Positions 1 to 64,000 of a stretch of DNA of 64,000 nt are shown in pieces. A program made the position numbers and the translations under genes. The notes under the pieces were generated by a model, which made no database searches, was not told where the DNA came from, and saw only the letters and a program-made list of their open reading frames with translations. Location of the stretch: the NCBI RefSeq assembly GCF_009914755.1, contig NC_060926.1; one strand, written 5' to 3'. Source of the DNA: the human T2T-CHM13v2.0 reference genome, Homo sapiens. Each line of letters starts with the position of its first letter. Position 1 is the stretch's first letter.

Positions 1-1184
<1,184 letters not shown>

Positions 1185-1213
1185 TGAATGAGGCCCAACA
1201 CAAATTCATAAAC

Positions 1214-1504
1214 TTTTTTTTTTTTTTTGAGACGGAGTCTCGCTGTGTTGCCCAGGCTGGAGGCGCAATCTCGGCTTACTGCAACCTCCGCCTCCCAGGT
1301 TCAAGCGATTCTCCTGCCTCAGCCTCCGGAGTAGCTGGGATTATAGGCGCCCGCCACCACACCCGGCTAATTTTTTGTATTTTTAGTAGAGACAGGGTTT
1401 CGCCATGTTGGTCAGGCTGGTCTTGAACTCCTGACCTCAAGCAATCCACCCGCCTGGGGCTCCCAAAGTGCTGGGATTACAGGCGTGAGCCACCACACCT
1501 GGCC
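1214..1504 (-). mobile_element. AluS, antisense, inside MER30
   Basis: Full dimer; TSD ATTC(A/G)TAAACTTT at 1204-1216 and 1505-1517. Confidence 0.95.
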
Positions 1505-1535
1505 ATTCGTAAACTTTCTTAAAACATTATGAGGG

Positions 1536-1578
1536 GTGTGTGTATGTGTGCGTGTGTGTGTGCGCGTGTGTGTGTGTT
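1536..1578. repeat. (TG)n microsatellite
   Basis: Imperfect gtgtgt... run. Confidence 0.9.
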
Positions 1579-2280
1579 TTAGCTCATCAGCTGTCGTTAG
1601 TGTTAGTGTATTTTACATGTAACCCAAGACAATTATTTTTCCAATGTGGCCCAGGGAAGCCAAAAGATTTGTTAAAACTCATCTTGTTTATTTTTTGCCC
1701 CAGCCCTGAAATACCCTTTTCCAAGGAGCCTCGGTCACTTTTATTGAAGAATGGCATTGAGAAACCAAATTCTGGGTGCCAGCTGTGTTCATTGCTGCTG
1801 GGGGAGTCCCACCACTACTTCTAGACCCTCTCAGTCAATACAGCTAGGAGGTATATGTAGGCTTACTAACACATACATCTATATATACATACATCTATAT
1901 GTATTTGTTTCTGTCCATCTATATAAATATTAAAAACCATGAGTTCATGCTGATAACTTTGATTCCACAGAGCTCATTCTAGCTTTCCCCCATCCCTCTC
2001 CTGCCCAAATAAAAGCAAAACACAACCTTTCCTCAACCTTGCTAGACTTTAAATTATGTAGTAGTTCAGTCTTAGTCATTGTCCTTGATCAGCTGGCAGT
2101 GTCTCACACATAGACCCATCCTTCAATCATTACGCTACAGTTTCTCAGGCTTGGACCCTTACAGCCATCTTTGATTCCCATTAACCTTACTCCCATATCT
2201 AATCATGTGCCAGTGCCCCCTCCTTATCTTAATACTGGTATCATCTCCCTGGTTCATTCAGGCCCTTATCATGCCTCATC

Positions 2281-3165
<885 letters not shown>

Positions 3166-3259
3166 ACCTCTTATTTTGATTCCAGCAGGAGCTCCTTAAT
3201 TGGTCTGCTTAACTTCAGTCTCTACAGGTTAATGTCTACTTTACATCCTTGCCATATTC

Positions 3260-3620
3260 AGTCCTTTATTCAAGAAATATTTATTGAGAACTAACAACAT
3301 GCCCAGCACTGTTCTAAGTGCTGTGGATACAGCAGTTCGTAAAACAGACAAAATTCTCTTCTATTGTTCAAGTAGGAAGAGAACAATAAAAATAAATTGG
3401 CAAAACATGTATATTAGATTGAGGTAAGTGCTATTAAATAAAATAATGAAGGAGGACAGGGAGTGCTGGGATGGGGTTATAATTTTACACTGGAGGTCTG
3501 GGAAAGCCTCACAAAGAAGGTGGTATTTGTGTAAAGGCCTGAAATAGGAGAGAGAGTGTGCCATGCAAATAAATATCTGTGAGAAAAGAGCACATTCCTG
3601 AAAGAGACAAGCCCTGAAAT
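3260..3620 (-). mobile_element. L2 3' end
   Basis: 'ttcaagaaatatttattgagaac...gcccagcactgttctaagtgctgtggatacagcag' is the typical L2 terminus. Confidence 0.75.
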
Positions 3621-4199
3621 GCAACTCCAATTATGTTACTCCTTTGTAAAAACCTTAAATGGTTTCTCCTTGCCTGTGGAATAAGTTAAAATCTCCTGGT
3701 AGTCAAGGCCATCCTCAATGTGATCCAAGCCCCTATCTACCTTTAAACTTTACTTCTCACTCTTCCTCTTCAGATACATGCTCAACCAAACTACTTATTT
3801 CGTAAGACAGCACAGGAATTTGAAGACTCTTAGATGAATTTCTGACTTCTGAAATTATTTTTCCTCCAAAGCCCCAATCAAACTCCACCTCTACCTTTCC
3901 ACCCTCACATGACCTTTAACTGTTTAAATCCTCATTGCGTTTATCTATAGATATCTCTCTCCTGGCACTTATTCCCTGTATTAGCGCTATTTGCATTTTG
4001 GTCTTAACCCATCTATGTGACATCATTGTCTCTGTAACCTCTACGGGATCAGTGAAGCACCCTAGAGCAGAACTGTGATTCTCCTGCTTCAGATTCCTAG
4101 TGCAGCCAAAACTTGAGCAGTGTTCCACCTGACCAACACAGTACACCATCTCTCTTTTGGGATTCAGTATACCAGAGTCGTTGGGGCCTTGGGCTCCGA

Positions 4200-4405
4200 C
4201 TGTGACTCTACCACCTCCTAGTGGCAGAACTTGAAAGCGAACAATACTTTTTATGCTGTAAAACGAGAATACCATCAACTCCTACTTGATAGGGCAATTG
4301 GTACGGATGAAACGAGATCATGCTTTTAATGTTTTCTGCAATGCCTGGCACTCAGCACTGAAACGTGATATCTATGCTTATTGCTGTTGTCACTGTCATC
4401 ATTAT
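4200..4405 (+). mobile_element. MIR fragment
   Basis: 'cctacttgatagggcaattggtacggatgaaacgagat...aatgcctggcactcag' resembles the MIR core/3' end. Confidence 0.55.
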
Positions 4406-4415
4406 CATCAAATAA

Positions 4416-4741
<326 letters not shown>

Positions 4742-5708
4742 GGTAGAGTTTGTAGTTCTGACCAAAGCACCAAACCATAAAGGGCTCCCCTCTGCTGCCC
4801 CAAAGCTTCTGTAACACTTTAATTATAAGAAGCTTAAACTAGAAAGAACAGAGGGAGCTTAGTCCAGACCGGGAGTGTCGGGGGTTGGGGAGCAGGAGCT
4901 GATCTTATCAATTTAATACATAAATATTGAGTGTCTACTGTGAGCCAGGGTTGTGCTGGGTGTTAAGGAATATTTGGGTATTTCTCAACATTGAATAATA
5001 CGAAAAGTCTCACTTGTCTCCTCCACAACCCTGCGCATTTCTCACACCGAACCTCATCCGTTTAAGAAAAACTTTTCTTCTTCTACCGCTACATAATTTT
5101 ACTTTGGCTTGCTTTAAATGCAAATGTTTAAACAGAAAATTAAAAATAATCGTATAATAAACACCCTTATTACCCATCACCGAAATTTTTAAAATTAGCA
5201 TTTTTGCTCAAATAGAGCTTCGATTTTTAAGAAATTTTTGCTTAAGGAAAATTAACTAAAGACATCATAGCATCTCTTTCTAAAACACTTTGGTCTGCAT
5301 CTCTAAAAATTAAGGAAAGTTTTGGAAAAAAAATCATATTGCCTAAGAAAATAATTTTAATGCCCCCCAATCTATATTCAAACTTTTCTAATAGATCCAA
5401 AAATGTCTTTTAAAGTTCGTACAAACCCAGGTCCTATCAAAGCTTATATATTACATTGCGTTATATCTTATATCTCTTAAGTCTTTTAAAATCTAGACTA
5501 GTAGCCTCCCCACCTTTTCTAGGTAACATCAATCTATTAAAGATCTAAAAGAAAGCGGCCCAGTTGTCCTATAGAATATCCCACCTTCTGTATTTAACTG
5601 CTTCTTCGTGGTGTGGAAAAATCATTTTTAACTCTTTCACTTCACCCCAGACACAGCAGGAACCAGCTCCTTTTCCTCAGGTCCTCCCCGCCTTGGCTCA
5701 TTGCTCAC

Positions 5709-5859
5709 CTTTCAGAACCTGCAGGAGCAGATCAATCCCCTCTTGGTAACACACCAGAGCCTGCGGATACCGCGACTCCGAATCTAGTTCTACTGCCCGC
5801 TTTAGCACAGTGGCTGCAGCTGTGCTCTGCGGGTCCTGCCTCAGCCCGGACTTCGCCAT
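5709..5859 (-). CDS. MITD1: MITD1 coding exon 1 (MIT domain N-terminus); remaining exons lie left of the window
   Basis: ATG at 5859 gives [50 protein letters not shown]+G (151 nt), followed by donor AAG|GTGAGC at 5708; recognised as the MITD1 N-terminus. Confidence 0.96.
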
Positions 5860-6420
5860 AATTCTGGAAGTTCTCCTCCGCCTCAACCCAGGATGAAGTT
5901 GAGCGGGTCTGCTGCGCTTCCGGGAAGTGGTCATGTGATACCCAGGCGCCTGCGCTCTCTTTCTAGGGACTTTCCTGAGTGGGAGGGATTTCGCCGGAAC
6001 AAAAATGCCTCAGTTTGGAGGTCGCGCTCACTGCGACGGCAGGCTTTGAGTGTAGCACTTGGTAGTTCTTCCTCTGCTCTGCTTCCCTTCGGAGGAAAAT
6101 TTCAGGCTGAAGGTTTAGCGGGTGCCGGTGAGTGGGGAATGAGTGGCGGAGAGTGCGGCATTCTTCGCAAGGTGTATCCGGGAACCCTCTGCAGATCCTA
6201 ATTGATTTTCCCTATTGCGTACTGAATTGGCCGGTTACGGCAACCTAAATGGGTCTGCCCCTGATCCCGTCACATTGGCTCCCGTAAGGCCATTGGCCTG
6301 CAGGATCCCCCCGTTTCCCAATTTGCAGGATCCAGGGCCACGCGGCTTTTTGTGCCCAGACTCTTGGAGCTCAAGAACGGAGCCGCCGAGGCTGGACAGC
6401 TTGGGAAAGGGAACCCAAGC
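5860..6420. promoter_or_regulatory. CpG-rich bidirectional promoter of MITD1 and MRPL30
   Basis: CpG-dense; divergent first exons <300 bp apart; TTCCGGGAA 5918-5926, TCATGTGA 5931-5938, GCGCCTGCGC 5946-5955, GGGACTTTCC 5966-5975, ATTGG at 6226, 6274 and 6292. Confidence 0.85.
6020..6127 (+). other. MRPL30: MRPL30 non-coding exon 1 (5' end approximate)
   Basis: Strong donor CCG|GTGAGT at 6127/6128 within the CpG island; exon 2 has an acceptor upstream of its ATG, so an upstream exon is required. Confidence 0.75.
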
Positions 6421-7152
6421 AGCATTTTCTGTGCTGCTGCTTTATTCATAACTTAGGGTTGCCACTGGGTATTAAGGTTGCTTTTTTTTTTTTTTAATGA
6501 AGACAGAAAATTGCCTTTATCTTTGTATTGCTTCATTTTATAATGCAAACATCCAAGAGTTGGCAGTTAGAATATTTGCCATTTTATTAAAACTGTGATT
6601 TGTTACCATTTTGATCGAGACCTACCAAAAGCTGTTTGTTCTGCCCTTTTTGCCAAGAGGCAGTAATGAGGGCTGCCTACTGCTTGTTAGGCACTAGGAG
6701 TTCAGAGAAGAGACACGCTTCCAGCTTTCAGAGATCTCTGGTATCTCTGCAAGAGTGATTCCATGTTTTGCATTTCAGAAGTGTTTTTCCCCCTTTAATA
6801 ATTGTATACATTGTCGGTTTAGAAAAAGAAATCGATTTTTAACATTCCTGTTGCATGCATGCTCATTGTAAAAAGACAAAAGAACTATCGGTCGCTGGGG
6901 GGGAGAAGGGGGAGGAAAAACGCCTTTTTTCATACCCCCAGGGGTATGTTAACGTTTTTCTGACAACCTTCCAGAGTTTTTCTGTGATTACACACGTTCA
7001 CAGACATTTAAAAAAATAGAAATGGGATCATACTTCTCCTGTGATGCCTGATATTTTCCTGTTTTACAGAAGACAGCGTAATTGTTTCAGGGTCCAGGAG
7101 TTACGTGCCTAATTATTAACAGTAACTTTTACTTTATTAAAACGTATTCCTT

Positions 7153-8130
<978 letters not shown>

Positions 8131-8166
8131 TACAAAGACATGAGAGGGTGAGGGTTAAGAATTAGA

Positions 8167-8462
8167 GTTGGGGGTGGTGGCCCATGCTTGTAACCCCAGC
8201 ACTTTGGGAGCCCAGGCGGGCGGATCACCTGAGGTCAGGAGTTCAAGAGCAGCCTAGCCAACATGGTGAAACCCCGTCTCCACTAAAAATACAAAAATTA
8301 GCTGGACGTGGTGGCAGGTGCCTCTGATCCCAGCTACTCAGCAGGCTGAGGCAGGATAATCGGTTGAACCCAGGAGGCGGAGGTTGCAGTGAGCCAAGAT
8401 TGGGCCACTGCACTCCAGCCTGGGTGACAAAGCGAGACTCTGTCTCAAAAAAAAAAAAAAAA
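8167..8462 (+). mobile_element. AluSx-like
   Basis: Full dimer with poly(A). Confidence 0.92.
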
Positions 8463-8504
8463 TTGATTTTCACTGTGATCAAAATGGACAAGCATTGGAG
8501 GTTT

Positions 8505-9420
8505 TAATTTTTTCATAAATAAACTTTATTTTTGAATAGTTTTAGATTTTCAAAGAAGTTGTGAAGATGGTATGGAGTTTCTGTATATGCTACACTGTTT
8601 CCCCCTTTCATGTTTGGTATACCTGTGTACAGTTGATGAACCAATATTGATACGTTATTAAAGTCCATACTTTATTTAGATTTACTTAGTTTTTGCCAAA
8701 TGTCCTTTTGCTATTCCAGGATCCCATCCAGGATACCACATTACATTTAATGGTCATGACTTCTTCCTTAGGCTCCTCTTAACTGTGACAGTTTCTCAGA
8801 CTTTCCTTGTTTTTGATATCATTGACAGTTTTGAGGCAGTTAGGTGTTTGGGAAGATACTGGAAGAGAGTACCTACATAAATTATTTGGAATTCTTCTGA
8901 ATGGGATATTTGTTCTTTCTCATTAACTTATTCACCTATTTATATTAGTATGAATTTAGGGTTGTTTATTTATTTATTTATTTTGGTTTGGATTATAAGC
9001 CAGTAATACTTTGTTACTTATTTTGTTGCTGAAATTGTTCCAGCTTTGGGTACAGTTGACTGCAGTGTCACTTTGACATACCCCATCGTTATGTTTTTTC
9101 CAGTAGTTCCTTTCTAGCATTACAAAGTGCTCCAGACATAATCAGCCATTTCTCAAAGGAGCACTGGTTCCTTTTATTAAAGAATGCAGCCAAGATCTGG
9201 GCACTGGGTGTGCTCCTTGCCACTGAGTGCTAGTGCTTTAAGTCCTCTCAGCTAACAGAGCTAGCCCATGTATATATGCATATCTGTAATTACTTCTATA
9301 TCCCTCAATAGCTATATTAAGCTAAACATGAGTTCCATTTCCAATCTAGTATATAAGGATCATTGTAGCCTTCCCCTCTTGCTTATATGTAACCTCCCAC
9401 TTCAACAGTGAGAATCCTGG
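8505..9420 (-). mobile_element. L1MC-like 3' end, antisense
   Basis: 'aatagttttagattttcaaagaagttg...ccaggatcccatccaggataccacattac' L1MC 3' UTR motifs. Confidence 0.7.
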
Positions 9421-9827
9421 CTCTCTGGAAGATTTTTGAGCAGAGTGACATGATCTAAGATTTAATGAGATGATTTATTGCTGATATACAAAAAAGATAT
9501 TAGGGGAATTGGAATGGAAGCAGAAGTCCAGTTAGGATTTTGTTGAGATCTAAGTGATCAGAAAGATTTTTTAAAGTGTGAAGCTAAGTATGTTGGATTA
9601 AGTACCTAACCTTGATACGAGGAAGTCTGGTAAAATAATTTAGCATTAGATAGGTTCAGTTGCTGAGGAATGTTTCTGAGGTCTGGCTGTCTTCAGGAGA
9701 TGTCTTGCGTTGATTCTCACAGTTCCGTTGCTTTATCCACATCACAGGAAAGACTTGCAGAACTTGAATGAGCTAGAATCTGCGGGACACTGAATTACAA
9801 CACTTAGCCTATTTTAGTGTGTTAGAG

Positions 9828-10164
9828 CAGAGGTCTCCAAACCCCAGGCCTTAGACCCAGACCATTTGCTGGCCCATTAGGAACCAGATGGCACAGCAGG
9901 AGGTGAGCTGTGGTTGAGTGAGCATTACCACCTGAGCTCCACCACCTGTCAGAGCAGTCCAACATTAGATTCTCATAGGAGCGTGAACGCTACTGTGAAC
10001 TGTGCATGCAAGGGATCTAGATTGCATGCTCCTTATAAGAATCTAATGCCTGATGATCTGAGGTGAACAGTTTCATCCGGAAACCTTCCCTTCCACCCCT
10101 CCCTATCTGTGGAAAAATTGTCTTCCATGAAACTGGTCCAGTGTCAGAAAGGTTGGGGACTGCA
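9828..10164. mobile_element. MER1B hAT MITE
   Basis: Termini cagaggtctccaa...ggttggggactgcag; internal 'agattctcataggagcgtgaac...aatctaatgcctgatgatctgagg'. Confidence 0.85.
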
Positions 10165-10204
10165 GTTTTAAGAGTATTCTTATTAGCTTTGTAGTAATTT
10201 AATA

Positions 10205-10385
10205 ATAATAAAAGCTACTATTTATTGAGGGCTTCCCACATGCCAGGTACTGTTTTAGGTGCTTTGTAGAATAACTCATTTGCAAGACAGGTATTTTCTT
10301 TCTTTTCTGGGGGAAAAATTGTAACGCACGAATTAAGTAACCTGTCCGAGATATACATGTAGTTCATGAACTTAATCTTTCTGCT
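10205..10385 (-). mobile_element. MIR fragment
   Basis: 'gctactatttattgagggcttcccacatgccaggtactg...aattaagtaacctgtccgag'. Confidence 0.6.
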
Positions 10386-10534
10386 ATCAGTATAAGTCAG
10401 TATAGTAGGCTACAGTTGTTTTGTGTGTAATTAAATAAATATGACCTTTTTAGGTTATAGAAGCAATGCGTGTGCATTGAGAATAGTTTAAAAAGTACAA
10501 ACAAGCAAAAAAAATTCTACTTTTTAACAGAAAG

Positions 10535-10752
10535 GTGTTATGATTTAGTGAAAATGCACTTGCCTAGGAATTAGGAGAATGGGGTTCCAGACCACAAACT
10601 TTATTGATAACTGGATGCACTTGGATAAGTTATTGAACTTTCTGGAATTCATGATCCTCATTCATAAAGTAAGGATGTGGGCAGTCAGTTCTAATTATAG
10701 GAGTTGGAATTTCTTCAGTCCCTTCTAGCTCTTTAATTTTCTGTGATTCTAT
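10535..10752 (+). mobile_element. MIR3-like fragment
   Basis: 'ggataagttattgaactttctg...cctcattcataaag...cccttctagctct...ctgtgattct'. Confidence 0.55.
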
Positions 10753-11085
10753 GGCAAAGCATTCTTTATCTGCCTTCATTGTTGAAGAAGACACTTTAAA
10801 TGATAGTAATTTTGTGGAATCAATCTAGGACTGACTCATTTGATGAAAGTGGGATGTGGCTAATGTGTATAATTACTACCTGTGGTTGAATAAAACATTT
10901 ATAAATTAATTCGTGCCCTTATTATATTAAAATAACCAATAATTTTACTGTTAAGTTTACAATTAATTTGCTGCTTAGTTTTTTAATACTAGAGAAGGGG
11001 AAACCTGTTCATTTCCAAGACATAGTTGACTGATGGGTCTACTTCCTACTTCCCACAGCCTCTAAAGAGAGCAATCACTACACTT

Positions 11086-11136
11086 ATGGCTGGGATTTTG
11101 CGCTTAGTAGTTCAATGGCCCCCAGGCAGACTACAG
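11086..11136 (+). CDS. MRPL30: MRPL30 exon 2 coding part (exon 11059-11136); mitochondrial ribosomal protein uL30m
   Basis: Acceptor ttcccacag|11059; ATG 11086; MAGILRLVVQWPPGRLQ; donor CAG|GTAAGT. Confidence 0.96.
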
Positions 11137-11215
11137 GTAAGTGTTTCTTTTCAAGAATTTGTCTTTTCTACCCCTTATGAATTTTTTTTTTAATCATTAC
11201 AAGGCAAGCTAAGTT

Positions 11216-11476
11216 CTTTTTTTTATTTTTTTGAGACGAAGTCTCTCTCTGTCACCCAGGCTGGAGTGCAGTGGCACAATCTGGGCTCACTGTAGTCTCT
11301 GCCTCCCTGATTCAAGCAATTCTCCTGCCTCAGCCTCCTGAGTAGCTGGGACTACAGGTGTCTGCCACTATGCCTGGCTAATTTTTGTATTTTTCATATA
11401 GTCGGGGGTTTCACCATATTGGCCAGGCTGGTCTCCAACTCCTGACCTTGTGATCCACCTGCCCCGGCCACCCAAA
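11216..11476 (-). mobile_element. AluS, antisense, slightly 5'-truncated
   Basis: Dimer lacking the first ~35 nt; TAAGTT(C/A)TTT on both flanks. Confidence 0.9.
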
Positions 11477-12336
11477 ATTAAGTTATTTCACCAGTTCCTT
11501 TTCGAAATGGTTTAGATATTGAGAGTTAATCTTGTTTATGTATGGTTTTTCTGCTGTTTTATCCCTAAAGATCTAGAATCAAAAAAGATCTTTTTCTGGA
11601 AAACATGCCAATAAAAAATGGCTGTCATTGATTCCCCTTGGTCTGTCTTAATCTTAAAGTTTTAGGTTGTTTTTCCCCTTAGATTATGGAAGGAGTGCAT
11701 TTTCAATAATAAAATATTAGAAAAATATAGAAAATCAGAAGGAAGAGAAATAATCTGTAAGAGACCCTCAGTGTTAGTATTTTCATGTGTCTCCTTCTAG
11801 GCTTGCTTTTAGAAAGTGCAGTGGTGCTGCCTAATCTGCTCATAAGGGCCAGAGCCTAGATGAGCCTATTGACCTGCTCCTGGCTGCAGAGGACAACAAT
11901 GTAAGGGGCTTTGTATATATTACCTTAACCTCAGATTAATCCTGTGAGGTCAATATGAGTTCCTTTTTAGAGCTGAGGAAACTGACCCTCTGAGAGAGTA
12001 AGTGTCTCATGTCTCACAGCTGGTAGGCAGCAGAACTCAGCCCAGTGCCTGTCTTCTAGTGGTTTATGCCATCTCTGCAATGCAGGAAATGCTGGGAGGG
12101 AATGATGGGAATGACTGTTGCCCATTCCCACAGCAGTATCCTGGTATGAAAGGTTGGCAGTGAATCCTTTTTCTTCAGCAGCCTGAGAGAAATGGGATTG
12201 GAGGAATGTAGAGCAGGAACAAGAGGTAGGAACTAGGAGTGATGACATTGTTAGAACTAGGAGGGAAACTAGAAACTCATTTTGGATTTCTTTTGTATTG
12301 TCTTGTTAAATGTGAGTTATTGCACATTGTCTAGAG

Positions 12337-12856
12337 CAAGAGTTGATAAACTATGGCCTTTAGGCCAAATTCAGCCTCCCACCTATTTTTGTAAATAACA
12401 GTTTTATTGAAAAATATCCACACCCGGCTGGGCGCGGTGGCTCACGCTTGTAATCCCAGCACGTTGGGAGGCCAAGGTGGACGGATCACGAGGTCAGGAG
12501 ATCGAGACCATCCTGGCTAACACGGTGAAACCCTATCTCTACTAAAAATACAAAAAAAAATTAGCTGGACGTGGTGGTGGGCGCCTGTAGTCCCAGCTAT
12601 TCAGAAGGCTGAGGCAAGAGAATGGCGTGAACCCAGGAGGCAGAGGTTGCAGTGAGCCGAGATTGCGCCAGTGCAGTCCAGCCTGGGTGACAGAGCGAGA
12701 CTCCGTCTCAAAAAAAAAAAAAGAAAAGTTTGCATATTGTCTGACTGCTTTTACCCTGTGATGGCCAAGCTGAGTTTTGGCAATGGAGACTACATAGCTC
12801 TAGAGCTGGAAATGTTTACTATCTGGTCCTTTACAGAAAACGGTTACCAATCCGTG
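12337..12856. mobile_element. MER58A hAT MITE interrupted by AluY
   Basis: 'aaactatggcc...ggccaaattcagcc...tttactatctggtcctttacagaaaa'; 8-bp TSD gtctagag (12329-12336) / gtctaaaa (12857-12864). Confidence 0.85.
12426..12722 (+). mobile_element. AluY-like
   Basis: Full dimer, 'gagatcgagaccatcctggctaacacgg'. Confidence 0.93.
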
Positions 12857-13058
12857 GTCTAAAAGTATATTTATATGCTTTTAGCTTTATATTATGTTAG
12901 TGCTTAGATGGGATGCGTTCACTCAGCTAGGGAGCTAAGATATACCTTTAATAATTATAGGGTAGGTTGGAACAGACTTCTGTTACCTAAAGATTGGTGG
13001 GTATGGATTTCTCTACTGACAGAATTCTAAAAAACAAATGATTTATATCATATTTTAG

Positions 13059-13274
<216 letters not shown>

Positions 13275-13553
13275 TAGTGGGATTTATGTGAATGGTGATC
13301 ATAAAAATAAAACTGTTCTGTCACTTGTGTCACTGGCCTTCACAGTAATGGGTTTTTATTATTTCAGTCTACTTATTCCTGCTTGTGGTTTGTACATGTG
13401 TGTTGGTATCACCATTGTCCTGAGAAAGCAGTGGGTCTTCCTACTCAGGCTCTCACTGTGTCACTCTTCATTTTCACTTTCCGTATCGATCATTGTTACT
13501 TTGGATCTTTCAGCTTTTTCTATTTCATTTCTGTGTACCTATCATTCTTTTAG

Positions 13554-15075
<1,522 letters not shown>

Positions 15076-15159
15076 TGATTTTCTTAAAAGATAAAACAGT
15101 ATTACCATTGACTACTTTGATACCTTTAATGTGCTTGGTGTTCTTTTATCAGAAATCTC

Positions 15160-15455
15160 ATCCAGGTACAATGGTTCACACCTGTATTCCTAGCATTTTG
15201 GGAGGCTGAGGCAGGAGGATCTTTTGAGTCCAGGAATTCAAGACCAGCCTGGGCAACATAGTGAGACTCTGTATCTACAAAAAATTTAAAAATTAGCTAG
15301 GTGTGGTGGTGCATGCCTGCAGGCCCAACTGCTCAGGAGGCTGAGATGAGAGGATCACTTTAGCAAGAGGTCAAGGGTGTAGTGAGCCATGATCGGATCA
15401 GTGCACTCCAGCCTGGGCAACAGAGTGAGACCTTGTCTCAAAACAAAATAAAGAA
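15160..15455 (+). mobile_element. AluJ
   Basis: Dimer with J diagnostics ('ggaggatcttttgagtccagg'). Confidence 0.88.
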
Positions 15456-15596
15456 ATCTTTTTTATTTTTCAAGTCATTGTCTTTCCACTGCTATTCTTT
15501 CCACAACTATATTGTCTTATATCTTTCCATGTTTCTTACTCTGTATTTCTGGAAGGATAGATACAAATGTTGGCATTCATTTAAAATATGCAAGGC

Positions 15597-15810
15597 TAGG
15601 CACAGGCAGGAGAATAACACACACTGGGGCCTGTAGGGGGCGAGTGGAGGGAGACCACCAGGAAAAATAGCTAATGCATGCTGGGCTTCATACCTAGGTG
15701 ATGGGTTGATAAGTGTAGCAAATAGTGCAGCAGATTGCCATGGCACATGTTTACCTATGTAACAAACCTGCACATCCTATATTTGTGCCCTGGAACTTTA
15801 AATAAAATAA
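15597..15810 (+). mobile_element. Short L1PA 3'-end insertion
   Basis: L1PA 3' UTR with AATAAA tail; TSD AAAT(A/G)TGCAAGGC at 15584-15596 and 15809-15821. Confidence 0.88.
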
Positions 15811-15879
15811 ATGTGCAAGGCAGTGGTTTTGATCATCAACTGTGATAAATATGAAAACCTTTAAACCTCATGAAAATAG

Positions 15880-16185
<306 letters not shown>

Positions 16186-16229
16186 CCCTGCCTATCGTCT
16201 GAACTTATTCCTGTATTCTCCTGTATTCT

Positions 16230-16890
16230 CAACTGGTTTCTAGACATTGCTACTTGGATAACTTATAGGTATTTCAAGTTCATATCCAAAATTCAACTCA
16301 TCTTACTTTCCCTCCAAACAACCAAATAAAAAAGAGGGTGCGTCTCTTGTATTAGTTATGTCAGTTAATGCTACCATCCTCTATCTAATTTCCCAGACTA
16401 AAGACATCTGAATCAAGCTCAGCCTCCCTCTTCTTCACCCAACACAAATCCATCTATATTACTGCCCAGAGTTCCCATATCAGTCCTTTTTCTGTTACAG
16501 CTACTGTAGTTCAGGCTCTTAAACCATGGTCATAAGTGCCTCCTAACTGGGTTTCCTTGTATCAGTCTCTATCCCCAGTTGGTTTTATTCTTAGGTAAGA
16601 GTTTTCTTTGCAAATCTCATAGAAACATGGTCCTATTGGTTCTAACCTTCATTAACTCTGTATCCCCAGCGGTAATTTCTAAAGGCTCAACATAGTCGCG
16701 CATAGTTTAACTTCATCCTCTGCATTACTTTTCGTGCTTTTTTCTATATTAGCCACCCTGAACCACTTGCCTTTCCAAAATATTTTGTGCTCCTTCATAC
16801 TGTTCCTTTAAATATTCTCACCTTTCTTTAGTGCACCTACCCCTTCCTCTGATCTCCACCATCCTTCTCATCCTAATCTCTTCAAAATCT
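16230..16890 (+). mobile_element. L2 internal fragment
   Basis: Pyrimidine-rich L2-like motifs ('agacattgctacttggata...gcctcctaactggg'). Confidence 0.55.
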
Positions 16891-16998
16891 CTAGAAAAAT
16901 ATAAACAAGCAAAACTCACCAAAAAATACTCTTAATCTTACCCACCCCGAGATAACTGCTGCCAACTCCTTCCACATCCTTCTTTGTTGTATGTTTTA

Positions 16999-17066
16999 TT
17001 TTTTTCTTTTAGACTAGTCAAGTGCAGTAATGAGGAGGAAAGAGTAGAATACGGAGTTCAATCTGT
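16999..17066 (-). pseudogene. 5'-truncated Y1 RNA (RNY1-derived) retropseudogene
   Basis: 17011-17066 matches the reverse complement of the hY1 3' half (AGACTAGTCAAGTGCAGTA.TGAG...GAAAGAGTAGAA..GGAGTTC.ATCTGT); T-tail at left; TSD TGTTGT(A/G)TGTTTTA at 16985-16998 and 17066-17079. Confidence 0.88.
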
Positions 17067-17164
17067 GTTGTGTGTTTTAAGATGTGATTCATCTCATATG
17101 AATCAATGCTTCTCTAGCTGCTCTCTCTGTTTAGTAATATAATATGAACCTCTCACTGTATACA

Positions 17165-18252
17165 TTTTTTTTTAAGTTCCGGTATACACGTGCAGATTTG
17201 TCACATAGGTATATATGTGCCATGGTGGTTTGCTGCACCTATCAACCCGTCATCTAGGTTTTAAGCCCTACATGCATTAGGTGTTTGTCCTAATGGTCTC
17301 CCTTTGCCCCCGACTCCCCGTGTGTTCTCATTGCTCAACTCCCACTTATGAGTGAGAACATGCGGTATTTGGTTTTCTGTTCCTGTATTAGTTTGCTGAG
17401 GATGATGGCATCCAGCTTCATCCATGTCCCTGCAAAGGACATGACATCATTCCTTTTTATGGCTGCATAGTATTCCATGGTGTATATGTACCACATTTTC
17501 TTTATCCAGTCTATCATTGATGGGCATTTGGGTTGGTTCCATGTCTTTGCTATTGTAAGTACTGCTTCAATAAACATACATGTGCATGTGTCTTTATAGT
17601 AGAATGATTTATATTCCTTTGGGTATATACCCAGTAATGGGATTGCTGAGTCCAATGGTATTTCTGGTTCTAGATCCTTGAGGAATCACCACACTGTCTT
17701 CCACAATGGTTGAACTAATTTACATTCCCACCAATAGTGCAAAACCATAAAAACCTCAGAAGAAAACCTAGGCAATACCATTCAGGACATAGGCATGGGC
17801 AAAGCCTTCATGACTAAAACACCAAAAGCAATTGCAACAAAAGCCAAAATTGACAAATGGGATCTAATTAAACTAAAGAGCTTCTGCACAGCAAAAGAAA
17901 CTCGCATCAGAGTGAGCAGGCAACCTACAGAATGGGAGAAAAATTTTGCAATCTACCCATCTGACAAAGGTCTAATATCCAGAATCTACAAGGAACTTAA
18001 ATTTACAAGAAAAAAACAAACAATCCCATCAAAAAGTGGGCAAAGGAAATGAACAGACACTTCTCAAAAGAAGATATTTATGTGGCCAAGAAACATATGA
18101 AAAAAAGCTCATCATCACTGATCATTAGAGAAATGCAAATCAAAACCACAATGAGATACTACCTCATGCCAGTCAGAGTGACGATTATTAAAAAGTCAAG
18201 AAACAATAGATGCTGGCAAGGCTGTGGAGAAATAAGAACGCTTTTACACTGT
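17165..18252 (-). mobile_element. L1PA insertion with 5' inversion (antisense 17165-17740, inverted sense 17741-18252)
   Basis: Poly-T then 3' UTR antisense, orientation switch at ~17741; TSD CACTGT(A/T)TACATTT at 17154-17167 and 18247-18260. Confidence 0.92.
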
Positions 18253-18638
18253 TTACATTTCTACAAAACTGTTTTTAATCATGAATGATATTCTTTTTTA
18301 TTAAAATACCATCTTTTTGGGGGTCAATTTTTTTTCTAAATCTGCTTCCCCAGAGCTATGACTCTTGATCTAATGTCTTTGAGACCTTTATATATATTTT
18401 ATATGAGTCTTAGAAACAGTATTTATAGAATATATCACATATGCACACTCATGTATTTGGTACAGATGATGCATATAACAGCTTACAACACATAATTGTG
18501 TGGACATTTCTTTTTGGTTTTTGGCTCAAGAATATATTATGGCCATCATTCAATGTGAAGACCTGCAAAGATAGTAAACCTCATTCATTTTAATGGTAGT
18601 ATTGTATCCTATAGGATACATCAGAATTTGTGTATTTG

Positions 18639-18976
<338 letters not shown>

Positions 18977-19632
18977 TCATTTTATTTAGAATGGATGCAT
19001 CATAATGTAGTTATCATGGTGAGGAACACGGGTTGCCTTTAAACTTTTCAGTGTTACACATAGTGTTAGAATACACATCCTTATTCGGTATATTTTGTAT
19101 ACTTAGAGGAGTGTTTCTGTGGGATAGTTTCTTAGAACCTTTTGATTCTTAGATAATTAATTCAAGTATTAGCTCTGTGGAGCTGTTTCTGATCGCTCAT
19201 AGGCAGAGTTCATTAGTCATTTGCCTGTATTCTCATAATACTTTGTAGATTCTTTTTATAATACTTATGTTTTATTTTCATTTTTAATTTACATGTTTGT
19301 TTTCCCACTTGATAGTCAGCTCTTCACCTGAGAATAGGGAGGGAAGAGGATGCAGCCCAGTGCCCAGCTCATAGCAGTGCTTACAGATTCTCCTGACATT
19401 TAAATTATTTAGTGTTGTCTGGTTGCTCCTGCTTTGTTCTACAGGTTAAACTCCATCTATCTGCATAATCAGATTGATAGAAATGTTCAATCTGAGGTTG
19501 AGGATTACATGATGATTAAGGATGAGGTAATTATGTAGTTGTGTATGTGTGTGTGTCTTTTAAGAAAAAATGGGAGGTACACAGAAACTGTGTAAGTTGG
19601 AAATTTACCATTTATAATTCTTTCCTTTCTAG

Positions 19633-19803
<171 letters not shown>

Positions 19804-19928
19804 TAGTGTTGTTTACATTGCTTTAAATTTTATACTTTTAAAACTTTGCGGTATACATTTATTATTTATTTTGTATTACTTAGGGTAATTTATTTATAAA
19901 TTTGGCTTAGAATGAACCTTCAATTTAA

Positions 19929-20111
<183 letters not shown>

Positions 20112-20184
20112 TAGTGTAATTCTAAATGCATTTTTCTTTTTTCGTTAATGTTCTGAAAAAAACTTTTTAAAAAACTAAAATTTT

Positions 20185-20587
<403 letters not shown>

Positions 20588-20683
20588 TGCCCCAGCAGCT
20601 TCCGATTGGAAAATGCAAATTGTTTTTATTTAAAGATGGTGAGAAAGTGTTTTCATTAAAATATGTTTTCAAAACCATTTTCA

Positions 20684-21015
<332 letters not shown>

Positions 21016-21114
21016 TTACTACAGACTTGGAGATTTTAGTTTAATTTGGTTTAATTCTCTGTCCTTTCCCTTTCACTGTTTCACTCCAAAACATGTAAGA
21101 ATGGCAATGTTTGA

Positions 21115-21541
<427 letters not shown>

Positions 21542-22526
21542 TGAACACTGTGCAAGGTGTTGGAGAAATCCAAAGCTGACCAAAACATGGTCCCCACCTT
21601 TTGGAGCTTACAGTCTGTTCTGGGGAACAGAGATTCAGCCAAAGTCAAGAAACACTGGATGCCAGCTAGATTATCTGTTCTGTGCTTTGGTGTCTATAAG
21701 TACATATGTGGATATGGGTTCATTTTATCCCTAAACTTAGTACCAAACCAGCATTTAATATCTAATTATAAATCTAATTTGGCCTAAACTTTATTATTGC
21801 ACACTGCCTGAACAAAACCTATTTGTCTCTATGTAAATTTTTTCCTCATGGAACAAGGGTGTGAAATGAAAATATTTTAGGATTTATTCAAAAACAGACT
21901 ATTCTGTTTTCAGCTTCAGAATTGTTCTTTGAATCCTAAGGAACCTCTGTCAACAGTTGAGGTTGCTGTTGAAAAGAAAGAAGAAGGAGGCGGAAATCTC
22001 TCAGGGAGAATTATTTCCTTTCTTTTCTATTTTAGATACCTGGAGGGGTGGGGAGAAGTAAGAATTGTAAGGGAGGTTCAGTAGTGGGGAATTCTGTGAC
22101 AGCTGATTGAAGATGATGATGAAGAACCTCTGCATTCTAGTTACCCTTTGCTTCCCTTCACCTCTTGTAAAATTTGGCTTGGCAACAATGACATTGTCAT
22201 GCTTATTGTCCCAATATCCATCCTGTCGTAGATCTTAATGTTTTTGATCGTTGCGTTAAAGTGGAAGTGCCACCCACAGTGAAACCAGATCCCATTAATA
22301 AATAAGCTTAAAGGCAACTGCAGTTTTAATTCCATAGTTATTGAATATCCAGTGTGTGTAAGGCCTGGAGGGGAGCCAAAGGACACTAACTTCTAAGAGC
22401 TCCGTCTAGTTGGAGAGAAACCTGTGTGCCACAACATACAGTGTCCTTGCTTATGTGGGGTCGAAGACATCTGTGAAAATAAAAGCAGCCTCTGCTAATT
22501 TAGCGCCATCTCTTTTACTGTGCTAA

Positions 22527-22825
22527 TTTTTTTTTCTTTAGAGACAGGGTCTCACTCTGTCGCCCAGCCTGGAGGGCAGTGGTGTGATCGTAGCTCACTA
22601 TTACCTCCAACTCTTGGGCTCAAGTGATCCTCCCACCTCAGCCTCCTGAGCAGCTAGGACTACAGATACATGCCACCGCTCCCGGCTAGTATTTTTTAAA
22701 ATTTTTTGTAGAGCCAAGTGTTGCTATGTTGTCCACACTGATCTGGAGCTTCTAATCTCAAATGATTCTCCTGCCTCAGCCTCCCAAAGTGCTGGGAATA
22801 CAGGTGTGAGCCACCATACCTGGCC
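22527..22825 (-). mobile_element. AluJ, antisense
   Basis: Full dimer; TSD TTACTGT(G/A)CTAAT. Confidence 0.92.
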
Positions 22826-23029
22826 TTACTGTACTAATATTAATATTGTGTAAATAGGGGAAAATACCATGGTTAATTTTTACTCAAACAGTAAGAAAGT
22901 TTGAGTAACTAATTTTAATCTCAACAGCCCATAGCTAGAAGAGGGGATCTAAATGTTAAGTTGAATATTTAGAAATAAAAGTGTCTACAAGAAGAAAAGT
23001 CTTTAGTGAAAATATGGGCATAGGCCAGC

Positions 23030-23512
23030 AGCATTAGCTTTCTATTGCTGCAGAACAAATTACCACAAACTTAGCTGCTTAAAACAACACACACTTATTG
23101 TCTCACAATGTTTGTGGGTCGGAAGTCTAGGCGTGGCTTAGCTGGGTAGTCTGTTTAGGATCTCAGTGCTGGAAAAACGTGTCTGGCCAGGTGCTCATTG
23201 TAGCTTTGACAGGGAAGGGATCTGCTCCCAAGCACTCTCAGGTTGTTGGCAGAATTTGTTTCCTTATGGCTGTAGGATTCATGGCAAGTTGCTTCTTCCA
23301 AAACCAGCATTGGAGACAGACTAGCAAGATGGGCACTACACTCTTAGATAATCAAATAAATGCAATCATGTGCCTCGTGTCACCTTTTTTGCATTCCATT
23401 CATTAAGAACAAGTTGCAGTTCCTACCTACACTCAAGGAAGGGAGGAATTACACAGAAGTGTGACCACAGGAGGCAGGGCTCATGGAGGCCTCCTTAAAG
23501 TCCCCCAGCCAA
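23030..23512 (-). mobile_element. MLT1-type MaLR LTR
   Basis: 'ttctattgctgcagaacaaattaccacaaacttagctgcttaaaacaac' is the MLT1 antisense start. Confidence 0.8.
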
Positions 23513-24506
23513 ACCTGAAAAGTCAATCCTGGACCTTATCATAGTGGCTGTATAGTTTAGAAGGTTTCTTCAGATTGGCATTCCTTTGCCTCATATCATC
23601 ACTTCAAAACCCTATAAGGGTTTGTTCCTCGGTCTTGACTTTGTGTCTTTGAGGATTGCTTTGTTTAGTGTCACCTGCCTTCTTTCAGGAGGTTTTGCCT
23701 GACATCTGGTGGTGACCGTGGCCACCAAGTCAACCCAAACACTACCTTTAAGGACGACTGCAGTTCTCTTAGGGTCTCCTCAATCTAAAATTGTACCTCT
23801 TTCAGGCCAAACACCTATTTTCTTCATTTTTTTTTTCTCATAAGAATGCTAGCTAGTATGCCTATTATCTAACTGGCACAGTTTCACCAAGGACAGTTTG
23901 GAACTACACAGGCCATTTTAGGGAGATTTTGACATGAACAAGATTGCTTCTTTGGGAGGTACCTTAAAATGAAAAGCAAAGAAACTTCCATGCGGAGATT
24001 GTCTTGTTTTTCTCAAAATGGGATAATTTTGCTTAACATAAGTAGTATCCCTTCCTTCCTTTCCATACTTTGAGAATTAATAAGGACTAGCTTTTTGATC
24101 ACACAGCTTGATAAAATTTTCAAGGGTCCAAATTACTGTCTAAACCATTTGCCACTCTTTGTGTATATTTGTCAAAATCTGCTTTTCTATATCAAAACTT
24201 TTCTCTCAAGACCTGAGGGAATTAATTAATAAGGAATCCTTGGAACACTGGAAATTCTAAAATAAGAGTCAGATACAAAACACTGGTCACTAAAATTCTT
24301 ACCTTTATGTATTAGAATGGCAATCAATGAACAAACTGAAAATGTCTTTGGATATTATTTCTGTTTATTTTTTGCCTCAAAATTATTAAATGACATGAAA
24401 TAAGTGCTCAAGAAGAAAAATAAACAATTCTTCATTTCCTGTTCTCTAGTTTTCCGTATTACCTGGAAAAAAGAAAATTTGTTGGTCACTTTAAAGATAA
24501 TATAAA

Positions 24507-24690
24507 CAGCTGAACATGGTGCACACCCCGACTCCCCACCCCACTCCCATGCCTGTAATCCTAGCGCTTTGGGATGGCAAGATGGATCACTTGAGTCTAG
24601 GAGTTTGAGGCTGTGATGAACTATGATTGCACCACTGCACTCCAGCCTAGGCAACAGGGCGAGATCCTGTCTCAAAAAAGAAAAAAGAAA
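24507..24690 (+). mobile_element. FRAM/FAM-like Alu monomer
   Basis: Single right-arm-like monomer with A-tail. Confidence 0.7.
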
Positions 24691-24784
24691 AACAGAGCGG
24701 TACAATTACTGTCTCCCAAAAGATTATTTCCATTATTCTAGATTCACCAGTCCTCCATACCTCTTTTCTTTTTATTATAAAGCT

Positions 24785-26040
24785 GAACAGGCACTAGGGT
24801 ACTGATTGAACTAAGTGGAAATCACCAGGGGTCCATTGCTTATTTCGTAAGATCCAGTAGCCAAGACATACTCACCCCATCTGAGAACTATAGCAGTAGC
24901 AATAAAAGTGAAAACTTCAGTTGATTTAGTTCCAGGGTTTCCACTAAACTTGACAGCTTCCCATGCTGTGCTGTACAGGGTCTTCTACTGACAGTAAACT
25001 CGCAGGATTTTTCAGCTACTTACCTAGTCTCCCATGAATTTTGTTGCTTTGCTTTTACACATCACTGGCCTATATTACAACACTCTAAACTCAGCCACTT
25101 CCTTCACCCAAAAAAGCAACCGCCCATAATTGCTTACCCCTCTTAGGGAACGATCCATACCCTGCACAGACTTAGAGATTCCCTTGGAGAACTGATTTAA
25201 TTGTGGTTTTAGATTATTCACACTTAAAAAGTGAAACTAAAAATTGCCAAGTACAGTCAGGCGTGGTGGCTCATGCCTGTAATCCCAGCAACTTGGGAGG
25301 CTGAGGTGGGGGGATGGCTTGAGGCCAGGAGTTTGAGACCAGCCTGGGCAACATAGTGAGACCCCATGTCTAAAACAACAAAACAAAAAATTTTAACTTA
25401 GCTGGGTGTGGTAGCACATGCCTGTAGTCCCAGCTGCTGAGGAGACTGAGGTGGGAGGATTGCTTCAGCCTGGGATTTCAAGGCTGCAGTGAGCTATGAT
25501 TGTGCCACTGCACTACAGCCTGGGCGACAGACTCCCCTGGGGTGGGGCGGGGGGGAATGCTATGTAGACTATCATCATAGTCAAAGCTTTTCTCAGAAAT
25601 CGTATTCATTTAGTTTGGCTAAATTAATTGCCCCCTCCCAGATCTGCCAAGTTACAAAAGTAAATATTTATATTGATACAATAGGAGGTATTTGATGTGG
25701 GGGTAGTGTATGACTTTGCAATGCTTTAGAAACAACAACAAAAATCACCTGACCACTACAGGAACCCCTGTAGAATTGACAATGAATTAAAGAGCCTTGA
25801 CATGCTTTGCTGTTATGGAAGGAGATGGCCATAAGAAAAATGGAAATTAGCAAAACTATTTTGTGATATTACCCACAATAGCAGAGAAGAATTGGCAAAA
25901 GTATTGAACCAAGATTGATAGGGTAATTTAAGCATATTGCTGAGGATGTTTTGAATGTGTGTCCCACCTGCCAGTGACATAATCCTGACAAGATCGTTAT
26001 AACAGGACCTAGGAATCTTGAGGCCCATTGAACACCTTGA
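24785..26040 (+). mobile_element. Degenerate class I ERV pol remnant (RT connection, RNase H, integrase zinc finger), interrupted by AluJ 25255-25535
   Basis: 24851 translates DPVAKTYSPHLRTIAVAIKVKTSVDLVPGFPLNLTASHAV; 'LAKLIAPSQICQVTKVNIYIDT' resembles RNase H AELIAL...VNIYTDS; ~25960 'VCPTCQ*HNP'. Confidence 0.75.
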
Positions 26041-26501
26041 TTTTCTATCAGCTAGCCAAGGAGGACTTGATACTATCACAAACATTTCTTGCTGTACTTA
26101 CACACTACAGGGCAAGCAAAACAGAAAATATTAAGATAAACAAAAAAGCCACCTGACTCCCTAAAAGACCCATCTGGATTCTGGGACATGTTTCTTCACC
26201 TGGGTTTTATAATCTGGTATCCCAGCATTAAGACCCGTTATAAGACTCATCATCCTTTTGTTTCTGGTAATGGCCTGTTACAGTTGGTTGATGTACACTG
26301 TCCAAAATCTGGAATGCTGCTCTGTACCCACTGTCAAGTCAAAGGTCTCAACAGCTCATCCTGCAACAGGAGAAGGGATTAGCTCTAGCCCAACTACAGA
26401 CCATGCTTCCGGGACATCCTCCTGGTCTTGACAGTGGTGAAAATCTGGATGTCATGAATTCTGTGGCCTGACTTCACCTGCCCTTGACTAAAGAGGGGGA
26501 T

Positions 26502-27022
26502 TGAGGAAAAGAAAAAGCAACTTCTGACAGCCAGGAACTGGCCTGGAACTCTCAGGCCTTGGTGTTTCCAGGAGCTGGCCTGGCCTCACAGGTGGTGTTC
26601 TTCTGTTGAACATAAGGAATTTCACAGAACATCAACATCAGATAAAGCTGCACTGAATGTAATGGATCATGGCAAAAACAAGACCACTCTAGAGTCATGT
26701 CTGAGCACAGACCAAAACATGAATGTGATTCAAGTCACAAAAATAACCAAGCATCCACCTATTCTGGCTAATGTGGGTCACTGCAGCTTTGCCAATCACA
26801 GCTTGAGCTTCATTTCATTTCTCCCTCCTTCTAGGTAACATTGATTAAGATACCAATCACAGAATCATCTTTCTCCTGACAGCATCCAATCCAGAGCAAA
26901 ACCTACTTTTTGAAACACTCACCAAAATAACCTGATAAAAGCCCAGATCCTTTCCAAACCCCTCTTCCTGGACTGCTCCACATGGGGACATGGGGTGGTT
27001 CTCCTCACTGCAGTGAGCACAG
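26502..27022 (+). mobile_element. ERV1-class 3' LTR (MER89/MER90-like; name uncertain), 3'-truncated
   Basis: Polypurine tract AAAGAGGGGGA (26490-26500) immediately before TG; LTR-like body 'cacagaacatcaacatcag...gacagcatccaatccagagcaaa'. Confidence 0.7.
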
Positions 27023-27024
27023 GC

Positions 27025-27400
27025 CTTCACGTCTCAGTGGACCCGACCAGGCCTGTTTGTCACATCCCTGCTGGAGTGCCTCATGCAGGTCTGTTTGCCC
27101 ACTCTGTCCCCTGTCTAGGCTCCCAGCAATTATCCCTCATGGTCTCCTCCTGATTAATGGGCCCTGCCCCACCACACTTTTTCCACCCCATCCCTGGCTT
27201 TCCTTCTGCCAGCACAGCCTTCTCTACTGTTGCCCCAGCTGTTCTCAGACATTTTCTCACTCCCACCGTGGTGGTAAGACTTACCACCTCTGCTCCAGAG
27301 TCTCAGGCCACTGTGTCCTCTTCACCATCCATCCGACCCCTACCATGTGCTTCCTCATCTTGGCCACCAGGGTCTTCTTGGTCATCAGACCCTACTTCTT
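27025..27400 (+). pseudogene. SPATA31/FAM75-like relic, fragment 1
   Basis: Pro/Ser-rich frame ending ...SSWSSDPTS at the L1 TSD and rejoining fragment 2 in frame; 'RLSGPD..VC..PAG' near the start. Confidence 0.55.
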
Positions 27401-27597
27401 TTTTTATTATTATTTTTAATTATTATGGATACATAATAGCTGTATAAATGTATGGGATACATGTGATGTTTTGATACAGGCACATAGTGTGTAATAATTG
27501 TATCCAGGTAATTGGTGTATTCACCACCTCGAGCATTTATTATTTCTGTTAGAAACATTCCAATTCAATTTTCAGTTATTTTTAATTATACAAGAAA

Positions 27598-27860
27598 AAT
27601 TTGGGAGGCTGAGGTGGCAGGATCACTTGAGGCCAGGTGTTCAAAACCAGCCTGGGCAACATAGCAAGACCCCGTCTTTACAAAAAAAATTTTAAAAATG
27701 AGCTGGGTGAGGTGGTGCACACCTGTAGTCCTAGCTACTCAGGAGACTGAGGCAGGAAGATCACCTGAGCTCAGAATTTGAGGCTGCAGTGAGCTATGAT
27801 TGTGCCACTGCACTCTGGCATGAGCAACAGAGTAAGACACTATCTCTAAAAAATAAAAAA
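27598..27860 (+). mobile_element. AluJ (5'-truncated) within L1
   Basis: Alu dimer lacking the first ~35 nt. Confidence 0.85.
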
Positions 27861-28944
27861 TATGTATATAATAAATTATTGTTGACTATGGTCACCCTGT
27901 TATGCTAATACTAGATCTTATTCACTCTATATTTTTGCACTCATTAACCATCTATACTTTTTCCCCCATCCCCACTACCCTTCCCAGTCTCTGGTAACCA
28001 TTATTCTACTATCTCTATGATCTCAATTGTTTTAATTTTTGCATATGAGTGAGAACAAGCAAAATTTGTCTTTTTGTGCCTGGGTTATTTCACTTAACCT
28101 AATATCCTACAGTTCCATCTATATTGTTGCAAAAGTTGGGATTCCATTTTTATGGCTCAATAATATTCCATTGTACATACGTACCACATTTTCTTTATCC
28201 ATTCATCCACTGATAGACACTTAAGTTGATTCCAAATCTTGGCTATTGTGCAGTGTAAATGTAAATCTGCACTCCATGCAATAAACATGGAGTGCAGATA
28301 TCTCTTCAATATACTGGTCTTTCTTTTGGATATATACTTAACAATGGCATTACTGGATCATATGGTAGCTCTATTTTTAGTTTTTTGAGGAACCTCCATA
28401 ATGTTCTGCATAGTGGCTGTACTAATTTACATTCCCACCAACAGTGTACAAGGGTTTCCCTTTCTCCACATCTTTGGCAGCATTCGTTATTGTCTGTCTT
28501 TTGGATAAAAGCCATTTTAACTGGAGTTAGATATTATCTCATTGTAGTTTTAATTTGCATTTCTCTGATGATTAATGATGTTGAACATTTTCTCACCTAC
28601 CTGTTAGCCATTCGTATGTCTTCTTTTTTTTTTTTTTTTTGAGAAATGTCTAATCAGATATTTTGCCCATTTTAAAATTGGATTATTTGATTTTTTCCTA
28701 TTGAGTTGTTTAACCTCCTTATATATTCTGGTTATTAATCTCTTGTCAGATGGGTAGTTTGAAAATATTTTCTCCCATTCTGTCGGTTGTCTCTTCACTT
28801 TGTCGATTATTTCTTTTGCTGTGCAGAAGCTTTTTAGCTTGAAGTGATCCCTGTTACCCATATTTGCTTTTGTTGCTTGTGCTTTTGAGGTATTACTCAA
28901 GGAGTCTTTGCCCAGATCAATGTCTTGGAGCATTTCCTTAATGT

Positions 28945-29230
28945 CCTTCTCTTCTCTTCTCTTCTCCTCTTTTCTCTTCCTTTTTCCTTTATTTATTTAT
29001 TTCTCTTTTCTTCTCTTTCTTTCAACAAGGTCTCACTCTGTCTCCCAGGCTGGAGTACAGTGGTGCATTCATAGCTCACTGCAACCTTGGACTCCTGGGC
29101 TCAAGTGATTCCCCAATCTCAGCCACCTGAGTAGCTGGGACTATAGGTGTTAGCCACCACACCTGGCTATTTTTATTTTATTTCTGTAGAGACAAGGTCT
29201 TACTATGTTGCCAAGGCTGGTCTTGAATTC
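28945..29230 (-). mobile_element. AluJ (truncated), antisense, with CT-rich tail
   Basis: Right arm plus part of left arm. Confidence 0.85.
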
Positions 29231-29767
29231 CCAATGTTCTCTTTTAGTAGTTTCATAGTTTCAGGTGTCAGATTTAAGTCTTTAAGCCACTTTGATTTGA
29301 TTTTTTTATATGGTGAGAGATAGGGGTCTAGTTCATTATTCTGCATATAGACATCTAGTTTTCCCAGCACCATTTATTGAAAAGACTGTTCTTTCCCCAA
29401 TGTATGTTCTTGGCAGCTTTGTCAAAAATGAGTTCATTGCAGATGTGTGGATTCATTTCTGAATTCTCTACTGTTACATTGGTCTATGTGTCTGTTTTTA
29501 TACCAGTACCATGCTGTTTCGGGTCTCTAGTTCTACAATAAACTTCAAAGTCAGGCAATGTATTTTTCTGGTTTTGTTCTTTTTGTTCAGGATGGATTTG
29601 GCTATTCTGGATCTTTTGTGGTTCCATATAAATTTTAGGATAATTTTTTCTATTTCTGTGAAGAATGTTATTGGTATTTTGATAGGGATTGCACTGAATC
29701 TGTAGATTGGGTAATATGAACATTTTAACAACATTGATGTTTTTCAATCAATGAACATGGAATATCT

Positions 29768-31077
<1,310 letters not shown>

Positions 31078-31490
31078 TATCTTTCCATTTTTTGTGTGTC
31101 CTCTTCCATTCTTTCATATGTGTTTTATAGTTTTTATTGTAGAAATATTTCACATGGTGAGCCACCCTGGCATCCCAGGGATGAATTTCACTTGGTTATG
31201 ATGAATGACCACTTTCATGTGTTGTTGAATTCAGTTTGCTTGTATTTTATTGAGATTTTTTGCATCTATGTTCATCAGAGGTATTGCCCTGTAGTTTTCT
31301 TTTTTAGTATGTCTTTGTCTGTTTTTGGTATCAGAGTAATACTGGCCTTATAGAATTCATTTGGAAGTATTCCCTCCTCCTTGATTTTTTTGTAATAGTT
31401 TGAGTAGGATTCATTTTAGTTCTTCTTTAAATGTTTGGTAGATTTCAGCAGTAAAGGAATCAGATCCAGGGCTTTTCTTTGCTGGAAAAC

Positions 31491-31790
31491 TTTTTTTTTT
31501 TTTTTTCAGACGGAGTCTTGCTCTGTCACCCAGGATGGAGTGTAATGCCACGGTTTCAGCTTACTGCAATCTCTCTGCCTCCTGGCTTCAAGCATTTCTC
31601 CTGCCTCAGCCTCCCGAGTAGCTGGGACCACAGGTGCGTGCCACCATGGCTGGCTAATTTTTGTACTTTTAGTAAAGACGGGGTTTCACCATGTTGACCA
31701 GGCTGGTCTTGAACTTCTGACCTCAAATGATCCACCTGCTTCGGCCTCCCAAAGTGCTGGGATTACAGGCGTGAGCCACTGTGCCCAGCC
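31491..31790 (-). mobile_element. AluS, antisense
   Basis: Full dimer; TSD (T)GGAAAACTTTTT. Confidence 0.92.
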
Positions 31791-32117
31791 TGGAAAACTT
31801 TTTACTATCTCTTTGATCTTGTTACTTGTTATTGGTCTATTCCGGTTTTGGATTACTTCATGTTTCAATCTTGTATGTATCTAGGAATTTATCCATTTCT
31901 TCTAGGTTTTCCAATTCATTGGCATATAGTTGCTCATAGTGCTTTCTAGTGATCCTTTGAATTTCTGTGGTATCAGTTGTAACATCTCTTTTTAAAATCT
32001 CTGATTTCATTTATTTTAGTTTTCTCCCTTTTTTCTTAGCAGGATAAAAGTTTCTCAGTTTGTTTATCTTTTCAAAAAAAATCAGTTTTTCATTTCATTT
32101 ATTTGTTCATTTATTCT

Positions 32118-32427
32118 TTTTTTTTTTTTTTTTTTTTTTGAGACAGAGACTTGCTCTGTCTCTGTCACCCAGGCTGGAGTGCAATGGCACAATCTCAGCT
32201 CACTCTAACCTCTGCCTTCGGGGTTCAAGTGATTCTCATGCCTCTGCCTCTTAAATAACTGGGATTACAGGTGCACATCACCATGCCCAGCTAATTTTTG
32301 TGTTTTTAGTAGAGATTGTGTTTCACCATATTGGCCAGGCTGGTCTCGAACTCCTGAGCTGAAGTGGTCAGCCCTCATTGGCCTCCCAAAGTGCTAGGAT
32401 TACAGGCATAAGCCACCATGCCCAGCC
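32118..32427 (-). mobile_element. AluS, antisense
   Basis: Full dimer. Confidence 0.9.
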
Positions 32428-32548
32428 TGTATTTTTTTTTTTTTTTAGTTTCACTTTTGTTTATTTATGCTCTGATCTTTATTTTTTTTCCACTAATTTT
32501 GGATTTGGTTTGCTCTTGCTTTTCTAATTATTTAAGATGTATTGTTAA

Positions 32549-32920
32549 TGTATTAGTTTGTTCTCACACTGCTATAAATATACTACCTAAGACTGAGTAA
32601 TTTATAAGCAAAAGAGGTTTAATTGACTCACAGTTCCACATGGCTGTGGAAGCCTCAAGAAACTTACAATCAGGGTGGAAGGTGAAGGGAAAGCAAGGCA
32701 CATCTTACATAGAAGTAGGTGAGAGAGAGAGAGTGTGTGTGCAGGGGAAGAGCCACACACTTATCAAACAACCAGTTATCATGAGAATTCTATCACAAGA
32801 ACAGCAAGCGGTAAGACCACCTCCATGATTCAGTCACCTCCAACCAGGCCACTCCTCTAACATGTGGGGATTACAATTCAAGACAAGATTTGGGTGAGGA
32901 CACAGAGCCAAACCATATCA
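32549..32920 (-). mobile_element. MST/THE1-type MaLR solo LTR
   Basis: TGTATTAGT...GCCAAACCATATCA termini. Confidence 0.88.
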
Positions 32921-34034
32921 TTTAGGTTGTTTGATGTGAAGTTTTCCTACCTTTTTTGATGTAGGTGCTTATTGCTATAAACTTTCCTCTTAGTGCTGCT
33001 TTTCTTGTATCCTGTATGGGTATGTTGTGTTTCCATTTTCATTTGTTTCAAGAGACTTTTAAATTTCCTTCTTGATTTCTTCATTGACCTGCCGGTCATT
33101 CTGGAGCATATTGTTTAATTTCCATGTATTTGTATAGTTTCCAGAGTTCTTTCTATTGATTTCTAGTTTTATTCCATTATGATCTAAGAAGATACTTGAT
33201 ATTATTTCAATTAAAAAAATTTTAAAACTTTGTTTTGTGGCCTAACATATGTTCTATTCTTTAGAATGATCCATGTGCTGAGAAGAATGTGTATTCTGTA
33301 GCCATTGGATGAAATGTAAATATCTGTTGTGTCCATTTGGTGTATAGTGCAGATTAATCTGATGTTTCTTTGTTGAATTTCTGTTTGGATGGTCTGTCCA
33401 ATGCTGAAAGTGGGTGTTGAGGTCTCTAGCTAATATTGTATTGAAATCTATCTCTCTCTTTAGCTCTGATAATATTTGCTTTATAAATCTGGGTGCTCCA
33501 GTGTTGGGTACATATATATTTACAGTTGTTATATCCTCTTGCTCCCTTTATCACTATATAATGACCTTTTTTGTCTTTTTTTATAATTTTTGTCTTGTCT
33601 TGAAATATATTTTTTCTGATGTAAGTGTAGCTATTCTTGCTCTTTTTTTGGTTTCCATTTGCATGTAATATCTTTTTTCAACCCTTTGTTTTCAGTCTGT
33701 GTGTATCTTTATAGGTAAAGTGAGTTTCTTGTAGCCAGCATATAGTTGGGTCTTTTTTCTTAATTCCTTTAGCCACTCTATGTCTTTTAATTAGAAAGTT
33801 CAGACCATTTACATTCTATGTTATTGATAGGTAAGGACTTACAAACTGTTGCCATTTTGTTATTTGTTTCTGGTTGTTTTGTCAGCCTCTCTTCCCTCCT
33901 TCCTTTGGTCTTTCTTTGTGTAAAAGTGATTTTCCCTGATAGTATGTTTTAATTTCTTGATTTTTATTTTTCATGTATCTCTGTAGGTTTTTTGATTTGA
34001 GGTTACTGTGCAGCTTGCAAATAACATCTTATAA

Positions 34035-34268
<234 letters not shown>

Positions 34269-35529
34269 TAATTCTGATCACAAAAAAACAACAAACAAGC
34301 AAAGAGAAAATAAAAACTATCCTTTATCCCCATTTTAAAACTTTTTGTTGTTTCTATTTATATATTTTTATACTATCTCTTGAAAGTCATCATAGTTATT
34401 ATTTTTGATAGGTTTGTCTTTTAGTCTTCCTATTCAATATATGAGTATGTAACCAATATATGTGTCTTATACATCACAATTACAGTGTTGGGGGTGTTGG
34501 GGTATTCTATATGTGTCTGTGTACCCTCTGTTATCAGTGAATTTTAGATGATTGCTTATTGCTTTTTAAAATTCTTTTCTTTCCGGTTGAAGAACTCCCT
34601 TTGACATTTCCTGTAGGACAGGTCTGATATTGACAAGCTCTTCCCTCACCTTTTATTTGTGTGGAAGAGTCTTAATCTCTCCTTCATATTTGAAGGGTAT
34701 TTTTGCTGGATACAATATTCTGAAATAAAAGTTTTATTCTTTCAGCACTTTGCATATGTCATACCACTCTCTCCTGACCTTTAAGGTTTCCACTAAGAAG
34801 TCAGCTGCCGGTTGTATTAGAACTCCTTTATATGTTGTTTGTTTCTTTTCTCTTGCTACTTTTAGGACCCTTTCTTTATCCTTGGACTTTGGGAATTTGA
34901 TGATTAAATGCCTTAAGGTCTTATTTGAGTTAAATCTGCTTGGTGTTCTATAACCTTCTTGTACTTGGATATTTTCTCTAGGTTTGAAAAATTCCATTTC
35001 TATTTCTTTGAATAAACTTTCTACCTTCACCTCGCTCTCTACCTCCTATTTTAAGGCCAATAATGCTTAGATTTGCCTATTGAGGCTATTTTCTAGATCT
35101 TGTAGGGTTACTTCATTCTTTTTTATTCTCTTTTTATTTTTTCTCTTCTGACTGTATTTTCATATAGCTTGTCTTCAAGCTCACTAATTCTTTCTTCTGC
35201 TTAATCAAGTCTGCTATTGAGAGACTGATGCATTTTTCAGTTTGTCAATTGAATTTTTCATCTCTAAAATTTCTGCTTGATCCTTTTAAATTATTCTAAT
35301 CTCCTTGTTAAATTTCTCTGATAGGGTTTTGAATTTCTTCTCTGTGTTCTCCTGAAGTTCACTGAGCTTCCTCCAAGCAGCTATTTTGAATTCTGTGTCT
35401 GAAAGGTCACATATCTTTGTCACTCTGGGATTGGTTACTGATTCTTTGTTTAGTTCATTTGCTGAACTAATATTTTCCTGGATGCTCTTGATGCTTGTGA
35501 ATGTTCATTGATATCTAGGCATTGATGAT

Positions 35530-35919
35530 TGTGTTAGTCTGTTCTCACACTGCTGTAAATAAATACCTGAGACTTGGTAATTTATTAAGAAAAGGGGTTT
35601 AATTGGCTCACAGTTCTGCAAGCTGTACAGGGACCATGTCTGGGAAGGCCTCAGGAAACTTACAATAATGGTGGAAGGGCAAAGGAGAAGCAAGCATGTC
35701 TTCACGGTGGCAGAAAGAGAGAGAGAGAGAGAGTGAAGGAGGATGTGCCACACACTTTTAAACCATCAGATCTCATGAGAACTCACTCACTATCATGAGA
35801 GCAGCAAGGGGGAAATCCACTCCCATGATCCAATCACCTCCCACCAGGTCCCTCCCCTAACAGTGGGAATCACAATCCAACATGAGATTTGGGTGGGGAC
35901 ACAGAGCCAAACCATATCA
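35530..35919 (-). mobile_element. MSTA-like MaLR solo LTR
   Basis: TGTGTTAGTC...CCATATCA; 5-bp TSD ATGAT/ATGAG. Confidence 0.88.
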
Positions 35920-37096
35920 ATGAGTTAGGTGTTTATTCTAATCTTTGCAGTCTGGGCTTGTTTGTACCTGTCCTTGTTAAGAAGGCTTTTCAGATTCAAA
36001 GGGAATTGAGTGCTGTGATCTAAGTCTTTGGTCACTGCAGTCTTATCTGTACTAGAAGGTATCCCAAGCCCTCTATCTGTACATGGAATGGGTGGATGGA
36101 TGGATAGTATGAGTCTCTTGAAGACTCATAGAGGTACCGCCTTCGTGGACTTGGGTGAGATCTGGAAGAATTCCCTGGATTACCAGGCAGAATCTCTCAT
36201 TATCTTCCCTCATTTTCCCTAAAAGGAGTCTCTTTCTCTGTGCTGGGCTGTCTAGAGTTGGAGAATGGGTGATGTAAGCACTACTATGGCCACCATAGGT
36301 AGGACTGCACTGGGTCACACCCAAATTCAGCACAGTACTGGGTCTCATCCAAGGCCCTTGGCAACTACTGCCTGGCTACTGCTGATGCTTATTCAAGACC
36401 CAAAGGCTCTTTCCTCAGCAGGTGGTGAATTTTGCCAAGACTAGGTCCTTCTCTTTAGGGCAGCATGTTTTCTTCTAGCCTAGGGTGAGTCTAGAAATGC
36501 CATCCAGAAGCTAGGGCCTAAATTCAGGGGCTTCAGGAATCTGCTAAGTGCCTTATTTTACTGTGGCTGTGCTAGTACCCAAGTTGCAGGACAAAGTCCT
36601 CTTTACCCTTCCCTCTCTTTTTTGCAAGTGGATGGACTCTCTCCCAGAGCTGCACTGCCTGGAATTTGGGGAGGGGTGATGCAAGCACTCCCTTGGCCAG
36701 TACAACTGGTGTCTCACTGGGTCACATGTACCCCAAGTTCACAGGCTCTGAGCCCATTGCAGTACCAGGACTTGCCCAGGGACTGCAGTCCTTGTGGCTA
36801 AGACTGCCTTTCAAATATATTTAGGACCCCAGTCCACTTAAGTCAGCAGGCAGCAAAGCTGGCCAGAACTCAGTTTCCTATTGCTAGGGCAGACAATTCC
36901 TCTCTGGCCAAAACTGATCTAAATGCTCCCTCCATGGGCATTAGCCGAATTCATCTCTGTGTTGCTTTTGGCTGTGACAGGGCAGCAGGGAGTTCCAGTG
37001 CAGAATCCCATGATCACTTCATTCTCCCTCCCCTGAGCACACAAATTCTCTTTTGGCACATGACACTGCCAGGGGATGGGGAAGGGATGGTTAGGC

Positions 37097-37936
37097 CAGT
37101 GGTCCCCCGCCTTTTTGGCACCAGGAACCAGTTTCATGGAACACAATTTTTCCACGGACCAATATGGAGGGGATGGGGATGGTTTCATGGTGATTCAAGT
37201 GTATTATATTTATTGCGTAGTTTATTTATATTATTATTACATTGTAATATATAATGAAATAATTATACAATTCACCATAATGTAGAATCAGAGGGAGCCC
37301 TGGGCTTGTCCTCCTGCAACTAGACAGTCCTATCTGAGGGTGATGGGAGACAGTGATAGATAATCAGGCATTAGATTCTCATAAGGAGCATACAATGTAG
37401 ATACCTTGCATGCACGGCTCACAATAGGGTTCACATTCCTATGAAAACCAAATGCCGCTGCTGATCTGACAGGATGCACAGCTCACGTGGTAATGCTCAC
37501 TAGTCCACCGCTATGTGGCCCAGTTCCTAACAGGTCATGGCCCAGTACTATCTTTTTTTTTTTTTTTTTTTTTTTTTTTGTGGAGTTGTGGGGGGTAATT
37601 ATTTTATTTTACTTTTTAAATTTAAATTGTTTAATATTAAATGAACATGGCCACATTATAAACATTGAAAACTAAAGGAAACAAAGGTACTAAATGCTAA
37701 CATAACTATTTCTACTTTAATATATCTCTTTTTACATAATGTATATTCAAATATATACTGTATATGCAGTGTTATAACTCAACAATGTATTATAAGCATT
37801 TATGTGTTATCACAAAGCCCTCATAACCACTGTTTCAATAGCTGCATCATATTCTGTTGGTTAAATATAGCAAAAGTTATTTAAATAGTCTCCTATGGAA
37901 TATATAGGTATGTGGTCTAAGGGTTGGGGACCCCTG
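37097..37936. mobile_element. MER1A hAT MITE carrying a ~350-bp internal insert
   Basis: Termini CAGTGGTCCCC...GGGGACCCCTG; 8-bp TSD GGTTAGGC/GTTTGGGC. Confidence 0.85.
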
Positions 37937-38153
37937 GTTTGGGCAATGCAAGACTGTCTTTCCTGCCCTCTTCAGTACCTTTTTCCTTGATATGATATTA
38001 AACCCAGTACTGTGATTGCTCACCTGATTTTGAGTTCTTATGAAGGGACTTTCTTGAATAGATAGTTGTTGAATTTGGTGTTCCTCCAGAGGGATGATCA
38101 CTGGAGTGTTTTATGCAGCCATCTTGCCCTGCCTCCTCCCAGCTTCAAAAAAT

Positions 38154-38451
38154 CCCTACCTCTTCTCAACTTCTCCCTTGGTCACCATCAATTCTAGGCT
38201 TCTTTCTGTTACCTGAGCCCTATTTGCACCTAGATCCTACAGTCTTAATGGACCACCTCCCAACCCCCACCCCCACCAGAGCACACTCAGATAATGAATC
38301 TGGTTTCTCAACTAGACCCCCACCTCGTCTCTAGACTGATCCTCCTCACCAGATCCCACCCTCACCCAGGAAATCAACCTTTCACCCAACTTGATTCCCC
38401 CGTGAATTCTACTGAATCATTTGCCTGGCAACCCACCCCCACCAATCCTCT
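38154..38451 (+). pseudogene. SPATA31/FAM75-like relic, fragment 2
   Basis: SPSILGFFLLPEPYLHLDPTVLMDHLP and (frameshifted) DPTLTQEINLSPNL..VNSTESFAW, which parallel recalled SPATA31D-type exon-4 motifs. Confidence 0.7.
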
Positions 38452-38804
38452 TGCTATGGTTTGGCTGTGTCCTCACCCAAATCTCATCTTGAATTCCCAC
38501 ATGTTGTGCGAGGGGCCCAGTGGGAGGTAATTGAATCACCAGGGCAGGTCTTTCCCATGCTGTTCTCATGATAGTGAATAAGTCTCATGAGATCTGATGG
38601 TATTATAAGGGGGAGTTCCCTGCACAAGCGCTCTGTTTGCCTGCCACCATCCACATAAAATGTGACTTGATCCTCCTTGCCTTCTACCATGATTGTGAGG
38701 CCTCCCCAGCCATGTGGAACTGTAAGTTCATTAAACCTCTTTCTTTTGTAAATTGCCCAGTCTCAGGTATGTCTTTATCAGCAGCGTGAAAACGGACTAA
38801 TATA
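38452..38804 (+). mobile_element. THE1-type solo LTR
   Basis: TGCTATGGTTTGG...GGACTAATATA; 5-bp TSD CCTCT/CCTGT. Confidence 0.92.
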
Positions 38805-39235
38805 CCTGTCTACTGCATGACTATCAGACACCTGCATAACTCTGACTCAATCTGACTTAATTCCTGTCCAACTCTATATTGTCCTAGAGAACTCATGTCC
38901 ACATAACACCTGTTGGTTGGCCTCTTCTGTCCCCACAATCTCAGGCTTCAACCACTCAATTCTGCCCAGTTCATTCTTCTTCTGGTAACAGGCATCTGCC
39001 CAGGACTTGTTCCTCCCCACCTGATCACACTGATTTCTAGCAAGAGCTTCTTTTCTTCCATCCATAAGAGGCTTCTCTCTGAGGAAATCCTGAAATAGTT
39101 GTGTGGAGACCAGTAGCTTCTTTCTCCCCAGCCATGAAAGCCAGGAGCTCCTGGAGACACAAGTCACAAAGACAGAGTAGTTCACAACGTCCACTAATAG
39201 TAATAGCAACTGACTATCAGAATATGTCAAAGCTC
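38805..39235 (+). pseudogene. SPATA31/FAM75-like relic, fragment 3
   Basis: TLTQSDLIPVQLYIVLENSCPHNTCWLASSVPTISGFNHSILPSSFFFW*QASAQDLFLPT*SH/DF*QELLFFHP*EASL*GNP/VETSSFFLPSHESQELLETQVTK; multiple stops and frameshifts. Confidence 0.78.
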
Positions 39236-39289
39236 AATGGACTTTTTTGACTCACCCATTACAAATGATGTGATCATTTACATAAGTAG

Positions 39290-39945
39290 TTTTTTCTGAG
39301 AGAGGGTCTCACTCTGTCACCCAGGCTGGAGTGCAGTGGTATGGTCACAGCTCGCTGCAGCCTTGACCTCCCCAGGCTCAGGTAATCCTCCTGCCTCAGC
39401 CTTCCAAGTAGCTGGGACTACAAGTGCATGCCACCACACCTGGCTAATTTTTTAAATATTTTGTAGAGACGGGGTGTATTAGTACATTTTCATGCTGCTG
39501 ATAAAGACATACTGAGACTGGGTAACTTATAAAGAAAAAGAGGTTTAATGGACTCACAGTTCCATGTGATTGGGGAGGCCTCACAATCATGGTAGAAGGT
39601 GAAAGGCACGTCTTACATGGCAGCAAGCAAGAGAGAAAGATGAGAGCCAAGTGAAAAGGGAAACCCCTTATAAAACCATCAGATCTTGTGACACTTATTC
39701 ACTACCAATAGAACAGTATGGAAGAATCCACCCCCATCATTCAATTATCTCCCACCAGCTCCCTCCAACAACATGTGGGAATTATGGGAGCTACAATTCA
39801 AGATGAGATTTGGGTGGGGACACAGCCAAACCATATCGTGGGGTTTCACCATGTTGCCCAGGCTGGTCTCCTGATCTCAAGCTATCTGCCCATCTTGGCC
39901 TTCCAAAGTGCTGGGATTACAGGCATGAGCCACTTGCAGCCAGCC
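39290..39945 (-). mobile_element. AluJ-like split by a THE1 LTR (39475-39838, antisense)
   Basis: Alu breaks at 'agagacgggg' and resumes 'tggggtttcacc'; LTR TSD CGGGG/TGGGG. Confidence 0.9.
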
Positions 39946-39967
39946 CACGAAAACATTTTTTAAGTTA

Positions 39968-40270
39968 GAAGAGAAACTCTTGCACCCCGATAAAAGCGGG
40001 AGCATTTGAGGAAATATGGTTGGGACTTCTGGGGCTCTCCATCCTCATAGCTGGGGACTGAATCCCAGGCTTGGATAAAAGACTCCTTCCCAAAGAGATG
40101 ACTCTGGCAGCAGCAATGTTTTCTCCTCCCCTCTGCTGTCCAGCTCAGCCTGGGGCCTGAGGTTGAGCTTGTGAGACTAGCCTTTACCCACTGGCAAGGA
40201 GAAATACAGCCCTGTTGGGTAGGGGTCCCCCAGCTCCATCCAGCTCAGCCCACTCTCCACAGGCTTCAAA
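39968..40270 (+). pseudogene. Possible SPATA31-like relic, fragment 4
   Basis: EHLRKYGWDFWGSPS resembles the family motif DHLQQKYSQLFWGLPS; 'cctctgctgtccagctcagcc' resembles SPLLSQAQP coding. Confidence 0.4.
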
Positions 40271-40419
40271 GCAGGTAAACTTCTATCCTGGAGCAGGTGA
40301 AATGGAAAGAAAACAGGAGCAAGAGATTATTATTATATATTACATTGCAGGACACCTTTTCTGAACTTAGGATTTCAGGCTGTCTGCTCACCACCTGTTC
40401 TGGCTAATGTGCTGTTTAA

Positions 40420-40603
40420 ATAAATGGATGAATGGATGGATGAACAGATAGATGGATGGGTGGATGCAGAGATGGATGGGTGGATGGATAGATGGATGGA
40501 TGGATAGATGAGTGGGTGGGTAGGTAGATAAATGGGTGGGTGGATGGGTGGATGGATGGATGGATGGATGGATGGATGGATGGATGGATGGATGGATGGA
40601 TGG
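40420..40603. repeat. (TGGA)n tetranucleotide microsatellite
   Basis: Direct inspection; long pure run ~40550-40603. Confidence 0.97.
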
Positions 40604-41082
40604 TGTGATATACTTTTTAAGTGCTGTCCGGAGCCAGCTTTGAGGCCAGGACTAGGGGCCAGTAAGTTCTTTTCTTGAGCAGGTGATTAAGTCCACACTC
40701 CCAACAACCGCCCTTGTTGGGGTCTCATACTTGGGGCCATTATCCACCTGTGCTAATCAGTCCATGGCCAGGTACCACACAACCAGGGATAGTCCTATAC
40801 CCAGAGCCCACTGAACTTATTCAAATGAGCCAATCTTAAGCCTGCTTACCCTGCTTCTCCCACTCCTTTCTGCAGAAACCACAACAAAGGTGCTTGCCCA
40901 TGGCTCCTCGCTTCCCTCTGCCTCATGACTGATGCCAATTATTCCCCTTGTGGCCCCCTGTGGTGTGACATGTACTCCCTCTCCGGGGATCCGTGAGTAT
41001 AGAAAATTATCTTTTCATTGGCAGTCATCTCCTAATCTGTTGGCCTTACCCTACCTAAATAATAATAAAAGCTACTCAAACA
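40604..41082 (+). mobile_element. MER74-like ERVL solo LTR
   Basis: TG...CA; 'ggccaggtaccacacaaccagggatag...gccaatcttaagcctgcttaccctgc'. Confidence 0.75.
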
Positions 41083-41106
41083 AATGGATAGCTTGATGGA
41101 TGGATG

Positions 41107-41151
<45 letters not shown>

Positions 41152-41178
41152 CAGATGGATGGATGGATAGATAGATAC

Positions 41179-41234
<56 letters not shown>
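41083..41234. repeat. (GATA)n/(TGGA)n compound microsatellite
   Basis: Direct inspection. Confidence 0.97.
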
Positions 41235-41235
<1 letters not shown>

Positions 41236-41675
41236 AACATGAGAGAATAAACACTTAAGTAAGGAAACAAGCAGCTATAGTGACTGCTCCTGTAACACAG
41301 TATGGCCCTAACAGCAGCCACAGGGCACACCCCTCTTCCCAATGCACCTATATCCTTATCACCCCAGCACTTCACCCTCATGCTGGGGCTCTGGCCCAGA
41401 CTCACTGGGATGTGGGAACAAAATGGTAGGTTCTTACAAAAGGAACTTTTTCCTCCTGAAATGAATGCCTCCCTAGGCTCAGTCAGAGCAGGACTTGCAG
41501 GAAGGGAGGTAAAGAGCAGCTGGGGCTTCTCACCTGACTCAGGGCCCTGCAGGAAGAGAGGAGCACAACACACCTCTCAGCTTTTGTTTTGTCCACTTCG
41601 GAAATTTCTAGCTGGTGTGTTTAACCTAATCAATCAGAATCTTGGTGCCTTGATAAATATGTTTCTCACGGTTCA

Positions 41676-42017
<342 letters not shown>

Positions 42018-42549
42018 TCAGACAAGAGGGTCAATAATTTCTCAGGGAGAATTCAACCCTTCTAAAAGAGTAGACCCTAAATTCCAGGTTCCTGTTGGGA
42101 TGTTAAAGTATTTATTTTACACTGTACCTCATTAAGTTCTCCCTCTTTAGTCTGCAGTCATGCTCACTGAACTTTTTTTTTTTTGAAAGTTAAATTCTGT
42201 TTGTCTTGCTCAGTCAGTCTCCTGCTTTGAAGAGTTCTTACTTTTGGTTACAGTTGTCCCCAAACTGTCAGTTTGTCACTTATACTCACATCTCATTTAT
42301 TGCTTTCTCACACCCTCTGGTTCAGAAATTTGGGGGGCCACTGGCAGGGGGTGTTGCTTTTATTAAGTCATTTTCTATATTTACAATGTTAATTTGGTAA
42401 AATCTGTCTGAATGTAGAGCCTTGACTTAGCACAATTGCAAGAAACTGCCTTCTCAAGATGAGAGTATAGAATAGAACTTGGAAAGGGCCCTTGCCCAAA
42501 ACATCTCCCTATCACTCTGCCAAGGGGTGACATTCCACAATCAGAAGTA

Positions 42550-42830
42550 TAGTTATTTAAATAAGTTTTTTGAGATCTATTGTACAGCATGGTGGCAATA
42601 GCTAATAATAATGTAATATATATTTCAAAATTGCTAAGAGAGCAGATTTTAAATGTTCATAGTATGAAAGAGTGATAAGTATATAAGGTGATGGATATGT
42701 TAATTAGCCTGATTTAATCATTCCATAATATACATATGTCATCATTCCATAATATACAATATACATATGTCACATTGTACCACATAAGTAGATACATTTA
42801 CTATTTGTCAATTAAAAATAAAATAAGTTA
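42550..42830 (+). mobile_element. L1MA 3'-end fragment
   Basis: 'gagatctattgtacagcatggtg...ttgctaagagagcagattttaaatgttc'. Confidence 0.8.
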
Positions 42831-43816
42831 AGGCTTTGAGTCTTTAAAATCCCCTAGGAAGGGGCAACTCTTCAGAAAAGAGCGAGGTCTGAGCCACTAA
42901 CTATCCGAGATGCTCAGGCCAACATTTCAGTCTGATGGGGTTGGGGAAGGAAGTGGGAGTGTGGGGTCCTTGCAAAGCAGCAGCCTAGAGGAGCACAGAG
43001 GAGATCCACCAGGGAGGAAGCCCCATTTGGGTGTATGAGGGCTAGAGGTGCAGGGCAGATGGGACCTAGAAGGGCACATTCTGCTGACTTAAGGCAGAGT
43101 ATGAGTTAGGATCATTTTCGTGCTATAAGATAAGCAGTCCCTGAATCTCTTCTCATGGTTTATAGCCAGAATTCACTGGCTAACTGAGCCAGCCTTCACC
43201 ACTCTGCTGTCACAGCCCGAATCCATTTCCTGTACCTCCCCAATCATTTCAGAGAATTGCAGTCAGCCACAAGATAATAGCTGCACACAGCAATGGCATT
43301 TATACCTACAATAAACTATAAGATAAGACTTCCTTTACAAGTCCATACTAGGCTTGTTCCTGACTTGATTTTAGGGAGAAACTATTGAGTAGTTCAACAT
43401 AAGTAAGACGTTAGCTGACATTTTTGTTGGTGTCCTTTATCAGATAGAGAGGTTTTTTTCTCTTTCTGGATTGCTAAGAAGTTTTCTTTTTTTTTTTTTT
43501 TTTAAATCATGGATGCATATTAGATATCGCCAAATGCTTTTTCTGTATTCTGAATTTTAAGTCAACCTTAAATTACTGGAGTAAACTCCACTCGGTATTG
43601 AATAATTATCTTTCTTATATATTGCTAGATTTAGCTTGCTAAGATTTTGTTAAGAATTCTGATGGATATTGGTCTTTGACTTTCTTTTCTGTTTTTCTTT
43701 TCTTGCAATTTAGCCGCATCCCACTAATTTGGGTATATTATGTTTTCATTATTATACAATTTGTATAATAATTGTATAATAAATAATTTCATTTTTATAC
43801 AATTTGAAATATTTTT

Positions 43817-44176
<360 letters not shown>

Positions 44177-44254
44177 TCATGGGTTGTTTCAAAGTATGTT
44201 GTTTTGTTTTCAGATATTTAGGGATTTTATAGATATTTTAACATTTTTACTCTC

Positions 44255-44550
44255 TTTTTTTTTTTTTTTCGGGCAGTGTCTCACTCTGTTGCCCAGGCTG
44301 GAGTGCAGTGGCATAATCCTAGCTCGCTGCAACCTGAAATTCCTGGGCTCAAGCAATCCTCCTGCTTTAGCCTCCCAAGAATCTAAAACTACAGGCCTAC
44401 CACCAGGCCGGCTACTGAAAAAAAATTTTTTGTAGAGATGGGGTCTCATTATGTTGCTCAAGCTGGTCTTAAATTCCCAGCCTCAAGCAATCCTCCCGCC
44501 TCAGCCTCCCAAAGTGCTGAGATTACAGATATGAGCCAATGAGCCTGGCC
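44255..44550 (-). mobile_element. AluJ, antisense
   Basis: Full dimer; forms an inverted pair with 43817-44140. Confidence 0.88.
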
Positions 44551-44772
44551 ATTTGCTCTTAAATTTAATACTCTTGTGGTTACAGAACATCTCTGGTAAG
44601 ATTTTAATCTTTGAAATTTATTGAGACTTGTTTGATGGCACAGATTTGGTCTATCTGAGGGAACTTTCCATGTATTCATGCACAGAATGCCTATTTTTTT
44701 GTTATTTACTTGAATGGCTATAAATGTCAATTAGGTCAACATGCTTGACAGTATCTTACAGGTCTTCTAGAT

Positions 44773-45417
<645 letters not shown>

Positions 45418-45559
45418 TTCTAGATCCTCACCAATTTTTTTCCTTTTATTTTATTCCATCAAGTGCTTAAAGAGGGATGTTAAAATCTTCAACTATGATT
45501 GTGGATTTGCCTATTTATCCCTTTATTTTTGTCAGTTTTGCCTCATTTATTTGGTACAT

Positions 45560-46292
45560 ATGCGATCAAGTAGGCTTCATCCCTGGAATGCAACGTCAGT
45601 TCAACAGACACAAATCAATAAATGGGATTCATCATGTAACAGAACTAAAGACAAAAACCACATGATTATCTCAATAGATGCAGAAAATGCTTTCAATAAA
45701 ATTACACATCCATTCATGATAAAACAAAACTCTCAATAAACTAGGTATTGGGGAACATACCTCAAAATAATAAGAGCCATCAATGGCAAACCCACAGCCA
45801 ACATCATACTGACTGGGCAAAAGCCAGAAGCATTCCCCTTGAAAACTGACACAAGACAAGGATACCCTCTCTCACTACTCCTATTCAACATGGTATTGGA
45901 AGTTCTGGCCAGGGTAATTAGGCAAGAGAAAGAAATAAAGAGCATCTAAATAAAAAGAGAGGAAGTCAAACTATCCCTGTTTGTAGATGACATGATCCTA
46001 TTTTACAAAGCCCCGTAATCTCAGCCCAAAAGCTTCTTAAGCCGATTAACAACTTCACCAAAGTCTCAGGATACAAAATCAATGTGCAAAAATCACTGCT
46101 TGATCGTGGTGAATAGGCTTTTTGATGTGCTGCTGGATTTGGTTTGCCAGAATTTTGCTGAGGATTTTTGCATCAATGTTCTTCAAGGATATTGGCCTGA
46201 AGTTTTCTTATTTTGTTGTATCTCTGCCAGGTTTTGTATCAAAATGATGTTAGCCTCATAGAATTAGTTAGGGAGGAGTCCCTCCTCCTCAG
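45560..46292. mobile_element. Internal L1P ORF2 fragment with inversion (sense 45560-46097, antisense 46098-46292), no 3' UTR or poly(A)
   Basis: DQVGFIPG...RT-coding sense segment, then the reverse complement of the immediately upstream ORF2 segment. Confidence 0.85.
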
Positions 46293-46722
46293 TTACATTC
46301 ACATATGGCACAGGAGAACCAAGATATGCTCTAGTGGATCTTCTGAGCCCCAGGCATAGTTATCCATGCCTCCATTAGTAAAAAGAACTCTTGTCTTCTT
46401 GAATCTTCTCTAAAGGGTTACTAGAATAAGACCTCGTCTTTGCCTGCTATTCCAACAGCACAAGAGCCCCCAAATAATCAGATGGCAGCCATAGTTTAGG
46501 TTCAGTGAGTTACTGGGTCCCTTGGTAGATATGTTCTCTACTATCATCCTCCATGCCTCTGCCCCTAGAAGCCAGATCCTTCAGACCAACCCAACTTAGT
46601 GTTACAGAGACTGGAAACACAAATATCTCTAGTGGCTCACTGGGAGTGATGCTGAGAGATGTCCCAACTATTTCCAATACTTCATTTCTAGAACCATATA
46701 TACTCTACCTATTGAGGACCTA

Positions 46723-47150
<428 letters not shown>

Positions 47151-48118
47151 TTATTGGAATTTGTTGGCTTGAGGTCCCTGGAAGCATTTTGGGTCTCTGG
47201 CCAGAAACCAACCAATTCAGCAATTGTGGTATGTCTGGTGCCCCAGTGTCAGGAGAACAGAGAGAGTAAAAGAACAATGGGGTTTGGTTCCATTCTCTTA
47301 GAGCTGCAGCTGCACAAAATTAAAAGGGAATTCCCCTACTCCAGTGGTTTGGCTTTTGCTGCTGCCATCACCCCTGCCAAAGGGTTTTTTATGGACCAGA
47401 GCATGAGAGAATGGAGAAAAAGTAGAACAAAAATATGTGGGATTTTTATCTGTGGCATTTTTCTATTTGGCCCCTTAATTCAGAACTAGAAAGTTTTCCT
47501 CAATGTTTTTCTGTCTCTACTCAGTTCTCACTTCTGGGTTTGAGATGCTTAGAGTTCATGCAGGGGAATACTAGAGGGAAAAATAAGGGTAAATTCATCG
47601 CCAGTTTGGTGGTATTCTCATATCAAATTCTGATGTTTTTCCCTGATAATCCTGCTGATATTTATTTGTTGGAGTTTTTAAACAGCTGCCCATGCATTTG
47701 TCCAGATTTTATAGTTGTATTTAGTGTAAGAGAAAAGTAGTCATGTGTTTGCTCCATGTTATCCAGAACTAGAACCCTTCCCTTAATATCATAACTTCAA
47801 AATATAGAAAGCAAAGCTTACCAGAACTAAAAGGGAGAATGGAAACTTTTAAAATTATAGTTGGAAACCTTAATACCCTCCTCTCAACAAGTGTTAGACA
47901 AACATTTAGTAAAAATAAAAGATGGAGATGATATAATTAGTTGACCATCCTATTTTTACTTACACAGGGCACTACATCCAGCAACCACAGAATGCACATT
48001 CATTTCAAGTGCACACACAAGATAAAAAGCAAATTCCAGGCTGAGAAAAGATAGTTACGAAGTATGTATCAGATAAGGAATTCATATCCAGAATATATAA
48101 AGTAATCCTAAAAAGCAA

Positions 48119-48419
<301 letters not shown>

Positions 48420-48653
48420 TTAAAGGCACAAAGCAAAAGAAGATATCCAAATGGCCAATAACTAAAACTAAGACTAATAACTAAATAAATAAAACTAATA
48501 ACTAAAACTAAGACTGACAATAGCAACTGTTGGAGAAGTATGAAGTAACTGGAACTCTTCATACTTTGTTAGTAAGAGTGTAAACTGGTAAGACCACATG
48601 GGAAAACTTTTTGGTAGTTTATTTGTTAAAAATTTTTATTCATTTATTTTTAA

Positions 48654-49262
<609 letters not shown>

Positions 49263-50639
49263 TGGTAGTTTCTTATGAAATTAAACAGACATCTACCCTA
49301 TGACCCAACAACTCTATTCATGAGAATTTACTCAAGAGAAATAAAAGCATGTATCTACAAAAAGACTTGTAACAAAAACGTTCATAGTGGCTTTATTTTT
49401 AAAAACCAAAAAATGTCTGTCAACCTAAGGGATAAACAAATTGTAGTGTGTTCATACGATGGAATACTACTCAATCATAAAATGAACCAACCACTGATCC
49501 AGGCAACAGCATGCATCTCACAGGCATTATGTTAAACAAAAAAAGCCAGGCCAAAACAGTATAAACTGTATGACTGTATTTATATAACAGGCAAAACTAA
49601 TCTATGGTAATACATGTTGGAATATTGGTTACCTTTGAGTGGAGGGCCACATTGCCTGGGAAGCGGCATGAGGCAACCTTCTGTAGTTATGGAAATGTTT
49701 TTTATTTCGTTACAGATATTGTATTTTTTAGTTCTGGAATTGCCACTTGATTGCCATCTCTATTTCTATGTTGAGATTTTACTACCTTTTCATTCATTAG
49801 AAGTTTAATTTCCTTTATTTCTTGAGCATACTAACATACTTATAATATTTAAAGTCCTTGCCTGCCATTTCTAACATCTGGGTCATCTTGGGGTTGGTCC
49901 CTCCTTGTTGATTTCTCTCTTGATCATGGGTCACATTTTCCTGCTTCTTATATGTCATATGTAAGTAATTTGGGATTGTAGCTTGGACATTGTGAAGGTT
50001 ATATTATAAATACTTTGGATTATGTTAAATTTATCTGAAAGTTATTGATTTGTTTGTTGTAGCAAAAATTGATCTGGGAAGGAAGGAAGGAAGGAAGGGA
50101 GAGAAAGAGAGAGTGAGAAAGAAAGAAAGAAAGAGCCAAACTGAACTTCTAGAATTTAAAAATTCACTGCAGGAATATCAAAATACAGTTGGAAGCCTTA
50201 AGAACAGACTAAACCAAGCTGAGGAAAGAATTTTAGAGGTCAAAGACTGGTCCTTTGAATTAATCCAGTCATATAAAAATAAAGAAAAAAGAATTTTTTA
50301 AAAATGAACCAGACCTCCAAGAGATAAGGGATTAAAAAAGACCAAACCTACACTTCATTGGCATTCCCGAGAGACAGTAAGCAGCTTAGAAAATGTATTT
50401 GAGGATATAGCCTGTGAAAATTTCCCCAGTCTTGCTAGAGAGGTCAACATGCAAATTCAAGAAATTTGGAGAACTCCTGTGAGATACTACACAAGATGAC
50501 CATTCCCAAGACACAAAATCATTAGACTTTCCAAGTTCAATGTGAAAGAAAAATCTTAAAGACAGCTAGAGATAAGGGTGAGATCTCTTACAAAGGGAAC
50601 CCCATTGGGTTATCAGCAGACTTTTCAGCAGAAATCTTA

Positions 50640-54631
<3,992 letters not shown>

Positions 54632-55524
54632 GAATGTTCTGCCGAACTAAACTTCATGTATGAAGGAGAAATGAAATCTTTTTCAGATAAGCAAATGCTA
54701 AAGAAATTTGTTACTTCTAGACCAGCCTTACACGAGGTCCTTAAGGGAGTTCTAAACATGGAAACAAAGGAATGATACCTGCCAGCACAAAAACACAGTT
54801 AAGCCCAGAAACATACGTAGCCTAGAGATCCTCTAAAGCAACTACATAATTGAGGCTACAAAGCAATCAGCTAAGAGCATCATGACAAGATCAAACCTCA
54901 CATATCAATATTAACCTTTTGTTAATTGTCTAAAATGCCCCACTTAAAAGGCACAGAGTGGCAAGTTGGATAAGTAAACAAAACCCAACAGTCTACTGTC
55001 TTCAAGAGACTCATCTCACATGTAACAACACCCATAGGCTCAAAATAAAGGAATGGAAAAAGGTCTATCACACAAATGGAAAACTAAAAAGAGCAGGAGT
55101 CTTTATATATTCTGTTATATCAGATAGAACAGACTTTAAACCAACAACAGTAAGAAAGGACAAAGAAGGAAATTACATAATGATAAAGGATTCAATTCCA
55201 CAAGAAGACCTAACTATTCTAAATATATTTGCACTCAACATTGGAGCACCTAGATTCATTAAAAAGTACTTCTAGACCTACAAAAAGACTTAGAGAGCCA
55301 GACAATAATAGTAGGGTACTTCAACACCCCCGCTGATAGCATTAAACAAATCACCAAGGCAGAAAACTAGCAAAGAAATTCTGGACTTAAAACTACACTT
55401 GACCAATTGGACCTAACATCAATCTAGAGAATACTCTGTCCAAAATCACAGAATACACATTTTTCTTGTTTGCACGCAGAACATACTCTTAAGACCAACC
55501 ACATCAGCCATAAAGCAAGCCTCA

Positions 55525-55809
<285 letters not shown>

Positions 55810-58478
55810 TTATAGAGTCTTCAAAAAAAAAAAAGAATCAAAATCATATGAAGCATACTCTCAGACCACAGTGGAATAAAAATGAAATCAATACCAAGAA
55901 GATCTCAAAAGCACACCATTACATGGAAATTAAATAACTGCTCCTGAATGACTTTTGGGCAGATAATGAAATTAAGGCAGAAATAAAACAAATTCTTTGA
56001 AATTAATGAAAACAGAGATACAACATACCAAAATCTCTAGGATGCAGCAAAAGCAGTTTAAGAGGAAAAATTGTAGTGCTAAGTGCCTACATTAAGAAGT
56101 TAGAAAGATCTCAAATTAATAATCTAACATCACACCTAGAGGAACTAGAGATACAAGAACAAACAAACCCCAAAGCTAGCAGAAGAAATCACTAAAGCCA
56201 GAGCAGAATGGAATGAAATTGAGACCAAAAATCCATAAAAAAGATTAACAAAAGCTTGAAAGCTTGAAACCTTGAAAGGAAACGTTGGTTCCTTGAAAGG
56301 ATGAACATGACTGATGAACTTCAAAAGTAACCTTGGTTCCTTCAAAGGATAAACATGATTGATGAACCACTAGCTAGATTAACAAAGAGAAAAAAAAGAT
56401 CCAAATAAGCACAATTAGAAATGACAAAGGTGACATTACAACTGATCCCACAGAAATACAAAAGATACTCAGAGACCATTATGAACAAATCTATGCACAT
56501 CAATTAGAACATCTAGAGGAAATAGATAAATTCCTGGAAACACACAACCTCCCAAGATTGAATTGGAAATAAAATGAAACCCTGAACAGACCGATAATGA
56601 GTTCTGAAATTGAATTAGTAATAAAAGAAAAAAAAACATAACAACCAAAAAATTCCCTGGCCCAGATGGATTCACAATCAAATTCTACCAGACATACAAA
56701 TCCTCAACAAACTAGGCATTGAAGGAACATACCTCAAAATACTAAGAGCCATCACTGATGAACTCACAGCCAACATCATACTGAATAGGCAAAAGTGGGA
56801 AGCATTCCCCTTGAGAACTGGATCAAGACAAGTGTGCCCACTCTCACCACTCCTACTCAACATAGTACCAGAAGTCCTAGCCAGAGCAATCAGGCAAGAT
56901 AAATAAATAAAAGGCACTCAAATAGGAAAAGAAGAGGCCAAACTATCTCTCTTCATGGATGATATAATTCTGTATCTAGGAAACCCTAAACTGGAAGACA
57001 GCTAGAACTCATAAACAACTTCATTAAAGTTTCAAGATACAAAATCAATGTACAAAAGTCAGTAGCATTTCTATACACCAATAACGTTCAAACTGAGAGC
57101 CAAATCAGGAATACAATCCCAACTATAATAGCCACAAAAATATTTTAAAATCTAGGAATACACTTAGTAAAGGAGGTGAAAGATCTCTACAAGGAGAAAC
57201 ACAAAACACTGCTGAAAGAAATCATAGATGATACAAACAAATGGAAAAACATCCATGCTTTTGGATTGGAAGAATCAATATTGTTAAAGCAGTCTACAGA
57301 TTTAACACTATTCCTATCAAACTACCAACATCATTTTTCACATAATTAGGGAAAAAAAAACTATTGTAACCCAAATGGAGGCTGAATAGCCAAAGTAATC
57401 CTAAGCCAAAAGAACAAAGCCAGAGGCATCACTTTACCTGATTTCAAACTATATTACAAGGCTACAGTAATCAAAACAACATGGTACTGGTATTAAAACA
57501 GATACATAGACCAATAGAACAGAACAGAGAACCTAGAAATAAAGCCACACATCTGCAATCATCTGATCTTTGACAGGTGACAAAAATAAGCAATGGGGAA
57601 AGGACTCCCTATTCAATAATTGGTGCTGGGATAAATGGCTAGCCTATGCAGAAGAATGAAACTGGACCCCTACATTTCACCATATACAAAAATGAACTCA
57701 AGATGAACTAAGAACTTAAATGTAAGACCTCAAACTATAGAACTCCTAGAAGAAAACCTGGGAAATACCCTTCTTGATGATGGCTTTGGGAAAGAATTTA
57801 TGGTTAAGTCCTCAAAAGCAATTACAACAAAAACAAAACTCGGCAAATGGGACCTAATTAAACTAAAGAGCTTCTGCACAGCGAAAGAAACTATTAACAG
57901 AGTAAACAGACAACAGAATGGGAGAAAGTATTCACAAACTGTGCATCTGGCAAAGGTCTAATATCCAGGATCTATAAGGAAGTTAAGCAAACCAACAAAT
58001 AAAACACAAATAACCCCATTAAAAAGTGGGCAAAGGACATGAACAGACACTTCTCAAAAGAAGATTTACAAGCAACTAACAAACATATGAAAAAATGCTC
58101 ATCATCACTAATCATCAGAGAAATGCAAATCAAAACCACAGTAAGATACCATCTCACACTATGGCTATTTAAAACTTTTAAAAATAAATGCTGGCAAGGC
58201 TGTGGAGAAAAGGGAATGCTTATACACTGTTGGTGGGAATGTAAATTAGCTCAGTCACTAGGGAAAGCAGTTTGGAGATTTCACAAAGAACCAAAAATAG
58301 AACTACCATTCAACCCAGCAGTCCCATTACTGGATATACACCCAAAGGAAAATAAATCATTCTGCCAAAAAGACACATGCACCCATATGTTCATCACAGC
58401 ACTTTTCACAATAGCAAAAACATGGAATCAATCTAGGTGCCCATTAATGGTGGACTGGATAAGTAAAATGTGGTGCAT

Positions 58479-61178
<2,700 letters not shown>

Positions 61179-61582
61179 AAAATATGGTGCATATACACCA
61201 TGGAATACTATGCAGCTATAAAAAAAGAACAAAATCATGTCCTTTGCTGCAACATGGATGCAGCTGGAGGCCATAATTCTAAGAGAACTGATGCAGAAAG
61301 AGAAAACCAAATACTGCATGTTCTCACTTATAAGTAAGAGCTAAATATTGGGTACACATGGACATAAAGATGGGAACAAGAGACAGATTATAAGTGGGGT
61401 GAAGTAGGGAGGAGCGCAAGGGTTGAAAAACTACCTATTGGGTACTATGCTCACTACCTAGATGATGGGTTCAATTGTACTCCAAACCTCAGCATCATGC
61501 AATGTACCCTTGTACAAGTCTGCACAAGTACCCACTGAATCTAAAATAAAAGTTGAAAAAAAAAAAAACATTAGGTTAATTA

Positions 61583-62025
<443 letters not shown>

Positions 62026-62029
62026 GGTA

Positions 62030-63230
<1,201 letters not shown>

Positions 63231-63482
63231 TCAGTGTGGAGAGCGTTCTTAGAGGTCACCGGTGTGGAAGCTGAGGCTTCCTCACCTTGCTTCCCCTGCA
63301 CCACACTGCAGAGGCCAACACCTATTTCTTATTAGGTCACAGTTCTCTCAGCAGGTGAGGCATTAATGGCCAAGAAAAAGAAAGGATGAGAATACAATCA
63401 TGAATAAGTCTAGCAAGGGAAATATTTTTAGGTGTTTTTATTATTTTTTATTTTTTATTTTTTATTTTTTTGCTCTGGAAAC

Positions 63483-63893
63483 TGTTAGTCCAAACTGCAC
63501 CATTTTGTAACCCCCCAGCCATTTCGCAGACCTCGGTCAAAGTGAAACATTCCACAGGGGTTCGGGCTGTGACAAACAGCCTGCCCAACCGCTTGACTCT
63601 CTTATTATATTCTGCTGGAAGAAAGTGTAAGGAACCTCACACTGCACTGGAACAGGCACCAAACTGCCTAATCATGGGAACATGTTATCAACATTTTCCC
63701 AGGCAGCAGGCCATGCCCCCTGTTCCAGACCCCTCCCACCTAGCCTATAATTGCCCCAGCCTGTAAGTGGCGATGGCCATTGGCATTAAGCTGCAGGTCT
63801 TATGCTGGACATAAAGCCGGCATTTGCTGTAAAGCCACCACTCTCTCTCTTTGTGTCTTTCTTTAACCCTAGCCTTCCCTTCAAAACCCAACA
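63483..63893 (+). mobile_element. MER61-like ERV1 solo LTR
   Basis: TGTTAGTCCAAACTGCACCATTTTGTAA...CCCAACA termini. Confidence 0.75.
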
Positions 63894-64000
63894 AAAACTA
63901 TTTATAAGACAATTTTTCTTCATCCTCCAGTAAGAACCTAATTTTTTGTTTGTTTGTTTTGGTTTGGTTTTGGAGTTTTTTGTTTGTTTGAGACAAGGTT

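What the first reader, a model, noticed from the sequence alone, without database searches (positions are those of the whole stretch)
27025..40270. Shattered SPATA31/FAM75-like gene relic reassembled across 13 kb of insertions
Seen: C-rich non-repeat islands at 27025-27400, 38154-38451, 38805-39235 and ~39968-40270, separated by TSD-bounded elements. Removing the L1 and one TSD joins ORF 27157 (...SSWSSDPTS) to ORF 38113 (PTSSQLLPWSPSILG...) in the same frame. From recalled family sequences (not a search), the pieces give collinear SPATA31 large-exon motifs: SPS.L...L.PEP...LD....DH.P; DPTL.Q.IN..PNL...N.T.SFA; TLTQ.D...P..W LAS.VPTISG..HS....S...W*Q..A..LF.PT.SH; DF.QE.L..HP.EAS..G.P...VE..S.F..S...Q.LLE.QV.K; and, weakly, HL.KY...FWG.PS. 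Stops and frameshifts show it is dead. Inference: an ancient, possibly unannotated copy of this testis gene family away from the known chromosome 9 clusters. It must predate the L1MA insertion and could be intact in other mammals.
Basis: partly seen in the sequence, partly recalled or inferred. Interest (0 to 1): 0.85.

Follow-up and report, generated by a model that had tools for sequence, protein, structure and literature searches.

The report
Dead SPATA31 gene fragment on chromosome 2

Summary
The core observation holds. Window 38167-40185 (+) carries about 0.9 kb of DNA homologous to the large coding exon of the chromosome 9 SPATA31 genes. A DNA profile of the family hits 38837-39184 in the raw window at E 1.8e-51. 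One real gene aligns across islands B, C and D at E 5e-35 once the repeats are excised. Excising the LTR at 38452-38809 restores exact collinearity: gene nt 688-951, then 956-1334. Island D, the first residues of the FAM75 domain with the FWG.PS motif, is moderately supported.

Island A (27025-27400) is not supported. It adds 0-3.8 bits, no more than shuffled sequence. No DUF4599 part and no remainder of the FAM75 domain was found in the window or in 40 kb of flanks.

So this is an internal fragment, about a quarter of the exon, with stops and frameshifts. It is not a whole shattered gene.

The genome holds at least six similarly old SPATA31 relics elsewhere, on chr3, 5, 9 and 11, in an unresolved comb. 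RefSeq lists nothing here. GENCODE and other mammals could not be checked.

Interest is low.

The parts
38167..38451 (+). Island B: C-rich stretch homologous to SPATA31 large-exon nt ~369-633 of the ORF (locus L003 nt 687-951).
   Evidence: nhmmer on B alone: L015 E 1e-05, L022 2.7e-05, L001/L002 3.4e-05, L003 3.3e-04; reversed control best E 8.2. B adds 27-37 bits to the spliced alignment for L003 and L022 (0 of 20 shuffles reach it) and about 9 bits for L004 and L023 (1 of 20). Identity to L003 is 160 of 267 aligned columns. Unique in the genome by DNA search.
38452..38809 (+). Solo LTR insertion that splits B from C, flanked by CCTCT / CCTGT. It looks like a MaLR THE1/MST-type LTR; that name is recalled, not tested.
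   Evidence: Sequence. Inverted copy at 39473-39846, arms 75-90% complementary. Four copies in the 13 kb align at 73% mean column identity. Excision makes B and C abut in gene coordinates: L003 951 then 956.
38810..39225 (+). Island C: the core of the relic, homologous to SPATA31 large-exon ORF nt ~613-1010, just upstream of the FAM75 domain. It ends in the LLE.QV.K motif.
   Evidence: The best tblastn hits of the whole 64-kb window lie here (E 0.001-0.002). nhmmer hits 18 of 26 SPATA31 loci at E 7e-25 to 1.6e-07; the reversed control gives 0 hits. Family DNA profile E 5.2e-41, iterated 1.8e-51, in the raw window. The genome-wide DNA search finds only itself and C9:110063285-353, which lies about 400 nt upstream of a FAM75 relic. 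Along the best path there are at least 2 frameshifts and about 5 in-frame stops.
39226..39289 (+). Tail of island C with no reliable alignment.
   Evidence: Posterior probabilities are 0-3 in the nhmmer alignment. None of 51 aligned columns has PP >= 7.
39290..39945 (-). Alu-like element (judged by eye, name recalled) holding a nested inverted copy of the same LTR family at 39473-39846. It splits C from D.
   Evidence: Sequence; inverted repeats; alignment. The hub table masks 39295-39708.
39990..40185 (+). Island D: homologous to the first residues of the FAM75 (PF14650) domain, including KY..FWG.PS. Detectable homology ends here.
   Evidence: In the spliced target, 9 of 15 single-locus queries extend to 40067-40185. 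PP is 8-9 at 40000-40067. D adds 12-17.5 bits for L003, L004 and L023, and 5-6 for L022 and L027; 0 of 20 shuffles reach it in each of the 5 tests. Identity to L003 is 53 of 78 columns. Against: the family profiles stop at 39184-39189, Pfam does not see it, and the 16-aa protein match has E 1.5-2.2.
27400..38153 (-). Full-length, decayed L1 with nested Alus, two LTR copies and other inserts. It sits at the 5' limit of detectable SPATA31 homology.
   Evidence: Poly-T at 27400. Transposase_22 at 34734-35045 (-), E 1.6e-12; Exo_endo_phos_2 at 33254-33547 (-), E 2.1e-04, below the curated cut-off; the other 13 of 15 ORFs have no Pfam hit. The right-hand 200 nt are a repeat with 1945 candidate copies at 79-87% identity, most matches ending at window 38135-38145.
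27390..27399 (+). Left copy of the putative L1 target-site duplication. The right copy is at 38154-38166 and carries a 3-nt insert.
   Evidence: Sequences. Excising 27400-38166 keeps one frame open across the junction. The ungapped match is not significant by count (22 found, 20.6 expected).
27025..27389 (+). Island A: unique C-rich sequence that adjoined island B before the L1 arrived. It is not shown to be part of the relic.
   Evidence: Adds 3.8 bits for L003 (2 of 30 shuffles reach it), 1.3 for L001 (6 of 30) and 0 for L023, L021 and L022. No DUF4599 signal. With the loci as query, 4 of 5 find nothing and L007 scores -5.7. Unique in the genome. For membership: the GC skew of 27100-27399 (-0.41 to -0.48) resembles B (-0.56) and L003 nt 601-800 (-0.62).

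Best explanation
Window 38167-40185 (T2T chr2:99,672,167-99,674,185, + strand) holds a non-functional, very old fragment of a SPATA31-family gene.

What it is. About 0.9 kb of an internal part of the large coding exon survives. It runs from the proline-rich stretch after the DUF4599 part to the first residues of the FAM75 domain. Identity to living SPATA31 genes is 58-70%.

History shown here. A copy of SPATA31 exon sequence landed here. It decayed neutrally, gaining stops and frameshifts. It was later split by a MaLR-type LTR and by an Alu that itself took another LTR. A full-length L1 inserted at its 5' edge.

History inferred.
- The copy dates from about the time of, or before, the eutherian radiation. 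It arose from an ancestral SPATA31 gene, as did a handful of equally old relics on chr3, 5, 9 and 11.
- The rest of the exon was either never copied or was lost by deletion.
- Whether the copy came by retroposition or by DNA duplication is not resolved.
- It does nothing today.
For: Homology:
- tblastn of 8 real SPATA31 ORFs against the whole window puts the five best rows at 38920-39171 (E 0.001-0.002). The next best elsewhere has E 0.2-0.75.
- A protein profile ranks two island-C pieces first and second of 3855 six-frame fragments, in collinear order.
- nhmmer with island C hits 18 of 26 SPATA31 loci at E 7e-25 to 1.6e-07. The reversed control gives 0 hits.
- The family DNA profile scores E 1.8e-51 in the raw window.
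- The spliced alignment to L003 covers nt 541-1603 at 106.7 bits, E 5e-35.
- B and D each add score that 0 of 20 shuffles reach, for L003.

Not a repeat: B, C and D have 1-2 candidates each genome-wide.

Dead: stops and frameshifts.

Truncated: profiles that detect 13 of 13 other relic loci (E <= 2.6e-27) find nothing further in the window or in 40 kb of flanks. Pfam PF14650 and PF15371 find no chr2 match genome-wide.

Old:
- End branch of 0.34 substitutions per site, in an unresolved comb with six other relics whose end branches are 0.26-0.40.
- K2P distance of 0.65-0.86 to all relatives.
- The relic is older than the LTR and Alu that interrupt it.
Against: - Pfam finds no FAM75 or DUF4599 in any of 14 island ORFs.
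- The family profiles stop at 39184-39189 and do not reach island D, so D rests on single-sequence alignments and a short motif.
- Branch lengths come from a hard alignment (555 of 1158 columns kept; 7 of 13 inner branches unsupported), so the age is rough.
- Homology beginning within about 20 nt of the L1 insertion site is an unexplained coincidence if island A is unrelated.
- Function was not tested. No expression or conservation data were available.
Confidence: 0.9

Rival explanations
1. The relic is a once-complete copy of the large exon (or gene) whose 5' part is island A. It therefore spans 27025-40270 and was split by the L1.
For: - A and B were contiguous before the L1 arrived, judging by the positional TSD and the full-length L1 bounds.
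- The joined frame stays open.
- 27100-27399 has the same strong C-over-G skew as B and the gene's proline-rich tract.
- The L003 alignment runs on to 27289, and the 'pm' profile to 27381.
Against: - A adds 0-3.8 bits, which shuffles match in 2 of 30 (L003) and 6 of 30 (L001).
- No DUF4599 part was found by Pfam, by the genome search or by the iterated DNA profile. That profile detects it in 5 of 13 other relic loci.
- The only other A matches are non-collinear, Pro/Ser-rich and not reproducible.
- The exon's 3' ~2.5 kb is absent.
Confidence: 0.2
2. Chance similarity of proline/serine-rich, C-rich low-complexity DNA; no real homology.
For: Island A and some short hits do behave like this.
Against: - E 1.8e-51 for island C with a family profile.
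- 0 hits for reversed C.
- An 80%-identical 70-nt DNA match to a chr9 relic at genome-wide E 2.6e-06.
- Island C is only mildly skewed.
- Matches are collinear across three islands.
Confidence: 0.01
3. The islands are pieces of an unrecognised interspersed repeat family that also seeded the SPATA31 exon, or was seeded by it. That would explain the dispersed, equally old copies.
For: At least seven old copies on five chromosomes form a star-like comb with similar end branches.
Against: - There are only a handful of copies. B, C and D each have 1-2 candidates genome-wide.
- No shared non-SPATA31 flanks were seen among 15 loci, apart from one common repeat present at 423 candidate sites.
Confidence: 0.03
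4. The fragment has been put to use, for example as a regulatory element or as part of a non-coding transcript.
For: None from these tools. It lies in an unannotated 43-kb gap between MRPL30 and LYG2 (hub table).
Against: - Decay is at about the same rate as the other relics.
- It has been interrupted by insertions twice.
- RefSeq lists no functional element here (hub table).
Confidence: 0.03

Closest known systems
SPATA31 (FAM75) genes on chromosome 9. The best match is locus L003 at C9:94.14 Mb, with L001/L002 at 94.08-94.10 Mb. These are probably the SPATA31D cluster; that name is inferred from recalled map positions and comes from no tool.
   Same: - Collinear DNA homology over about 0.9 kb of the large exon (E 5e-35).
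- The same motifs at protein level.
- The same compositional profile along the sequence.
   Different: - No open frame.
- Only about a quarter of the exon is present.
- No DUF4599 part, and no FAM75 domain beyond its first residues.
- 58-62% identity.
- Located on chr2 rather than chr9.
Other old dispersed SPATA31 relics: C3:2.18 Mb (L013), C5:162.75 Mb (L015), C11:45.48 Mb (L018), C11:134.67 Mb (L019), C9:87.68 Mb (L022), C9:110.06 Mb (L012).
   Same: - The same unresolved basal comb, with end branches of 0.26-0.40 against 0.34 here.
- Riddled with stops.
- L013 is the nearest by identity (60% over 439 columns).
- L012 gives the only genome-wide DNA hit.
   Different: - All of them keep 0.9-1.6 kb of the FAM75 region and so are found by Pfam.
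- The chr2 relic lacks that region and is invisible to Pfam.
Young SPATA31 duplicates: the A-type copies (L004-L007) and the chr15 copies of the C9:100.04 Mb gene (L021).
   Same: They come from the same gene family.
   Different: - Those are recent segmental duplicates with end branches of 0.004-0.055, and many have open frames. Bekpen et al. 2017 (PMC5338094, passages read) describe the A and C expansion along chromosome 9.
- The chr2 relic is shut out of that clade at 100/100 support.

Membership tests
SPATA31 / FAM75 protein family (as a gene) | FAM75 domain (Pfam PF14650, 382 positions) | tested here: not met
   0 of 14 island ORFs match at E <= 10. The genome-wide six-frame search gives 52 matches, none on chr2. 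DNA profiles of the domain region find nothing in the window. Only about the first 20-70 residues are represented, by DNA homology in island D.
SPATA31 / FAM75 protein family (as a gene) | N-terminal DUF4599 (PF15371), whose positions ~33-88 are encoded at the start of the large exon | tested here: not met
   19 genome matches, none on chr2. Not found in the island A frames. The p5 DNA profile finds it in 5 of 13 relic loci but not in the window.
SPATA31 / FAM75 protein family (as a gene) | Long open reading frame in the large exon (845-1487 aa in the intact loci) | tested here: not met
   About 5 stops and at least 2 frameshifts in island C alone. The longest relevant open frames are 55-93 aa.
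SPATA31-derived pseudogene (sequence descent from the family) | Significant, collinear sequence homology to family members that is not explained by composition or by a repeat | tested here: met
   E 1.8e-51 with the profile and E 5e-35 with a single gene. 18 of 26 loci hit, reversed control 0 hits, shuffle controls 0 of 20. The islands are unique in the genome.
Processed pseudogene (retrocopy) | Fused upstream exons, a poly-A tail and TSDs at the ends of the copy | tested here: inconclusive
   Both ends of the copy are missing or undetectable. No A-rich end or TSD can be assigned. The upstream exons are too short to seek.
L1 (the element at 27400-38153) | ORF1 and ORF2 domains, an A-tail and a repeated 5' terminus | tested here: met
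   Transposase_22 E 1.6e-12; Exo_endo_phos_2 E 2.1e-04, below the curated cut-off. Poly-T at 27400. High-copy terminus ending at about 38145. The subfamily (L1MA) was not tested.

The most novel reading that the evidence does not exclude
The chr2q11.2 fragment is the most decayed survivor of an early-mammal burst that scattered SPATA31 copies over several chromosomes. That would explain the star-like comb of at least seven relics of similar age. At this site, next to the MRPL30-LYG block, a fuller or even intact SPATA31-like gene may persist in some non-primate lineage.
Probability: 0.1. Interest if true: 0.4.

Novelty: new member of a known kind. Interest (0 to 1): 0.2.

Why it matters
It matters little for biology. 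It adds one more decayed pseudogene fragment to a family already known for copying itself.

Three modest points remain.
- Domain-based scans miss it entirely, so counts of old SPATA31 copies from Pfam-type searches are lower bounds.
- Together with the relics on chr3, 5, 9 and 11, it hints that the family was already dispersing copies before the primate segmental-duplication phase described in print (PMC5338094, passages read).
- It is a clean case in which excising dated insertions restores collinearity, which gives a minimum age for the copy.

Tried and rejected
- **Pfam on island ORFs.** Nothing found. The matched part lies mostly upstream of the FAM75 model.
- **Composition-matched controls for island A.** No segment of the window is as C-rich, so the script failed. 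I used block shuffles and reversal instead.
- **Island A as a non-collinear piece of the FAM75 region.** It gave weak hits to A-type copies: nhmmer E 0.03-0.07 and 20-24 aa at 46-50% identity, E 0.1-0.3. This did not reproduce with query and target swapped or with the family profiles. Judged compositional.
- **The missing 3' part of the exon.** Sought with single genes, with profiles and with iterated profiles, on both strands of the window and in 30 kb downstream plus 10 kb upstream. Nothing found.
- **40625-41075 as part of the relic.** It matches sequence inside the chr11 relic L018, but it is a common old repeat with 423 candidate copies. Rejected.
- **L1 5' transduction of the fragment.** Rejected. 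The putative TSD directly abuts the L1 5' terminus.
- **Literature.** SPATA31 + pseudogene: 41 papers, 15 listed, two read in passages. SPATA31 + MRPL30: 0 papers. The FAM75/retrocopy/2q11 search listed 10 papers, none holding FAM75. I found no mention of this locus. Supplements were not opened.
- **A failed script.** One script printed nothing because of a bad option and was rerun.
Full report
**1. The observation**

The window is human chr2 between MRPL30 and LYG2, according to the hub table. No gene is listed at 27-40 kb.

**2. Is it SPATA31?**

Pfam gave nothing for 14 ORFs taken from the islands on both strands. A six-frame search of the window's own genome with PF14650 gave 52 matches on chr9, 15, 11, 3, 5, 6 and 12, and none on chr2.

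That search did supply real family members, loci L001-L008. I translated their long open frames (460-1265 aa) and ran them against the whole 64-kb window.
- The five best rows all fall at 38920-39171 on the + strand, at E 0.001-0.002. The next best hit elsewhere has E 0.2-0.75.
- A protein profile built from 8 family ORFs ranked two island-C pieces first and second of 3855 six-frame fragments, in collinear order. Their individual E-values are weak (0.085 and 0.095).

**3. DNA-level tests**

These settle the question for islands B and C.
- A genome-wide DNA search with 38805-39289 found two places only: itself and C9:110063285-353 (80% identity, E 2.6e-06). The second lies about 400 nt upstream of a FAM75 relic on the same strand.
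- Islands B, D and A are each unique in the genome, so they are not a common repeat.
- nhmmer with island C hit 18 of 26 SPATA31 loci at E 7e-25 to 1.6e-07. The 8 misses are F/G-type genes and relics that keep only later parts of the exon. The reversed island gave 0 hits.
- Island B alone hit L015, L022 and L001-L003 at E 1e-05 to 3.3e-04. In L003 the B match (nt 688-951) is followed directly by the C match (nt 956-1334), so removing the LTR at 38452-38809 restores collinearity to within a few bases.
- A family DNA profile scores 38837-39184 at E 5.2e-41, and at 1.8e-51 after one iteration that adds the relic loci, in the unspliced window.
- With the repeats excised inside a script, L003 aligns over nt 541-1603 to window 27289...40067 at 106.7 bits, E 5e-35.
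- Identity in that alignment is 160 of 267 columns in B, 239 of 410 in C and 53 of 78 in the good part of D. Against relic L022 it is 63-64% in B and C.

**4. Which islands belong**

I measured the score each island adds to the spliced alignment and compared it with block-shuffled and reversed versions of that island.

| Island | Score added | Shuffles reaching it |
|---|---|---|
| B | 27-37 bits (L003, L022) | 0 of 20 |
| B | ~9 bits (L004, L023) | 1 of 20 |
| B | ~1 bit (L027) | 4 of 20 |
| D | 12-17.5 bits (L003, L004, L023) | 0 of 20 |
| D | 5-6 bits (L022, L027) | 0 of 20 |
| A | 3.8 bits (L003) | 2 of 30 |
| A | 1.3 bits (L001) | 6 of 30 |
| A | 0 bits (L023, L021, L022) | 17-28 of 30 |

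- **Island D.** The high-confidence part is 40000-40067, which encodes KY..FWG.PS, opposite the first residues of the FAM75 model. In all, 9 of 15 loci extend into D. Against D: the family profiles stop at 39184-39189, and the 16-residue protein match has E 1.5-2.2 on its own.
- **Island A.** Its contribution is no better than shuffled sequence. The 'pm' profile reaches only to 27381. I therefore accept B, C and, with less weight, D. Island A is not shown to belong.

**5. Island A and the L1**

The interval 27400 to about 38145 is one full-length L1 on the minus strand, with nested inserts.
- A poly-T begins at 27400.
- An L1 ORF1 domain lies at 34734-35045 (-) and a weak endonuclease match at 33254-33547 (-).
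- The last 200 nt are a repeat with 1945 candidate copies, most of whose matches end at window 38135-38145. To my recollection this stretch resembles the reverse complement of an L1 5' start.
- The bases just outside the two ends share CCCTAC..TTCT, with a 3-nt insert on the right. Ungapped, this is not significant by count, so the support is positional only.

A and B were therefore very probably neighbours before the L1 came.

An open frame and a shared C-rich skew (27100-27399 at -0.41 to -0.48; B at -0.56; L003 nt 601-800 at -0.62) are suggestive but are not homology. In the genes, the DUF4599 part is encoded at the very start of the large exon (L003 nt 376-543). It should lie in island A, and it was not found:
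- not by Pfam;
- not by the genome search (19 matches, none on chr2);
- not by a DNA profile that detects it in 5 of 13 other relic loci.

A weak non-collinear match of island A to the Pro/Ser-rich part of A-type copies did not reproduce.

**6. The missing rest**

A DNA profile of ORF nt 900-3000 finds 13 of 13 other relic loci at E <= 2.6e-27. It finds nothing in the window, and an iterated version does no better. Single-gene queries find only B and C. Nothing is found in 30 kb downstream or 10 kb upstream of the window.

After 40185 come unique sequence, an (ATGG)n array, a common old repeat with 423 candidate copies, and a (GATA)n array. The relic is therefore an internal fragment, roughly ORF nt 369-1285 of about 3.8 kb.

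**7. Age and kin**

I built a maximum-likelihood tree of the homologous stretch: 16 rows, 555 of 1158 columns kept, with 7 of 13 inner branches unsupported.
- The chr2 relic sits in an unresolved comb with six other long-branched relics (chr3:2.18, chr5:162.75, chr11:45.48, chr11:134.67, chr9:87.68 and chr9:110.06 Mb) and the L001/L003 gene pair.
- It is shut out at 100/100 from the clade that holds the A-type, C9:100 Mb and chr15 copies.
- Its end branch is 0.34, against 0.26-0.40 for the other relics. K2P distances to all relatives are 0.65-0.86.

By recalled neutral divergences of old mammalian repeats, this points to about the eutherian radiation or earlier. The alignment is hard, so the estimate is rough.

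The relic predates the LTR that splits it and the Alu that carries a second LTR copy.

How the copy arrived, by retroposition or by DNA duplication, cannot be told, because both ends are gone.

**8. What is known**

- Bekpen et al. 2017 (PMC5338094, passages found by term search) describe a single mouse gene on chr13, A and C types expanding along human chr9, and more diverged D and E members. 'Chromosome 2' does not occur in the main text.
- The HGNC 2026 paper (PMC12807706, one passage) notes the renaming of C9orf131 and C2orf16 to SPATA31G1 and SPATA31H1.
- No paper in the library holds both SPATA31 and MRPL30.
- I could not check GENCODE, Dfam or other mammalian genomes.
- The gene names I attach to loci (D-type and so on) are inferred from recalled map positions.

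**9. Verdict**

This is a real, dead, partial SPATA31 pseudogene fragment.
- The 13-kb reassembly and the picture of a whole gene copy are not supported.
- It is an ordinary kind of object, and interest is low.

Noticed in passing
G000 loci L012-L020, L022: C3:2.18, C3:40.72, C5:162.75 and 162.76, C6:23.63, C11:45.48 and 134.67, C12:73.62, C9:87.68 and 110.06 Mb: There is a set of old SPATA31 relics, full of stops, off or away from the known chr9 clusters. The six that overlap the chr2 fragment form a star-like comb with end branches of 0.26-0.40. This hints at an early burst of dispersal. Whether they are annotated or processed was not examined.
   Followed up: partly
window 40625-41075; L018 3201-3641: This is an old interspersed repeat: 423 candidate copies genome-wide, 70-74% identity among the 40 scored. 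A copy is also inserted inside the chr11:45.48 Mb SPATA31 relic, which at first looked like shared flank. The family name is unknown.
   Followed up: partly
window 32540-32900 (-), 35505-35935 (-), 38452-38806 (+), 39473-39846 (-): Four copies of one LTR-like repeat family lie within 8 kb, at 73% mean column identity. Two are nested in the L1, one in an Alu and one in the SPATA31 relic. They look like the MaLR THE1/MST type; that name is recalled, not tested.
   Followed up: partly
window 37090-37940: An element with inverted GGTCCCC...GGGGACC-type ends sits inside the L1 5' region. It is itself interrupted by a long poly-T and an AT-rich insert at about 37553-37900. It was not identified.
   Followed up: no
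window 40424-40603 and 41087-41235: Two tetranucleotide arrays, (ATGG)45 and (GATA)37.5, flank the old repeat just downstream of where the SPATA31 homology ends.
   Followed up: no
G000 C15:18.50-18.51 and 20.07-20.08 Mb (L021): Two identical-scoring FAM75 copies on chr15 sit next to the C9:100.04 Mb gene in the tree, with end branches of about 0.055. These are recent duplicates, unlike the old relics.
   Followed up: no
window 26781-26947: Just upstream of island A there is a weak nhmmer match to non-SPATA31 parts of two loci: L021 284-469 (-) at E 0.0011 and L027 8663-8789 at E 0.0064. It is probably a shared old repeat.
   Followed up: no
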